Both the position numbers and the translations under genes were made by a program. A DNA stretch of 45,528 bases from NCBI GenBank assembly GCA_021162285.1, contig JAGGYZ010000299.1, positions 1 through 45,528 on the forward strand, given 5' to 3'. The notes beneath the pieces are model-generated. The model was not told the DNA's origin. It did not search any database and saw nothing but the letters and a program-made list of their open reading frames with translations. Positions 1-45,528 of this stretch are shown here, one piece after another. The stretch is from Candidatus Fermentibacteraceae bacterium. GTDB taxonomy: Bacteria > Fermentibacterota > Fermentibacteria > Fermentibacterales > JCC-6. Within the stretch, counting starts at the first letter, position 1. Every line of letters begins with the position of its first letter.

Positions 1-209
1 AAAGTTCAGGCCACTTGTTACCGTACCGTCTGAACCCCGGAGAGGATTTCTCATCATGGCGTAGTGGCCTCTGTAAAGCAGGCTTAAAGTATCCACCAGT
101 ATAAGCGTGCGTGCCATGTATGTTCCTTCCGTCAATGTGACTGCGGAATATAATCAGAAGCCAGTCTTTCTTGACAGTTCACCTCAAAACCTCGTATTCT
201 CCACCAACT

Positions 210-1082
210 ATGAAAAAACTACCTTTCAAGACTCTTCGGCATGCCCTTACTGTTCCGGCTTTCAAGCTGGTGATACTTGTGTCTGCAGTCACACCGAGAT
301 GGTTGTCATACATAAATGCCCGTATTCTGGGGTGGTTGCTCTCCCGTCTTCCACTGCCCTCCAACAGGATAATTGAAAAACACATACACGGTGTTATGAA
401 GGACAACGGCATTGCAGCCAGTGCTGCCGGCATATACTCAAGTGTTCTGGCGAGCTTCTTTGACTTCTTCTATCTGTCTTACAGAAGTGATTCTGCTTTC
501 AGAAAACTGGTTGAAGTCCGCGGAGCGGAAAACATAGCCGAGGCAACGTCACAAGGCACCGGAGTTATTGCAGTGACTGCTCACTTCAGTGCCTGGGAAC
601 TTCTTCCAAGAGCTGTAAAACTGCTGGGGTTTGAAACCGCCGTTGTTGGAAGATCCCTTTCACAAAGGGATGCCTCTTGTGTTCTTGACAAACTGAGGCA
701 GAAACCGGGGATACAGACGGTGGACAGAGATGCAGGTGCCTCCCCCATCGTGCGTCTGCTTCGCAGCGGTCATGCGCTGGGAATACTTATCGACCAGAGC
801 ACCAGAGGAGTAGACAGTGAGCTTTGCGATTTTCTTGGCCGCCAGGCACCTACCCCAGTTTCACCGGCAATCCTTGCAAAGAGGTTAAAGGTTCCGGTGG
901 TTACGCTGCATATAACCCGAAGAAAAAATCACAGCTACATTCTTGAAATCGACAAACCACTTTTCTTTGACGAAAAAGATTCTGTTTCAGGTATACTGGA
1001 ACAGCTCAACAGCAGAATCAGCAACTGGATTCTGAGCGCTCCCGAACAATGGGTCTGGTTTCACGACAGATGGCGGAAGTAG
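210..1082 (+). CDS. Lipid A late acyltransferase family protein (LpxL/HtrB-like lysophospholipid acyltransferase)
   Basis: The ORF track gives 171-1082 with a TTG start; I prefer the ATG at 210 (MKKLPF...). It has an N-terminal hydrophobic anchor. It carries the family HX4E box (TAHFSAWELL) and a family-typical C-terminus (EQWVWFHDRWRK). Confidence 0.72.
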   Translation: MKKLPFKTLRHALTVPAFKLVILVSAVTPRWLSYINARILGWLLSRLPLPSNRIIEKHIHGVMKDNGIAASAAGIYSSVLASFFDFFYLSYRSDSAFRKLVEVRGAENIAEATSQGTGVIAVTAHFSAWELLPRAVKLLGFETAVVGRSLSQRDASCVLDKLRQKPGIQTVDRDAGASPIVRLLRSGHALGILIDQSTRGVDSELCDFLGRQAPTPVSPAILAKRLKVPVVTLHITRRKNHSYILEIDKPLFFDEKDSVSGILEQLNSRISNWILSAPEQWVWFHDRWRK

Positions 1083-1085
1083 CAG

Positions 1086-2252
1086 TCAGGATCTGTTCCG
1101 TTTTTCCCCGGCATGTCGTACAGCGTCCTTTGCAAACACGCCTGCGTTGTGCAGCACCATTCTCAGTTTGCTGATGTTTTCAACTTTTTCATACAGTTTT
1201 ACGATCTCCGCCAGCTGTCTGTCACCGGCGTGGCCGTCAGGCATGTAGAATGAGTGTTCCAGCAGTTTTCTCCGAATATCGGCATAGCTGTCGGAAACGA
1301 GGTTGCGCTGTATAACCGGCAGGATATCTTCCTCTGTGTAAAGGACATCACCAGCCTGCCACGCGTAGGTGTTTGAAAGCTGATCGTCTGAAGGTCTGTA
1401 GTGTTCAGGAGAAGGGTTTGCAAACACAATTGGTCTGCCTGTGTGAAGCCACTCGTAGCACACTGCAGATATATCGGAGATCATCAGATCAGCCTGGTTC
1501 ATGTACTCTGTTATGTTGGAATCTATTACAACTTTAACCTGGTCTTCAACTTTCAGATCTGCAATGCATCTGTCGATATTGTCGTAGATGTCCCTGTGGC
1601 TTTCATAGATACGAGAGTGGTACTTTATGATGAGGTTCCAGTGTGGTGAAACAGCCTTTATCAGTTTTGTTCCCCACAGCGGCAGTGAGCTCTCACCATA
1701 CTCTGAAAACTTCAGTCTTGAACCGGAACCCTGTGTTATCCATGTAGGAGCGTACAGGATCGTGGGTCTTCCGTTGCTGAAAAGCGGTTTTTTTGAAATA
1801 ATTCCGCTTACCAGTTTGTCAAACTTTGGATAACCCACAACTTTGAACCTCTCCGGATGCTTCAGTCTGTAGGCACCGGCTATTTTCTCCATGTGCCTTT
1901 TCCCTGGAAGAAGCAGAAGATCGTAAAGCAGAATTCTTTTGTGGTTCAGCAGGTAGTGTTTATCAGAAGCACCGTGAAACACCTGAATGGAATACCCCCA
2001 GAATATCAACTGAAATCCTGTGTATACAACCATCTTTGTGTCCAGCCGGTTCATCAGCTTCTTGGCTTCTGTTGAGTTTTTAACAAGGATCAGGTCATTT
2101 CCCAGTTCAGGATGTCTGTCTCTGAGATGGCTGTAGATATCAGGATTTTTTGTAAATATCACTCCCCCCAGGCTTTCGTAGATATGCTGAACATGGGCGA
2201 AGTGCTGAATATCCGTTCTAAGCCAGTAGGCAATTCTGTAGTTCCCCGGCAT
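1086..2252 (-). CDS. CDP-glycerol glycerophosphotransferase family protein (TagB/TagF-like), paralog 1
   Basis: 388 aa. TagF catalytic-domain signatures: GRPTILYAPTW, IIKYHSR, and LMISDISAVCYEWLHTGRPIVF. ATG at 2250-2252, one nt after the stop of the upstream gene. Confidence 0.75.
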   Translation of the reverse strand: MPGNYRIAYWLRTDIQHFAHVQHIYESLGGVIFTKNPDIYSHLRDRHPELGNDLILVKNSTEAKKLMNRLDTKMVVYTGFQLIFWGYSIQVFHGASDKHYLLNHKRILLYDLLLLPGKRHMEKIAGAYRLKHPERFKVVGYPKFDKLVSGIISKKPLFSNGRPTILYAPTWITQGSGSRLKFSEYGESSLPLWGTKLIKAVSPHWNLIIKYHSRIYESHRDIYDNIDRCIADLKVEDQVKVVIDSNITEYMNQADLMISDISAVCYEWLHTGRPIVFANPSPEHYRPSDDQLSNTYAWQAGDVLYTEEDILPVIQRNLVSDSYADIRRKLLEHSFYMPDGHAGDRQLAEIVKLYEKVENISKLRMVLHNAGVFAKDAVRHAGEKRNRS

Positions 2253-2253
2253 G

Positions 2254-3345
2254 CTATTTATCCTCCAGCAGAACAGAATCTATGCAGTGTTTTACCCTTT
2301 CGGAAGCCTTTCCATCGAGCCCTGCAAAAAAATAGTTCCTGTATTCCTCCAGCTTCTGCTTCATCCCCGGCGAAGGAAACAGTGCCGATTCTACTGCGGA
2401 TTGCAGCTGATCCGGGCTTGAGATGTGCGGGAAAGCACCTTTGAGCCACTCTTCAGGGTCTATTGAAAGAACCGGCATGCCGTCTGAATGCCTGGGGTTA
2501 CCCTGGGGCAGCTGGTAGATGATACCGTGCTTTCCCAGTGCAAGAAATTCGTTTACAACACTGGAAGTGTCACTTATAAGTGTATCTGCAAGAAACAGGT
2601 AGGGATAGACATCGTATTCATCAGCAGGAACAAGAAACATCTCTCTGTGCTTCCCGGCCAGTTCCTGATACAGTCGGTGCTGGGAATGGGGAGCATACTT
2701 TCCCCCCCAGGAATAGGGATGAAGCTTTACTACCAGGTTGTACTCCGGCAGCAGTTTCAGAATGCTGTCTCCTATGTGATCAATACAGCTGGGTTTGTAC
2801 GACGGAGCGAACAGTACAGTTTTTTTACGCGGATCCAGTCCCAGCCTGCTTATCAGTGATGGATTGTCGAAGTGACCCGGTTGAAAAAACGGATCGAGTT
2901 TCGGCAGACCTGTAACATGAAAATCAGCTGAGTTTTCATATCCCAGGCTCTTCACATAATCGTACCAGTACTGCCCCTCCAGAAAGACATGATACCTTGC
3001 GTTTTTCTGCCTGACAATGTTCCTGATGCGAAGTGTCTTTATTCCCACTCCGTGGTCAAGGTGAAACTTTGGAACATCTCCGTATTTTTCAGGCTTTTTC
3101 AATGCATCTCCGCAGACGACTCCGTCAAACCCGGCGGTTCTGTCTGTTACCTGAAACCCTCTGGAACGGAGTTCGTCCTGAATTTTTTCTCTGTTTGAGA
3201 CCATGAATATCCCGAGATACCGGTGCTGGTCTTTCCCCGATCTGATCCACAGATCGTACCGGGGATCCTGCTTCAGAACTCTGTAAAGGGGATAAAGTGA
3301 ATTGAAATAGTACTGCTTCTTCAGATCAAAAAGAATCTTTTTCAC
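2254..3345 (-). CDS. CDP-glycerol glycerophosphotransferase family protein (TagB/TagF-like), paralog 2
   Basis: 363 aa. Signatures KKTVLFAPSYKPS, VVKLHPY and TLISDTSSVVNEFLALGKHGI. GTG start with a GTGA overlap onto the upstream stop (3342-3345). Confidence 0.7.
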   Translation of the reverse strand: MKKILFDLKKQYYFNSLYPLYRVLKQDPRYDLWIRSGKDQHRYLGIFMVSNREKIQDELRSRGFQVTDRTAGFDGVVCGDALKKPEKYGDVPKFHLDHGVGIKTLRIRNIVRQKNARYHVFLEGQYWYDYVKSLGYENSADFHVTGLPKLDPFFQPGHFDNPSLISRLGLDPRKKTVLFAPSYKPSCIDHIGDSILKLLPEYNLVVKLHPYSWGGKYAPHSQHRLYQELAGKHREMFLVPADEYDVYPYLFLADTLISDTSSVVNEFLALGKHGIIYQLPQGNPRHSDGMPVLSIDPEEWLKGAFPHISSPDQLQSAVESALFPSPGMKQKLEEYRNYFFAGLDGKASERVKHCIDSVLLEDK

Positions 3346-4403
3346 TGTTTCAGCTCACCGGCCACACCGTTGATAAATTCCACCGCACGGTCTACAGACT
3401 TTCCGTCGTTGAAGTAAAAACAGTTGTGAAGCATTTCCAGATAGTTTGAACTGTCTGCCGACAGGTTTCTGTTTACAACATCCAGAACTCTGTCTGAATC
3501 GTTATAAAAGTCAGCGATCTTCATTACATTCATGGTGTCCGGCATAGTGTGCAGACCGCTGAAATCGGTATCTGCTATGACAATTGGCTTTCCGGTAATG
3601 AGATATTCGTACAGCACTGAGGAAGTATCTGAAATCAAGATATCTGAAACTGCGAAATCATGCATTGTATCACTGGTTGCAATTCTGTTGGAATTGGAAA
3701 AGTAAACCCGCTTTATCCCGTTGAGTTTTACCCACAGTTTGAGTTCTGGCACCCGGTGGGAATCGAAATGATGCGGTCTGATAATAAGATTGTGTTCAGC
3801 GGTTATCTCTTTCATAAACGGCTTTGCATACTTTCCGAGTGTTCCGTTACCCCATTTCCATGTAGGTGCGTACAGAACAGTTTTTCTTGCTTTGTCTTCT
3901 TCCGGAACACCCATTCGGTCCATGATCGCGTCTCTGTCCAGTTTACCGTTGACATAGTCATCAAACCTGAGATTACCTATCTTCACAAGGCTGTTTTCCG
4001 GAAAACTAAGATCGCTGTCTTTGAACTTTTCCATGTGCTTGGGTCCGGAAACAAAAACATACTGGTAGTTAAGAAGAGTATGTGCCTTTCCGCCGTACTT
4101 TTTGTCACCTGTACCGTGACCGATGAAGATGCTTCTTGATTTTTCCCTGTCATTCCGTACTCTTGCATTTGACTGGGAGAGGATAATCCCGGTTAAGTCG
4201 GAGACATACCTCAGTTTTCTTCTCTTTACAACCGGTGTTCCCAGGAATGCACCGCTGCCGGCAGCAACGCTGCCTCTGAGAAATCTCTTGAACTTGAGAA
4301 GTGTTTTGTACTTCCTTACGATGAACTCCCCGCCAATACGGTTGTACAGCGGCCACGCATAGGACAACTGATAGATCTGATTTGCGAAATAGTAAGTGTT
4401 CAC
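3342..4403 (-). CDS. CDP-glycerol glycerophosphotransferase family protein (TagB/TagF-like), paralog 3
   Basis: 353 aa. Signatures RKTVLYAPTWKWG, IIRPHHF and ILISDTSSVLYEYLITGKPIV. GTG start with a GTGA overlap onto the upstream nucleotidyltransferase stop (4400-4403). Confidence 0.75.
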   Translation of the reverse strand: MNTYYFANQIYQLSYAWPLYNRIGGEFIVRKYKTLLKFKRFLRGSVAAGSGAFLGTPVVKRRKLRYVSDLTGIILSQSNARVRNDREKSRSIFIGHGTGDKKYGGKAHTLLNYQYVFVSGPKHMEKFKDSDLSFPENSLVKIGNLRFDDYVNGKLDRDAIMDRMGVPEEDKARKTVLYAPTWKWGNGTLGKYAKPFMKEITAEHNLIIRPHHFDSHRVPELKLWVKLNGIKRVYFSNSNRIATSDTMHDFAVSDILISDTSSVLYEYLITGKPIVIADTDFSGLHTMPDTMNVMKIADFYNDSDRVLDVVNRNLSADSSNYLEMLHNCFYFNDGKSVDRAVEFINGVAGELKQ

Positions 4404-5158
4404 CGGATACCGCCGCCTCTCATGTGGGCGGTAATTCTGTCTATAAGATCGTTAAACCCGAACATCTCAGGTGTATCCAGATCGATCCACTGCAGGCCAC
4501 CTATATCAATACCGGTCATGTTTCCCAGCCCGGCATACACGTTACAGGCATCCGAGAGGGAATCTCTTCCATCCTGTATGGATTGCCTCAGAACACTGAA
4601 AAAACTGTGGCTGAGTTTAAACATCCCGCAGTCTATTGCCTGGTAGTCGGTGAACTTTTTGTCCAGACCTGTTATCCTGTATCTCTCGCTATCAGTTCTC
4701 ATACACTTCACCTTCATCCCGTCATCGATATCCGGGATCCCACTGAGCTTAAAGTCGATGGCAAGAACGGCCTGGTTGTGTTCCAGAGGTGTGTTCGCCG
4801 TTATTCTCAGCATCTCAGGCTCGAAGATGTGATCGCTCATCAAAAGAATGAACTCTTCGTCCGGCTCAACAGCCTGTTCAGCAGTCAGAACCGAAACACC
4901 ATTGGAAAGATTCCACTGCGGATTGCGGCAGAACTGAATACACAGCGATTCCGGTACTGAAGAGGTCAGGTAATCTTCCAGAGTCTGCGCCTCGTAACCT
5001 GTAACCACAACCACATCCGTTATTCCGGACTGTTGTATGGAGTTAAGAATGATATCAATTATTCTGTTTCCCCCGATTTTCAGAAGCGTCTTTGGAATAC
5101 CATTGTGCCGTGACTCAAGCCGGGAGCCGGATCCTGCCGCTATAATGACTGCCTTCAT
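4400..5158 (-). CDS. Alcohol/sugar-phosphate nucleotidyltransferase (LicC / inositol-1-phosphate cytidylyltransferase-like, tentative)
   Basis: 252 aa. N-terminal MKAVIIAAGSGSRL...IPKTLLKIGG nucleotidyltransferase signature. Central NPQWNLSNGVSVL...FILLMSDHIF and C-terminal WIDLDTPE resemble my recollection of LicC/IPCT-type cytidylyltransferases rather than TagD or IspD types. First gene of the TagF x3 operon. Confidence 0.6.
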   Translation of the reverse strand: MKAVIIAAGSGSRLESRHNGIPKTLLKIGGNRIIDIILNSIQQSGITDVVVVTGYEAQTLEDYLTSSVPESLCIQFCRNPQWNLSNGVSVLTAEQAVEPDEEFILLMSDHIFEPEMLRITANTPLEHNQAVLAIDFKLSGIPDIDDGMKVKCMRTDSERYRITGLDKKFTDYQAIDCGMFKLSHSFFSVLRQSIQDGRDSLSDACNVYAGLGNMTGIDIGGLQWIDLDTPEMFGFNDLIDRITAHMRGGGIR

Positions 5159-5332
5159 CAGACGCTCCCGTGTATCTTGTTGTATATAATAATGTTACGA
5201 AACATAGTGACATGATACTCAATGCGAATTATAACTATCAGTCTGTGTTTTTGCAAGAAAAGCAGCGTGTATGGCTCTGTGTTATATTTGTCTGCTGGAA
5301 AATACTTTATTATCACAGTTCGCTTTGGAGAA
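5159..5332. promoter_or_regulatory. AT-rich divergent intergenic region; presumed promoters for the minus-strand TagF operon and the plus-strand DUF6165-like/GT9 pair
   Basis: The only sizeable non-coding gap in the first 7 kb. It is flanked by divergently oriented starts (5158 minus, 5333/5339 plus) and is visibly AT-rich (for example tgtatataataatgttacgaaaca). No specific -35/-10 pair is assigned. Confidence 0.3.
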
Positions 5333-5728
5333 ATGCAGATGAAAATAGAGGTTTCCGTGGGAGAACTGGTGGACAAAGTTTCCATCCTGGAGATAAAACT
5401 CGAGAAAATACTGAATCCTGAAAAACTGGCCAATGTAAAAAGAGAATACAACCTTCTGCTTGAATGCATGAAACTGCTTGATCTGTCAAATCACTCGGAT
5501 ATTTTTCTGGAATTGAAGAAGATAAATCTCTGCATCTGGGAAACAGAAGACAGCATACGGAAACTTGAAGCAGAGAAGCGATTTGATGCTGAGTTTATAA
5601 CACATGCCAGGAATGTGTACTTCGACAACGACAGACGGGCTGCACTGAAAAAGCAGATCAACACCCGGTACAATTCCCGTGTTGTGGAAGAGAAGCAGTA
5701 CACGGATTACGGGCAGAAGCTCAAGTGA
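5333..5728 (+). CDS. Small helical protein, DUF6165-like (function unknown)
   Basis: The ORF track starts at 5222. I prefer ATG 5333 or 5339 (MQMKIEVSVGELVDKVSILEIKLEKI...), with GGAG at about 5326-5329. The sequence pattern (IEVSxGELxDKxSILEIK ... LWExED ... VYFxND.R) matches my recollection of DUF6165 proteins, which are often found beside glycosyltransferase genes. Its stop overlaps the GT9 start (GTGA at 5725-5728). Confidence 0.5.
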   Translation: MQMKIEVSVGELVDKVSILEIKLEKILNPEKLANVKREYNLLLECMKLLDLSNHSDIFLELKKINLCIWETEDSIRKLEAEKRFDAEFITHARNVYFDNDRRAALKKQINTRYNSRVVEEKQYTDYGQKLK

Positions 5729-6777
5729 GCAGGCTCATTACTCAAGACAAACTGCTTAAGATAAACAAGATTCTGATCATTCAGTACAAACCGTTCGGGG
5801 ATGTTCTTCTTAACACAGGGTACCTGCCTGCACTCAGGGCGGCGTTTCCAGAAGCCACGATAGACTACCTGGTTCAGAAACCCTATACAACCATCCTTGA
5901 GAACAATGCCTGTGTTGACAACATTATCGTGATGAACAAGCTCAAAACCGGAACACTGGCATATGCAGCTGACAGACTCCATCTGATTTTAAGAATTCGC
6001 AGGGAGAACTACGATGTTGTAATAGACCAGGCCCGCGGCCCGGGTGCTGCGGAGATCACCCTGTTCAGCGGGGCCCAATACCGCATTGGCTGGCACAAAA
6101 CAAAGAAATGGAGCTGGTTCAAAGGGCACAACTGGGTTTACAACTACCGTGAGTTAAAAAACCACAACATCTATTCAGCCAGAGCAAAGTTCGGGCTGCT
6201 GCGTCCTCTTGGAATACAGGAAATTCCGCACAATACATACATCCATGTGCTTCCGGAGTCTGAAAACAAAGTACGAAACTGGCTGAAGCAAATGGGAATA
6301 CTGAACAAAAGTATTGCAGTGTTCTCTCCGGTAACACCTATCAGAAAAAGACAGTGGGATTTCAGGCGTTTTGCAGAAGTTGCAGACATGGTGACGGAAA
6401 AGTATGGATTCAATGTCGTTCTGCTCTGGGGACCTGGAGAAAAGAAAAAGGTTGAACACATGGCCTCCCTGATGAAGAACATGCCGCTGGTTGCACCTCC
6501 CACAACTTTCAACGAAGCAGCAGCAATGCTGAAACACGCCAGAATCTACTTTGGAAACAATGGAGGCATTCACCACCTTGCCGTTGCTGCAGGAACACCG
6601 ACTGTAACCGTATTCGGGCCTGGAACCAGTCCTCTGAAGTGGGCTGCGTGGCACATGCCGCAGCATACCTATCTTATCAACAGTGATCTTGATGAGTATA
6701 CAGACGGTAGCTTTGGTGTTACACCTGAAATGGTTTTCAGGGAATTCGAAAGACTTATGGAGCACGGACACATCTGA
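5725..6777 (+). CDS. Glycosyltransferase family 9 (LPS heptosyltransferase-family) protein
   Basis: 350 aa. N-terminal ILIIQYKPFGDVLLNTGYLPALRAAFPEATIDYLV and C-terminal FGNNGGIHHLAVAAGTPTVTVFGP are classic GT9 (RfaC/RfaF-like) signatures. Confidence 0.75.
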   Translation: MSRLITQDKLLKINKILIIQYKPFGDVLLNTGYLPALRAAFPEATIDYLVQKPYTTILENNACVDNIIVMNKLKTGTLAYAADRLHLILRIRRENYDVVIDQARGPGAAEITLFSGAQYRIGWHKTKKWSWFKGHNWVYNYRELKNHNIYSARAKFGLLRPLGIQEIPHNTYIHVLPESENKVRNWLKQMGILNKSIAVFSPVTPIRKRQWDFRRFAEVADMVTEKYGFNVVLLWGPGEKKKVEHMASLMKNMPLVAPPTTFNEAAAMLKHARIYFGNNGGIHHLAVAAGTPTVTVFGPGTSPLKWAAWHMPQHTYLINSDLDEYTDGSFGVTPEMVFREFERLMEHGHI

Positions 6778-6823
6778 GATTTAACGCACTGACAAGGTCA
6801 CTGCACGCAAATGACGCTCTGCA

Positions 6824-7360
6824 CTACAGATCGATCAGGTGTGTAAGGTGCCAGTTCCCGGAGCTGTCCGGTTTGCAGACAAGGATGAATTCTCCTGTCT
6901 CTGTAAAACCCGTTTGCCCTGATGGATTGATTTTGTAGAATTGCAGCATATAACTTCTGGGATATGCAATTGATTCCCCTGATGGATCCTCGGGCCAGGT
7001 GTACTGATCCTCTCCTGTGAGAGTAAACTCACAGCAGTCGTATGCGGAGAAGTACCCCTCTGCAAATGTGAGTTCCAGGTTGTAGCCCCAGGTGCTGTCA
7101 ATTACTCCGTCTCCGTTGTAGTCATCCCAGTTCTCCTCCAGCAGATGGTGCAGAAATCCATTGTCCAGAGTAACTGCAAGAAGATCATTGTCCATAGTGT
7201 CGTAGGCGTACTCGTAGTTGTCGATGGCTTTCCAGCCTTCATTCACAGGGTCATGCGGAAGAACCGGAGGTGTTATCCCTGTAGTGTCATTACCGCAGGC
7301 GGTCAGTATCAGGAACACTGGTATCAGCATTGTTAATATCTCTGCTGACGCTCTCTTCAT
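6824..7360 (-). CDS. Lipoprotein, function unknown
   Basis: The ORF track starts at 7390. I prefer ATG 7358-7360, preceded by GGAGGAG. The signal peptide plus lipobox is MKRASAEILTMLIPVFLILTAC-GND. The mature part is acidic and Trp/Tyr-rich, and I recognise no family. Confidence 0.55.
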   Translation of the reverse strand: MKRASAEILTMLIPVFLILTACGNDTTGITPPVLPHDPVNEGWKAIDNYEYAYDTMDNDLLAVTLDNGFLHHLLEENWDDYNGDGVIDSTWGYNLELTFAEGYFSAYDCCEFTLTGEDQYTWPEDPSGESIAYPRSYMLQFYKINPSGQTGFTETGEFILVCKPDSSGNWHLTHLIDL

Positions 7361-7477
7361 CTCTCCTCCAGCCGGGCTGTTTGAATCCACTGTTATTCTT
7401 CTGTGTGGCGGACCTGGATAACAATTGAGGTAATAGCAGCAACAACGATCGTTTGTTCCAGCTCATATTACAAATAT

Positions 7478-8518
7478 TTAACGCATGTATCCCTTCCGAA
7501 ACCGGCTGTGGTACAGGATCTGCAGTTTACGGAACAGATTCAGAGGTTTCCGCCTTGTTCCCACAGGTTCTTCAGGGTCTATTGTAGATAGAAGATCAAT
7601 AATACCCTTTGATATGTTTCCGTCCAGCCTGGGATTTACCTGTTCAAGATGACGCTTCCGATTGTTTGAAAACTCCCCTGGATTCAGTAATGATCTATCC
7701 AGTGCAGCCCTGAGCTCCCGGGGCTCCTGTATGTTGACACCCTTGTCTTTTCTCGCAAGTGTTCTGAAGGTTACAACCGGTTTGTCCAAAACCATAAACT
7801 CGTAGATCACAGATGACGTATCTGAAACCATCACATCCGCCAGGTAAAGATACGGCGTGATGTCATAATCGGTGATAAGGCGAAAGTGCTGTTTGTCTGC
7901 AATTCCGTTTACAAGAGATCTGTCCATGAATTCGTGTGGCTTGCACAGCCAGATCTCATCCGGTTTCATTGTTTTTTCTATTTCAGGAAGAAGCAGCGTC
8001 GCAGACTGCATGGTTCTGCTGTGTGTGGGAGAATAGAGGATAACCTTCCTGCCTGCAGGGATATCGTACCTTTCTTTAAGGTCTGTCGTGTCGTATTTCA
8101 GTATGTGGTCTATCTTGGGCCACCCGGTTTCCACAATTCTGAAGTATTTGTTTTTCTTCTGCATCTGTGTAAATCGCCTGGTCACAACCGGCCCTGATGT
8201 AAGGTACATGTCGAAGAAGTGCCTTATTCTGTAGTGAGAAGGCTTCTCAACACCTATACCGTGGAAAAGCTCTACTTTTATCCCCGGCAGGCGGAAATCC
8301 ACAAAATTCCCGGGGCACAGAACAAAGTCAGGCTTGAAAGCGGTCGCACTCTTTAAATCTGTAAAAACCGGTAGAGCTGAAATTTCATCGGGAAGACTTT
8401 TCTTTACCTTTGAACTTGCGAAAAGGGCGATTTTCACCCCTCTGCGTTCTGCCTCCTTCACCAGAGGCTGTACAACTGGAACAGAGTAGAGTTTTGAAAC
8501 ATAGAACAGCAGTTTCAT
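7478..8518 (-). CDS. CDP-glycerol glycerophosphotransferase family protein (TagB/TagF-like), paralog 4
   Basis: 346 aa. Signatures RKVILYSPTHS, LCKPHEF and VMVSDTSSVIYEFMVLDKPVV. Its ATG shares 1 nt with the tagD stop (TGATG at 8518). Confidence 0.72.
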   Translation of the reverse strand: MKLLFYVSKLYSVPVVQPLVKEAERRGVKIALFASSKVKKSLPDEISALPVFTDLKSATAFKPDFVLCPGNFVDFRLPGIKVELFHGIGVEKPSHYRIRHFFDMYLTSGPVVTRRFTQMQKKNKYFRIVETGWPKIDHILKYDTTDLKERYDIPAGRKVILYSPTHSRTMQSATLLLPEIEKTMKPDEIWLCKPHEFMDRSLVNGIADKQHFRLITDYDITPYLYLADVMVSDTSSVIYEFMVLDKPVVTFRTLARKDKGVNIQEPRELRAALDRSLLNPGEFSNNRKRHLEQVNPRLDGNISKGIIDLLSTIDPEEPVGTRRKPLNLFRKLQILYHSRFRKGYMR

Positions 8519-8919
8519 CAGGTAATTGACTTGCCGTTCTTTACTGTATTCCTGATGGATGTTGTTGAAATACTTTTCGTTCTGGGCAGGTACACCACCT
8601 CACAGTAGTCCTTCAGAAAATCAAACTTTCCAGCCCAGTCTTCCCCTATAACAAAAATGTCTATGGAATGCTTTCTGATATCATCAATTTTCTGTTCCCA
8701 GCTGGTTTCAGGAATCACTTCGTCTACACAGCGGATAGCTTCAACTATCTGCGCTCTGTGAGAATACGGATACACACACTGCTTGTGTTTACCTGTATTG
8801 AATTCATCTGTTGAAACAGCGACCACAAGGTAGTCGCCGAGAGATTTTGCCCGTTTCAGAATGTTTAGATGACCTATGTGAAACAGATCGAATGTTCCGT
8901 ATGTGATTACCTTTTTCAT
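8518..8919 (-). CDS. tagD: Glycerol-3-phosphate cytidylyltransferase
   Basis: The ORF track starts at 8955. I prefer ATG 8917-8919 (MKKVITYGTFDLFHIGHLNILKRAKSLGDYLVVAVSTDEFN), which lies just after the upstream stop at 8925-8927. It has the HxGH cytidylyltransferase motif and the typical TagD length (133 aa). Confidence 0.88.
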   Translation of the reverse strand: MKKVITYGTFDLFHIGHLNILKRAKSLGDYLVVAVSTDEFNTGKHKQCVYPYSHRAQIVEAIRCVDEVIPETSWEQKIDDIRKHSIDIFVIGEDWAGKFDFLKDYCEVVYLPRTKSISTTSIRNTVKNGKSIT

Positions 8920-8924
8920 TGGAG

Positions 8925-9818
8925 CTACCAGCCAATCCTGATAAGGGTTGCCCACTGTTCAAGAAACTTCGTGTCTCCTGGTGCAGGCTCCCCTCCCCAT
9001 CCGTTGAATGCTCCCTTTCTGTCCAGTCCTATCACCGGTATACCCAGTGCTCTGGCATGTATCCAGAGATCCCGGTCTGTTGTAGCCACAGCAGAAGCAC
9101 CGGCAACCATGGCAGCCAGCAGACCGACACTTGTCTCTGGAGGAATAGCAGTGCTCTTACCGTCGACGAGGACGATCTTGAGTGGAACTTCCGCCCTCTT
9201 TCTCTCCAGTACATTTGCCGCTGCTTCAGTGGCCAGAATATAGGGCAGAGTACGGTGAGACACAGGAGACAGAACTGATGAAGCCTTCTCTGCAAGGATG
9301 CCGGGCACCGTGGGTTTCCAGACTGTATCTGTTTCCATTTTTAGAACTTTCATTAAATCATAGATGCCACCGGGAAAGACAACATCAGAACTTGTTTTAA
9401 CTCTGATGTTCACTGCAGGATGCTTTTGTGTGGAAACACAGGCAAGAGGGGACGCCTTCTCCACAAAACGAAGCAGATCGTCTCCCGGCTGGGGAGAAAA
9501 CATAAGAACACCTTCAGGAACAGCTGGATCAACGAACCCGGGATCGTTTGTGTATATGTGCATCTGCGGTGTTACCGGTAGAAATCCGGCAAGCTCAGCC
9601 ACGCTGCTGTGAGCTACAAAATGAACCGGAACGCCGGAGTACACATTCTGAAGTGCCCTGGCCATGTACACAGCCGACCATGCTGAGGAGATATCTGAAG
9701 AAGAGAATACTCCAACTGCTTCAGGTTCCAGAACATCAGACGGGAACTTGAAATCACTCCAGTTTGAAGAAACTCTGGTGACTCTTCGTTTACCAAAGAG
9801 ATTTCTTATGAATTTCAC
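8925..9818 (-). CDS. Hypothetical protein, possibly a degenerate GT9-like (GT-B fold) protein
   Basis: 297 aa. The C-terminal segment VGLLAAMVAGASAVATTDRDLWIHARALGIPVIGL parallels the GT9 pattern (...DSGPMHLAAALGxPxVxLFG). The N-terminal half loosely parallels the GT9 N-domain. Canonical residues are not evident. GTGA overlap with the upstream gene. Confidence 0.3.
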   Translation of the reverse strand: MKFIRNLFGKRRVTRVSSNWSDFKFPSDVLEPEAVGVFSSSDISSAWSAVYMARALQNVYSGVPVHFVAHSSVAELAGFLPVTPQMHIYTNDPGFVDPAVPEGVLMFSPQPGDDLLRFVEKASPLACVSTQKHPAVNIRVKTSSDVVFPGGIYDLMKVLKMETDTVWKPTVPGILAEKASSVLSPVSHRTLPYILATEAAANVLERKRAEVPLKIVLVDGKSTAIPPETSVGLLAAMVAGASAVATTDRDLWIHARALGIPVIGLDRKGAFNGWGGEPAPGDTKFLEQWATLIRIGW

Positions 9819-10483
9819 TGCTCAAATCCTTCCATAATACTCCGGGCTAGAGAAACTGCTGCGGGGTTTCCTGTATCTACAGAACTCAAAACTCTTGAAG
9901 ACTCTCCAAACTGTCCGGACACCTGAAGACACAGTCCGTACATAACTTCGCCCATGGCATCGCCAGGGTAACGAACTCTTATCAGGCGGGACAATTGAAG
10001 AGCGTCGGAGAACCTGCCTGCTTCCAGATAAGCGGAACACAGGTCTATACCGCTCCAGAAAGCCTTTCTGGCTGTAGAAGCTTCAGCAATTGACATTGTA
10101 AGCTCCTGTATCGCTATCCCGCTGTTTTCCGAGAACAATGCAGACAATCCACGAGCCCTGTGAAGAAGCCACGGATCAGATGGGTTCATCTGCTTCAGTT
10201 GTTCAGCAGCCAGCACCGGGAGTCCGGAAGTCCACGCAATCCTTGCCATCCAGAACTGCTGAAGATCAGAGTCGTGGCAGATGTTCTCAAGCTCGCTTGC
10301 AAGCAGAAAAGCTCTTCTGCCATCTCCGGCATAGATTGCTTCCTCTACAAGCCTTCCCATCACCCTGATCTGCCCGGACAGACTGCCCTCTTCCTCCCAG
10401 GCAGCACCTGCCTCCGGCAGCTTTCCAGCCAGCTCCAGGTCAAGTGGAGAGAAACACACAACAAAAAGCAGAACAGCAGTCAT
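9815..10483 (-). CDS. Hypothetical protein, helical-repeat (TPR-like) with N-terminal hydrophobic segment
   Basis: 222 aa, Ala/Leu-rich with repeated helical hairpin-like segments (for example AYLEAGRFSDALQLSRLIRVRYPGD). No family recognised. 4-nt overlaps at both ends. Confidence 0.4.
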   Translation of the reverse strand: MTAVLLFVVCFSPLDLELAGKLPEAGAAWEEEGSLSGQIRVMGRLVEEAIYAGDGRRAFLLASELENICHDSDLQQFWMARIAWTSGLPVLAAEQLKQMNPSDPWLLHRARGLSALFSENSGIAIQELTMSIAEASTARKAFWSGIDLCSAYLEAGRFSDALQLSRLIRVRYPGDAMGEVMYGLCLQVSGQFGESSRVLSSVDTGNPAAVSLARSIMEGFEQ

Positions 10484-11109
10484 TGCAGATACCTCTGTAT
10501 CAATCTTCTGCTGAATCTGAAATAACTCACAACACCCAGTACTACAGCAATCGGGGTAAGTATCTGTGCAGCCTGAGTCAGCTTCATGAAAATGCTCTTT
10601 TCAGGGTAAGCAAGCCCGCCGGCAGCGGTAAGAACCAGGACATAACTGAGAATGATTGTCAGCCTTTCACTTGTGGTGATGGCTACAACAGGTATTTTTA
10701 TACTCCAGGAGACAACCAGCAGACCCAGAACCACAGCTATGTGGTACCACGCAGGAATAAGGGCAAGAAGACCGTTTACCGCACCAAGCCGGGCAAGGAA
10801 GATCAGCATTACAGAGAGAAACAGTTTGTCTGCCAGAATATCAAGTGTTTTACCAGGGGTACTGGATTTTTTCAGCTTTCTTGCCAGCCAGCCGTCAACG
10901 TAGTCGCTTGCGGCAGCAACAAGGCACAGCAGAAACATTGTGATATAGTGATGATACCAGCCTGCCCAGACGCTGAAGGGAAGAATTACAATCCTGACCC
11001 ATGAAACCATAGCCGGAGCAACAGGAAGCTGTTCCTGTGTTTTCTTTATCATTTCTATGGTTTGAGAGAACTGTTCACGGTGTCTCTGCTGAGCTTCGCT
11101 GATTTTCAC
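10480..11109 (-). CDS. CDP-alcohol phosphatidyltransferase family protein
   Basis: 209 aa, multi-pass membrane protein. It contains the family motif D-x2-D-G-x2-A-R-x8-G-x3-D-x3-D (DYVDGWLARKLKKSSTPGKTLDILADKL). GTG start inside a GTGA overlap. A shorter start (MVSWVRIV...) is possible. Confidence 0.8.
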   Translation of the reverse strand: MKISEAQQRHREQFSQTIEMIKKTQEQLPVAPAMVSWVRIVILPFSVWAGWYHHYITMFLLCLVAAASDYVDGWLARKLKKSSTPGKTLDILADKLFLSVMLIFLARLGAVNGLLALIPAWYHIAVVLGLLVVSWSIKIPVVAITTSERLTIILSYVLVLTAAGGLAYPEKSIFMKLTQAAQILTPIAVVLGVVSYFRFSRRLIQRYLQ

Positions 11110-11705
11110 GGAGAACCTCCGCCGGAACGGTGAAAAATATCCTCAATCTCAGCAACGGTGATGCACTCTGCTGATGCATCAACACCCGGGAAATAGATGG
11201 AAAGCACCTTTATATCAAGAGGAGAAACAAATTCGTTGCCGTGAAACATACCGTCTATCCTGGTTCTCATCCATCCCAGAGAACACACGGCTCCACACTG
11301 ATCACCGTGCATTTTCCCTTCCATGTCCGGCGGGATGACAGGGTTCAGCGCCATTTCTCTGTAGAGTTCATACCGGCCGAACCATGAAAGTGCATCAAGA
11401 AGATCACTGCGGGTTGCCGGTATTTCAGTTCCGTGAAGATTCCAGCAGGTTTCTGCCAGTTCCATCTCCCCCTGCAAAACAAGAGAAGCGACAAGCGGAA
11501 CAACCATGGAAGCATCTCCCCCTTCGATTCCATCTGTGATGTCTGTAAACGAAATATCAGAAATGATAACCGTGTTGGCGCTTGTATACAGATAGGAAGT
11601 TACATCCAGAGGAATGCTCCCAGTCTCACCCCCGGCACGCAGAAGCCATGAATCTCCCCCGGAGAACTGGGAACCTGAAACAAGCAACGCCAGAATAAAT
11701 ATCAT
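11106..11705 (-). CDS. Secreted hypothetical protein
   Basis: The ORF track extends to 11774, but that extension runs through the tRNA gene. ATG 11703-11705 gives MIFILALLVSGSQFSGG..., a plausible signal peptide. No family recognised. Confidence 0.45.
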   Translation of the reverse strand: MIFILALLVSGSQFSGGDSWLLRAGGETGSIPLDVTSYLYTSANTVIISDISFTDITDGIEGGDASMVVPLVASLVLQGEMELAETCWNLHGTEIPATRSDLLDALSWFGRYELYREMALNPVIPPDMEGKMHGDQCGAVCSLGWMRTRIDGMFHGNEFVSPLDIKVLSIYFPGVDASAECITVAEIEDIFHRSGGGSP

Positions 11706-11721
11706 GACTGAAAAGAAAATC

Positions 11722-11797
11722 TGGAGCGGGCAACGGGTTTCGAACCCGCGACATTCAGCATGGGAGGCTGACACTCTGCCAACTGAGTTATGCCCGC
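11722..11797 (-). tRNA. tRNA-Gly (anticodon CCC), CCA encoded
   Basis: Folded by hand from the reverse complement: GCGGGCA TA ACTC AGTTGGCA GAGT G TCAGC CTCCCAT GCTGA ATGTC GCGGG TTCGAAA CCCGT TGCCCGC T CCA. It has a 7-bp acceptor stem, 4-bp D stem, 5-bp anticodon stem, a loop with U33-CCC-A37, a 5-bp T stem (one G-U pair) with a TTCGAAA loop, and discriminator U. 76 nt. Confidence 0.95.
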
Positions 11798-11802
11798 TCT
11801 GT

Positions 11803-12606
11803 TCAAGATATTGTCTCCGCTCTGTAAATTATACCGGCTTCGCCCTGAAGCCACCAGCCGCTTTCGTCTTTTCCCACGGTAAGAAAAAGCCCGCTCTTCA
11901 CCGCTATTCTAACAGGTAGAGTTACAGAATCAAATCTTTCGGAGGCCACAAGAGCGCATGCTACAGCACCGGTTCCGCAGGCTAGAGTTTCACCCTCCAC
12001 ACCTCTCTCAAAGGTTCTGATCGACATCGATCCATCCTGCTGAACCTTTACCCAGTTTACATTCACACCTTCCGGTCCGAATTCATCATGCGATCTTATT
12101 ACATGAGCATATTCTTCAAAAGTCCCGTCTTTAATATTTTCACTGAAAACAACTGCATGGGGCACGCCGGTGTCTGCAAAGCCTGCACCGATAACAATAC
12201 CCTCTGCAACATCAATTGCCTTCTCCAGGTAATGAAGAATCGGCTCAGTCATCCAGATTCTTGCTTCTCTGTTTCCGGTAACGCTGCCTTTGTGGACTCC
12301 AGCATCACTTACAAAAGTGAATTCAACTCCTGTTTCTACCATTCCCAGCTCTGCTGCAAACCGGCAGATGCACCTTGCTCCGTTGCCGCACATGCTCGCG
12401 GCTCTGCCGTCTGAATTGTAGTACTTCATGGCGAAGGCGTGAACAGAATCATCTGTTATCTCTATAAGCCCGTCTGCCCCGACAGAAAGACCTCTCCTGC
12501 AGAGTTCTGAAATTTTTTCACGGTTCAGTAATCGGGAAAGACTGCCGTCGCGGTTATCAACCATAATGAAATCGTTCCCGGCACCGCTCATTTTTGTAAA
12601 TTTCAT
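11803..12606 (-). CDS. dapF: Diaminopimelate epimerase
   Basis: 267 aa. MKFTKMSGAGNDFIMVDNRDG N-terminus. Both catalytic Cys contexts are present (SMCGNGARC and LACGTGAVA). Confidence 0.9.
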   Translation of the reverse strand: MKFTKMSGAGNDFIMVDNRDGSLSRLLNREKISELCRRGLSVGADGLIEITDDSVHAFAMKYYNSDGRAASMCGNGARCICRFAAELGMVETGVEFTFVSDAGVHKGSVTGNREARIWMTEPILHYLEKAIDVAEGIVIGAGFADTGVPHAVVFSENIKDGTFEEYAHVIRSHDEFGPEGVNVNWVKVQQDGSMSIRTFERGVEGETLACGTGAVACALVASERFDSVTLPVRIAVKSGLFLTVGKDESGWWLQGEAGIIYRAETIS

Positions 12607-14738
12607 AGGTTTTGTGTTCCCATTCTTTCAATGATTTCCATGTGATATTCTGCTTTGTCGAAAAGGTTGTTGTTCCGAAGCAGCCTCACCAGATCGAAAC
12701 GAAGCTGCGGATCCGGTCCCCAGCAGTCCAGGTATGCAACAAAATCCTCCTCCAGCTCGTCGATAGAGTAGTCTCCCGCCAGATGAGCCTGAAGAAGTTC
12801 CTGCAGAAGACCTACTGCAGCATCTGCGGGTACCTCATCAGGTGATCCCGATAAAAGCAGCAGAGCTGCCGAAATCTTCTGGAAGTCACCTGTTTCCATG
12901 CCCTGGTCTGCCAGGTAAATGGCCGTTTCAACAGGCGAGTTCACAACTGCACCTGCAATTTCCCTGTCATCCAGGAAAGGTGCGTAACGAACTTCCCAGA
13001 GTGGTTGACGGGGTAATCCTTCAATGCTTCCGTTAAGACTGTATACCCTTATGGAAGGTCCCTGCCAGACGATTCCAAGGCTTTCAAGAGACTGAGGATA
13101 GTAGTGAAGCCTTACTGCAAGACAACCATCGGGAATCTCTGTGAGACCTGCCAGATAGACAAGACCCTGTGGAGACCTGTCAAAAACAAAGTCGGCCTGG
13201 TAGATAAGATATTCGGCACCCTTGTCCTCCATGAAGGCTACCATTTCCTGTTCGGTTCCAAAGATTTTCCCGGCAAATTCAATGATAGTTTCCCGGTTTT
13301 CTGTGTTTTCAAAAAAGGTGTGCGTAACCACCGGCATATCTGCATAAGCTGAAAGCAGACCTGAAATGTGCCAGAAGGAAAGCACTGTTCCCCGGTTGTC
13401 TTCCGCCCACCCGATGAGCCCTGTGAGTTCATCCTCTGCAAGAAGAGATGACGAGTCTTCAAAAGTCAACCCTGCATCTGACAGCAAACCTGCAATTTCC
13501 GGGGCGTACATTGTCTGCAGTCCAAATGCTGTAAGAACAACAGGAAGAGCCCACCTGCGGTTTCTGCATACGGCCACCACCGGCGGAATAATCCCAATGG
13601 CCAGAACAACCAGGAGTCTGTCGAAAAACAGGTATCCGGCAACTGAAAGAGGTACAAGGAAATACATCAGCGACTGTCCGGTCTTCTCCCTGAACCGTTT
13701 CCACCCCAGAGCCGCTGCGAGAACTGCCACTCCGAACAGAAGCACCATCTGCCCTGACGACGGAGAAGTGTAACCGCTTACCCAGAAAAGACGAGCATCA
13801 CCTGAAAGTAAAGCAGGGTTTTCGGGGTGACTGAACATGAATTTGAGTTTTGCCGCTATCACCGAGGCCACATGACCGCCTGAAGAAGATCTGAAAAAGA
13901 AACCGGAGGCTAAAGAAACAGCCAGACCTGTCCAGGGAACAATTCTGCTTCGGTACACCGATGAAACCACAGCAGCAACAGCCATCAGAACAGCAGGAGA
14001 ATAAATGGCTCCATCGTGACGCATATGGCTTAGAACAACAGAAGCAAGCAACTGACTTACAGCAAGAGGCAGGACTGTTTTAAGCCCCGGCCTTCTGAAG
14101 GTCATCCACACAAAAACAAAGAATGACAAATACCCTGTAACCTTCCATGATGCCAGAGCCAGAAACAGCACCAGTGCCGCTGTAACAGAGTATTTCAGTG
14201 TTTGTTTCTTCCTGCTGCTCATATCTATGAGAGCAAATGTAAGTACAATCAGAGGAAGGGCCACAGTTTCACGATAGAAACTTTCCCCCCGAGCCCTGAG
14301 AAGTGCCGGGAGAAATACGGCGTAGAGTGCTGCACCGGAGAAAGATTCCTGGAAGGAAAAATTTGAATTTAGCATCCAGTAGAAAATTACAGGAACAACC
14401 AGAAGAGGAAACAGGAGACAAAACACATGGAGGAAGCCGTCAAGGTCACCGCCTGTTACGCTGTGAATTCCACCTGCAATGTACTCTTCAAAGATAGAAT
14501 TCTCGGCCGTTATCAAACCCTGTGGACGCATAACCAGCGTATCAACAGCAGGAATACCGCTGCCGTTTGAAACCATCCTCGTATACCTGTAAGCCTGGGT
14601 TGTCTCCCCCTGCATTCTGGGTGGAGGAGGCATAACTGATGTGGCAAAAACACTCCGGAAAACAAAACCGCCCGCTACCAGGAACAGCAGAAGCAGAGCT
14701 GTACGGAGTTTTGACCTGCTGTCAGCCTGTGCGTGCAT
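12603..14738 (-). CDS. Polytopic GT-C-like membrane protein with C-terminal soluble domain; divergent STT3/AglB/PglB-like (tentative)
   Basis: The ORF track starts at 14804. ATG 14736-14738 (MHAQADSR...) reduces the overlap with the upstream GTPase gene to 17 nt. There are about 11-13 hydrophobic helices followed by a soluble region of about 290 aa. The segment LIGWAEDNRGTVLSFWHISGLLSAYADMPVVTHTFFEN...AEYLIY sits just after the last helix. It parallels the STT3 pattern (W..en.....vlsWWDYGy.i.......t.aDn.....Yv.v), but WWDYG is replaced by SFWHIS. Confidence 0.45.
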   Translation of the reverse strand: MHAQADSRSKLRTALLLLFLVAGGFVFRSVFATSVMPPPPRMQGETTQAYRYTRMVSNGSGIPAVDTLVMRPQGLITAENSIFEEYIAGGIHSVTGGDLDGFLHVFCLLFPLLVVPVIFYWMLNSNFSFQESFSGAALYAVFLPALLRARGESFYRETVALPLIVLTFALIDMSSRKKQTLKYSVTAALVLFLALASWKVTGYLSFFVFVWMTFRRPGLKTVLPLAVSQLLASVVLSHMRHDGAIYSPAVLMAVAAVVSSVYRSRIVPWTGLAVSLASGFFFRSSSGGHVASVIAAKLKFMFSHPENPALLSGDARLFWVSGYTSPSSGQMVLLFGVAVLAAALGWKRFREKTGQSLMYFLVPLSVAGYLFFDRLLVVLAIGIIPPVVAVCRNRRWALPVVLTAFGLQTMYAPEIAGLLSDAGLTFEDSSSLLAEDELTGLIGWAEDNRGTVLSFWHISGLLSAYADMPVVTHTFFENTENRETIIEFAGKIFGTEQEMVAFMEDKGAEYLIYQADFVFDRSPQGLVYLAGLTEIPDGCLAVRLHYYPQSLESLGIVWQGPSIRVYSLNGSIEGLPRQPLWEVRYAPFLDDREIAGAVVNSPVETAIYLADQGMETGDFQKISAALLLLSGSPDEVPADAAVGLLQELLQAHLAGDYSIDELEEDFVAYLDCWGPDPQLRFDLVRLLRNNNLFDKAEYHMEIIERMGTQNL

Positions 14739-15300
14739 GGCGCTTGGCCATCTGGGTAGCAATAATTTTAAGAGTTTCCGCAGGACCGCTACCGCCGATG
14801 GCAACTGACTCCACAGTAGGCCACTGGAACCTGTTCAGTTCTTCATTCATTCTAGCGGTAGACATAATTCCGGGAAGATCGCGTTTGTTGAACTGCAGAA
14901 CCATGGGAATCATGGACATGTCCAGGCCGTAGCTTTTCAGGTTGTGTTCCAGATCATCTATGGTACTGATGTTTGCCTCCGCCCTTTCCTTCTGACTGTC
15001 AGCAACGAAAACAACTCCGTCTATGCCGTCAAGAATTACCCTTCTGCTGAGTGCATAATACGCCTGACCGGGCACAGAATACAGGTGGAGTTTGATTTTC
15101 ATGTCTCCGATTCTGGCGAAATTCACAGGAAGAAAGTCGAAAAACACTGTTCTTTCGCACCTCGTACAGAGAGTTACAAGTCTTCCTCTGTTTTCCGGGG
15201 CAATGATGTCGCGTATCCCCCTGAGATTGGTTGTCTTTCCGGAAAGCCCGGGACCGTAGTAGACTATTTTGTATGCAACCTCATCACCTGACCTGTGCAT
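14722..15300 (-). CDS. MglA-family Ras-like small GTPase, paralog 1
   Basis: The ORF track starts at 15369, inside hslU. I prefer ATG 15298-15300, preceded by AGGGGGAGGG. Signatures: P-loop YYGPGLSGKTTNL, ERTVFFDFLP, LYSVPGQ (MglA-type G3 instead of DTAGQ), FNKRDL. Confidence 0.8.
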   Translation of the reverse strand: MHRSGDEVAYKIVYYGPGLSGKTTNLRGIRDIIAPENRGRLVTLCTRCERTVFFDFLPVNFARIGDMKIKLHLYSVPGQAYYALSRRVILDGIDGVVFVADSQKERAEANISTIDDLEHNLKSYGLDMSMIPMVLQFNKRDLPGIMSTARMNEELNRFQWPTVESVAIGGSGPAETLKIIATQMAKRHARTG

Positions 15301-15334
15301 CCCTCCCCCTATTCGTAAAAAACCTATAATAATC

Positions 15335-16636
15335 CTAGAGAATATAACCCTCTTCGTCTTTTCTTTCAACCAGCACCGCCAGCCTGCTCTGCGCCTTCTT
15401 TCCAGTAAGCCTTACCCTGCCCTTGATTAGATCCGGCGCACCAAAAAGATACTCGTCGAACAGAAATGAAAGAACAGAGCGGAGCCTCCTGGCACCAATG
15501 TCCTCCTTTTCCTCATTCAGATACCTGGCTGTTGCAGCTATTTTTTTCTTTGCCTGCTCTTCCACCACAAGTTTCAAACCGTCTGCTTCCAGAAGCCTTG
15601 TGTACTGTTCAAGAATACAGCCCTCAGGTTCTGTAAGAATACGAAAAAGGTCTTCTTCCGAGAGCGGGTCAAGTGAAACCCGCAGTGGAAACCTTCCCTG
15701 AAGCTCGGGAATCAGGTCTGCAGGGCTGCTTCCGTGAAAAGCTCCAGCTGCGATAAACAGTATGTGATCTGTTTTCACAGGACCGTACCTGGTTGAAACC
15801 GTACACCCCTCAACCAGAGGAAGAAGGTCTCTCTGAACTCCCATCCTCGACACATCAGGGCCGCTCCCTCCTTCAGAGCCTATTATTTTGTCTATCTCAT
15901 CAACAAAAACAATACCCTCTTCCTGTGCCAGACGAAGACCTTCCTGAATGTGATTTCCACCGTCAAGAATTCTGGCAATTTCTTCATCGAACAGTTTGTT
16001 TCTCGCGTCGGCCACTCTGAGTGTGATCTTCTTCCTGCGCTTCCCAATAACTTTGTCCAGCATGGTTTTCATCTGGTCGTTTATCTGATTGTCAAATCCC
16101 TGCCCGGGTATCATGGGAAACACTTCAACACCAATCGCCCTTTCCGTGATGGAAAGCTCTATCTCAACATCATCCAGTCTGCCATTTTTAAGAAGTTCCG
16201 CAAGTTCCCCGGCGGATCCGAACTCAATGCCGGTTCTCGAGAGAGCATCCAGTAGTTTCTTTTGAACCCTTGCCTCGGCCTCGGCCTTTTTCTCTTCCCG
16301 GGCCTTACCGGTGGCAAGATTCACTGCTGAACGCACAAGATCGCGGATTATTCCCTCAACATCCCTGCCTACATAACCCGTTTCCGTGTACTTTGTTGCC
16401 TCAACCTTTACAAAAGGTGCTCCCACAAGATTTGCCATCCTTCGGGCAATCTCTGTTTTACCCACCCCGGTGGGACCCATCATGATCAGGTTGCTGGGGT
16501 AGATCTCCGACTGCATGGGTTCTTCAACAAGCTTCCTTCTGTACCTGTTCCGCAGAGCAATGGCAACGGTTCTTTTAGCCTTGTCCTGGCCGATAACGAA
16601 CCTGTTAAGCCAGGCAACAGTTTCCGCAGGTGTCAT
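15335..16636 (-). CDS. hslU: ATP-dependent protease ATPase subunit HslU
   Basis: MTPAETVAWLNRFVIGQDKAKRTVAIALRNRYRR, Walker A GPTGVGKTEIARR, and IVFVDEIDKI. The start is taken at ATG 16634-16636, in an ATGA overlap with the hslV stop. ATG at 16654 is the alternative. Confidence 0.92.
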   Translation of the reverse strand: MTPAETVAWLNRFVIGQDKAKRTVAIALRNRYRRKLVEEPMQSEIYPSNLIMMGPTGVGKTEIARRMANLVGAPFVKVEATKYTETGYVGRDVEGIIRDLVRSAVNLATGKAREEKKAEAEARVQKKLLDALSRTGIEFGSAGELAELLKNGRLDDVEIELSITERAIGVEVFPMIPGQGFDNQINDQMKTMLDKVIGKRRKKITLRVADARNKLFDEEIARILDGGNHIQEGLRLAQEEGIVFVDEIDKIIGSEGGSGPDVSRMGVQRDLLPLVEGCTVSTRYGPVKTDHILFIAAGAFHGSSPADLIPELQGRFPLRVSLDPLSEEDLFRILTEPEGCILEQYTRLLEADGLKLVVEEQAKKKIAATARYLNEEKEDIGARRLRSVLSFLFDEYLFGAPDLIKGRVRLTGKKAQSRLAVLVERKDEEGYIL

Positions 16637-17181
16637 GGTTTTTTGAGTTCGCATATTTCCTCCGACATGATCTTGCCACCTGTATAAATACATATTTCGC
16701 TTGCTATTACAATAGCTTCTCTCGCTATTTTCAGAGGTCCCATTCTGGTATGCTTCATAAGAGACCTTGCCGCAGCAATTGCATAGGGAGATCCGGAACC
16801 CACCGAAACGATACCGTCAGGCGACTCGACTACCTCTCCAGAGCCTCCAATGACAAGGGCGTGATGGCTGTCCACTGCTGCGATCATGGCGTTGAGCTCC
16901 CGGAGGTACTTGTCTGCTCTCCACTCCCGTGCAAGCTCCATGGAAGCTCTCGGAAGATTACCGCGAAAGGCTTCAAGTTTCTCCTCCAGCCTTTCCACCA
17001 GTGCAAAAGCATCTGCACCGGCACCGGAAAAGCCAACGAGAACAGTTCCTCCGCTGAGTTTTCGCAGTTTTCTGGCACTCATCTTCATGATGGTATCACC
17101 AAGGGTAACCTGACCATCTGCCGCCATTGCAGCTTTTCCGTTTCTTACAATACCGATAACCGTGGTTGACTTAATGTTCAT
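16633..17181 (-). CDS. hslV: ATP-dependent protease subunit HslV
   Basis: The ORF track extends to 17406, into the upstream gene. ATG 17179-17181 (ATGA overlap with the upstream stop) gives a 182-aa protein, MNIKSTTVIGIVRNGKAAMAADGQVTLG..., with GSGSPYAIAAARSL. The conserved TT is preceded by a 5-residue extension. Confidence 0.9.
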   Translation of the reverse strand: MNIKSTTVIGIVRNGKAAMAADGQVTLGDTIMKMSARKLRKLSGGTVLVGFSGAGADAFALVERLEEKLEAFRGNLPRASMELAREWRADKYLRELNAMIAAVDSHHALVIGGSGEVVESPDGIVSVGSGSPYAIAAARSLMKHTRMGPLKIAREAIVIASEICIYTGGKIMSEEICELKKP

Positions 17182-20123
17182 TGCTCCTCCAGCAGATGAG
17201 CCAGCGTGTTTCCTGTTATTTCTATGGACAGTGCATACTCTTCGCTGATTCCAAGATCGTTTACAAGAACAGCATAGGCAAGCCCTGTGTATCCGTTGCC
17301 GGCAAGGCTTACCGCTCTTGCTTCCGATGAGAATGTTTGTGTGGAAAGCAGGAACCACAGAGCTATTTCCTTTGCGTGATCGGGGTCGGCAACAAACCTG
17401 TCGCAAAGATCATTGATCAACTGTGCTTCACGCTGAGTTTTCATCTGAGAAACCATGATATTTCCAAGAGAAACAGCCGCCATCACCCCTCCTCTGGCCG
17501 CGAGTCCGGCCATTTCAACTGCTATGGATGCGGCTGTAATATCCTGTTTCCATTCAAGTGCCGCACTTTCCTGATCAGTGTGATTGAATACGAATGCGAG
17601 GGCAGTGTCAAGCATACTGAGACCAGTGTTGACAGGACTGTAAATGGTGTACTGATCCACCGTCTGCGCCATAAGATCGAGCACTGGCTGGTATTCCGAA
17701 CCCCATCCTGCCTGAAGATCCGACAGCAGTTCTCTGGCTGCAATGTAGTTTCCGAATGAAAGGTCTTTCTCTATGCGTATCCATTCCTGTGCAGGAGAAC
17801 CGTCGCTGATAAAATCGATGACGCCGTCAAAAGCTGACTCCTGTTCAAACTCACCGGCCACAGCTGCAAGCTGAGACGAGGCGGCAGCGGCAGTGGAGTT
17901 GTTGTATTCAACTGCCATACTGTCCATGTATGCCGTTGCCTGCTGAACGTAGTCTATTGCCGCATCAGCACCGTCCCTGCCGTGAATAAACCTTGCCTTC
18001 AGCAGAACAAAACCGGGCATGATACTGAGCCATTCCTCCGGCATGGCTGAAAACACAGCCTCAGACCTTTCCAGACACACGCCGACCATTTCCGTGTTGC
18101 CCTCAGCCATAAACTGATATGCGAGACGGTTGTAGGCACTGACATAGTTCCTTGCGATCTGGATTGCCTGATCGTCCTTGTAGACAGAAGGATCTGCAAG
18201 GCCTGTGGTAAGAAAACTGTCTGCAAGGGGCCATCCCAGATCGGTATTTACAAGCTTACGGACAGGCTCGTGCATTACTCTGAAAGCAATTCCCTGCATC
18301 TGGAGATAGCTCTCTACATAACTTCTGTTCTCCCCTGAAACTGTTCCGGCAATCATTACTTCCCTGCCGTGAATACTTCTGTTTCTGAGCATATCGATAA
18401 GAAGAAGATCCTGCATGGGAATTGAACCCTGGCTTCCTCTTCCCATTGATGGAACCGGTATGCTTGTGTTACCGTCATTCAGCACCCACGGCCACTGACC
18501 GTTAAATGTGTCGTCAAGCACCTGCCTGTCATACTCTCCTGTGACCGGCAGCCCTTCCGATGAAACATGAAAGAAATTGGGACCCCAGATAAATATGGGC
18601 TGCATGTTGTCAATAGTTTCCTGTGAATAGCTGAGAAGATCAGGGTCTTTTGCAACAAGCTGCTCCACATACCATCTTGTATTCATCAGACTCAGATTGG
18701 AAATGATCACATCACGGCGAATCCCAAGCACTCCCTGAGCAAACCACAGTGGAAAAGTATCGTTGTCTCCGTTGGTGATTATCACCGCATTTTCCGGGCA
18801 TGACTGCAACAGGTTGATGCCGTAATCACGCGCAGCATAATCACCTGAGCGGTCACAATAATGCCAGTTCATTCCCAGAGATATAAGTGGAAAAACAACC
18901 ATCACCCATGCAGCGTTCTTCACTGCTCTGCTCTTTGCCGAGGTAAACAGTGAACCCATACCGATCATGGACAAAACGGCAAAGAAAATGAAAGATGCTC
19001 CGAAAAAGTAATCTCTCTCGCGAACTTCACCCAGCGATGTTCCCTCGGGTCCTGTCTTAAAATTCAGATACACCACAAAGGCGAAACTCGCCATGATAAA
19101 AGACAACCCCACAAGAACCAGAAGATCCGGCCGTCTTTTTCCCATAACCACAAGGCCGGTAACTGCAAGAACGGCCATTCCCATCCAGAGAAATGCCCAC
19201 ACTACACCGCCTGGAGTTCCCAGGGCGCCTGTCCATGCCTCCGGTCTTCCCACCTGCCAGGACAGGTATTCTGCAAACAGTCCCAGCTGATCCTGAAATG
19301 GTCCTTTTCTGTTGAGAATAGAGACCTGTCCGTACTGCTTTCTCTCAATGGCTTCCTTGAATTCAGTCCATACAGAGGGATTAGTTTCGTTGATTTCAGG
19401 GTTTTGTATCGCCCGGATAGGCATGTAAAGGTGAATGCTGAAGGCAAGAGCCATAAGACCCAGAAACATCACAGGAAACCCCGGAGATTTCCACTCAAAT
19501 GCTTTCTTTCTAACAGCGTACAGTACATACATTGCCACAATAGGAAGGGTAACGATAAGAGCACTGAGATGGTTTCCTATTGCAAGTGTCATAAGGTAAC
19601 CGGTGAGTAACAGCTGGCGACCAGCAGGTCTGCCGTGAAGCCTTCTCTCTATCCACAGGTCAAAAACCCACAGAATAAGAAGGGAAAGAAGGGCTGCCAT
19701 TGCGTAGGTTTCAGTTGCATTGTTGTTTCTCCATACGGTGTAGCTGAAAGCAGCCATAAGTGCTCCTGCAACGGAAACCGGTCTGTAGAGCCACGGCTCA
19801 AACCCCAGCCTTACGCTCCACCTCTGTATAAGCCTTGCCACAAGACCGATGGTAACTGTTCCTGCGATTGCGCACATAAGGTTAACCCTTGCGGCTATTG
19901 AGGGGATGAAACTGAACAGCAGAGTACTTACTCTCCCCATAAGCACAAAGAAAGGTACTCCCGGCGGATGTGGAATCCCCACAACCCACGAGCAGGTAAT
20001 GTACTCACCACTGTCCCAGAAGCTGACGGATGGCGCCAGGGTAACTGCGTAAACGGTAAAAGCGGCCATGGCTGCAGCCAGTGCAACGAGCCTGTCTGTT
20101 GTAAATGCACCTTTGATATTCAC
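17178..20123 (-). CDS. DUF2723 (TMEM260-like, GT-C fold) membrane protein with long C-terminal helical domain
   Basis: 981 aa. The N-terminal signature TLAPSVSFWDSGEYITCSWVVGIPHPPGVPFF is characteristic of DUF2723. There are about 11 or more hydrophobic helices in the first ~440 aa, then a soluble domain of about 500 aa with a helical-repeat appearance. GTG start in a GTGA overlap with xerC. Its stop overlaps the hslV ATG. Confidence 0.7.
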   Translation of the reverse strand: MNIKGAFTTDRLVALAAAMAAFTVYAVTLAPSVSFWDSGEYITCSWVVGIPHPPGVPFFVLMGRVSTLLFSFIPSIAARVNLMCAIAGTVTIGLVARLIQRWSVRLGFEPWLYRPVSVAGALMAAFSYTVWRNNNATETYAMAALLSLLILWVFDLWIERRLHGRPAGRQLLLTGYLMTLAIGNHLSALIVTLPIVAMYVLYAVRKKAFEWKSPGFPVMFLGLMALAFSIHLYMPIRAIQNPEINETNPSVWTEFKEAIERKQYGQVSILNRKGPFQDQLGLFAEYLSWQVGRPEAWTGALGTPGGVVWAFLWMGMAVLAVTGLVVMGKRRPDLLVLVGLSFIMASFAFVVYLNFKTGPEGTSLGEVRERDYFFGASFIFFAVLSMIGMGSLFTSAKSRAVKNAAWVMVVFPLISLGMNWHYCDRSGDYAARDYGINLLQSCPENAVIITNGDNDTFPLWFAQGVLGIRRDVIISNLSLMNTRWYVEQLVAKDPDLLSYSQETIDNMQPIFIWGPNFFHVSSEGLPVTGEYDRQVLDDTFNGQWPWVLNDGNTSIPVPSMGRGSQGSIPMQDLLLIDMLRNRSIHGREVMIAGTVSGENRSYVESYLQMQGIAFRVMHEPVRKLVNTDLGWPLADSFLTTGLADPSVYKDDQAIQIARNYVSAYNRLAYQFMAEGNTEMVGVCLERSEAVFSAMPEEWLSIMPGFVLLKARFIHGRDGADAAIDYVQQATAYMDSMAVEYNNSTAAAASSQLAAVAGEFEQESAFDGVIDFISDGSPAQEWIRIEKDLSFGNYIAARELLSDLQAGWGSEYQPVLDLMAQTVDQYTIYSPVNTGLSMLDTALAFVFNHTDQESAALEWKQDITAASIAVEMAGLAARGGVMAAVSLGNIMVSQMKTQREAQLINDLCDRFVADPDHAKEIALWFLLSTQTFSSEARAVSLAGNGYTGLAYAVLVNDLGISEEYALSIEITGNTLAHLLEEQ

Positions 20124-21010
20124 TTTTTCCCCCTGGGATGTGTCTTCATGTAAACACCTTTTAGTTTCTCTGTTGTTAGATGCGTATATATCTGTGTCGT
20201 TCCTATCCCGGCATGCCCGAGCAGTTCCTGAACCGTTCTGATGTCTGCTCCTCCATTCAGAAGGTGTGTGGCAAAACTGTGCCTGAAAGTGTGGGGAGTG
20301 GCCCCTGCAGCTCTGGCTGCGCCGTCAACACCAGCAGAAACAATACGCCGTATATCTCTGGGGTCAAGCTTTCGACCTCTGACACTGATGAAAAGAGTTC
20401 CAGGATCATCACCTGCGACATACTCATTTCGTTTCTGGATCCATTTATCAAGGTACTCCGCAGTTCCACCGGGAACTGGAACAATTCTTTCTCTTCTTCC
20501 CTTTCCCATGACCTTCACAGTGCCTGAAACTATACCTGTATTTTTAAGCAGAAGAGATGCTGCTTCAGCGGCTCTCAACCCTGCCCCGTAAAGAAGTTCA
20601 ACCACTGCTCTGTTGCGTAAACCTTTTGTGGTCGAAGTATCGTATGCATTTAAAACGCTTTTAACTTCACTGATACCCAGAAACCCCGGGAGCCTTCTTG
20701 ACACCCTGGGAGCCTTGAGCAATTCACTGTGGTCAATTTCGGAACGGTCAGTCTCCACAAGCCATCTGGAAAAGGTGTGAAAGCAGCTGACCATTCTTGC
20801 AACACTGCCTGGAGACATACCGGCTGATGCCCGCCTCATAAGATACTCCCGCATCTGAGAAACATCAAAACCGTCCACGAAAGATCCACCTGTAGCTGCA
20901 AAATCTGTCATCTGTGTCAGGTAAGCTTTGACTGTAAGTGGAGAAAGCCCCCTGCCGTAGGTGAGCTCATCTTTGAAAGATTCCAGTATCAGTCTATCTT
21001 CTTCTTGCAA
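20120..21010 (-). CDS. xerC: Tyrosine recombinase XerC/XerD family
   Basis: 296 aa. C-terminal catalytic box ATPHTFRHSFATHLLNGGADIRTVQELLGHAGIGTTQIYTHL. N-terminal core-binding-type region (SPLTVKAYLTQM). TTG start, 22-nt overlap with the topA end. Its position between topA and hslVU mirrors the Bacillus codV locus. Confidence 0.85.
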   Translation of the reverse strand: MQEEDRLILESFKDELTYGRGLSPLTVKAYLTQMTDFAATGGSFVDGFDVSQMREYLMRRASAGMSPGSVARMVSCFHTFSRWLVETDRSEIDHSELLKAPRVSRRLPGFLGISEVKSVLNAYDTSTTKGLRNRAVVELLYGAGLRAAEAASLLLKNTGIVSGTVKVMGKGRRERIVPVPGGTAEYLDKWIQKRNEYVAGDDPGTLFISVRGRKLDPRDIRRIVSAGVDGAARAAGATPHTFRHSFATHLLNGGADIRTVQELLGHAGIGTTQIYTHLTTEKLKGVYMKTHPRGKK

Positions 21011-23184
21011 CTGGGACAGAACACACCTTTCTTTCTCTCTTCAAGCAAAGGAAAACCACACCTCGGACACTCTCTTGCCACCGGCTTGTTCCACATGGCA
21101 AAATCGCAGTCGGGGTATCTGCTGCATGAATAAAACACCTTCCCCCTGCGTGACCGTCTTTCAACCAGCTCACCGTTACAGTCCGGAACAGGACATTTCA
21201 CACCGACAGGAACAGGCTGAGTGTGGCCGCATACCGGATCTGAACAGGCAAGATACCGGCCGTATCTACCGTTTCGAAGAAGCATATCTTTTCCGCACTT
21301 CGCACATTTGACATCAGAAACAGTAGAGGTGGTATCCTCATTCACAGGACGGGTGTACCGACACGATGGAAATCCACTGCAGGCCAGGAATTTACCATAC
21401 TTCCCCATTTTTTCCAGAAGCACCTTACCGCACAGGGGACACTTTTCAGCAGTTTCTTTTACCATAGATGCCTTGATCTCGGGAAGACGTCTCATGGCTT
21501 CCTCCAGGGATGCTGCAAGTGGGGTGTAAAGCTGCTTCACTGCCTCTTTGTAACTGGTTTTTCCAGAAGCCACAAGATCGAGCAATTCCTCAAGAGTTGC
21601 GGTGAAACCAACATCAAACAGATGGGGAAACAGCTTAACCAGAAGGTCTGCTGTAACCATCCCCACCTCTGTGGGTATAAGTTTCTTGTCTTTGACCTCT
21701 ACATAAACTCTTTTCTTCAGCGTTGCTATGATTGATACATATGTGGAGGGTCTTCCAATTGCTTTCTTTTTCATTTCCGATACAAGAGCTGCTTCAGAAT
21801 ACCTGGGCAGGGGTTTTGTGAACTTCTGTTCCGCTGTCACACCGAGGAGTTCAACAGAACCCTCCGAGAGCTCCGGAATTTTACCGGATATCTTGAGCTG
21901 TGCCGGATCTGCCAGCGCAAATCCCCGGCTTACAACCTTCTGCCCGGTTGCCTTGAATACCAGCTCTCCACTGGAAACCAGAACTTCAGTTTCGGCCACA
22001 ACGGCATCGGCCATCTGGGTAGCCACAAATCTCTTCCACACAAGCGAGTAGAGTTTCAGATGCCTGTCGTCCAGTATGCCGGTCATCTCCTCAGGTGTTC
22101 GCCTTACATCTGTGGGCCTGATGGCTTCGTGGGCGTCCTGGGCACCACCGCTGGCTCTGTAGCGTCTTGGTTTCGGCGAGAGTTCCCGGGTACTCCACTT
22201 CTGTTCCACAAAACTGCGGCAGTCCGCAATAGCAGCAGGTTCAATCCGAACAGAATCTGTTCTCATGTAGGTTATAAGACCCGTTGTTTCGCCATCGATC
22301 TCAAAACCTTCATACAGATCCTGTGCAAGCCGCATGGTTACCGATGGCGGCATGGACAACCTTGCTGATGCAGCAACCTGAAGAGAGCTTGTGATAAACG
22401 GGGGAACCGGTCTTCTGGCTTTGTTCTTCTCCACCAGTGAACTGATCTTCCACAGGGTCTCCCCGCGGGTCTGGTTCAAAACTCTGTCGGCAGTCTCACG
22501 ACTTCCTGGAGAATGCCTGTCGCCGTCAGCTCTTTTGCCATCTATTTTGAATAGTTTTGTCTGAAATACAGAGCTATTCTGCTTGAATTCCGCAGTTACC
22601 GGCCAGAATTCCCTTGGAGCAAAGCTTTTTATAGCAAGTTCCCGCTCGACTATCAACCGGAGAGCGACAGTCTGTACCCTTCCTGCGCTGAGCCCCTTAC
22701 CCACTGTCCTCCACAGGTATGGGCTGATTTTGTAACCCACCAGACGATCCATTACTCTTCTCGCCTGCTGTGCATCAACCAGGTTCATATCTATATCTGA
22801 AGCGGTCCTGGAAGCTGCCTGAACTGCCTCTCTTGTTACGGAATTAAACCTGATCCGTCTGAAGGAAATTCCTTTACCCTGCAGCAGCTTGTATATATGC
22901 CAGCAGATGGCTTCCCCTTCTCGATCAGGGTCTGCAGCGAGGTAGATCTCGCTGTAGGATGATGCTGTTTTTCTTAACTTTGCCACAGCTGCCCTTTTTC
23001 TGGGAAGAATAGTGTAGACGGGTTCAAGTGTTTCGATGTTTACACCAAGACGATTAAGAGGCAGATCTCGTACATGACCGTATGAGGCAACAACATCCCA
23101 GCCACGGCCAAGGTAGCTTTTAAGGCTCTTCGCTTTGGCGGGGGATTCTATAATAACAAGCTTTTTTTTCGTATCTCCTGGCAT
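20989..23184 (-). CDS. topA: DNA topoisomerase I (type IA) with four C-terminal zinc-ribbon modules
   Basis: 731 aa. LVIIESPAKAKSL Toprim start, ITYMRTDS active-site Tyr region, and C-terminal C4 modules (CPLCG...CSGFPSC, CAKCG...CSDPVC, CPVPDC...CSRYPDC, CPRCG...CPSC). Confidence 0.93.
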   Translation of the reverse strand: MPGDTKKKLVIIESPAKAKSLKSYLGRGWDVVASYGHVRDLPLNRLGVNIETLEPVYTILPRKRAAVAKLRKTASSYSEIYLAADPDREGEAICWHIYKLLQGKGISFRRIRFNSVTREAVQAASRTASDIDMNLVDAQQARRVMDRLVGYKISPYLWRTVGKGLSAGRVQTVALRLIVERELAIKSFAPREFWPVTAEFKQNSSVFQTKLFKIDGKRADGDRHSPGSRETADRVLNQTRGETLWKISSLVEKNKARRPVPPFITSSLQVAASARLSMPPSVTMRLAQDLYEGFEIDGETTGLITYMRTDSVRIEPAAIADCRSFVEQKWSTRELSPKPRRYRASGGAQDAHEAIRPTDVRRTPEEMTGILDDRHLKLYSLVWKRFVATQMADAVVAETEVLVSSGELVFKATGQKVVSRGFALADPAQLKISGKIPELSEGSVELLGVTAEQKFTKPLPRYSEAALVSEMKKKAIGRPSTYVSIIATLKKRVYVEVKDKKLIPTEVGMVTADLLVKLFPHLFDVGFTATLEELLDLVASGKTSYKEAVKQLYTPLAASLEEAMRRLPEIKASMVKETAEKCPLCGKVLLEKMGKYGKFLACSGFPSCRYTRPVNEDTTSTVSDVKCAKCGKDMLLRNGRYGRYLACSDPVCGHTQPVPVGVKCPVPDCNGELVERRSRRGKVFYSCSRYPDCDFAMWNKPVARECPRCGFPLLEERKKGVFCPSCKKKID

Positions 23185-23218
23185 GAATACAAAACTCCTG
23201 ATTTTCTTTTAAGAACGA

Positions 23219-24661
23219 TTATTCAATGGCGGAAAGCCATAGAGCCACAGGACCGCTGACAGACTCCCAGCAGCTCTCTCTGTAACCCATGATATTCTGA
23301 AACTGTCTTGGACTGAGAATACCTGCTACCTCAGAGAAAGCCTCGTGCACCAGACTGTATACAACAGCCTCCTGGTAGCGGTTTTCTCTGTATATAAGTA
23401 CCAGCTGGTCGATGTCTGCAGGTTCCAGCATGGCCGCCGCATCCCTCATGAGACGAATTCTTACTTCTGCTTCTTCCGGATGAAGAATCACCATAACCAC
23501 AACGGTTGTAGAGTCTTCATAAACCAGAAATGCCCCGTCATCCACCACGATCGGAATTGCTGACGCAAGCAGCTCCAGCTTGCTGAACACTACCTCACTG
23601 CTTTCAACGGAAACTTCTGCATCTGTGTTCCGGGGAGCTCTGGTCTGAAAACTGATGGATACTGGATTCTCTGCAGGTATACAACTGTCTGGCAGAACAA
23701 TAAACCGCAGACCAAAAGGATCCTCAACAGCAAGAGAATCACTCTTTACTGACAACGTATCTGCCGGTACACCATCTATATCCGTAGAATCCGGTGATGT
23801 AGTAATTCCGGTGCTGATTGAATCCTGACCCGAAACACCGGATGTATCAGCAGAAACCAACCCGGTGTTAGATGTGGAATTCCCGGTAACCGTCGAGAAA
23901 AGATTCAGCGGATCAATGAAGTAAAATACGGCAGCCAGAGCAAGCACAAGAAAAACAGCGACCACCGTTTTCAAAACAGTTGATCCTGCACCTGTTTTTT
24001 CACTGACAGGCTGTTCCGTATCAAATTCAAGGCCCTCTCTGTTCTCTGCGGTGACACCTTTATTGGGTCTGTCTACAGATTTTCCATCTCTGGCACAGTG
24101 ACTGCATACATGAGCCACTCTGTCAAAGCAATTCCTGCAGGTAAGTTGCCCGCATGTTCTGCACGGTGCAAGTCTCTCGCCGTCTGTTGGTGTTCTTCCA
24201 CAAATGTGGCACCTTGCCGTAGAGAGAATTTCCTCGCTTGCAGAAGTAATTACAATTGGTTCCTCTTCCTCTTCCTCAACTGCAGGCTGCTGAACTGTCT
24301 CTTCACTCTGTGCATCCCCGGGCTTTTCCGTGGTTTCTACCCCGGGTTCAGCCTCAGTTCCCTCAGGATTGACTGTTCCTCCTGAAGAATCCAGGACAAC
24401 TCCAGACGGTGATTCTTCACTGATACCAGCCTCGTCCTCCAGGCGGGGAAGAAGATCGATATAGGGATAAAGATCCTTCTGAATAACCCTTGCCTCGTTC
24501 ATTGGAACGGCTTCTTTGATCACCGATGGCGAGTTGTTAACAGCATTCTCAGCCTCTGTCACCGAAAGATCAAGACTAGTAATGAGAAGTTTTAAAACTT
24601 TCTTCTTTTCCTCTTCTCTTCCCAGTCTCACAAGCAGCAGATCAACAAAAGAATCAGACAT
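23219..24661 (-). CDS. Uncharacterised bitopic membrane protein: L7/L12-CTD-like N-domain, acidic linker, 4x CxxC zinc module, one TM helix, Ser/Thr-rich spacer, C-terminal extracytoplasmic domain
   Basis: 480 aa. Residues 1-70 (KKKVLKLLITSLDLSVTEAENAVNNSPSVIKEAVPMNEARVIQKDL) parallel the ribosomal L7/L12 C-terminal domain pattern (KxxVIKxVRxxTGLGLKEAKxLVExxPxxxKExVxKxxAExxKxxL). Cys residues 151/154, 167/170, 175/178 and 186/189 form four CxxC pairs. TM helix at about 229-249 (LKTVVAVFLVLALAAVFYFI). Its ATG shares 1 nt with the mglA stop at 24661. Confidence 0.6.
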   Translation of the reverse strand: MSDSFVDLLLVRLGREEEKKKVLKLLITSLDLSVTEAENAVNNSPSVIKEAVPMNEARVIQKDLYPYIDLLPRLEDEAGISEESPSGVVLDSSGGTVNPEGTEAEPGVETTEKPGDAQSEETVQQPAVEEEEEEPIVITSASEEILSTARCHICGRTPTDGERLAPCRTCGQLTCRNCFDRVAHVCSHCARDGKSVDRPNKGVTAENREGLEFDTEQPVSEKTGAGSTVLKTVVAVFLVLALAAVFYFIDPLNLFSTVTGNSTSNTGLVSADTSGVSGQDSISTGITTSPDSTDIDGVPADTLSVKSDSLAVEDPFGLRFIVLPDSCIPAENPVSISFQTRAPRNTDAEVSVESSEVVFSKLELLASAIPIVVDDGAFLVYEDSTTVVVMVILHPEEAEVRIRLMRDAAAMLEPADIDQLVLIYRENRYQEAVVYSLVHEAFSEVAGILSPRQFQNIMGYRESCWESVSGPVALWLSAIE

Positions 24662-25263
24662 CAGGCTCTTCCCTCCAGTATTTCAAATTGTCTGTGCAGC
24701 CTTGCTATTACCATCCTACTCACCCTGCGCAGGGTCTCAAATACGCCTTTGCCTTCCGATGCCACTGATTCAAGACATGCAACACGGGACAATCCCAGTT
24801 CACGAACAATCTCATCCACAGGAATAGCATCATGCAAGTCCCTCTTGTTGCACTGTAGAACAAGACTGACACCCTTCCTTCTCTGGTTGCGGAGATTCTC
24901 TTTCAGGTCTCTGAGACTTGCAATGTTGGCATCCATTCTTGACTCCTGAGAATCGGCAACAAAAACAATACCGTCAACACCCTGAAGAATCAGTCGGCGA
25001 CTGTCTGAATACATAGCCTGACCGGGAACACTGTAAAGATGCAGACGGATCTTGAAACCATTGATCTCTCCGGAATCCAGCGGGAGGAAATCAAAAAACA
25101 GAGTTCTATCGTTGCCAGCGGCCAGAGAAATCAGTTTTCCCCTGGAATCTGAATCAACCTGACTGTGAATGTATTTTACATTTGTTGTCTTCCCTGACAA
25201 CCCCGGACCTGCATACACGATCTTGCAGTCAATTTCCTTAGCACTGTAGCTCACAGTAGCCAT
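24661..25263 (-). CDS. mglA: MglA-type Ras-like small GTPase, paralog 2
   Basis: 200 aa. By my recollection it is close along its whole length to Myxococcus MglA: EIDCKIVYAGPGLSGKTTNVKYI, GKLISLAAGNDRTLFFDFLPL, RLHLYSVPGQAMY, GVDGIVFVADSQ, QCNKRDL, GVFETL. Confidence 0.85.
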   Translation of the reverse strand: MATVSYSAKEIDCKIVYAGPGLSGKTTNVKYIHSQVDSDSRGKLISLAAGNDRTLFFDFLPLDSGEINGFKIRLHLYSVPGQAMYSDSRRLILQGVDGIVFVADSQESRMDANIASLRDLKENLRNQRRKGVSLVLQCNKRDLHDAIPVDEIVRELGLSRVACLESVASEGKGVFETLRRVSRMVIARLHRQFEILEGRA

Positions 25264-25269
25264 AAAGTA

Positions 25270-25467
25270 TTACTCCTCGCTCTGCTCTTTATTTTCGTCT
25301 TCCCTGCTAGTTTCATCAGATTTGATATCAATGTCTTTCAAACCCTTCTTGAACTGACTCATGGATTTTCCAACAGCTCTGGCAATGTCGGGAATCCTCT
25401 TTGCTCCGAAAAGAAGAAGAAGCACCACAAGAATCAGCACAAGCTCGGTGGTTCCAATACGACCCAA
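25270..25467 (-). CDS. tatA: Twin-arginine translocase subunit TatA/E
   Basis: 65 aa. M-GRIGTTELVLILVVLLLLFGAKRIPDIARAVGKSMSQFKKGLKD, followed by an acidic tail. TTG start preceded by a G-rich SD. Confidence 0.85.
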   Translation of the reverse strand: MGRIGTTELVLILVVLLLLFGAKRIPDIARAVGKSMSQFKKGLKDIDIKSDETSREDENKEQSEE

Positions 25468-25485
25468 AATAACCCCCCAGTACAG

Positions 25486-25761
25486 TCAGAACCATTTGTA
25501 TAACACACCAACCGCAAGAAGACCGGCAAATGTCATTATGTTAATCTTCACCGCAATTTCAGCGATCTGAAACCTGAGAATGTAGATATCGAAGCCCAGA
25601 GGTCCTACAGAGAACTCGGCCCCACCGCTGAAAAACTGTCGCAACGCCACAGAACTGTCTGGCAACACGGCTCCCACAGCCTCGCCAAACACGGTACCGG
25701 TCATCATACCTGCAACGGCAATGAAAACCCAGAATCCTGTAGACCTTCCGTTTAACAACAC
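25486..25761 (-). CDS. Small membrane protein, DUF4321-like
   Basis: 91 aa, GTG start, two hydrophobic helices flanking a central loop. The overall pattern (...GxxxGExxGxxLP......FSVGP..FDxxxL.F.....xKINxxxxxGLLxxxxLYKW) matches my recollection of DUF4321. Confidence 0.45.
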   Translation of the reverse strand: MLLNGRSTGFWVFIAVAGMMTGTVFGEAVGAVLPDSSVALRQFFSGGAEFSVGPLGFDIYILRFQIAEIAVKINIMTFAGLLAVGVLYKWF

Positions 25762-25788
25762 CTGTCCTTCCTGTAACAGTATCTTAAT

Positions 25789-26307
25789 TTAACACTCGTC
25801 TTTGTGCAACACTTCAGTTTTCCGTCTCCTGTACACAGCTGTCTGCGCAATCAGACCTGTAACTGCGCCGGAAATAATTCCCCACAGCGTGAGCAATAAT
25901 ACAATATTCTGCAGCGGAAGTCCCGGCAGAACAATTCTTGCAACAACCAGCTGCATCCAAAGAGATGCAACTGCCCCGGCAACAGACACACCTGCACAGG
26001 ATAACCTGTCTCCGAATACAAATCTCATGGATCCCATTGCAACAGCACTTGTTACAGCACCTGTTACCGATAGGAGAAAAGTGGGCGTTGCAAGCAACCC
26101 GGTGATAAGAGCCACGGCAAAAACTCTAAGGAGATTAAGCTCCAGTGTTTTCAGAAATCCGTACCTTACAACGGCAATTACTGCTGCTGCATTTGCAAGC
26201 CCCAGCTTCATGAATGGAACAGGCCTTGGAACAAGGCTGTCTATCACCCCCAGTGCAGTGGCATACAGCACGAGAATCGTCAGATCCCGGTAGCTTCTGT
26301 CAGGCAT
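25789..26307 (-). CDS. Gx transporter family membrane protein (heptaprenyl diphosphate synthase component I-like)
   Basis: 172 aa, about 5 TM helices. The motif ALGVIDSLVPRPVPFMKLGLANAAAVIAV resembles the family signature (iE..iP.P.PG.KLGLANi). Confidence 0.5.
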   Translation of the reverse strand: MPDRSYRDLTILVLYATALGVIDSLVPRPVPFMKLGLANAAAVIAVVRYGFLKTLELNLLRVFAVALITGLLATPTFLLSVTGAVTSAVAMGSMRFVFGDRLSCAGVSVAGAVASLWMQLVVARIVLPGLPLQNIVLLLTLWGIISGAVTGLIAQTAVYRRRKTEVLHKDEC

Positions 26308-27347
26308 TCTTCAACTCTTCTCAGGAGTGTTCTGCTGTTAAAAAGGGCCTCTGCCCTGTTTCTGGCCTTTGTGTACATTACAGCTCTCATGGTTTCCGAT
26401 TCTTCGAAACGAGCAACGACTCTGCACAGATCAGACGAATCACCCGGGGTAAAAAGAAGACCCGTTTCACCGTGGCTGTTCACCCACGACACACCTGTAG
26501 GAAGGTTGCTGCTTATCACCGCTGTTCCACAGGCCATTGCCTCAACCTGCACCATTCCAAATGCCTCGCTGCGCTGAGTGGAAGGAAGGATCAAGGCTCT
26601 TGCTCCCTGATACAGTGAAACGAGCTCTTCGTCTGAAACATTGCTAACAACGCTTACAGGTAAATGGTGTTCCGCGATGAAAGTGTTTACCTTGTTCACC
26701 AGCCCGCCTCCACCGGCCAGTATAAGATCCGGAGGATTCGCCATTTTCCGCCATGCATCCAGAAGAACAAATATGCCTTTGTACCTTCTGAACCTTCCCA
26801 CAAACAGATAGTAGGTCTTCCCTGCGGCTTCGTCTGGCTTGAACCGCTCCAGATCTGTTCCAATGGGAATCGTCCGTGTGTTGCGCAGGTTTCTGAGGTA
26901 CCGTGAGGTTCGGATGTAGTTGTCCGAGGAGACAATCACCCTGTGGGCTCCTGCCAGAAATCTTGCAAGGACAGGGCCATAAACAGGCATCACAAAAGCC
27001 TGGCGAACTATATCGCTGTGGTAGGTAACTACATACGGTCTCTTCTTTTTGAGCACAGTCCAGGCAAGAACAGCACTGGGCAGCGGAAGGTGAAAATGAA
27101 CTACATCCGCATCTGTCTCCGAAAGAAATCTGCTGAATCCAGGTGCCACAGGATTTGAAAGCACCCGGACGGGAGACCACACACCTTTAACAGCCAGTCC
27201 GTTGACATCTCTGTTTCCACCACCAGCAACCAGAATTTCCACACAGTGACCTCTGGAAACAAGAAACTGTGACAGATCATGGATGTAACGCTCGATTCCG
27301 CCGTGAACCTCAGGAAATACATCTTTGTACACCTGGAGAATTTTCAC
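26280..27347 (-). CDS. Glycosyltransferase family 4 (GT-B)
   Basis: 355 aa. MKILQVYKDVFPEVHGGIERYIHDLS N-terminus and the E-x7-E region SEAFGMVQVEAMACGTAVISS. GTGA overlap with the upstream GT4. Confidence 0.8.
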   Translation of the reverse strand: MKILQVYKDVFPEVHGGIERYIHDLSQFLVSRGHCVEILVAGGGNRDVNGLAVKGVWSPVRVLSNPVAPGFSRFLSETDADVVHFHLPLPSAVLAWTVLKKKRPYVVTYHSDIVRQAFVMPVYGPVLARFLAGAHRVIVSSDNYIRTSRYLRNLRNTRTIPIGTDLERFKPDEAAGKTYYLFVGRFRRYKGIFVLLDAWRKMANPPDLILAGGGGLVNKVNTFIAEHHLPVSVVSNVSDEELVSLYQGARALILPSTQRSEAFGMVQVEAMACGTAVISSNLPTGVSWVNSHGETGLLFTPGDSSDLCRVVARFEESETMRAVMYTKARNRAEALFNSRTLLRRVEECLTEATGI

Positions 27348-28378
27348 TGAAATGCCTTCCCGTAAGCCCGGTATGTGTTCTCGGCCATACTTTTACACGT
27401 AAATCTGCCGGCAAACTCACGAAGCTCTTCAGTGTTCTGCTTTTTTTCAAGGGCATTCAGAACAGCTTCCGCTATGGATTGCGGTGTTCCACCGGAAACT
27501 GCTGCAGCCACAGACCCATACACCTCCAGAAGCGTTTTCGCAGGTCCGACCACAAACGGAACTCCGGAAGCAGCAGCTTCCAGAGGAGGCAGACCAAACC
27601 CTTCATAAAGTGACGGATAAACAAGCAGCTTCGCGCCTGAGAATACGCTTGAAAGCAGATATTCATCAACAGATCCAATCCACTTGACACCAGGAGTATT
27701 CGCCAGCGCGTCTTTCGTTTTCTTTTTTCCCCAGCCCCATCTGCCTGCAACCACCAGAGTCATTCCCGGATGTATCCGTCTTATCTGCGGCCAGGCTTCC
27801 AGCAGGGCGTCTATATTCTTTCTAGGCTCAATCGTGCTTGTTGAAAGTATGTAATCTCCGGTTATTCCGGATGTTCTTCTGAACAAAGCGTCGGAAGCAG
27901 TGTTCTCTGGTGCCGAAAGGTAAACCCGTGTTGATGAAAGACCCAGGTACTTCCTTATTTCCGAAACCGTAAAATCACTGTCTGCTATTACAACAGAAGC
28001 TCCAGCAGCAACTCGGGGAAAATGAAACCTGTAGTACAGCGATCTGAGAACCGGGAACCAGCCGGGTTGTGCCATAAAAGCCATATCGTGAACCGTTACA
28101 GCGTAGGGCATGCCACCTGGAACAGCTCCGGCAAAAGCAGGAAGGTGTGCCAGATCGAAGTGTTGTTTCCTGAGAACACGGCGTAATCCCATGTGTTCTG
28201 AAATAAATTTTCCCGGGTAACCCGATCCAGGCGATCCAACTGGAATAACTTGTGAAATCCCCGCCTTCTGAAACCCTTCAATCAACCTTGCTGTGTAAAC
28301 ACCGGTGCCTCCCCTGTTGGCTGTGGAAGATGCATACAGAGCTATCCGTCTGTTATATCTCCGCAACAGAATCGTCAC
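27344..28378 (-). CDS. Glycosyltransferase family 4 (GT-B)
   Basis: 344 aa. RIALYASSTANRGGTGVYT N-terminus and YEGFGLPPLEAAASGVPFVVG. GTG start, so the exact start is uncertain (26-nt overlap with the upstream gene). Confidence 0.78.
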   Translation of the reverse strand: MTILLRRYNRRIALYASSTANRGGTGVYTARLIEGFQKAGISQVIPVGSPGSGYPGKFISEHMGLRRVLRKQHFDLAHLPAFAGAVPGGMPYAVTVHDMAFMAQPGWFPVLRSLYYRFHFPRVAAGASVVIADSDFTVSEIRKYLGLSSTRVYLSAPENTASDALFRRTSGITGDYILSTSTIEPRKNIDALLEAWPQIRRIHPGMTLVVAGRWGWGKKKTKDALANTPGVKWIGSVDEYLLSSVFSGAKLLVYPSLYEGFGLPPLEAAASGVPFVVGPAKTLLEVYGSVAAAVSGGTPQSIAEAVLNALEKKQNTEELREFAGRFTCKSMAENTYRAYGKAFQ

Positions 28379-29333
28379 CTGTGTTCAGCCTGGCCGGGGT
28401 CCCCTGTACAACTGACCTTTCCCCGATAATCGATTCCTTCAGCATCACATGCCTGAACTGTGAACCGCTCCCGGCAATTGTGTTCGAAATTACCGAATTC
28501 TCTATGTGAACATCGGCACCGCATGAAAACCACGGGCCCACAACAGAGTTTCTGATAACAGTTGCCTCACCGAAGAAGCACGGAGCAACAACCACGGAAT
28601 TCTCAAGAACAGGAGAACCCGAACTGCCGTTCTTCTCCAGAAGTACCCTGTTGGTCTCCAGAAGTGTTTCCGGTTTACCGCAGTCAAACCACCCGTCTAT
28701 ATCCAGTATTCCAAAGGGTTCTCCGTTTTTCAGCATAAGCTGCATGGCATCTGTGAGCTGGTACTCTCCCCTTGTTCTGAGCTGGTTTTCCTTCAGGTAA
28801 CGGCAGTTCTCCATTATCTTTTTTCCACTTGAGAAGTAGTACACACCTACTATGGCCAGATTGCTTACAGGCTCTGAAGGTTTCTCCACAAGCTCTGCAA
28901 CTCTGTCTCCATCCATAACGACCACACCGAACCTTGAAGGATCTTCCACGGGAGATGCCACAATCATGTTCCTTGTTTCTCCACGGAGTACAGCCAGGTC
29001 TGCTGAAAACAGTGTATCACCCAGAACCACCATCAAAGGACCGTCTTCAACGAACGGTTCCGCCAGCAAAACCGCGGAAGCAAGACCGTCGGTCTCTTTC
29101 TGAACTGCAAAATCTATTCTTATCCGGGGGTATTGTTTCCGGGCCCAGGAAACTATGGTGTCTCCGAGATAACCAGTTATCAGTGTAATGTGATCCACAT
29201 CAGCATCAAGAAGTGAATCTATCACATGGGCAAGAACCGGTCGCCCTGCAACCGGAATAAGGGGTTTAGGCAACGACCACGTAAGCGGCCTCATTCTGGT
29301 TCCTTTGCCGGCGGCAGGTATTATACAGTGCAT
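28353..29333 (-). CDS. Sugar-1-phosphate nucleotidyltransferase with C-terminal left-handed beta-helix
   Basis: 326 aa. MHCIIPAAGKGTRMRPLTWSLPKPLIPVAGRPVL, VEKPSEPVSNLAIVGVYYF, and C-terminal hexapeptide-like repeats (NSVV..., NSVI...). Confidence 0.8.
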   Translation of the reverse strand: MHCIIPAAGKGTRMRPLTWSLPKPLIPVAGRPVLAHVIDSLLDADVDHITLITGYLGDTIVSWARKQYPRIRIDFAVQKETDGLASAVLLAEPFVEDGPLMVVLGDTLFSADLAVLRGETRNMIVASPVEDPSRFGVVVMDGDRVAELVEKPSEPVSNLAIVGVYYFSSGKKIMENCRYLKENQLRTRGEYQLTDAMQLMLKNGEPFGILDIDGWFDCGKPETLLETNRVLLEKNGSSGSPVLENSVVVAPCFFGEATVIRNSVVGPWFSCGADVHIENSVISNTIAGSGSQFRHVMLKESIIGERSVVQGTPARLNTGDDSVAEI

Positions 29334-29338
29334 TGAGA

Positions 29339-31102
29339 TCAGCCTCCTGTTTTCCAGTCATTCTCATCAAGCAGAATTTCAGGATATTTTCCTATTACAT
29401 AAGAGTGAACAAGTGCTCTGACACCAAGACCTGTTTCCGTTACAAGGGACTTCTCAGCCATTTCACGGGCGGCATATGTGGTAACAACGCCAATCATCTT
29501 CTTTACATCAGGTATAAGAGACGGTGCAACACTCAGCTCATCCACTCCAAAGCCGATCAAAAGGGGAACGGCCAGGGGGTTACCGGCCATGGAACCGCAC
29601 ACTCCAACCCATTTTCCCTGACTGTGACAAAGTCTGACCACGGTATCAATCTGGCGAAGAACTGCCGGATGGAATGAATCGTAAAGATCGGCCACCCTGG
29701 GATTCCCCCGGTCAACTGCCAGAGAATACTGCGTGAGATCGTTGGTTCCTATGGATACAAAATCCGCGTAGGGCAGCATAAGATCCAGAGCAATAACTGT
29801 TGCTGGCGTTTCCACCATTATCCCTACCTGCATGTCATTGTCGAATGCAATCTCATCTGCACGCAATTCATCCTTTACTTTCTCAAGCAGGTCTCTCAAT
29901 CTGCGCAACTGTTCCACATGGGTAACCATCGGAAACATCAGCCGTATGTTACCGTGAACGGAAGCTCTTAGAATAGCTCTCAGCTGAATCGAGAACTCCT
30001 GGGGTCTGTCAAGACCAATTCTCACAGCACGGTAACCCAGGAAAGGATTGGCTTCCGGTGCAGAATTCAGCCCAGTTCTGAATTTGTCTCCACCCATATC
30101 GTATGTTCTTATTATCACAGGTTTCGGTTTCATCCGGGAAGCCACTGTGTCGTAAATGGTAAAATGGTCTTCCTCATTCTCACCATTTTCCTGAATAAGC
30201 CTGAGAAATTCGGTTCTGAACAGACCTATTCCATCAGCCCCGAGTTTGTTCACAAGCTCTACCTCATATGGTAGCTCTATGTTTGCCGCCAGCTCTATTC
30301 GAACACCGTCTTCGGTAACTGCAGGCTCCTGATTCATTTTCTGAAGCAGTTTCTCGGCTTTCTGGAATTTTTTCTTGACACCGGCATAGTACCGGAGCTC
30401 ATCTTCAGTGGGATTAACAATTACATGCCCGTGTATACCGTCCACGATAAGCACATCACGGGGATTTATTTCTGTTGTAATCTTCTGAAGGCCAACCACG
30501 GCTGGTATACCGAGAGCACGTGCTAGAATGGTTGTGTGGGAAGTTCTTCCTCCCATGTCTGTAACAAAAGCCAGTATCTGCCCGGGTTTTAATCCGGCAG
30601 TTTCAGATGGATCAAGATCTTTTGCCACAAGAACCACAGGCTCCTGCAGCTTATCGAGAACATCCTTTTCCGTACCTGTAAGCTTCTCAATAACCCGACG
30701 GCCGACATCTCTTACATCTGCAACCCTTTCACGGATGTATGGGTCGGCCATAACCTCGAATTTATCCATAACACCGCGGATCGCTGTGCTTACTGCATAC
30801 TCTGCATTAACCAGTCCACCCAGAATTCTGCTTTCAACATCTCTCTTTATTGTTGGATCCTGAAGCAGAAGCAGAAGGAATTCAAGAATCTGACGACCTT
30901 CAACAACATCTTCCATGGTATCCGCAATGTTTTCAAGATCGTGACGAACGGAAGATATGGCGACTTGAAACCTCTTAACCTCAAGTTCAGCCTGTTCGGA
31001 CGACTCGAGAAGCCGCTTTGCGTGCCTCAGCTCTTCAACCTTAAGAAGAAAAGCCGATCCGATGGCGATACCGTGTGAGGCGGGAACACCTTTGAAAAAC
31101 AT
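29339..31102 (-). CDS. ptsI: Phosphoenolpyruvate-protein phosphotransferase (PTS Enzyme I)
   Basis: 587 aa. MFFKGVPASHGIAIG, phospho-His region DMGGRTSHTTILARALGIPAVVG, and C-terminal PEP-utilising domain FVSIGTNDLTQY. Confidence 0.92.
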   Translation of the reverse strand: MFFKGVPASHGIAIGSAFLLKVEELRHAKRLLESSEQAELEVKRFQVAISSVRHDLENIADTMEDVVEGRQILEFLLLLLQDPTIKRDVESRILGGLVNAEYAVSTAIRGVMDKFEVMADPYIRERVADVRDVGRRVIEKLTGTEKDVLDKLQEPVVLVAKDLDPSETAGLKPGQILAFVTDMGGRTSHTTILARALGIPAVVGLQKITTEINPRDVLIVDGIHGHVIVNPTEDELRYYAGVKKKFQKAEKLLQKMNQEPAVTEDGVRIELAANIELPYEVELVNKLGADGIGLFRTEFLRLIQENGENEEDHFTIYDTVASRMKPKPVIIRTYDMGGDKFRTGLNSAPEANPFLGYRAVRIGLDRPQEFSIQLRAILRASVHGNIRLMFPMVTHVEQLRRLRDLLEKVKDELRADEIAFDNDMQVGIMVETPATVIALDLMLPYADFVSIGTNDLTQYSLAVDRGNPRVADLYDSFHPAVLRQIDTVVRLCHSQGKWVGVCGSMAGNPLAVPLLIGFGVDELSVAPSLIPDVKKMIGVVTTYAAREMAEKSLVTETGLGVRALVHSYVIGKYPEILLDENDWKTGG

Positions 31103-31375
31103 CTAAATCATCTCTTCGCCGAAGCCGCTTCTGATTACCTCCGCTACAACCTCCACAGCTTCAGCCTCATCAGATCCGTCTGCAGAAACAACAATTTCAG
31201 TGCCCCCGGAGGCTGCCAGGGTCATTACTCCCATGATACTCTTTGCATTGACTTTGTCCGCAGGGCTTTCCACCCACACATCACTGACAAACTCCACAGC
31301 AGCTCTTACAATCAGTGCGGCTGGACGGGCATGTATCCCCAGTTTGTTGGGAACAACCACCTTTATCTCTGTCAT
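31103..31375 (-). CDS. ptsH: Phosphocarrier protein HPr
   Basis: 90 aa. GIHARPAALIV (His-15 context) and VNAKSIMGVMTL (Ser-46 context, the HprK target). Confidence 0.9.
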   Translation of the reverse strand: MTEIKVVVPNKLGIHARPAALIVRAAVEFVSDVWVESPADKVNAKSIMGVMTLAASGGTEIVVSADGSDEAEAVEVVAEVIRSGFGEEMI

Positions 31376-31376
31376 A

Positions 31377-32342
31377 TTATTCTCTCAGCCTTTTTCTGCC
31401 CATACGGGCAATGAGTTTCCTGTTAAGCCGTTCAGCAGATGTACTGCCAGTATCCTTGGCCTGAATATTCATCATCGCGGCAACTTCGAGAAGCAGTGTA
31501 ATATTCCTGCCTGGAAGCACTGGTATCTCCACCATGGGAACGCCAACTCCCAATATACTCATGTGTTTGTCTTCAAGCCCTGACCGGTCTGCCTCATCGT
31601 TGAGATCAGTGTCAAACAACCTGACCACAAGATCCACCGACTGCATCTCCTTGATCGAACCGACACCAAACAGTTCTGCAATGTTCACAAATCCAATTCC
31701 TCTTATCTCCATATGAAATCCAAGCATTGCATCCCCGGAACCAATCAGACGATTACCTGTTTTTCTTACCCTGACAAGATCGTCTGCAACCAGCCTGTGC
31801 CCTCTTTCCACCAGACCCAGAACAGCTTCGCTCTTTCCTATGGCACTTCTTCCCATAACAAGAAGACCTTCACCGTAAACATCCACTAGTGTTCCATGAA
31901 GAGAAACATGAGGTGCAAAAACTTCGCTGAAAAAATCAGTCAGATCGTGTATCAGAGGCGTTGTATCCAGCGGAGAAACAAACAATGCGGAACCGGAAGA
32001 GCGCGAGGCTGAAACAAGTTCTTCGGGGGGAGAAAGACCTTTTGTAACAATGCTGCACACAACGGGAAAACTGAAAACAGTCTTCACGGCAGCCTGTCTT
32101 TCCAGTGGAGAAAGCTGATTAAGCAGTGTAATTTCAGTCTCGCCAAATATCTGGATTCTGTCGTGCATGAACTTGTAGGTATACCCGGAAAGACACAGAC
32201 CGGGACGGCTGATATCCGGGGACACGACCATACGGTCGTATCCCCATGTATCAGTCATGTCTTCAAGCTGAAGCCTTTTCCGCAATTGCTCATACATCAC
32301 ACCTACAGAAAACACTTCCGGATCAGGGTAGCGATCCAACAC
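31377..32342 (-). CDS. hprK: HPr kinase/phosphorylase
   Basis: 321 aa. Walker A and signature GRSAIGKSEAVLGLVERGHRLVADD, plus MEIRGIGFVNI. GTG start, so the exact start is uncertain. Confidence 0.88.
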   Translation of the reverse strand: MLDRYPDPEVFSVGVMYEQLRKRLQLEDMTDTWGYDRMVVSPDISRPGLCLSGYTYKFMHDRIQIFGETEITLLNQLSPLERQAAVKTVFSFPVVCSIVTKGLSPPEELVSASRSSGSALFVSPLDTTPLIHDLTDFFSEVFAPHVSLHGTLVDVYGEGLLVMGRSAIGKSEAVLGLVERGHRLVADDLVRVRKTGNRLIGSGDAMLGFHMEIRGIGFVNIAELFGVGSIKEMQSVDLVVRLFDTDLNDEADRSGLEDKHMSILGVGVPMVEIPVLPGRNITLLLEVAAMMNIQAKDTGSTSAERLNRKLIARMGRKRLRE

Positions 32343-32347
32343 CTTTT

Positions 32348-32896
32348 CTATTCCTTGCGTGTAAGCTCAACAACCTGAGTAGCACCGCTGGAAGTTCTGT
32401 ATGCAGCGCTGAAGCTGTTCGTTTCAGTGTTGTAGAATACAAGGTTTCTGTCGTCACCGTTTACCTCGAACTCGGTCATTGCATCGTTGGTTGAAAACCT
32501 TTTTAAAACGGCAGCGTCTTCCAGAAGAACCGGGGACGTAAGCTCCGATGGTTCTGCCGCAATGTACCACGCACCGGAAACGGGATTATTGCCGTTGTTT
32601 TCCCTGTGAGGATGGTCATGATGGGTTTCTTTGAATTTCCTGAGCTGCCTTTCGAGAGAAGAAACGCAATCATCGAAAGAAAAATACATATCATGTCCCT
32701 GTGCCCGGGAATCGAGTTTCAATCTGTCTCCCCGCAACTGAACATGCGATCTACTCATTCCTGACGAAAGCTCAAGAACAACATGAACATCATCGATTCC
32801 GTCGTAGAATTTGTCCAGAACGGACAGTTTTTCATCAACGTGTTCCTTCAGGGAATCGGTTATTTCAAAGTGTCTTGCGCTGATCTCCACGTTCAT
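32348..32896 (-). CDS. hpf: Ribosome hibernation promoting factor, long form
   Basis: The ORF track starts at 32911. ATG 32894-32896 is preceded by AAAGGAG at ideal spacing. MNVEISARHFEITDSLKEHVDEKL... is the sigma-54 modulation / S30AE N-domain. A C-terminal dimerisation-type domain is present (182 aa in total). Confidence 0.88.
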   Translation of the reverse strand: MNVEISARHFEITDSLKEHVDEKLSVLDKFYDGIDDVHVVLELSSGMSRSHVQLRGDRLKLDSRAQGHDMYFSFDDCVSSLERQLRKFKETHHDHPHRENNGNNPVSGAWYIAAEPSELTSPVLLEDAAVLKRFSTNDAMTEFEVNGDDRNLVFYNTETNSFSAAYRTSSGATQVVELTRKE

Positions 32897-33116
32897 GGTA
32901 ACTCCTTTCATGTTAAACAGAAGCCAAACTAAATGCCACCCCTCCCGAACATGCGGGAAAAGCGGCTACATAAGGTTTGACTTCCAATCTCACATTTCGA
33001 TAATAGCCCGGGGAGGGCATTCGGTCAATACCTGTGCCTGTTTACCCCAGCCCTGTTAATCGTTATTTTCAGGCTGACAATTTCATATTTACTACACAGC
33101 ATCGAAAGGAATTACT

Positions 33117-34808
33117 TTGCAGGATTACACTGAACTCGGCGAGCTTGGTTTCAGAGGGGGTCTTGAGACCCATCAGCAGCTCGCAACATCCGGAAAGCTG
33201 TTCTGCCGGTGTTCAACAAGGATCCGTAACGATAAACACGACCAGGAAATCCTCCGTCACATGCGCCCTACACTCAGTGAATTTGGAGAGTACGACGGAA
33301 CCGCCCTCATGGAATTCAAAACAAAAAAACAGGTTCATTATCTGCTTTACAACGATTCCGTGTGCACCTATGAAATGGATGACACACCGCCTTTTCAGGC
33401 GAATCCTGAAGCTGTAAGCATTGCATTGCAGCTGGCCATGATGTTCAACATGTCTCTGGTTGACGAAATTCATATAACACGCAAACAGTACCTGGACGGG
33501 TCTATTCCAACTGGTTTTCAACGAACTGCAATTGTAGGAGTTAACGGAGTTATTCCGTTCCTCGGACGAGAACTCCACTTCATACAGATGAGCATGGAGG
33601 AAGACGCCTGCCGCGAGGTTTCCGATGTGGGACACGATGTTGTGTTCCGCACAGATCGCCTTTCCATACCGCTTGTTGAGCCGGTAACAGCCCCGGAACT
33701 CTACACACCTCACGAGATGGCGGTTGCTGCAAAACTCATAGGCGAAACCATGCGCTCTACACACCTGGTCAGAAGGGGAATAGGCTCTGTGAGACAGGAT
33801 GTGAATGTGTCTATCAGAGGTGGTACAAGGATTGAGATAAAAGGTGTAGCCAAAATAGGCTACATAGAATCTCTTTCCAGAATCGAGGCCTACAGACAAA
33901 AGGCACTGCTTGACCTGCGGCATCAGCTGAAAACTTCCGATTTCACAGCAGACCGGCTGAAACAGGAGTACTCTGCTCTCAGCAGAGTTGAAGCTGCCGG
34001 TGAAAACTTCAGCCCCGATAGTCTTGAATCCAGACAGCACATTGCAGCAGTGATGATTATTCCAGGATTCAGGAAATTCATCAACTGGCCGACACAGCCT
34101 GAGCGTACATTCCTTGACGAACTTCGGGGACGGGTAAGGGTTATTGCGTGCCTGGAGTATCAGCCCGTTCTTAACTGCGCTTCAGACATGCTTCGATCAA
34201 CCATGGGAATCTCCCCCGACGACGCGGCGATGGTGTTTGCCGGTCCGGAGGAAGATCTTCAGACTGCAGCCAACGAGATCTGTATCAGAATACAGGAAGC
34301 ATTCCTTGGCGTTCCTCCTGAAACCAGACAGGCACAACCAGGCGGAACAACCGATTTTGAAAGAATTCTTCCAGGGGCAGACAGGATGTACCCTGATACA
34401 GATCTCCCGCCACAGGCTATTGCACCGGATACATTTGAAAGGTTGCAGAAACTGCTTCCTGAAAAACCCTGGGACAGAAGAGACACCTACAGGAAACTGG
34501 GGCTCAGTGAACACCTCATCGATCGGCTGCTTAATCTGGAGCTGTGCGATGTGTTCGACGAACTGCTGTCGAGAACAGAGTTCAGACCAGCTCCACTTGC
34601 CAGCCTGCTGGCTGACCGGATGCGCGGTTCTAGACGAGAAGGCAAAGACTGGATGAAAACACTTACGGAAAACGGGGTTCGAGACGCACTGACATGGTGC
34701 TTCGAAAACGGTATCAGCACCACAGGAGCCCGATACATTCTTGACTGGATGTCTCTGAATCCTTCAGATACACCGGAGGCAGCCTTCGAGGCGGTAAAAC
34801 CGGCCTGA
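33117..34808 (+). CDS. GatE-type (archaeal-type) Glu-tRNA(Gln) amidotransferase subunit E homolog
   Basis: 563 aa, TTG start with AAAGGA 6 nt upstream. GLETHQQLATSGKLFCRC, MRPTLSEFGEYDGTAL, CTYEMDDTPPFQANPEA, RKQYLDGSIPTGFQRTAIVG, MEEDACRE, VVFRTDRLSIPLVE and RRGIGSVRQDVNVSIRGGTRIEIKGV follow GatE signatures rather than GatB (which has RKNYFYPD.PK.YQISQ). No gatD is present in the window. Confidence 0.75.
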   Translation: MQDYTELGELGFRGGLETHQQLATSGKLFCRCSTRIRNDKHDQEILRHMRPTLSEFGEYDGTALMEFKTKKQVHYLLYNDSVCTYEMDDTPPFQANPEAVSIALQLAMMFNMSLVDEIHITRKQYLDGSIPTGFQRTAIVGVNGVIPFLGRELHFIQMSMEEDACREVSDVGHDVVFRTDRLSIPLVEPVTAPELYTPHEMAVAAKLIGETMRSTHLVRRGIGSVRQDVNVSIRGGTRIEIKGVAKIGYIESLSRIEAYRQKALLDLRHQLKTSDFTADRLKQEYSALSRVEAAGENFSPDSLESRQHIAAVMIIPGFRKFINWPTQPERTFLDELRGRVRVIACLEYQPVLNCASDMLRSTMGISPDDAAMVFAGPEEDLQTAANEICIRIQEAFLGVPPETRQAQPGGTTDFERILPGADRMYPDTDLPPQAIAPDTFERLQKLLPEKPWDRRDTYRKLGLSEHLIDRLLNLELCDVFDELLSRTEFRPAPLASLLADRMRGSRREGKDWMKTLTENGVRDALTWCFENGISTTGARYILDWMSLNPSDTPEAAFEAVKPA

Positions 34809-34822
34809 CAGAGGAATGAAAA

Positions 34823-37336
34823 TTGAGAATTGACATACTCAAAGCTCTGCTTGAGAACTCAGCTATGCTCGCTGTATCATTTTTATTTCTGACTCGACTG
34901 TTCAGATGGAGGGTTAGAAAACCGGTTATCACCATTCTCATTCAGGGTCTGGTGTTTGCCGCATGCGGTGTTCTTGCAATTCTGTTCAGTGTTGAAGTAC
35001 TTCCAGGCGTTCTTATAGATATGCGTGCTCCTGTAATTGTAGTAGCTGCCCTTACCGGTGGCTACATTGTTGGTTCCATAGCAGTAATTCCGCTTCTGAT
35101 AATAAGACTGTCCATAGGTGGCACCGGAATGCTGCCTGGAATAGGTATTATTTTATCGGCTCTTCTTTTCGGGCTTTTCCTCAGACAGGCCGAGAAGTCA
35201 AGATTCCGAGTGTCTGCTGTTCTCTTTCAACTGGTTGCCGGATTCGGTTCAGCAGCAGTTTACATTGCATGGATATTTGTTCTTCCCGATTCAATTTACA
35301 TACAGGTACTCAATCTGGTGGCTCTTCCCCTGACCATTGTCTCCGTTCTCTCCATAGTTGCAATATTCTTTATCAGAAGCAGGGAAAACGCCCATCTGCT
35401 TCTTCTGGGAAAACTCACCGAGAGCAACAACCTGTTTGAAGAGATCTCGCTGGATAAAAACATAGGAATTCTTGTTTTGCGCGGTACCAGCATAATCTAT
35501 GTAAATCAATCTCTTATTGATAAATACGGCTTCAGAAGATTCGATGAGAAGAACCGGGACCTCTACAAAATCGTAGACGAAGATTCACAGATCAGAATAG
35601 AAAAGTTTCTCAGACAGACACTTTCATCAACACAGGGTGAACCCGTTCAAATGGATATCTCTTTGAAAAACAGAGGTTCACTGCATTTTCTTGTTCACGC
35701 GAGAAAACTTGTTTACAAGGGTGAGAATTCCGTTCTGGTCGTTCTGGTAGACATCTCAAAGCTTATCAAAACAGAGATAACTCTCCAGACCAGACTTGAT
35801 CAGCTGCAGCTGGCTCTTGAAGCCTCCGGGGCGGTGATCTGGAATGCTTCACCGGAAACTGACTACCTCAATGCAGACAAAGAATTTTTCGAATCCATGT
35901 CTTACACACCACTGCAAAATCCTCCAAGCTTTTCCACATGGGTAAAAAATCCTGTGCTTTCAGAGGAGGTACAAGATAAGCTGAATAAGCTGGCTTCCGG
36001 CAGAATTGACAGCTTTTTCGGTGAGGTCAACTGCAAAGGTGATGACTCCATTTCAAGATGGTTTAACATCGGGGCAATTGCAAGGGGAACCCCCCGGGCA
36101 ATCTCAGGAATTCTCTTTGATACTACGGTTATCAAGCAGAAGGAACTTTCTCTTATGCAGCAGAAAATTGACAGCATTCAATCTCAGAAAATGGAGGCAA
36201 TCGGCCGCCTTGCCGGTGGAGTCGCACATGACTTCAACAACCTTCTGCATGTAATAATTGGCTACTGCGATATACTGGACAGGGTCTCAGACCACGATCC
36301 TGTTATCACAGATGTTTCAAAACCCATTCTTGAAGCGGCCGAAAAGGGAAGGGAACTTGTGAAAAGCCTGCTTCTGTTCAGTAGAGACAGAAAACCACAA
36401 CTTCAGAATGTAAAAATCAGTGCTCTTACAGGTAGATTTTTCAAACTGCTTTCAAGAATTATGGAAGAAAACATCGTAATTACCTCGGATATCACCACCC
36501 TTGATACCTGGGTCTACGGAGACCCGTCACAGATAGAGCAGGTTTTCATGAACCTGTGTGTAAACGCAAGGGATGCAATGCCTCTTGGTGGAGAGCTGAA
36601 CATTGCTCTTAAAGAAATTTCCATAATTGAACCGCTTTCTGTAACAAGCGGTACTATCCAGCCGGGAAACTATGCAGCAATTACGGTAACAGACACTGGT
36701 CCGGGAATCCCGGAAAACAATCTGGAAAATATATTCGAGCCTTTCTTTACAACGAAACAACTTGACGGCGGCACCGGGCTTGGTCTTGCAACTGTTCTTG
36801 GAGTTGTCAGAGAACACTCCGGATACATCAATGTGAGAAACAGAACCGGTAAAGGACTTGAGATAACAGCTTACTTCCCTGCTCTGGAAGTGGATCATCT
36901 GTACCATCAACCGCCAGAAACCGCAACGATCCCCTTGAAACAGATTAACTCTGAGGTTACCCGTGGTGTTTGCATCCTTCTCGCTGAAGATGACCACCGT
37001 GTAATGACACTTGCTGTGGAGGGGCTTGGAATGGCCGGGATAACGGTAATCCGGGCAAAAAACGGCATAGAAGCTGTAGATGTTTTCAAGAAAAGACACA
37101 ACGAGATTGAAATGCTTGTGTTTGATGTAATGATGCCTGAAATGAGCGGACCGGAGGCTTACAGGGAGATCATCGCTCTCGGTGCAGAAGTTCCGGTTGT
37201 ATTCACAACAGGTTACGCAGGTGACCGGCTCCTGGATATGAAAGAAACACCCGAGGTTCTGAGCAAGCCCTATGCAATAGGTGATCTTGTGTCCATAATA
37301 CGCAGGATGACAGGTTCCGAAAAAGGAGAAACATGA
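34823..37336 (+). CDS. Hybrid sensor histidine kinase (5TM LytS-type membrane sensor, PAS, HisKA, HATPase, C-terminal receiver)
   Basis: 837 aa, TTG start with GAGGA upstream. N-terminal 5-6 TM region with the 5TMR-LYT-like motif LIDMRAPVIVVAALTGG. H-box AGGVAHDFNNLLHVIIGY. N/G boxes (NLCVNARDAMP, DTGPGIP, GTGLGLA). Receiver ILLAEDDHRV...FDVMMPEMSG...KPY. Confidence 0.85.
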   Translation: MRIDILKALLENSAMLAVSFLFLTRLFRWRVRKPVITILIQGLVFAACGVLAILFSVEVLPGVLIDMRAPVIVVAALTGGYIVGSIAVIPLLIIRLSIGGTGMLPGIGIILSALLFGLFLRQAEKSRFRVSAVLFQLVAGFGSAAVYIAWIFVLPDSIYIQVLNLVALPLTIVSVLSIVAIFFIRSRENAHLLLLGKLTESNNLFEEISLDKNIGILVLRGTSIIYVNQSLIDKYGFRRFDEKNRDLYKIVDEDSQIRIEKFLRQTLSSTQGEPVQMDISLKNRGSLHFLVHARKLVYKGENSVLVVLVDISKLIKTEITLQTRLDQLQLALEASGAVIWNASPETDYLNADKEFFESMSYTPLQNPPSFSTWVKNPVLSEEVQDKLNKLASGRIDSFFGEVNCKGDDSISRWFNIGAIARGTPRAISGILFDTTVIKQKELSLMQQKIDSIQSQKMEAIGRLAGGVAHDFNNLLHVIIGYCDILDRVSDHDPVITDVSKPILEAAEKGRELVKSLLLFSRDRKPQLQNVKISALTGRFFKLLSRIMEENIVITSDITTLDTWVYGDPSQIEQVFMNLCVNARDAMPLGGELNIALKEISIIEPLSVTSGTIQPGNYAAITVTDTGPGIPENNLENIFEPFFTTKQLDGGTGLGLATVLGVVREHSGYINVRNRTGKGLEITAYFPALEVDHLYHQPPETATIPLKQINSEVTRGVCILLAEDDHRVMTLAVEGLGMAGITVIRAKNGIEAVDVFKKRHNEIEMLVFDVMMPEMSGPEAYREIIALGAEVPVVFTTGYAGDRLLDMKETPEVLSKPYAIGDLVSIIRRMTGSEKGET

Positions 37337-37731
37337 CAGATGATGCTAGCGGCCTTTCCCTTCTGGGAAACTCCACCGATGAATTCGAAGGGCTGGAGGC
37401 ATTCGAGAACCTTAACCCTGAACGAGACTACACAGTAACCCTTGCAACTGATGAGTTTACATGTGTCTGCCCGAAAACAGGCCAACCAGATTTTGCCACA
37501 GTCACCATCACCTACATACCTGATAAAAGGATCCTTGAATCAAAGTCCCTGAAATTGTACTTTCAGACGTACCGCAACACAGGTGTTTTTCATGAGCATG
37601 TTACAAACATTATTCTGAACGATCTGGTTGAAGCAATTCACCCGCGGTGGTGCCGCGTTCAGGCAGATTTTGGTGTGAGAGGCGGTATTTCAATTACAGT
37701 GGAAGCAGAATACACCGGAAACCAGGACTGA
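37333..37731 (+). CDS. queF: NADPH-dependent 7-cyano-7-deazaguanine (preQ0) reductase, type I
   Basis: 132 aa. EFTCVCPKTGQPDFATVTITYIPD (catalytic Cys) and the QueF motif ESKSLKLYFQTYRN...FHE. Its ATG lies in an ATGA overlap with the kinase stop, with an AAGGAG SD inside the kinase gene. Confidence 0.9.
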   Translation: MTDDASGLSLLGNSTDEFEGLEAFENLNPERDYTVTLATDEFTCVCPKTGQPDFATVTITYIPDKRILESKSLKLYFQTYRNTGVFHEHVTNIILNDLVEAIHPRWCRVQADFGVRGGISITVEAEYTGNQD

Positions 37732-37803
37732 TCACCTGTTTTCCTGTGTCGTATCTGTGTTTCTCATTCAGCCGGGTGCATGAATGATCTATTCTGTGAA
37801 GAA

Positions 37804-37833
37804 TTGCACAAAACACTGGAACCGGCGTATATT
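37804..37833 (+). promoter_or_regulatory. Candidate sigma-70-type promoter upstream of fusA
   Basis: TTGCAC (37804-37809), an 18-nt spacer, then TATATT (37828-37833), about 40 nt upstream of the fusA ATG. GGAGAAGGA SD at 37861-37869. Pattern match only. Confidence 0.3.
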
Positions 37834-37872
37834 CGGCACAAATTTCAATCAATCAGGAACGGAGAAGGATAG

Positions 37873-39954
37873 ATGGCACGGGATTACAGTCTCAATATGA
37901 TTCGCAACATAGGAATAATGGCTCACATTGATGCCGGTAAAACCACCGTATCCGAGAGAATCCTCTACTACACTGGTAAGTCACACAAGATGGGTGAAGT
38001 ACACGACGGGGAAGCCACGCTTGACTGGATGGCTCAGGAGCAGGAACGGGGAATTACAATCACAAGTGCCGCCACGACAACCGAGTGGAAAGGACATCAG
38101 ATCAATCTGATCGACACACCTGGACATGTGGATTTTACGGTAGAGGTGGAAAGAAGCCTTAGAATACTCGATGGGACCATAGCACTTTTCTGTGCCGTAG
38201 GGGGCGTTGAACCCCAGAGTGAAACTGTCTGGCGGCAAGCGGACAAGTACAGTGTTCCGCGTATTGCATTCATCAACAAGATGGACAGATCCGGTGCAGA
38301 TTTCTATGGCGTGGTAAAGGAACTGCATTCAAGACTGAATGCCAATGCTGTTCCAGTCACCATTCCTATCACAGGCGAAAAAGGGGATTTCCTGGGCATC
38401 ATCGACCTGGTTGACAACTGTGCAGTGTACTACGATGAACAGTCCGGCGGGAAAATATTTGAAGAAAAACCCATTCCTGCTGAAATGGAGGCTGTGGCAG
38501 CCAGACAGCGACTTATCCTTGTGGAGAAAGTAAGCGAAGTAGATGAGGAGTTGCTTGACAAATTCTGTTCCGACGAAGAGATATCAAAGAGCGAACTCTC
38601 CGCAGCCATCAGAAAGGCAACCCACTCCGGGCTGGTCTGCCCTGTTCTGTGCGGAAGCGCCTACAAAAACAAGGGAATACAGAGGCTTCTTGACGCTGTT
38701 ATATCCTATCTTCCTTCCCCTGTGGATCTTCCCCCTATCAGCGGAAGAAGCAAAACAGGCAAGCTTGAACAGCGCGAAGCCGGTAACGACGGTCCGCTGG
38801 CGGCGCTGGCTTTCAAGGTTGTAACAGACAGACACACGGGAAAACTGATTTACATCAGAGTTTACTCCGGTGTTCTTGAAGCAGGAACCCATGTGCTGAA
38901 CTCCACAACAGGAAAGAAACAGAGGGTTGGCAGAATCCTTAGAATGCACGCCAACAAGCGCGAATCTGTAGACAGGCTGAATACAGGTGAAATTGGTGCC
39001 GTCATTGGTCTTTCAGACACTATTACCGGAGACACAATCTGTGCTCCGAATGATCCCATCATTCTTGAAGCTATTGAGTTCCCTGCTCCTGTTCTGAGCA
39101 TTGCCGTAAAACCAGTTAAAAGGCAGGACAGAGACAAGCTCACAGATGCGCTGGCAAAACTCTCGGAAGAAGATCCAACTTTTACCGTAGAAACCAACGA
39201 TGAAACAGGAGATACCGTTCTCTCCGGTATGGGGGAACTTCACCTGGAAATACTGATAGACAGAATAAAGCGGGAATTTTTCGTTGAAGTGGAAGTAAAT
39301 GAACCACAGGTAGCCTACAGAGAAACCATAATTGGCTCTGTTGACTGGAACGAGAGATACAAGAAGCAGACAGGTGGAAAAGGCCAGTTCGCCCACATTA
39401 TTTTCAACCTGGAACCTCTTCAGGCTGGAACTGGTTTTGAATTCAAGAATTCTGTAAAGGGCGGAAACATACCCAAAGAGTACATACCATCGGTGGAAAA
39501 AGGCATCATAGATGCCATGAAAGACGGAGTTTACTGCGACTTCCCTGTCGTAGATGTTAAGGTTACACTGAAAGACGGGTCCAGCCACGCCGTTGACTCT
39601 TCCGAAATGGCATTCCGTATCTGTGCCAGAAATGCCTTTAAGAAAGCCTTTATGAAGTGCAGCCCCCGTCTTCTTGAACCCATGATGGCAGTTTCAATTG
39701 TTACTCCCGAGGAATACTCCGGGGGAGTATCAGGAAGCATATATGAACGTCGGGGAATTATCGTAGCCATGGAAGCCCGTGGAAATGCCAAGGAATTCAA
39801 AGCTCGTATACCCCTGTCCAAGATGTTCGGTTACGCAACAGATCTCAGAAACTCCACACAGGGAAGGGCCTCGTTCTCGATGCAGTTCGAACACTACGAA
39901 GCTGTTCCGGCGTCTGTAGCTGAAGAAGTTCTGAAGCAGTACAAGAACAAGTGA
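37873..39954 (+). CDS. fusA: Translation elongation factor G
   Basis: 693 aa. [63 protein letters not shown], and INKMDR. Full five-domain length. Confidence 0.92.
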
Positions 39955-40298
39955 AACTCATCTACGAAGCCGCGGCTGTGGGGGCCGGTGGGTTTGCCGG
40001 TGCTGTTGTACGCCACCTGGTTGTAAGTGTCACAGGAAGCACAATCGGTATCATCGCTGTAAACCTTGCCGGATGCCTTGTTATGGGGCTGCTCTCACAT
40101 GACTCGAGATTTGCTCTGTTTGCTGCCACCGGTTTTCTGGGTGCTTTAACCACTTTCAGCGCTTTCAGTGGACACGCGGTAAAACTCTGGAACTCAGGGG
40201 ATGTTGTTACGGCAGGTGCGTTTATACTTATCAACGTTCTGGCTGGAATATCCGCATTTATTCTTGGGCTTCATCTAAATACACATCTGCTCTCTTAG
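39951..40298 (+). CDS. crcB: Fluoride ion channel CrcB/FluC
   Basis: 115 aa, 4 TM helices. [12 protein letters not shown] and [13 protein letters not shown] motifs. GTG start in a GTGA overlap with the fusA stop. Confidence 0.82.
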
Positions 40299-40328
40299 AA
40301 TCATAAACGGGAATGCAGCAGAAACAGA

Positions 40329-41879
40329 TCAGGATTCAAGAACTTTCCTGATTTTATTAGCCATGTATGCAAATCCGTAAGGTTTCTGCAGAAAACCGGC
40401 CAGATCTCCTTTTTGAAAATTGAGTGTGGCTTCCTCCTCGCTGTACCCACTGGATAAAACAACTTTCACATCAGGCAGTATCCTGCGAATTTCTTGAAAT
40501 ACCTGTTCTCCGCTCATTCCAGGCATGGTATGATCAAGAAGAATGCAAACTATCTCTTCTGAATTCCTGTTTAATATTTTGACTGCCTCAGTACCATTCT
40601 CAGCTGTAAGAACTTTAAAACCAAACCGTTCCAGCATAGTTCTGCTTATTGTCCGAACTACTTCTTCGTCATCCACAAGCAGGATGGTTCCACTGCCCTG
40701 CCAGGCCGGTGATCCTCCGGCTCTTAGAATATTGTCTTCATGATGATCTGTTCGGCAGGCGGGAAACAGAACCTTCACCGTTGATCCCTGTCCAGGTTTG
40801 CTGCTGATCCTTATGGTTCCATGGTGAGCCTGAACAAGACCTAAAGACGCCGGAAGGCCAAGGCCTCTTCCTGTGAATTTGGTTGAAAAGAATGGATCAA
40901 ACACTTTCTGAATTGTGTCACTATCCATACCGACCCCTGTATCAGCAATTTCCAGGGCGACATAAGTTCCTTCTTCAAGAAATTCGCCTGACCGCAACGG
41001 TATAAGATAATCTGTGTCACATTCCATACAAGAAGTTCTGACTGTAATTATGCCACTCTTTCCATCAATAGCTTCCATGGCATTTAATATCAAAGCAATG
41101 ACAATCTGTTTCAGCTGACCCGGATCGGCCTTTATCAATGGAAGCATGTGGGCAAGATCAAATTCAAGAACAACAGACGAAGGAAGCATAGCCTTCAACA
41201 GGTGCTTCAACTGCCCTATAAATGCTGTAATATCAAGTTCTGTTGTTTTGACAAACCCGTGGCCGGAAAAAGCCAGCATCTGCTTGCTCAGCTCAGCCGC
41301 CTTCCACGCGGACTTTTCGGCTTCCATCAAACTGTGTCGGGAAGGCGACTCTCTGGGAAGGTCCTCCAGGGCAAAAGATATATTCCCTAGAACGGCATGC
41401 AGACTGTTGTTGAACTGGTGAGCAACTCCCCCGGCCATGACCCGCAGGCTTTCGTACTTCTGTGCCCTTTGAAGCCTTTTCTCCAGAATGCCCCTGTCCA
41501 GATCGGCTCTGTGCTTGTACAGAGCAACTTCGACCACTGCTTCCAGTTCCTTTGTTTTGAAAGGTTTCAGCAGGTATCCAGAAGCACCAACACTGCGAGC
41601 GCGCTGTATAACTTCACTGTTGGCAAAAGCAGTAAGGAAAAGAACTGGGATACTAAAACGCTCATTAATCTCTTTCGCTGCTTCAATACCATCCATATCA
41701 CCCATCAAATGGATGTCCATCAAAACAAGATCAACGGATTCATTCTCCAGGCACTCAAGAGCATCGCTGGCTCTGGAGAAAACAGATGCGGTGCTATATC
41801 CCAGATCCTGAAGACTGTTCTGAATATCAAGCCCTACAAGACCCTCGTCCTCAACTATCATTATTTTTGCTTTATCCAT
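40329..41879 (-). CDS. Hybrid two-component protein: receiver - HisKA - HATPase - receiver
   Basis: 516 aa. N-terminal REC (KIMIVEDEGLV...LMDIHLMGDMDG...LLKPF), H-box AGGVAHQFNNSLHAVLGNI, G boxes (DTGVGMD, GRGLGLP), and C-terminal REC (ILLVDDEEVV...LDHTMPGMSG...LQKPY). Its ATG shares 1 nt with the upstream stop. Confidence 0.85.
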   Translation of the reverse strand: MDKAKIMIVEDEGLVGLDIQNSLQDLGYSTASVFSRASDALECLENESVDLVLMDIHLMGDMDGIEAAKEINERFSIPVLFLTAFANSEVIQRARSVGASGYLLKPFKTKELEAVVEVALYKHRADLDRGILEKRLQRAQKYESLRVMAGGVAHQFNNSLHAVLGNISFALEDLPRESPSRHSLMEAEKSAWKAAELSKQMLAFSGHGFVKTTELDITAFIGQLKHLLKAMLPSSVVLEFDLAHMLPLIKADPGQLKQIVIALILNAMEAIDGKSGIITVRTSCMECDTDYLIPLRSGEFLEEGTYVALEIADTGVGMDSDTIQKVFDPFFSTKFTGRGLGLPASLGLVQAHHGTIRISSKPGQGSTVKVLFPACRTDHHEDNILRAGGSPAWQGSGTILLVDDEEVVRTISRTMLERFGFKVLTAENGTEAVKILNRNSEEIVCILLDHTMPGMSGEQVFQEIRRILPDVKVVLSSGYSEEEATLNFQKGDLAGFLQKPYGFAYMANKIRKVLES

Positions 41880-44800
41880 TACCCTCTCCCTGCCTGGTCA
41901 GGCAACTTACTTTCAGATTCCGGATCAATTGACCGGCTGAATTTGATGCTGAAAGTGGTACCTTTATCGCGAATAATATTTATCGTTCCGCCGAGTTGCG
42001 TCTTAACCAGACTGCGAACTATCTGCAATCCCAGGGTTTTAGCACCCATAATATCCATCTCCCCAGGCATCCCCACCCCGTCGTCTGCTACCATAAGTTC
42101 TACAATATTATCAGAAAGCTCTCTAATAGTAATTTGAATCAAACCCTTTCGTTGTTCCGGAAAGGCATGCTTGAATGCATTGGTTACCAGTTCATTGGTT
42201 ACAAGACCAATGGGGATTGCGTCAGAGATGGTCAGCACCAGATCGTAAGCATCAATGCTGTATCGAATATTCTCTTCCTCTGAAGAATACAAGCTAATGA
42301 TCTCTCTTAGAACCCCTGTAAGGTACTTGTCCATGGAAATGCGACTCAGGTCACTTGACAGATAAAGAGCCTCATGTACCTGAGATATTGCGCTGATGCG
42401 TCTCTGGCTCTCTCGAATAGCATCCAGTGCTTTGCCCTGAGACATCCTTCGTGCCTGAAGATTAAGCAGGCTTGAGACAACCTGCATGTTGTTCTTTACC
42501 CGGTGGTGTATCTCACGAAGAAGCACTTCCTTTTCCCTCAGTGAGATTCGCACCTTCTCTTCCATGCGAACACGCCTGATGGCCTGAGAAAGATCGTTTG
42601 CAGCAGTACTGAGAAAAGTCTGTTCTACGTCGTCCCATTCCACGTCAGAGACACAATTGTCGAAACCAATAAAGCCAATAAATTCGTTATCTACCATCAA
42701 GGGAATTATCAGGATCGCCAGAATGCCCTGAGGATCTAGAATTTCCCTCTCTTTTCCGGGAAAATCAGCGACACGACCGTTTATAAGATCGCCTTTGTGG
42801 AGAATATCCCACCACCTTGGAATCCACTCATCATAGGAGAGATTCTGCAGCAGTGGATTGTCTGTTTCCGGCAGAATACCAGGAGCACACCATTCAGCTT
42901 TCTGGCTTAACAACAGCTCTCCCCGGTGACCGTAATGATTCATAAATATGTAAGTACGGCTGGCCCCAGCAGCCGGCCCGAGACAGTCGATAAATTCCTG
43001 GAAGGGAATTGATCCCACAGAAGCAAGCAGAATCTTGGTAGATTCATTCAGACCTTTCAGGTATCGCTCGCGCTTGATAATTTCTTCTTCTGCATGCTTA
43101 CGCTCTGTAATGTCAATATGGGTTCCCGACATTAGAAGAGGCTTACCATCAGCAGCCCATGTGGACACCCTGCCTCTGTCCTGCACCCAGACCCAATCTC
43201 CATTCCTGTGTTTTATTCTGGCCTCAAGCACATAGTACTCAAGTTCACCGCTGAAGTGCTTTTCAAGATTCTCATCCACCTTTGGCAGGTCTTCAGGGTG
43301 AACAAATCCGTTCCAGGTGTCCATGGTGATTGGAGACAGTTCCTTAAGGGTGTAACCGATGATCCCGGCCCAGCGCTCATTAACAAGAAGTTCTCTATTC
43401 TGAATATTCCACTCCCATGTACCCACATTGGTTCCGGAGATAATGTCCGACAGTCTTCGCTTTTCTACGGCAAGAAACTCTTCTGTTAGCTTTCTGTGGC
43501 TTATATCAAATGCTATCTCTATTCGAACAAGTCGTCCATCAGGCCATGGGATTGCCTGGTCTCTGCATTGATACCATTTCCCGTCAGCGGTATTCCTGAA
43601 TTCCCAGATCACCGGGTCCACAGGTTTGGAGTCCTGATCAAGAAGCAGGTGGTTTGTGCAGAAGCTGCATGGTGCGGTCTGCCCGGTCTGCAGTGCCTGC
43701 CAGCAGATCTTTCCGACAACGTCACCAAAAGAATCTCGAATCTGCCTGTTAACAAAAAGGATCTCGTGTGTCTGCATATCCGCCACATACACCATTGCGT
43801 CCAGAGAATCCATGACAGTAACAAATCTTGCGTGTTCCGCCTTCAGTATCTCTTCATTCTTTTTGCGCCGGGTTATATCAGTCAGAACAGAAATGAACCC
43901 GATTACTTCACCGCTTTCGTTCCGCTTGTAGTTCCAGTCTGTGCGAACATCTATAACCGTACCGTCTTTTTTTGTTGCAGTACCGAACCAGGGCTGAGGT
44001 TCAGGCTGCTGCTCTATCAGGAACTTGATGTGATCGGAAAGCCTTATTGCCTCATCCTTTTCGAGCTGATCATACATCGATCTGCCCATCAGTTCACCAT
44101 TCGTGTAACCCAGAAGGTTGTGGTAAGCCTGGTTCCCGAAAACAATTACTCCGGAAACACCTATTTCCTGAATCCCGCTGGTATTCGTTTCAACAAGAAG
44201 CCTGTAGTTTTCTTCGCTTTTCCGCAGCGCTTCCTCCGATTGCTTCCTTAAAGTTTCATCGGAGTAAACTGCCACAACTTCCCCGGAAGGCAGTTTGTAA
44301 ACAGTGTTCTTCCGCCAGAACGATGCTCTGCCATCTTGATAGAGTGACGCAGGATGAACTTCAGAAACCCCTGTTTTCCAGACCCGGCGCAATACATCCA
44401 TAAGTCCGAATTGCTCTACACCGGGAAAGATATCTGTAACTCTGCGTCCCACTGCATCTTCTCTGGATATGCCATCCATTTTCTGCCCGGCAGTGTTAAT
44501 ATCCAGAAAAACAAAATCTGCACCATCATCAACAGCTTTATAAACAGCAACCCCATCGCTTATTTCGTCAAACAATGCATGAAAACGCTGTTCACTTTCA
44601 CGAAGCTTCATTTCCATCTGTCTGCTGTCAGTAACATCCCAGGCGAACTTTGAATAACCTGTCATCTCCCCTTTTGAGTTATAGATTCCCTCAAGTCGGG
44701 ATTTTATGTTACGAATACCCAAGCCTGCTCCTGTATCCAGATCATGCAGGTAATCATAACAACCTGTTTTGCGAACTATTTCAAGAGCTCTTTCCAGTCT

Positions 44801-45412
44801 TTCCGGTGCAACATTGAATGATTTGTGGATCTCCATAACGGTTCTACCTACAACTTGATCAGCCTTGTAGCCATACAACTTTGCGGCAGCTGGATTGAAA
44901 CAGTTAATGCGCAAGTCAAGATCGGTTGTAATAATTGCTGTTTCGGTGGTGCTGTGAAGAATGCTTTCCAGAAGAGAAGTTTTTTTATCCAGTTCCCTTT
45001 TTGAATTGTAAAGGTCTGTAATATCTCTACTGCTTACAACAACTCCCGTAACATCGCCTGTTTCATTAAGATAAGGATGATAGACCACATCCATGCAGCG
45101 AAGACCAAGGTTTGGGAAATCAAACCACTCCTGATATTGAACCCTCTCTCCGGCAAGACATCTGTCGTACCTTTCCTTTATCTGATCTGCAAAAACATCT
45201 TCACCCATAAGTTCAGCAATCGTATGGCCAACGATCATATCGCTGGTTTTGTCGTGAGCTGCAAGATACGCATTGTTTACAGTACGGTACACATAATCAG
45301 TGCCGATAAAGGACATATGATCGTTGCTTAAAGAGACAAGATGTTTGTACATGTGCAGTTCTTTTTCAGACTGCTCCTTCAGAGGAGCAGGAAGCTCATT
45401 TTCCTTTATCAT
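41879..45412 (-). CDS. Cytoplasmic multi-PAS / GAF sensor histidine kinase with HisKA_2-type phosphoacceptor domain
   Basis: 1177 aa with no obvious TM segment. About six PAS/PAC-like repeats, recognised by recurring ...GxxxGxxxxRDITxRKxxE boundary patterns. GAF-like region (...ILAILIIPLMVDNEFIGFIGFDN). H-box EIHHRVKNNMQVVSSLLNLQ (HisKA_2). ATPase LVTNELVTNAFKHAF...DDGVGMP. Confidence 0.85.
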   Translation of the reverse strand: MIKENELPAPLKEQSEKELHMYKHLVSLSNDHMSFIGTDYVYRTVNNAYLAAHDKTSDMIVGHTIAELMGEDVFADQIKERYDRCLAGERVQYQEWFDFPNLGLRCMDVVYHPYLNETGDVTGVVVSSRDITDLYNSKRELDKKTSLLESILHSTTETAIITTDLDLRINCFNPAAAKLYGYKADQVVGRTVMEIHKSFNVAPERLERALEIVRKTGCYDYLHDLDTGAGLGIRNIKSRLEGIYNSKGEMTGYSKFAWDVTDSRQMEMKLRESEQRFHALFDEISDGVAVYKAVDDGADFVFLDINTAGQKMDGISREDAVGRRVTDIFPGVEQFGLMDVLRRVWKTGVSEVHPASLYQDGRASFWRKNTVYKLPSGEVVAVYSDETLRKQSEEALRKSEENYRLLVETNTSGIQEIGVSGVIVFGNQAYHNLLGYTNGELMGRSMYDQLEKDEAIRLSDHIKFLIEQQPEPQPWFGTATKKDGTVIDVRTDWNYKRNESGEVIGFISVLTDITRRKKNEEILKAEHARFVTVMDSLDAMVYVADMQTHEILFVNRQIRDSFGDVVGKICWQALQTGQTAPCSFCTNHLLLDQDSKPVDPVIWEFRNTADGKWYQCRDQAIPWPDGRLVRIEIAFDISHRKLTEEFLAVEKRRLSDIISGTNVGTWEWNIQNRELLVNERWAGIIGYTLKELSPITMDTWNGFVHPEDLPKVDENLEKHFSGELEYYVLEARIKHRNGDWVWVQDRGRVSTWAADGKPLLMSGTHIDITERKHAEEEIIKRERYLKGLNESTKILLASVGSIPFQEFIDCLGPAAGASRTYIFMNHYGHRGELLLSQKAEWCAPGILPETDNPLLQNLSYDEWIPRWWDILHKGDLINGRVADFPGKEREILDPQGILAILIIPLMVDNEFIGFIGFDNCVSDVEWDDVEQTFLSTAANDLSQAIRRVRMEEKVRISLREKEVLLREIHHRVKNNMQVVSSLLNLQARRMSQGKALDAIRESQRRISAISQVHEALYLSSDLSRISMDKYLTGVLREIISLYSSEEENIRYSIDAYDLVLTISDAIPIGLVTNELVTNAFKHAFPEQRKGLIQITIRELSDNIVELMVADDGVGMPGEMDIMGAKTLGLQIVRSLVKTQLGGTINIIRDKGTTFSIKFSRSIDPESESKLPDQAGRG

Positions 45413-45528
45413 GAGTCAAGCACCTGGCGTATCTTACGAAGAAGCGAATCAGAACCGTATGGTTTCTGTATAAAATTCAGATCGGAATCAAGAACAAACC
45501 CTGTGTGAATAGCATTCCTGCTGTATCC
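45409..45528 (-). CDS. C-terminal end of a receiver-domain protein (partial; continues beyond the window)
   Basis: The reverse-strand translation to the window edge is GYSRNAIHTGFVLDSDLNFIQKPYGSDSLLRKIRQVLDS*, a typical receiver alpha5 end (F.QKPY). Its TGA lies in an ATGA overlap with the start of the 1177-aa kinase. Confidence 0.6.
   Translation of the reverse strand, partial: GYSRNAIHTGFVLDSDLNFIQKPYGSDSLLRKIRQVLDS

Follow-up and report, generated by a model that had tools for sequence, protein, structure and literature searches.

Groups 1, 4 and 5 of the MglA family of small GTPases combine a canonical P-loop, GxxxxGKT, with a G4 motif of the form [NT]KxD (PMC4316618). In the G3 region of M. 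xanthus MglA, the residue before PGQ is not Asp, but Thr78 (PMC3000849). Orphan MglA homologs, 59 of 449 in one survey, include SofG of M. xanthus and the MglA of Bdellovibrio bacteriovorus (PMC4316618).

Among GT-C glycosyltransferases, CeDPY19 of C. elegans has a catalytic carboxylate, Glu71, in EL1 and Arg residues that hold the phosphate, and DPY19 is metal-independent and lacks a DxD motif (PMC10154233). In the DPY19 papers that we searched, we found no discussion of bacterial homologs. The eukaryotic TMTC1-4 proteins are GT-C protein mannosyltransferases with TPR tails, and these TPRs are thought to bind the acceptor (PMC7801869).

We analyzed a window of 45,528 nucleotides, i.e., the whole stretch of DNA under study, in which the gene of an MglA-family GTPase (MglA-2) overlaps that of a GT-C membrane protein, here called Mem711. 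The source is an uncultured Fermentibacteria genome. The two genes and their surroundings are as follows.

14722..15300, minus strand: MglA-2, a 192-aa MglA-family small GTPase (by homology, intact motifs and membership in a Fermentibacteria-specific paralog clade)
12603..14738, minus strand: Mem711, a 711-aa GT-C membrane glycosyltransferase of the DPY19/STT3 class (by AF2 model, Foldseek and profile matches)
14722..14738, minus strand: 17-nt overlap of the MglA-2 stop with the glycosyltransferase ATG (read directly)
15301..15310, minus strand: Shine-Dalgarno-like AGGGGGAGGG before the MglA-2 ATG (read directly)
11803..12606, minus strand: dapF, which overlaps the Mem711 stop by 4 nt and follows the GT-C gene in 36/36 loci
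15335..16693, minus strand: hslU, upstream neighbor of MglA-2 in 34/36 loci and lost with hslV in two genera
15341..15369, minus strand: candidate sigma-70-like hexamers TTGAAA-17-TATATT inside the hslU 3′ end (10/12 positions match)
17178..20123, minus strand: DUF2723/TMEM260-like GT-C protein of 981 aa, the second GT-C of the block (PF11028, E 2.5e-36)

The first-pass annotation had recognized a second MglA paralog at 14722-15300 by four motifs, and both the sequence and homology to solved MglA structures agree with it. The motifs YYGPGLSGKTTNL, ERTVFFDFLP, SVPGQ and NKRD can all be read directly in the translation, and residues 4-185, approximately the full length, match the MglA proteins of M. 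xanthus (PDB 6hjh/6h17/5ymx, E 1e-53) and T. thermophilus (PDB 3t12, E 8e-49). Like these Group 1 proteins, to which it is roughly 50% identical, MglA-2 has the P-loop GPGLxGKTT, the Arg finger and Thr in xRTxFFDF, the catalytic Gln, NKRD and a hydroxyl residue replacing the Asp of Ras before PGQ. The intrinsic Arg finger and the catalytic Gln presumably have the same roles as in MglA structures. All 16 MglA-2 orthologs retain the P-loop, the Arg finger and Thr of RT, S-V-P-G-Q and NKRD; GPGLSGKTT and NKRD are invariant, such that G4 conforms to [NT]KxD. Judged by its sequence, MglA-2 is thus a Group 1-like member of the MglA family.

MglA-2 nevertheless differs from Group 1 MglA in lacking an adjacent MglB and in belonging to a separate, long-stemmed clade. 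In alignments, its LYSVPGQ pairs with LYTVPGQ, i.e., Ser replaces Thr before VPGQ, and its eRTVFFDF pairs with DRTLFFDF. The clade-specific changes are RTV for RTL, FA for LG and, near G5, GP for GV. The MglA-2 clade is monophyletic with a support of 100/100, and identity to MglA-2 is bimodal: orthologs lie at 64-100% and everything else at 54% or below, including the first paralog of the window, MglA-1 (24661-25263; 47%). Orthologs with at least 64% identity were found only in Fermentibacteria.

Unlike most genes of the array, MglA-2 is separated from its upstream neighbor by a real gap (34 nt from the end of hslU) and has a Shine-Dalgarno (SD) sequence of its own. This SD, previously noted as AGGGGGAGGG, is indeed directly upstream of the ATG, although the start codon follows closely, 1 nt after the GGAGG core and 4-5 nt after the GGGG run. 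The MglA-2 TGA (14722-14724) lies inside the next gene. The 17-nt overlap had been proposed on the condition that this gene starts at ATG 14738, and this ATG, not TTG 14804, is the start conserved in orthologs; Mem711 therefore has 711 aa. Of the earlier description of a polytopic membrane protein of 711-733 aa, the polytopic nature and the lower length stand. The GT-C ATG is at -17, -20 or -23 in 33/36 genomes from three families, and an SD precedes it in none. Because MglA-2 has its own SD and the GT-C and dapF genes start without one, overlapping the stop of the gene before, all three proteins are likely made from one message. MglA-2 would then lead a short set of translationally coupled cistrons (MglA-2 > GT-C > dapF), whose products are probably co-translated. 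Co-transcription, which the first-pass annotation had put forward as a check, is indicated by one 983-nt metatranscriptome contig that spans the complete MglA-2 gene, reaches 200 nt into the GT-C gene and, on the other side, includes the end of the DUF2723 gene; this contig comes from a relative of genome G005 and not from the source genome, and DNA carry-over could account for it. The hexamers inside hslU might represent a promoter, but sigma-70-like sites occur in this region at chance level (13 found vs. 12.6 expected).

The downstream product had been called GT-C-like. This assignment was correct and can be narrowed to the DPY19/STT3 class. The AF2 model of Mem711 (pLDDT 86, pTM 0.82) has three parts.

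13476..14738, minus strand: transmembrane domain, residues 1-421, with 13 helices and the conserved periplasmic loops EL1, EL2 and EL5 (from the model)
12969..13475, minus strand: periplasmic alpha/beta dome, residues 422-590, with SFWHISG at the place of the OST WWDYG (from model secondary structure)
12606..12968, minus strand: helical, TPR-like C-terminal domain, residues 591-711 (all-helical in the model)

Positive-inside loops and the match to STT3/DPY19 suggest, by analogy, an N-in/C-out topology. The periplasmic loops have a mean identity of 0.80 and 54 invariant residues, of which EL1, EL2 and EL5 hold 46, including E45, D66, E85, R148, R150, E157, H289, D314 and R316. The cytoplasmic loops, 38 residues in total, have a mean identity of 0.40 and no invariant residue. 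In the dome, W456, S459 and G460 are invariant in orthologs, and FFEN and YQADF are conserved. The window's own Mem711 has no Pfam TPR match; TPR_14 matches 11/24 orthologs and TPR_19 8/24, and distant homologs have clear TPR tails.

Its fold match, profile matches and the Pfam Dpy19 matches of its distant homologs place Mem711 among the DPY19/STT3-class GT-C glycosyltransferases, as a divergent bacterial member. In Foldseek, it matches CeDPY19 (7zlg/7zlh/7zli) over its full length, with TMq 0.60-0.63 and TMt 0.65-0.67, and the superposition has an rmsd of about 6 over about 680 columns. Ten of ten distant homologs, found with a profile of the orthologs, score 44-70 bits against Pfam Dpy19 (PF10034) and so pass its curated cut-off of 27.2 bits. 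The window's own Mem711 has no match to this model, i.e., it is below the cut-off, and 10/24 orthologs match weakly (best E 1.9e-4). A broad profile that includes Mem711 matches CeDPY19 at 1.8e-27 and STT3 at about 1e-25. Since the distant homologs pass the cut-off and the broad profile matches CeDPY19, Mem711 is a homolog by transitive evidence rather than a scored member. The DPY19 C-mannosyltransferases are characterized by moving mannose from polyprenyl-phosphate-mannose onto the Trp of a WxxW motif. Mem711 shares with C. elegans DPY-19, a tryptophan C-mannosyltransferase, the 13-helix GT-C fold with an outside alpha/beta dome and the lack of a DxD metal site. Unlike DPY-19, it is bacterial, falls under the Pfam cut-off in sequence and has an added TPR-like tail. 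Its EL1 has the invariant E45, D66 and E85, and R148, R150, R156 and R316 are conserved, as candidates for the roles of Glu71 and the phosphate-holding Arg residues of CeDPY19. Mem711 resembles TMTC1-4 in that an N-terminal GT-C membrane domain precedes TPR-like repeats on the non-cytoplasmic side. However, the TMTCs fall within the PMT clan rather than the DPY19/STT3 class, and only 1/24 Mem711 orthologs has a weak PMT match.

The layout of MglA-2 and the GT-C gene is conserved in related genomes and spans the whole phylum: none of the Fermentibacteria genomes that we examined departs from the order MglA-2 > GT-C, MglA-2 > GT-C > dapF occurs in 36/36 loci, and both genes are in all 46 high-quality genomes. 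The same is true of much of what surrounds them. Gene content is kept in 45/45 blocks, save for the loss of hslVU in four and of MglA-1 in one, and overlaps occur at 12/18 junctions of the block, including topA-xerC and xerC-DUF2723. As the dapF control shows, neither adjacency nor overlap sets the MglA-2 pair apart. We favor, with moderate confidence, the explanation that these are two well-conserved, co-expressed genes, whose phylum-wide adjacency reflects the near-complete freezing of a block of ~20 kb with housekeeping and envelope genes, and requires no partnership. MglA-2 and the GT-C protein would then function independently.

The first-pass annotation had read the repeated layout at the two MglA paralogs as a functional pairing. 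The layout of the other paralog is as had been described, i.e., an MglA gene followed by an overlapping membrane protein gene:

24661..25263, minus strand: MglA-1, the first paralog, 200 aa (E 3.5e-64 to T. thermophilus MglA)
23219..24661, minus strand: 480-aa membrane protein with a weak L7/L12 C-terminal-domain match (domain search)

Here, the overlap is 1 nt, and MglA-1 starts after a gap of 525 nt, with an SD. The 480-aa gene is kept after MglA-1 in other genomes and persists in one genome, G038, that lost MglA-1.

As an alternative to freezing of the block, MglA-2 and the DPY19-like enzyme could be a dedicated module, in which GTP-bound MglA-2 docks directly or via the membrane or an adaptor and sets where or when envelope proteins are glycosylated, for example at a pole, with MglA-1 and its membrane protein acting alike. 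We consider this unlikely. The pairing of MglA with a membrane protein, which the first-pass annotation did not recognize from known MglA systems, is indeed not described in the MglA literature (PMC4316618). The adjacency is invariant and the 17-nt overlap is conserved in three families, but dapF and other, unrelated neighbors are equally adjacent and overlapping. The sole rearrangement seen, in which two genera lost hslVU, removed the upstream neighbors and left MglA-2 joined to the GT-C gene; the DUF2723 gene then directly precedes MglA-2. It could also be meaningful that each of the two MglA paralogs heads a coupled chain and is followed there by a gene for a membrane protein whose extracytoplasmic domain is large. 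The presence of both genes in all high-quality genomes and the RNA contig that crosses their junction fit a partnership as well, and MglA-2 and the Fermentibacteria GT-C are both on long, lineage-specific stems, as co-adaptation would produce. Moreover, if no MglB is needed, another partner must set the nucleotide state of MglA-2. By contrast, MglA is encoded within 4 kb of GT-C homologs in 0/41 homologous loci outside Fermentibacteria. The cytoplasmic loops of the GT-C protein are short and unconserved, and its TPR-like domain would be periplasmic under the N-in/C-out topology. Rate covariation between MglA-2 and the GT-C is low (r = -0.40, rank 90 of 91 pairs), although this test is crude, with 14 background genes, 40 genomes, short, slow proteins and noisy branch lengths. 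We are also aware of no case in which a small GTPase controls a GT-C enzyme. Overall, the repetition and conservation of the layout do not support a functional pairing.

Mem711 might instead be an inactive, GT-C-derived scaffold or a transporter-like protein that lacks the WWDYG and DxD signatures of OSTs, which we regard as improbable. The window's own protein has no Pfam or NCBIfam match. Its overall fold resembles that of STT3, AglB and PglB, and its top Foldseek matches are to these OSTs (E 1.7e-12 to 2e-8 for STT3A/B, yeast Stt3 and AglB; 3e-6 for PglB). In the profile alignment, RARGESFYRETVAL of Mem711 aligns with RSVAGSYDNEAIAI of STT3, and P-x-G in EL1 and R..G....E in EL2 align with HPLG and RSVAGSYDNE, respectively. 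In EL2, GESFYRET is paired with GSYDNEA: the Glu (E157) is kept and the Asp is not. Unlike STT3, AglB and PglB, Mem711 thus lacks the first acidic residue of DxE, and it lacks WWDYG at the start of its outside domain, where the fold match and reading of the sequence place LSFWHISGLLSAYA. By these defining motifs Mem711 is not an oligosaccharyltransferase (OST). The same absences could suit a scaffold, but DPY19 itself is metal-independent and lacks DxD (PMC10154233). Also, conservation in Mem711 is concentrated at the places of the GT-C active site, E157 aligns with the catalytic-site Glu of STT3, and the wider family keeps E45, D66, R156, E157, H289 and W319.

In the MglA/MglB polarity module, a Roadblock/LC7 (MglB) GAP gene lies no more than a few genes away from mglA. 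Both MglA paralogs in the window had been said to lack MglB, and this contig indeed has no Roadblock/MglB domain; the genome has just two, both on contig C229. There, a third paralog, MglA-3, directly follows a Roadblock/MglB-like gene and precedes a PATAN (DUF4388) gene. An MglB beside another copy had been considered a sign that MglA-1 and MglA-2 are degenerate duplicates. The MglB-coupled copy does exist, but the conclusion about duplicates does not follow: MglA-1 and MglA-2 evolve slowly and persist without Roadblock genes. Roadblock domains occur in only 29/46 high-quality genomes, and the 17 without them all keep MglA-2 and, except for G038, MglA-1, which no other high-quality genome lacks; this makes MglA-2 a strongly conserved paralog that does not depend on MglB, rather than a copy in decay. 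The MglB-MglA-3-PATAN module is itself accessory, being found in 6/14 genera and lost together with all Roadblock genes. MglA-1 and MglA-2 also evolve more slowly than MglA-3: between families, orthologs of either are 73-80% identical, compared to 58-62% for MglA-3. These two are the slowest-evolving proteins of the block, and MglA-2 has the shortest tree length of 14 block proteins (3.15 vs. 7.4 for HslU and 12.6 for the GT-C). That MglA-1 and MglA-2 duplicate MglA-3 and are redundant or in decay, or that its MglB serves them in trans, is highly improbable and is largely refuted by their persistence, the slow evolution and the intact catalytic motifs of MglA-2. MglA-2 is encoded without a coupled MglB like the functional orphans SofG and B. 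bacteriovorus MglA. SofG, however, has extensions and MglA-2 is a single-domain protein, and neither of these orphans is described beside a GT-C enzyme.

Given a frozen block, each protein would have its own role. MglA-2 is an intact MglA-family GTP-binding switch (P-loop, Arg finger, Gln, NKRD) that works without the usual MglB GAP, probably in the cytoplasm or peripherally at the membrane. The GT-C protein probably uses a sugar linked to polyprenyl phosphate as donor and glycosylates an acceptor, most likely a protein, that is periplasmic or secreted; the reaction may be metal-free, as in DPY19. We doubt the further idea that, in a new kind of bacterial system, a cytoplasmic, MglB-free, Ras-like switch, made in fixed proportion with a DPY19-type periplasmic protein glycosyltransferase, decides where or when this enzyme acts, with MglA-1 and the L7/L12-headed membrane protein as a sister system. 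If it is true, it would link the control of cell polarity to the glycosylation of envelope proteins, and would provide the first function for a bacterial DPY19 homolog.

All genes under discussion are encoded on the minus strand. The ORF that the first-pass annotation had called a second MglA-family GTPase was confirmed, together with its motifs, its Shine-Dalgarno (SD) sequence and its overlap with the next gene. AGGGGGAGGG directly adjoins the ATG of this gene (MglA-2), which begins after a 34-nt gap following the end of hslU. The protein matches solved MglA proteins over its full length (M. xanthus, E 1e-53; T. thermophilus, E 8e-49), establishing membership in the family, and is 47% identical to the first paralog in the window, MglA-1 (24661-25263). 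The overlap with the membrane protein gene, called GT-C here, had been put at 17 nt provided that this gene starts at ATG 14738. Indeed, the MglA-2 TGA lies 17 nt inside the GT-C gene, and an ATG at -17, -20 or -23 from the MglA-2 stop is kept in 33 of 36 genomes spanning three Fermentibacteria families. An alternative TTG start at 14804 was rejected for lack of conservation, in contrast to the ATG at -17, and the GT-C protein thus has 711 amino acids. The features and gene chains are as follows.

14722-15300, minus strand: MglA-2, a 192-aa ORF with the MglA motifs present
12603-14738, minus strand: GT-C, the 711-aa membrane protein gene
7478-31102, minus strand: array divided into translationally coupled chains; the lead gene of every chain has its own SD and follows a true gap
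Chain, minus strand: MglA-1, then the 480-aa membrane protein with an L7/L12 head; coupled
Chain, minus strand: topA, xerC, DUF2723, hslV, hslU; coupled
Chain, minus strand: MglA-2 (own SD, 34-nt gap), GT-C, dapF; GT-C and dapF each lack an SD and overlap the stop of the gene before
After this chain, minus strand: tRNA-Gly, then a four-gene chain, in our reading of the array

By this layout, MglA-2 would start a short translationally coupled chain running through GT-C to dapF.

The first-pass annotation took the repeated layout of GTPase and membrane protein to suggest a functional pairing. The MglA-2/GT-C neighbourhood is conserved across the phylum: each of the 46 high-quality genomes has both genes, side by side in every case, with the 17-nt-type overlap of stop and start conserved. 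They also stayed joined after the loss of hslVU in two genera (g10 and g11; loci L036 of genome G005 and L038 of G001, and also G004 and G006). There, hslV and hslU are missing not only from the block but from the entire genome, with a ClpX-like match only, and the DUF2723 GT-C gene lies directly upstream of MglA-2. Finally, one metatranscriptome contig of 983 nt, derived from a relative of G005, covers the end of the DUF2723 gene, MglA-2 and, across the junction, the beginning of the GT-C gene. This RNA evidence consists of assembled contigs, not reads, and comes from the G005 relative only; none of the RNA runs searched was found to contain this genome's sequence, while the source DNA was detected in hydrothermal-vent metagenomes. 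Promoter and terminator scans of the region gave counts near chance. Terminator-like stems at 14667-14691 lie inside the helix-1 coding region and have only three G-C pairs. We conclude that the MglA-2 and GT-C genes are co-expressed.

Despite these observations, a real partnership of the two proteins is unlikely. The conservation is not specific to the pair: dapF follows GT-C in 36/36 loci, and the 45 blocks compared, which are conserved gene arrays of about 20 kb, all agree in gene content from MglA-1 through the gene that follows the TPR protein, apart from the loss of hslVU in four and of MglA-1 in one. Overlap is usual here, occurring at 12 of 18 same-strand junctions in the array (including topA-xerC, xerC-DUF2723, DUF2723-hslV and GT-C-dapF). 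Outside Fermentibacteria, none of 41 loci with a GT-C homolog has an MglA-like gene within 4 kb. These loci, from Elusimicrobia, Verrucomicrobiota/PVC, Armatimonadota, Planctomycetota and metagenomic contigs, were collected in part with a nine-sequence subfamily alignment, whose yield is largely from Elusimicrobia and PVC bacteria. In the inferred topology, the cytoplasmic face of GT-C totals 38 residues, with a mean identity of 0.40 and no invariant position. The TPR partners of orphan MglA proteins raised the idea that the TPR-like tail could be a docking site for MglA, but we rejected it, as this topology puts the tail in the periplasm. Rate covariation, tested crudely for 14 block proteins across 40 genomes (77 branches), gave no support for a partnership (r = -0.40, rank 90/91); the best partner of MglA-2 was MglA-1 (r = 0.21). 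The step from repetition and conservation to a functional pairing is therefore not supported. The adjacency is most simply explained by a frozen block, of which it would be a product.

Orphan MglA-family proteins are known (59/449), and SofG and the Bdellovibrio MglA have been studied (PMC4316618). Gene neighbourhoods of Group 1 MglAs vary widely, and a GT-C neighbour is unreported in the survey (PMC4316618). The MglA-2/GT-C pair is undescribed, and unproven as a pair, while each gene is individually of a known kind.

Pfam and NCBIfam searches with the 711-aa protein itself gave no match. A profile from 24 orthologs returned 850 cluster representatives from a library of 1.8 billion proteins. 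All ten distant representatives examined score above the Pfam Dpy19 cut-off, and nine have TPR tails. Searching PDB sequences with the ortholog profile gave weak TPR matches only, and a broader profile and a fold search were needed. The AlphaFold model, built with the ortholog alignment (pLDDT 86, pTM 0.82), best matches STT3 subunits (E ~1e-12) and C. elegans DPY-19 (TM 0.60-0.67, rmsd ~6), followed by AglB, PglB, AftA/AftD and ArnT. By sequence, the broad family profile matches CeDPY19 at 1.8e-27 and STT3 at ~1e-25. The N-terminal profile pairs RARGESFYRETVAL with RSVAGSYDNEAIAI of STT3, with the Glu retained and the Asp lost, and SFWHISG occurs where WWDYG is expected. Together, the fold, profile and motif comparisons assign the protein as a predicted GT-C enzyme of the DPY19/STT3 class, which sharpens its original description as GT-C-like.

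Unlike oligosaccharyltransferases, GT-C has neither WWDYG nor the Asp, and is not such an enzyme by motif; to DPY19 it is a homolog by transitive evidence only. DPY19 is metal-independent and has no DxD (PMC10154233), which, by analogy, would fit the motif losses in GT-C. The loops inferred to be periplasmic are where conservation is centred (mean identity 0.80, 54 invariant positions), as would be expected for an active enzyme, and it is quite improbable that GT-C is inactive. We conclude that it is a predicted periplasmic glycosyltransferase.

Relatives of GT-C were found by genome scan in Elusimicrobia, PVC bacteria, Armatimonadota and Planctomycetota. We found no discussion of bacterial DPY19 homologs in two DPY19 papers. 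The nearest non-Fermentibacteria homolog (P0127) is a DPY19-like gene on a metagenome contig (L045, 8828-9787). On one side it has GT4, methyltransferase and sugar epimerase genes, and on the other MeaB, a G3E GTPase, with a methylmalonyl-CoA mutase cluster; this MeaB is unrelated to MglA and belongs with the mutase genes. The Fermentibacteria block holds two different GT-C enzymes, the TMEM260-like DUF2723 protein (17178-20123) and the DPY19-like one (12603-14738). The eukaryotic relatives of both are protein mannosyltransferases, and each has a helical tail outside the cell.

The source names of homologs assign this genome to Ca. Sabulitectum within the candidate phylum Fermentibacteria. It has three MglA paralogs, the third of which lies outside the window.

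Contig C229, locus L044, 6334-12772: hybrid histidine kinase/receiver, 98-aa ORF, Roadblock/MglB-like protein (183 aa), MglA-3 (195 aa, overlapping), DUF4388/PATAN, DnaA-like ATPase, second Roadblock protein (126 aa)

The setting of MglA-3 is that of a canonical MglA module. It is adjoined by two C25 peptidases that carry type IX secretion tails. Across the phylum, Roadblock domains occur in 44 of 70 genomes; they are present in 29 of the 46 high-quality genomes and in 6 of 14 genera. The MglB-MglA-3 module is likewise restricted to 6 of 14 genera, and its loss goes along with that of all Roadblock genes. In the 17 high-quality genomes that lack Roadblock domains there are exactly two MglA matches, MglA-1 and MglA-2, except in G038, which has one. 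Thus, the MglB-MglA-3 module is accessory, and the "orphans" MglA-1 and MglA-2 are core genes.

G038 (94% complete) has lost MglA-1 entirely, with no tblastn remnant (contig C8; L039, 15811-18632). The L7/L12-headed membrane protein usually found after MglA-1 is still present in this genome, and its MglA-2 is on a long branch (0.5). G065, of the same family (5 contigs, 88% complete), is without any MglA, DPY19-like enzyme or HslU; the whole block is either missing from the assembly or lost in the lineage.

An MglB gene beside another MglA copy had been named as a finding that would explain the two orphans as degenerate duplicates. An MglB-coupled copy does exist in MglA-3, but MglA-2 retains every catalytic motif and has the shortest tree among 14 block proteins, and it is very improbable that MglA-1 and MglA-2 are degenerate copies or are served by MglB. 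MglA-2 is not a decaying duplicate. We conclude that it is an MglB-independent GTPase switch.

MglA-2-type sequences (at least 64% identity) are limited to Fermentibacteria; among 5.8 billion proteins, ordinary MglAs come next, at 51-54%. The monophyly of each paralog is fully supported. A grouping of MglA-1 with MglA-2 (91/88 in the first tree) dissolved into a polytomy once eight outgroups were added, so we make no claim as to which gave rise to the other. Public annotation of MglA-2 orthologs (P0270, P0279, P0292 and others) is inconsistent: JGI names several "signal recognition particle receptor subunit beta", and NCBI "gliding-motility protein MglA" or "ADP-ribosylation factor-like". One ortholog (G009:C84:10733-11302) lies inside an open frame of 376 aa, roughly double the usual length, which could reflect fusion with the upstream gene or a missing upstream stop.

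If MglA-2 and GT-C did act as partners, envelope glycosylation would be under GTPase control in a way that is new. As it stands, the pair is a useful warning that a frozen block can produce phylum-wide adjacency with overlap, which does not have to indicate a functional pair. Two further points hold regardless of a partnership. First, MglA-1 and MglA-2 are strongly constrained core genes of Fermentibacteria, for which the textbook MglB-MglA module is optional; given 17 good genomes without a Roadblock protein, MglA-type switches can run on other regulators. Second, GT-C is the anchor of a large and uncharacterised branch of bacterial proteins in the DPY19/STT3 class, which bears on the origin of the eukaryotic enzymes for protein C-mannosylation and N-glycosylation.

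Follow-up and report, generated by a model that had tools for sequence, protein, structure and literature searches.

Results

mglA1 overlaps the start of a membrane-protein gene

The window, a 45,528-nucleotide stretch of a Candidatus Fermentibacteraceae bacterium contig, carries on its minus strand tatA (25270..25467, 65 aa), mglA1 (24661..25263), which encodes a 200-aa Group 1 MglA small GTPase, and the gene for X (23219..24661), a bitopic membrane protein of 480 aa whose family is restricted to Fermentibacteria. tatA ends 6 nt upstream of mglA1; the three genes probably form one transcription unit that begins with tatA. An earlier sequence-only reading had described a stop and a start sharing one nucleotide here, and the ORF coordinates agree: with X at 23219-24661(-), its ATG begins at base 24661, the one base it has in common with the mglA1 stop (TGATG on the minus strand).

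MglA is a model bacterial Ras-like polarity switch. The full signature set that had been noticed in the ORF at 24661-25263(-) is present: the P-loop is GPGLSGKTT, the intrinsic Arg finger lies in DRTLFFDFLP, G3 is SVPGQ, and G4 is NKRD. Using phmmer, residues 1-190 aligned with the T. thermophilus MglA structure 3t12_A (E = 3.5e-64) and with M. xanthus MglA (E = 2.9e-61). The catalytic set is complete, with equivalents of G21, R53, and Q82 all kept. Judged from these alignments, the GTPase is a genuine Group 1 MglA. Identity among Fermentibacteria is 72-97%, and the consensus of the clade alignment retains ERT and PGQ, with the Thr-to-Ser change in G3 fixed throughout. The β2 LFFDF patch, which in Thermus MglA contacts MglB (PMC3199381), is identical to that of Thermus, and clade-specific substitutions (E50G, V83A, and A87D in Thermus numbering) fall in switch I/II, the region that MglB contacts in Thermus (PMC3199381). 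Since Thermus MglA hydrolyzes slowly on its own and an activating partner need only clamp the switch regions (PMC3199381), MglA1 would by this precedent also be slow and be activated by a switch-clamping partner. A search for Rosetta-stone fusions between MglA and X domains found none; in P0163 (290 aa), the single longer MglA, the tail is unrelated.

X is a five-part protein of a single phylum

X consists of an L7/L12-CTD-like head, an acidic linker, an eight-Cys zinc module, a TM helix, and an orphan C-domain. We collected 108 homologs plus 60 genome loci, all from Fermentibacteria where named. In an exhaustive profile search of 1.84 billion representatives, full-length matches were limited to ~16 representatives, most of which were the same Fermentibacteria-family proteins. 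By these searches, the X family is confined to the uncultured phylum Fermentibacteria. Conservation across an 80-member alignment peaks in the head and the zinc module, and the TM helix and the outward-facing C-domain are conserved as well. Comparing the family profile with PDB sequences gave nothing useful.

The head (residues 1-75; 24437..24661(-)) matched Pfam PF00542 with E = 2.5e-5 and 24.9 bits, just under the gathering cutoff of 25.9. The same match was found at E ≤ 0.01 in 41 of 80 X members, and for two members, the database lists PF00542 as a precomputed assignment. AF2 modeled the head with pLDDT >90 as β-α-α-β-α-β (strands at residues 5-10, 46-53, and 68-72; helices at 16-30, 34-42, and 54-64). 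When this model was compared with known structures using Foldseek, it matched 1ctf with TMt 0.80, rmsd 1.7 Å, 25% identity, and probability 1.00, and solved L7/L12 structures in general at 22-26% identity. Together, the Pfam and 1ctf matches support the earlier suggestion that the first ~70 residues resemble the L7/L12 C-terminal domain and indicate that the head is, by sequence and predicted fold, an L7/L12-CTD homolog. Foldseek also retrieved ClpS structures, which ranked below L12 (TMt 0.6-0.7, 9-14% identity), and no Pfam ClpS match was found in X or the 80 members. The N-terminal dimerization/L10-binding domain and the hinge of L7/L12 are absent from X, in which the CTD-like domain begins at residue 5; TIGR00855 covered only residues 14-64 (profile positions 65-115 of 125), with 21 bits against a cutoff of 84.4.

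On the ribosome, the L7/L12 CTD contacts translational GTPases, in E. coli through what we take to be the factor-binding residues V66, I69, K70, R73, L80, and E82 on helices 4/5. In our alignments, the factor-contact residues are only partly kept in the X head. The equivalents of L12 K65 (K19, 94% conserved), E82 (E36, 74%), A83, and P91 are kept, while I69 and K70 correspond to the poorly conserved L23 (46%) and K24 (40%) and V66, R73, and L80 are replaced by K20, I27, and V34. The invariant residues of the head include D7, R12, R58, Q61, D69, and P72, and D7, R12, E17/E18, R58, Q61, and D69 form a family-specific polar set.

The head is followed, as had been noted, by an acidic linker (residues 76-144; 24230..24436(-)), which contains 21 D/E and one K/R, varies in length, and is predicted to be disordered (pLDDT <50). 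The zinc module (residues 145-195; 24077..24229(-)) has the pattern RCHICG..x11..CRTC..x4..CRNC..x7..CSHC. The four CxxC pairs recognized in the sequence-only reading start at residues 151, 167, 175, and 186 (nt 24211-24095), and all eight cysteines (C151, C154, C167, C170, C175, C178, C186, and C189) are invariant in the 80 members, as are H152 and H184. From Cys spacing and profile matches, we predict that the module most likely binds two zinc ions as a cross-brace finger of the RING/FYVE/B-box class. All Pfam matches of the X module were below threshold: FYVE gave E = 0.007 (16.8 bits against a cutoff of 27.8), Prok-RING_2 gave E = 0.03-0.9, and RING and UBR-box were also found. A profile search linked the module to another protein, P0247 (E = 7.7e-7), whose zinc module alone matched Prok-RING_2 with 31.0 bits against a cutoff of 22.4 (23.6 bits for the whole protein). 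Because it runs through P0247, the link between X and Prok-RING_2 is indirect.

A single TM helix, also anticipated in the sequence-only reading, occupies residues 228-249 (23915..23980(-)), with a hydropathy peak of 2.5. Over the 80 members, the flanks contain a mean of 3.0 K+R on the N-terminal side and 0.3 on the C-terminal side; from this bias, the predicted topology is N-in/C-out, with the C-domain facing outward. The spacer that follows (residues 250-314; 23720..23914(-)) is rich in Ser, Thr, and Asp and predicted to be extracytoplasmic. It had been described as Ser/Thr-rich, and 23 of its 65 residues are Ser or Thr. The spacer is also an array of D-[ST]-[AILVMT], which is the Bacteroidota O-glycosylation sequon (PMC12871550). 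Spacers contain 4.1 such motifs against 0.93 in shuffled sequences, with 80/80 members above their own shuffle mean, and the other membrane proteins of the window, a small sample, showed no enrichment (17 observed, 15.5 expected).

The rest of X (residues 315-480; 23222..23719(-)) is an orphan α/β domain predicted to be periplasmic. Modeled alone with AF2, it reached pLDDT 92.9 and pTM 0.89, so the proposed C-terminal domain of ~170 aa is borne out as a fold over residues ~315-480, and the TM charge bias places it outside the cytoplasm. Its conserved polar residues are D374, H394-P-E396, R401, D418, and E426. The earlier reading could not assign X to any family, and for the C-domain we found no profile match outside the X family among 1.84 billion representatives, no Pfam match at E ≤ 10, and no convincing Foldseek relative in PDB and BFVD (best E = 2e-3, TM ≤ 0.38). 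We considered and rejected two identities. The order α-β-β-α-β-β suggested a hidden Roadblock/MglB domain, but a PDB search with the model gave no Roadblock or longin structure. Weak PDB and BFVD matches to PD-(D/E)xK nucleases recurred (best E = 2e-3, TM ≤ 0.38), but mostly at rmsd >10 Å; the elements come in another order, the family conserves no D…(D/E)xK motif, and a periplasmic location is predicted for the domain.

mglA1 and X are adjacent throughout the phylum, with no neighboring mglB

As the earlier reading had noted near mglA, the window contains no small Roadblock-like ORF: neither Pfam searches of the small ORFs nor phmmer and HMM searches of ORFs of at least 45 aa with MglB queries detected a Robl_LC7 or MglB-like ORF. 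We also searched 60 related Fermentibacteria loci, covering ±10 kb around X only, with an MglB HMM, and nothing was found at E ≤ 10. In loci L003 and L004, which hold the nearest non-Fermentibacteria MglAs (58% identity), a Robl_LC7 gene lies directly upstream of mglA; these loci served as positive controls. A complete Fermentibacteria chromosome is known (OY970370.1). More generally, a coupled mglB within four genes is typical of Group 1 MglA though not obligatory, and orphans make up 59 of 449 MglAs (~13%) (PMC4316618).

The gene pair is conserved in relatives, as mglA1 lies directly upstream of X in every assessable Fermentibacteria locus (~60). The one-base TGATG overlap is found in 32 of these ~60 loci; other spacings are mostly between -17 and +19 nt, and two loci have a gap of +85 nt. 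tatA is directly upstream of mglA1 in 57-58 of ~60. However, comparison of related loci revealed that a block of ~21 kb, from HPF to Y (see below), is collinear across the whole phylum and also holds unrelated housekeeping genes, among them topA, xerC, and PTS genes. Since the whole block is collinear, the adjacency of mglA1 and X is weak evidence of a functional link. Breaks in gene order could not serve as a test of the pair, as apparent breaks proved to be over-extended ORF starts; the sole real change within the block is the loss of hslVU in three loci.

The window contains a second MglA paralog, which the earlier note had not recorded. This gene, mglA2 (14722..15300(-)), encodes a Group 1-type protein of 192 aa from its ATG that is 47% identical to MglA1. 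Its 3′ end is overlapped by the start of Y (12603..14738(-)), whose product, a polytopic membrane protein without family assignment, has ~711 aa, or 733 aa if translation starts at an upstream TTG. Y adjoins mglA2 in 41/41 assessable loci, and we found no similarity between X and Y. mglA2-Y is a parallel pair of genes for an MglA and a membrane protein, with the same overlap pattern as mglA1-X, and suggests that this pattern may be general in Fermentibacteria.

Discussion

MglB and RomR/RomX, the known regulators of MglA, are soluble proteins of the Roadblock or response-regulator type. A conserved membrane protein with an L7/L12-like tip, encoded beside mglA, suggests that a Ras-like switch of bacteria may have a partner of a new type. 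We found no literature linking Fermentibacteria with MglA or MglA with L12. With confidence that falls a little short of even, we favor a model in which MglA1 has in X an inner-membrane partner specific to the phylum, acting as an effector or regulator. Translation of mglA1 and X would be coupled, with tatA, mglA1, and X probably forming one operon. X would reside in the inner membrane, with its head, acidic tether, and two-zinc finger in the cytoplasm and its sequon-rich stalk and orphan α/β domain in the periplasm. That this protein docks or regulates MglA is plausible. The cytoplasmic module would bind MglA1 in a nucleotide-dependent manner, most likely through the head, by analogy with GTPase recruitment by the ribosomal stalk CTD. 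Such binding would tie the GTPase switch to a site or signal at the envelope. The sequence analysis establishes the anatomy of X, its topology bias, the kinship of the head with the L12 CTD, and the strict pairing of the two genes with no mglB beside them; physical binding of X to MglA1, the domain that binds, and a role for X as GAP, effector, or tether are what we infer. In favor of the model are the complete catalytic set and the clade-specific switch substitutions of MglA1, the constant position of mglA1 before X, the restriction of X to one phylum, the missing neighbor mglB where outgroup MglAs have one, the homology of the head to a module that contacts translational GTPases on the ribosome, the strong conservation of head and zinc module, and the similar mglA2-Y pair. 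The contacts between the L12 CTD and EF-G involve the G′ subdomain, which MglA does not have, and this counts against docking of the head on MglA1, as does the only partial retention of the factor-contact residues. The collinearity of the whole block, the lack of MglA fusions with X-type domains, and the ~13% of MglAs that are orphans also weigh against the model. Fermentibacteria hosts are rod-shaped, have no flagella, and encode type IV pili (PMC5030696), and the output of the switch may be the polarity of these pili.

A bolder form of this model, in which the head is a true docking or activating module for MglA, the ribosomal stalk domain having been re-used phylum-wide in place of the Roadblock GAP, and X wires the switch to a periplasmic, possibly O-glycosylated sensor, strikes us as improbable. 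We give similarly little credence to a narrower one, that X replaces MglB, its head serving as the MglA1 GAP and clamping the switches in the manner of the stalk CTD. The absence of mglB within ±10 kb in ~60 loci, set beside its adjacency in the closest outgroup MglAs, is consistent with replacement, as are the substitutions in the switch regions of MglA1. Moreover, MglB acts as a GAP without contributing a catalytic residue in trans (PMC3199381), which in principle leaves room for an unrelated fold in this role. However, the LFFDF patch that contacts MglB is unchanged, which fits a retained MglB equally well, and the residues through which L12 contacts its factors are only partly conserved in the head.

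It is also unlikely, in our estimate, that X and MglA1 are merely co-transcribed neighbors and that the head instead targets the translation machinery, either as a ligand of EF-Tu, EF-G, IF2, or RF3 or as a competitor of the stalk, so that X tethers or tunes translation at the membrane irrespective of MglA. Such a role would fit the homology of the head to the stalk CTD (22-26% identity to solved L7/L12) and its kept equivalents of K65, E82, A83, and P91. Non-ribosomal L12-CTD repeat proteins exist (P0263 and P0264), and gene order in this region is rigid whatever the function. Against this role, replacements affect most hydrophobic positions of factor contact (V66, R73, and L80), and the head has an invariant polar set of its own instead. 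The one-base stop/start overlap with mglA1, kept in most loci, and the restriction of X to a single phylum, the one in which MglA1 has no adjacent mglB, also count against it. Last, we regard it as very unlikely that X is an adaptor for membrane signaling or protein turnover apart from GTPase control, whether an N-recognin/E3-type protein with a ClpS-like fold and RING-like finger or an anti-sigma-like zinc-finger transducer: although the head retrieves ClpS, the zinc module has sub-threshold RING, FYVE, Prok-RING, and UBR-box matches, and transducers typically combine a bitopic build and a periplasmic domain, identity to ClpS (9-14%) is below that to L12, Pfam detects L12 and not ClpS, and genes for sigma factors, Clp components, and ubiquitin-like proteins are missing from the conserved neighborhood of X.

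If the favored model of X as an inner-membrane partner of MglA1 is correct, a prokaryotic small GTPase would be regulated in a new way, by a phylum-wide, translationally coupled membrane partner with an L7/L12-CTD homolog. A non-ribosomal L7/L12-CTD domain would thereby gain its first functional context, and X would offer a route from GTPase state to the cell envelope.

Compared to the MglA/MglB module of M. xanthus and T. thermophilus, the Fermentibacteria locus has the same Group 1 MglA, with intrinsic Arg finger, catalytic Gln, and an identical β2 patch. It differs in that G3 is SVPGQ rather than TVPGQ, that tatA lies upstream instead of an adjacent Roadblock/LC7 gene, and that the coupled gene downstream encodes a bitopic membrane protein without a Roadblock fold. 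Orphan MglA-type GTPases, such as SofG of M. xanthus and the MglA of Bdellovibrio, likewise have no neighboring mglB; those systems have no counterpart of X. In Bdellovibrio MglA, a change in the P-loop is thought to lock the GTP state, whereas MglA1 has an intact P-loop Gly, Arg finger, and Gln. In the neighborhoods of Group 1 Rup GTPases, the GTPase is Rup and not MglA, the extracytoplasmic domain is OmpA-like, and there is no L12-like or zinc module (PMC4316618). The zinc module of X resembles fingers of the Prok-RING/FYVE type, such as Prok-RING_2, in its eight invariant cysteines, four CxxC pairs, and cross-brace-compatible spacing, but X itself scores below threshold for every Pfam zinc-finger family. 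Like the Bacteroidota-type O-glycoproteins (PMC12871550), X has D-[ST]-[AILVMT] sequons in a predicted non-cytoplasmic, soluble segment, its spacer. Finally, the head shares its predicted fold with the L7/L12 CTD (PF00542; 1ctf), with the difference that in X this domain forms the N terminus of a membrane protein.

Results

The minus-strand ORF at 24661-25263 (mglA1) had been read from sequence as an MglA GTPase, and its signature set, GPGLSGKTT, DRTLFFDFLP, SVPGQ and NKRD, is present in full. Over its whole length MglA1 can be aligned with solved MglA structures, both from Thermus (E = 3.5e-64) and from Myxococcus (E = 2.9e-61). In the classification of Wuichet and Søgaard-Andersen, Group 1 MglAs are marked by an Arg finger of their own and by (T)VPGQ as the G3 motif (PMC4316618). 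The full-length match, together with the signature motifs, therefore places MglA1 in Group 1. Identity is 72-97% within the phylum and falls abruptly to 60% or less outside it. MglA1 has the same β2 hydrophobic patch (L55, F56, F57 and F59) with which Thermus MglA touches MglB (PMC3199381). In switches I and II, the substitutions E50G, V83A and A87D (Thermus numbering) are fixed in the clade.

The two nearest outgroup MglAs inspected, one of them from Longimicrobiales, are each encoded just downstream of a PF03259 Roadblock gene. The sequence-only reading had seen no mglB near mglA1, and our searches agreed. With the two outgroup MglBs as phmmer queries, no MglB-like ORF was detected in the window or within ±10 kb at any of the Fermentibacteria loci, even at E ≤ 10. 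An HMM of these two proteins plus an M. xanthus sequence (used as a query only) likewise found none in the window or the loci. An adjacent mglB is already known to be missing for ~13% of MglAs (PMC4316618).

Downstream of mglA1 lies the gene for a 480-aa bitopic membrane protein, X (23219-24661, minus strand), whose sequence matches an NCBI "hypothetical protein" of Candidatus Fermentibacteraceae at 100% identity. As the earlier reading held, the two genes overlap by one base, 24661, which belongs to both the mglA1 stop and the ATG of X (TGATG on the coding strand). All 108 word-index matches to X and all 60 species-level genome loci belong, where named, to Fermentibacteria, Sabulitectum, Aegiribacteria or Hyd24-12, and an exhaustive profile search of 1.84 billion representatives added no full-length member outside these lineages. 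Across the phylum, X identity ranges from 31% to 88%. That reading had called for a check of the gene pair in relatives: mglA1 is directly upstream of X in every locus (~60) that extends far enough to include the start of X and sequence before it. Of the 53 loci with both gene ends placed automatically, 32 show the one-base TGATG overlap; in the remainder, spacing is mostly -17 to +19 nt, and +85 nt in two.

In the window, a 45.5-kb contig of a Candidatus Fermentibacteraceae MAG, the surrounding minus-strand run comprises ptsI, a nucleotidyltransferase, two GT4 glycosyltransferases, an Hpre_diP_synt_I-like membrane protein, a DUF4321-like gene, tatA, mglA1, X, topA, a xerC-type recombinase and a TMEM260-like gene. 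It is part of a ~21-kb block (11803-32911) that is collinear phylum-wide, down to 31% X identity (window and loci L001-L064), in the order HPF, HprK, HPr, PtsI, NTP-transferase, two GT4, Hpre_diP_synt_I-like, DUF4321-like, TatA, MglA1, X, TopA, XerC, TMEM260-like, HslV, HslU, MglA2 and Y. The sole real rearrangement seen is loss of hslVU in three loci (L027, L028 and L030). Because the whole block is collinear, including the topA, recombinase, PTS and hslVU genes, adjacency of mglA1 and X says little by itself. The specific signals of linkage are the kept stop/start overlap, the confinement of X to the one lineage whose MglA1 has no adjacent mglB and the nature of the X head domain. tatA (25270-25467, minus strand) ends 6 nt upstream of mglA1; it is directly upstream in 57-58 of ~60 loci and overlaps mglA1 in some, and no tatC was seen near it. 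Probably, tatA, mglA1 and X form one operon.

A second pair lies in the same block. mglA2 (14722-15300, minus strand) encodes a Group-1-type paralog of 192 aa, 47% identical to MglA1. The end of mglA2 runs into the start of Y (12603-14738, minus strand), the gene for a polytopic membrane protein of ~711 aa, or 733 aa if it begins at an upstream TTG; Pfam assigns Y to no family. The two genes adjoin in all 41 Fermentibacteria loci that could be assessed. Relative to the outgroup, both paralogs carry the derived states F74L, T78S, V83A and N119D (Thermus numbering), which suggests that they arose by duplication within the phylum. Fermentibacteria therefore have two pairs in which an MglA gene overlaps a membrane-protein gene, with no nearby mglB.

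The X gene is translationally coupled to mglA, and gene context suggests a functional link. We tentatively consider X a direct membrane-anchored partner of MglA1, effector or regulator, which is the likeliest reading although it falls a little short of an even chance.

An alignment of 80 family members distinguished five segments in X, of which residues 1-75 (the head) and the zinc module are best conserved. The proposed likeness of the head to the L7/L12 C-terminal domain (CTD) is supported as homology by sequence and predicted fold. Pfam Ribosomal_L12 matches residues 16-64 (E = 2.5e-5; 24.9 bits against a cutoff of 25.9) and is found at E ≤ 0.01 in 41 of the 80 members. The AF2 model (pLDDT >90 in this segment) has β-α-α-β-α-β order, and Foldseek placed E. 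coli L7/L12-CTD (1ctf) in the top two (TM 0.80, rmsd 1.7 Å over 68 columns, 25% identity), followed by further L12 structures.

With such a head, X could act on translation factors, its coupling to mglA1 being incidental. We aligned X with the E. coli and Thermotoga L12-CTDs and mapped the residues of L12 helices 4 and 5 that form the EF-Tu/EF-G contact set: K65 corresponds to K19 (94% conserved), V66 to K20, I69 to L23 (46%), K70 to K24 (40%), R73 to I27, L80 to V34 and E82 to E36 (74%). Judged from this alignment, the canonical factor surface is kept in part only, and the X family has its own invariant polar set (D7, R12, E17/E18, R58, Q61, D69 and R73). Together these features argue against X merely mimicking the stalk for translation factors, which we regard as unlikely; they would fit a repurposed binding surface.

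The representative search also brought up two non-ribosomal proteins made of L7/L12-CTD repeats in tandem: seven in P0263 (1056 aa; PF00542, E = 5.8e-123) and three in P0264 (268 aa; E = 2.6e-58). Other lineages have therefore also put the stalk CTD to use in proteins that are not L7/L12.

The four CxxC pairs, TM helix and Ser/Thr-rich spacer of X all lie where the sequence-only reading had put them. An acidic disordered tether of variable length (residues 76-144) leads to the zinc module (residues 145-195), in which eight Cys and two His are invariant. Its Pfam matches are below threshold and consistently of the two-zinc cross-brace class (FYVE, RING, Prok-RING_2/4, B-box and ZZ). A role for X as a ClpS/RING-like adaptor or transducer, with no connection to MglA, is less likely still than action on translation factors, as ClpS structures rank below L12 for the head, at 9-14% identity.

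Through the zinc module alone, the X profile also reaches ~30 otherwise unrelated long proteins (P0247-P0275; RCHxCG…C..CG.FTC..C). These have an N-terminal double zinc ribbon and TPR-like helices, often with beta-helix/NosD or Fib_succ_major domains, and the module occupies residues 80-165, preceded by a conserved GDKNVIAGD…NEDETK stretch. Scanned by itself, the P0247 module clears the Prok-RING_2 cutoff of 22.4 bits with 31.0 bits (whole protein, 23.6 bits).

Across the family, flanking K+R averages 3.0 on the N-side and 0.3 on the C-side of the single TM helix (residues 228-249). This bias predicts an N-in/C-out orientation, and the cysteine-rich module on the N-side fits. The spacer (residues 250-314; 23720-23914, minus strand) carries D-[ST]-[AILVMT] motifs in an array: 4.1 per ~60-residue spacer, compared with 0.93 in shuffled sequences, while the remainder of X has 0.48 per 100 residues. 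All 80 members exceed their own shuffle mean, the third-position preference is L>T>S>A>V>I, and the window's other membrane proteins show no such enrichment. This motif is the Bacteroidota O-glycosylation sequon, used only on non-cytoplasmic regions (PMC12871550). The array thus supports the outward topology and hints that the stalk may be glycosylated. Three genes downstream of X is the TMEM260-like gene (17178-20123, minus strand; 981 aa), a GT-C membrane protein of protein O-mannosyltransferase type. Several other envelope glycan/teichoic-acid-type genes (Glyphos_transf, cytidylyltransferase and CDP-OH_P_transf) occur at 7478-11109. A link of these genes to the sequon-rich stalk is speculative.

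Modelled alone, the C-domain (residues 315-480) reached pLDDT 92.9 and pTM 0.89. It is an orphan: Pfam gave no match at E ≤ 10, and when 1.84 billion representative proteins were searched with an HMM, the domain turned up in none outside the X family. Its α-β-β-α-β-β order had raised the suspicion of a hidden Roadblock, and Foldseek against PDB returned no Roadblock/longin structure. Matches there were weak (E ≥ 9e-3, TM ≤ 0.32, mostly rmsd >10 Å) and dominated by PD-(D/E)xK-type nucleases, a theme repeated weakly in BFVD (best E = 2e-3). The conserved polar residues (D374, H394-P-E396, R401, D418 and E426) do not make a nuclease motif, and we assign the domain to no known fold.

Discussion

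MglA1 is an ordinary Group-1 MglA; the new element is its candidate partner. X represents an uncharacterised single-phylum family combining an L7/L12-CTD homolog, a predicted RING-like two-zinc finger, a TM helix and an orphan, predicted periplasmic domain. Our literature search found no paper that connects MglA either to L12-type domains or to Fermentibacteria. The hosts are diderm rods that have no flagella but do carry type IV pilus genes (PMC5030696); it is therefore plausible, though speculative, that MglA acts in polarity or on the pili.

MglB gives no catalytic residue to MglA, stabilising instead MglA's own Arg and Gln (PMC3199381). For this reason an unrelated, non-Roadblock fold could in principle act on MglA1 as MglB does. 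The narrower claim that X is a GAP replacing MglB is improbable; as a membrane-anchored partner in the broader sense, X would give a small-GTPase module a novel candidate partner. The domain anatomy of X is well supported, and there is a striking parallel to the ribosomal stalk.

Follow-up and report, generated by a model that had tools for sequence, protein, structure and literature searches.

The window, that is the whole stretch of 45,528 nucleotides analysed here, carries at positions 33117-34808 of the forward strand an open reading frame for a protein of 563 residues, which begins at a TTG codon with the ribosome-binding site AAAGGA upstream. The features around it are as follows.

27018..31363, minus strand: ptsH, ptsI, a nucleotidyltransferase gene (F5), a glycosyltransferase gene (F6) and F13, matched by tblastn to families F12, F1, F5, F6 and F13
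31377..32342, minus strand: hprK (HPr kinase/phosphorylase), second in the flanking block, with 50% identity to family F4
32348..32911, minus strand: hpf (ribosome hibernation factor), 49% identical to family F3, at the edge of the slot that holds gatE, gatE-gatD or asnA
32977..33004, plus strand: candidate sigma-70-like promoter for gatE (TTGACT, 16 nt, GATAAT), from a consensus scan only, with 10 of 12 matches
33117..34808, plus strand: gatE of the short "form A", with cradle domain, AspRS-like insertion and helical domain and without the C-terminal tail of about 64 residues
34823..37336, plus strand: hybrid sensor histidine kinase gene, beginning 14 nt past the gatE stop, from the open reading frame list and the sequence

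The promoter candidate sits in the 205-nt divergent region between gatE and hpf, and no Rfam element, T-box, riboswitch or Asn-/Gln-rich leader peptide was found upstream of gatE or of asnA, the gene for ammonia-dependent asparagine synthetase. The neighbours of gatE (hpf, hprK, ptsH and ptsI) are bacterial and the host is a Fermentibacterota bacterium, which bears out the bacterial context described earlier from the letters of the DNA. The block at 27018..31363 is collinear with asnA loci and with form-B loci; in form B a tailed GatE of about 640 residues is encoded with gatD immediately downstream, whereas here the 563-residue GatE is tail-less and gatD lies behind rpoN. The hpf family flanks gatD or asnA in genomes G027, G034, G017, G024 and G038. 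The flanking gene block is kept throughout the phylum, which rules out the chimeric or archaeal contig that the sequence-only reading had held open.

The protein is a GatE. It passes the curated profile TIGR00134 (gatE_arch) at 396.3 bits with a cutoff of 319.55, falls slightly below the cutoff of a second GatE model (NF003107, 451.6 bits for 456) and matches Pfam GatB_N at 154 bits. The GatB models, whose cutoffs are all at least 314 bits, reach 119.6 bits at best (cutoff 338), with TIGR00133 at 110 bits (cutoff 314.8). The claim that this is GatE and not GatB thus held, and all of the GatE motifs listed in its support are found in the translation. Residues ~271-400 align with the AspRS-like insertion of the archaeal structures 2D6F and 1ZQ1 (chains 2D6F_C and 1ZQ1_C). 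An AlphaFold model (pLDDT 86) retrieves 1zq1_C and 2d6f as top matches in a fold search, with TM scores of 0.71-0.78 and GatB structures well below. The Mg2+ ligands His15, Glu157 and Glu184 of Methanothermobacter thermautotrophicus GatE, for which catalytic roles have been described (PMC2330236), correspond to H19, E161 and E188, and form A retains these among 130 of 133 family-conserved columns, defined as columns at least 95% conserved among 81 other GatEs. The proposed check of the active site therefore found the catalytic residues all in place; a search for bacteria-specific substitutions near it yielded two weak positions only, 253 and 422. Form-A gatE evolves with dN of 0.135 and dS of about 2, which signifies strong purifying selection. 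Profile, alignment and model agree in confirming that the open reading frame encodes a genuine, intact bacterial GatE rather than a GatB.

What the protein lacks is its tail. The TIGR00134 match stops at profile position 555 of 622, the end of the protein falls near residue 560 when it is aligned with the PDB entries of the solved archaeal GatEs (619-633 residues), and 79 other full-length GatE rows run a median of 64 residues past its end. The suspicion that the YqeY-like tail was truncated has therefore proved correct. The helices at 437-560 that make up the helical domain remain and the helical portion of the YqeY region continues under purifying selection, while the complete YqeY-like region of helical domain plus tail is absent and a profile search with PF02637 gives no match. 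Since the next gene, for the membrane histidine kinase, begins 14 nt later, the stop codon is genuine and nothing tail-like lies downstream. Two candidates for a tail supplied from elsewhere were rejected: tblastn of 70 GatE tails against the genome returned noise, with a match on contig C320 that corresponds to no real open reading frame, and a free-standing YqeY protein (PF09424) occurs in 0 of 70 phylum genomes.

The absence of an adjoining gatD, remarked on in the sequence-only reading, is likewise real for the window, and GatD matches lie on contigs C102, C7 and C224. The profile search of the genome places gatD at G000:C102:5005-6207 with 478 bits, directly downstream of rpoN and with its catalytic motifs TGGT, HGTD and K262 invariant. 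The distance between the two genes is 455 kb in a closed relative genome. Of 70 phylum genomes, 56 have both GatD and GatE and 10 have neither, and each protein yields a monophyletic form-A clade in its tree. Together with the 478-bit match, this co-occurrence and the matching clades support the suggested partnership with a distant GatD. The form-A stem measures 0.71 for GatE and 0.31 for GatD, so that change in GatE was accelerated. The short, unlinked GatE, described here for the first time, forms a lineage that is conserved and strongly constrained by purifying selection. No third conserved operon gene accompanies gatE or gatD across 80 loci. A PF04008 gene that overlaps the gatD stop and comes next after gatD in every form-A genome checked was considered as a form-A-specific partner and set aside as merely a neighbour, because its family is present in 69 of 70 genomes regardless of their GatDE state.

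In reviews as late as 2022, GatDE still figures as a signature enzyme of archaea whose one task is to make Gln-tRNA(Gln). GatE homologs are nevertheless found in more than 590 bacterial species genomes of many phyla, where NCBI already annotates them as GatE, and GatB co-occurs with GatDE in two genomes. In a tree with four archaeal rows the bacterial clade adjoins GatE of the Thermoplasmatales type, and the nearest archaeal relatives share 48% identity in GatE and 66% in GatD. The isolated archaeal transfer entertained in the sequence-only reading thus gives way to membership of a large bacterial GatDE clade. Form-B gatE-gatD operons of this clade occur in Ignavibacteriota, Zixibacteria, Acidobacteriota, Myxococcota, Gemmatimonadota and others; their enzymes are 45-53% (GatE) and 61-67% (GatD) identical to the present ones, from which they are separated by the long stem branch of this lineage. 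Their genomes have GlnRS and AsnRS in 5 of 5 tested and the discriminating Arg of GluRS in 5 of 5.

Both synthetases are also present in Fermentibacterota: GlnRS scores 735 bits in this genome and occurs in 46 of 46 high-quality phylum genomes, and AsnRS in 45 of the 46. GatB occurs in 0 of 70 phylum genomes and no GatA was found in this genome, so the full GatCAB that had been named as a possible companion does not stand alongside, and the proposed genome-wide search ended with gatD, GlnRS and AsnRS found and GatA and GatB not. With GlnRS and AsnRS present, GatDE is unneeded for decoding of either Gln or Asn codons, and four genera have lost it cleanly, without remnants. Neither does GatDE make up for absent glutamine synthesis, since glutamine synthetase is present in 70 of 70 genomes. 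A second, tRNA-Gln-specific GluRS was also considered and rejected, GluRS being single-copy. Arg occupies the position of Thermus thermophilus R358 in the GluRS of all 20 phylum genomes compared and of all 5 GatDE genomes from other phyla, and Arg at this position marks the discriminating type (PMC2978374). The sole AspRS scores 364 bits to T. thermophilus AspRS2, which is deposited as non-discriminating, versus 272-277 bits to the discriminating AspRS of Thermococcus kodakarensis. At the position of T. kodakarensis K85, which together with W26 forms the rule for AspRS discrimination, it carries Pro. The identical signature is found in asnA genomes without GatDE; no switch in specificity residues was seen where asnA replaces GatDE. 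As the Pro is unchanged in these amidotransferase-less genomes, either the rule fails here or mischarging is tolerated. As for the tRNAs, tRNA-Asn has G1-C72, the identical first pair to tRNA-Asp, from which it differs at pairs 2-71 and 4-69 and by the one additional base in the D-loop of tRNA-Asp. In tRNA-Gln the first pair is U1-A72 and the D-loop has 7 nt, in tRNA-Glu they are G1-C72 and 8 nt; U1-A72 with a D-loop one base shorter in tRNA-Gln than in tRNA-Glu is the classical amidotransferase signature.

The distribution of asnA suggests a link of GatDE to asparagine. The gene is present in 7 of the 70 genomes, each of them one of the 10 that lack GatDE, in none of the 60 that have GatD or GatE, and in 5 of 5 high-quality GatDE-less genomes. 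On a GlnS species tree, nine independent pairs differ in GatDE, with AsnA changing in the opposite direction in six and in the same direction in none (p = 0.031). The position agrees with the distribution: asnA occupies a slot (F7 / x / hpf-hprK-ptsI) that holds gatE-gatD in sister genomes and in which the present gatE also lies, and full-length form-B GatDE alternates with asnA likewise. This exchange of asnA and GatDE at one chromosomal slot, in at least six independent switches, is new here. Mutual exclusion is known for AsnA and the Asp-amidotransferase GatCAB (PMC2330236), and the combination of AsnRS, GlnRS and an amidotransferase has been recognized as the pattern of the asparagine pathway (PMC4206432). 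Both asnA and AsnB-like genes are missing from fifteen GatDE genomes, among them the closed genome G005. Of the 70 genomes, 47 do carry AsnB-like genes, the present one among them, and these score about equally as polysaccharide-type amidotransferases. In other phyla the neighbourhoods are mixed. The gatE-gatD operon adjoins tRNA-Gln at loci L053 and L063, glnS at L065 and L081 and gltX at L081, and at L084 and L060 asnA and gatD/gatE share a cluster and an orientation. It follows from these loci that the exclusion is not universal and that a link to glutamine exists elsewhere.

Our best reading, at a probability of roughly 45%, is that GatDE in Fermentibacterota supplies Asn-tRNA(Asn). We infer this role from the alternation with asnA in distribution and position, which, in genomes that have GlnRS as well as AsnRS, points to asparagine and not glutamine. 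The earlier suggestion of a changed role stands to this extent. The gene at 33117-34808 encodes the kinase/transamidase subunit of a bacterial-type, tRNA-dependent GatDE, with the glutaminase/asparaginase subunit GatD relocated in this lineage to the locus behind rpoN on C102. GatD would release ammonia from Gln or Asn, and GatE would phosphorylate the side-chain carboxyl of the mischarged aminoacyl-tRNA, with the Mg site H19/E161/E188, and then amidate the activated aminoacyl-tRNA. The mischarged species would come from the sole AspRS, of the archaeal and putatively non-discriminating type, which is predicted to put Asp on tRNA(Asn) for GatDE to convert to Asn-tRNA(Asn); residual activity on Glu-tRNA(Gln) may persist. 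With its elbow-reading tail gone, the short GatE would have to choose its tRNA via the acceptor arm. Against supply of asparagine stand the G1-C72 pair of tRNA-Asn, the Gln-linked neighbourhoods of gatE-gatD in other phyla and the strict Glu-tRNA(Gln) specificity of archaeal GatDE. Slightly more tentative is the wider proposal that GatDE passed from a Thermoplasmatales-like archaeon into bacteria and changed or widened its substrate there, becoming in Fermentibacterota an Asp-tRNA(Asn) amidotransferase that is interchangeable with AsnA and whose tail-less form selects tRNA without the elbow.

The chief competitor is the canonical conversion of Glu-tRNA(Gln) to Gln-tRNA(Gln), as a back-up for GlnRS or a clean-up of GluRS mischarging, for example when free glutamine is scarce. 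Conservation of family function would predict it, as the nearest archaeal relatives (48% and 66% identical in GatE and GatD) have to be Glu-amidotransferases; a tRNA-Gln with A1-U72 is encoded at the Thermoplasmatales locus, the U1-A72 pair and 7-nt D-loop of tRNA-Gln here set it apart from tRNA-Glu with G1-C72 and 8 nt, and genes for tRNA-Gln, GlnRS, GluRS or glutamine synthetase adjoin gatE-gatD in other phyla. Archaeal GatDE is moreover strictly specific for Glu-tRNA(Gln), and modelling suggests a clash of its insertion domain with AspRS (PMC2330236). We nonetheless think this role unlikely, because the single-copy GluRS bears the Arg358 equivalent of the discriminating type in all 25 genomes compared, no high-quality GatDE genome is without GlnRS and the repeated alternation with asnA at the same site would be left without a reason. 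An enzyme with dual or lineage-dependent specificity, of which one activity or the other is put to use depending on the phylum, would overlap with supply of asparagine, from which it stands apart where both activities count in vivo, and would account for neighbourhoods that are Gln-related in some phyla and asnA-related in others and in Fermentibacterota. The apparently discriminating GluRS tells against it, since the Gln activity would then have no substrate in this phylum, and we regard it as distinctly improbable.

A long shot is that tail-less GatDE, freed from normal tRNA recognition, amidates something new: free aspartate, which would make it a Gln-dependent asparagine synthetase, a carrier RNA resembling tRNA, or some other carboxylate. 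The part of the protein in contact with the tRNA D-loop has been lost, GatE has changed faster than GatD along the form-A stem (0.71 versus 0.31) and the alternation with asnA needs only asparagine as the product. Yet the cradle, where the CCA end is held, is retained along with all 130 conserved core positions, the helical YqeY part is still under purifying selection and full-length form-B enzymes alternate with asnA as well. That gatE is a relic, or an artefact of assembly or binning through archaeal contamination, is effectively refuted. The genome is a MAG of 347 contigs with an estimated contamination of 4.4%, and gatE and gatD are on separate contigs, but gatE is under strong purifying selection and occupies one bacterial locus across two taxonomic families, gatD stands immediately downstream of rpoN and a closed genome of 2.52 Mb has both genes.

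Asparagine supply through GatDE would have parallels and departures among known systems. With archaeal GatDE (M. thermautotrophicus 2D6F; Pyrococcus abyssi 1ZQ1) the present enzyme shares the two-subunit family, curated GatE and GatD profiles being passed, the cradle, AspRS-like insertion, helical domain and Mg ligands of GatE and the asparaginase-type triad of GatD. It differs in a bacterial host with GlnRS, in unlinked genes and in loss of the D-loop-reading tail of ~64 residues; the tRNA-Gln of the host has U1-A72 rather than the archaeal A1-U72, its GluRS looks discriminating and the phyletic pattern is like that of the asparagine pathway. Archaeal GatDE is defined by Glu-tRNA(Gln) transamidation in an organism that lacks GlnRS, and here GlnRS is present. 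In Thermus, Deinococcus and Bdellovibrio, conversion of Asp-tRNA(Asn) to Asn-tRNA(Asn) is carried out by GatCAB. These systems (T. thermophilus and Deinococcus radiodurans GatCAB with non-discriminating AspRS2, including the asparagine transamidosome PDB 3KFU, and Bdellovibrio) likewise combine AsnRS, GlnRS and one amidotransferase, lack asnA, with which the amidotransferase is mutually exclusive, and have an archaeal-type AspRS, the present one being nearest to T. thermophilus AspRS2. Here, however, the amidotransferase is GatDE, the archaeal-type AspRS is the only AspRS and not a second copy, tRNA-Asn has G1-C72 rather than U1-A72 and many genomes have AsnB-like genes.

The view of GatDE as confined to archaea feeds arguments on LUCA and on why archaea did not acquire GlnRS, and a large bacterial clade of the enzyme alongside GlnRS and AsnRS raises the question of its purpose. 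If the asparagine reading fails, the alternation with asnA would still demand an explanation. Sister species with gatE-gatD or asnA at one site provide an unusually clean natural experiment, and the tail-less GatE is a natural deletion for the study of tRNA selection by tRNA-dependent amidotransferases. If asparagine is the product, GatDE of this phylum would represent a third kind of asparagine-forming amidotransferase system, and the descriptions of GatDE as "archaea-only" and "Gln-only" would both be overturned.

The open reading frame that the sequence-only reading took for an archaeal-type GatE is a real, intact member of that family, GatE being one of the two subunits of the tRNA-dependent amidotransferase GatDE.

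33117-34808, forward strand: gatE, form A (short, tail-less GatE with an unlinked gatD), 563 aa; TTG start, with an AAAGGA ribosome-binding site eight bases before it

The product scored 396 bits against TIGR00134 (cutoff 319.6), 451.6 bits against NF003107 (under that cutoff of 456), 154 bits against Pfam GatB_N and at most 120 bits against GatB models whose cutoffs exceed 314. Alignment to solved structures pairs residues 5-9 to 542-553 with residues 5-537 of the 619-aa Methanothermobacter thermautotrophicus GatE and 8-559 of the 633-aa P. abyssi GatE. These same two proteins were the top fold matches of an AlphaFold model (pLDDT 86; TM 0.71-0.78), with GatB structures ranking far below. Mutating the Mg ligands His15, Glu157 and Glu184 kills archaeal GatDE (PMC2330236), and all three are kept here as H19, E161 and E188. 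Form A also retains 130 of 133 alignment columns in which 81 other GatEs show at least 95% conservation, the three exceptions being trivial. Substitution rates are dN 0.135 and dS about 2 (saturated), and even the remaining C-terminal helices have dN/dS of about 0.13-0.2. By every sequence test the short form is functional. Given the profile scores, structure matches and Mg ligands, the original observation of a GatE rather than a GatB, with a C-terminus shorter than that of archaeal GatE, was correct in every respect.

The genome itself (2.7 Mb, 95% complete; closest to Candidatus Sabulitectum, Hyd24-12 and Fermentibacteraceae MAGs) supplies the distant GatD that had been offered as one option. 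This GatD (478 bits) is encoded on contig C102 immediately after rpoN, a gene known only from bacteria, and keeps the motifs TGGT and HGTD and Lys262. A search of the genome for the other enzymes suggested at the outset recovered GlnRS (735 bits) and an AsnRS interrupted by a contig end; neither GatA nor GatB was found. The only AspRS is of archaeal type (G000:C196:16393-17673). The assembly also carries a tRNA-SeC(UCA) gene and two identical tRNA-Asn copies on separate contigs. In the closed form A genome G005, gatD lies 455 kb from gatE; form B genomes encode a full-length GatE with gatD directly downstream. The two genes co-occur across the phylum.

Occurrence across Fermentibacterota (70 genomes surveyed; high-quality subset of 46)
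GatE: 58/70 genomes, 56 above cutoff
GatD: 58/70 genomes
GatD and GatE both: 56/70 genomes
Neither GatD nor GatE: 10/70 genomes
GatB: 0/70 genomes
GlnRS: 46/46 high-quality genomes
AsnRS: 45/46 high-quality genomes
Bacterial-type AspRS: 0/70 genomes
GluRS: single copy in the phylum
Glutamine synthetase: 70/70 genomes

This GatE fails one defining feature of its family, the C-terminal tail, and one contextual feature, a host without GlnRS. Form A proteins (about 563 aa) match profile positions 5-555 without a PF02637 match and are short by a median of 64 residues relative to other GatEs. What they lack is the tail of the YqeY-like region, which touches the tRNA D-loop (PMC2330236). No separate ORF encoding the tail was found, nor any stand-alone YqeY protein in the phylum. 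Directly 3' of gatD, and overlapping its stop codon by 4 nt, is a PF04008 "adenosine-specific kinase" family gene (L001:2778-3266 on C102; 162 aa, 226 bits), an arrangement repeated in 7/7 other form A genomes checked. This single-copy family was rejected as compensation because it is present in 69 of the 70 genomes whatever their GatDE state, and there is no obvious compensation for the missing tail. In one form A genome (G065; 5 contigs, 88% complete), gatD and the PF04008 gene are side by side while gatE, a gatE remnant and asnA all went undetected; the genome may have GatD alone, or its gatE may lie in a gap of the assembly.

GatDE is archaea-only according to a 2022 review (PMC9499178), and the searchable literature yielded nothing on bacterial GatDE. 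GatE relatives occur in more than 590 species-representative genomes, the best 80 of which are all labelled bacterial and span many phyla; NCBI already names these proteins GatE. Outside form A they measure about 611-660 aa. Of 74 such loci, 56 had gatD within the fetched flanks, almost always as the next gene downstream of gatE; no third gene is conserved. In a tree of 95 GatEs with minimal archaeal sampling (four rows), classic archaeal GatEs sit beyond a long branch, and the favored constraint (AU p = 0.89) unites all bacterial sequences and excludes the Thermoplasmatales-type archaeal GatE from them. The latter locus, the closest verified archaeal relative (MAG contigs L112-L114), was verified as archaeal by the TBP and Trm56 genes on its contig; gatD and gatE are divergent neighbors there, and beside TBP and Trm56 the locus has a tRNA-Gln bearing the classical A1-U72 pair. 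Form A is monophyletic for GatE (100*; long stem of 0.71) and for GatD (100*; shorter stem of 0.31). For GatE, the tests do not reject its union with form B of genus g2 (p = 0.13); they do reject one shared origin of all Fermentibacterota copies (p = 7e-81). Since phyla are scrambled in the tree, the gatE-gatD operon moves horizontally.

What is informative about function is the gene that takes the place of GatDE. The ammonia-dependent asparagine synthetase gene asnA occurs in 7 of the 70 genomes; all seven belong to the 10 that lack GatDE, and none of the 60 with GatD or GatE has it (naive Fisher p = 1e-7). Completeness is 61-84% for the three genomes that lack both GatDE and asnA. No gatE remnants were found in five GatE-less genomes. 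Switches are scattered on the GlnS tree, where sister pairs at a distance below 0.1 differ, and across nine independent pairs differing in GatDE, AsnA was opposite in 6 and changed the same way in 0 (p = 0.031). The two systems replace each other at the same chromosomal site. Three genomes (G027, G034, G031) have the order kinase, sigma-54 regulator, gatE, gatD, hpf, hprK, ptsH, ptsI, and three of a different genus (G017, G024, G038) have regulator, asnA, hpf, hprK, ptsI; the gatE of the window lies at the same boundary, and the block hpf-hprK-ptsH-ptsI followed by gene families F5, F6 and F13 is collinear. At 302 bits, which exceeds the cutoff, the asnA of the slot encodes a true aspartate-ammonia ligase.

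We assign a rough probability of 0.45 to GatDE supplying asparagine as Asn-tRNA(Asn). In bacteria that have an amidotransferase besides AsnRS and GlnRS, the amidotransferase serves to make asparagine on tRNA (PMC4206432), AsnA genomes use AsnRS rather than GatCAB (PMC2330236), and 15 GatDE genomes, closed G005 among them, lack both asnA and any AsnB-like gene. Five GatDE genomes from other lineages, one each of Ignavibacteriales, Aminicenantes, Zixibacteria, Polyangiaceae and Thermoanaerobaculia, also encode both GlnRS and AsnRS (5/5), with GatB in only 2/5, so none of the genomes tested relies on bacterial GatDE alone for decoding. The sole AspRS is nearest T. thermophilus AspRS2 (364 bits; deposited as a non-discriminating enzyme), against 272-277 bits for the discriminating T. 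kodakarensis enzyme; it has Pro at the T. kodakarensis K85 position, and its anticodon-binding L1 loop contains a 5-residue insertion. A K85P/W26H rule for AspRS was reportedly described by Feng et al. in 2003. The canonical role, conversion of Glu-tRNA(Gln) to Gln-tRNA(Gln), is the main rival, though rather unlikely: Arg occupies the T. thermophilus R358 position of GluRS in 20/20 phylum genomes and 5/5 GatDE genomes of other phyla, R358Q turns that enzyme non-discriminating (PMC2978374), and Glu-tRNA(Gln) would thus not be expected to form.

Several observations nevertheless count against asparagine supply. The AspRS signature is the same in asnA genomes, tRNA-Asn begins with G1-C72 as tRNA-Asp does, tRNA-Gln has classical features (U1-A72, and one base fewer in the D-loop than tRNA-Glu), many genomes carry AsnB-like genes of ambiguous role, and archaeal GatDE rejects Asp-tRNA(Asn) (PMC2330236). 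Operon neighbors elsewhere also weigh against it. In a Myxococcota MAG (L053:5786-5857) and a Mesoterricola MAG (L063:5830-5904), gatE is preceded at 120-170 nt by a tRNA-Gln(CUG) gene, although the 898 kb examined hold just 5 tRNA genes in all; a Gemmatimonadota contig (L081) reads gltX-gatE-gatD-glnS; glnS is divergent from gatE on a Myxococcota contig (L065); and a glutamine synthetase paralog directly precedes gatE-gatD in a Fermentibacterota genome (G026:C125:6930-11280) and at L074, L090 and L091. Co-oriented asnA adjoins the operon in one cluster in Zixibacteria (L084, 3346-7428, gatD-gatE) and Phycisphaerae (L060, 4335-7410, gatE-gatD), which could represent displacement intermediates or a combined asparagine-supply operon. 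An enzyme of dual or lineage-dependent specificity accounts for these observations no less well than one dedicated to asparagine. Overall we regard dual specificity as improbable; other readings share the remainder. No leader peptide or riboswitch pointing to Asn or Gln was found. Separately, glnS and gltX lie side by side in one taxonomic family of Fermentibacterota (G005:C1:1577449-1580474; G001:C23), as they do in genomes of Ignavibacteriales, Aminicenantes and Thermoanaerobaculia that carry GatDE (G070, G071, G074). What the present analysis adds is a phylum-wide either/or of GatDE and asnA at one slot, along with a GluRS of discriminating type and a non-discriminating-like AspRS.
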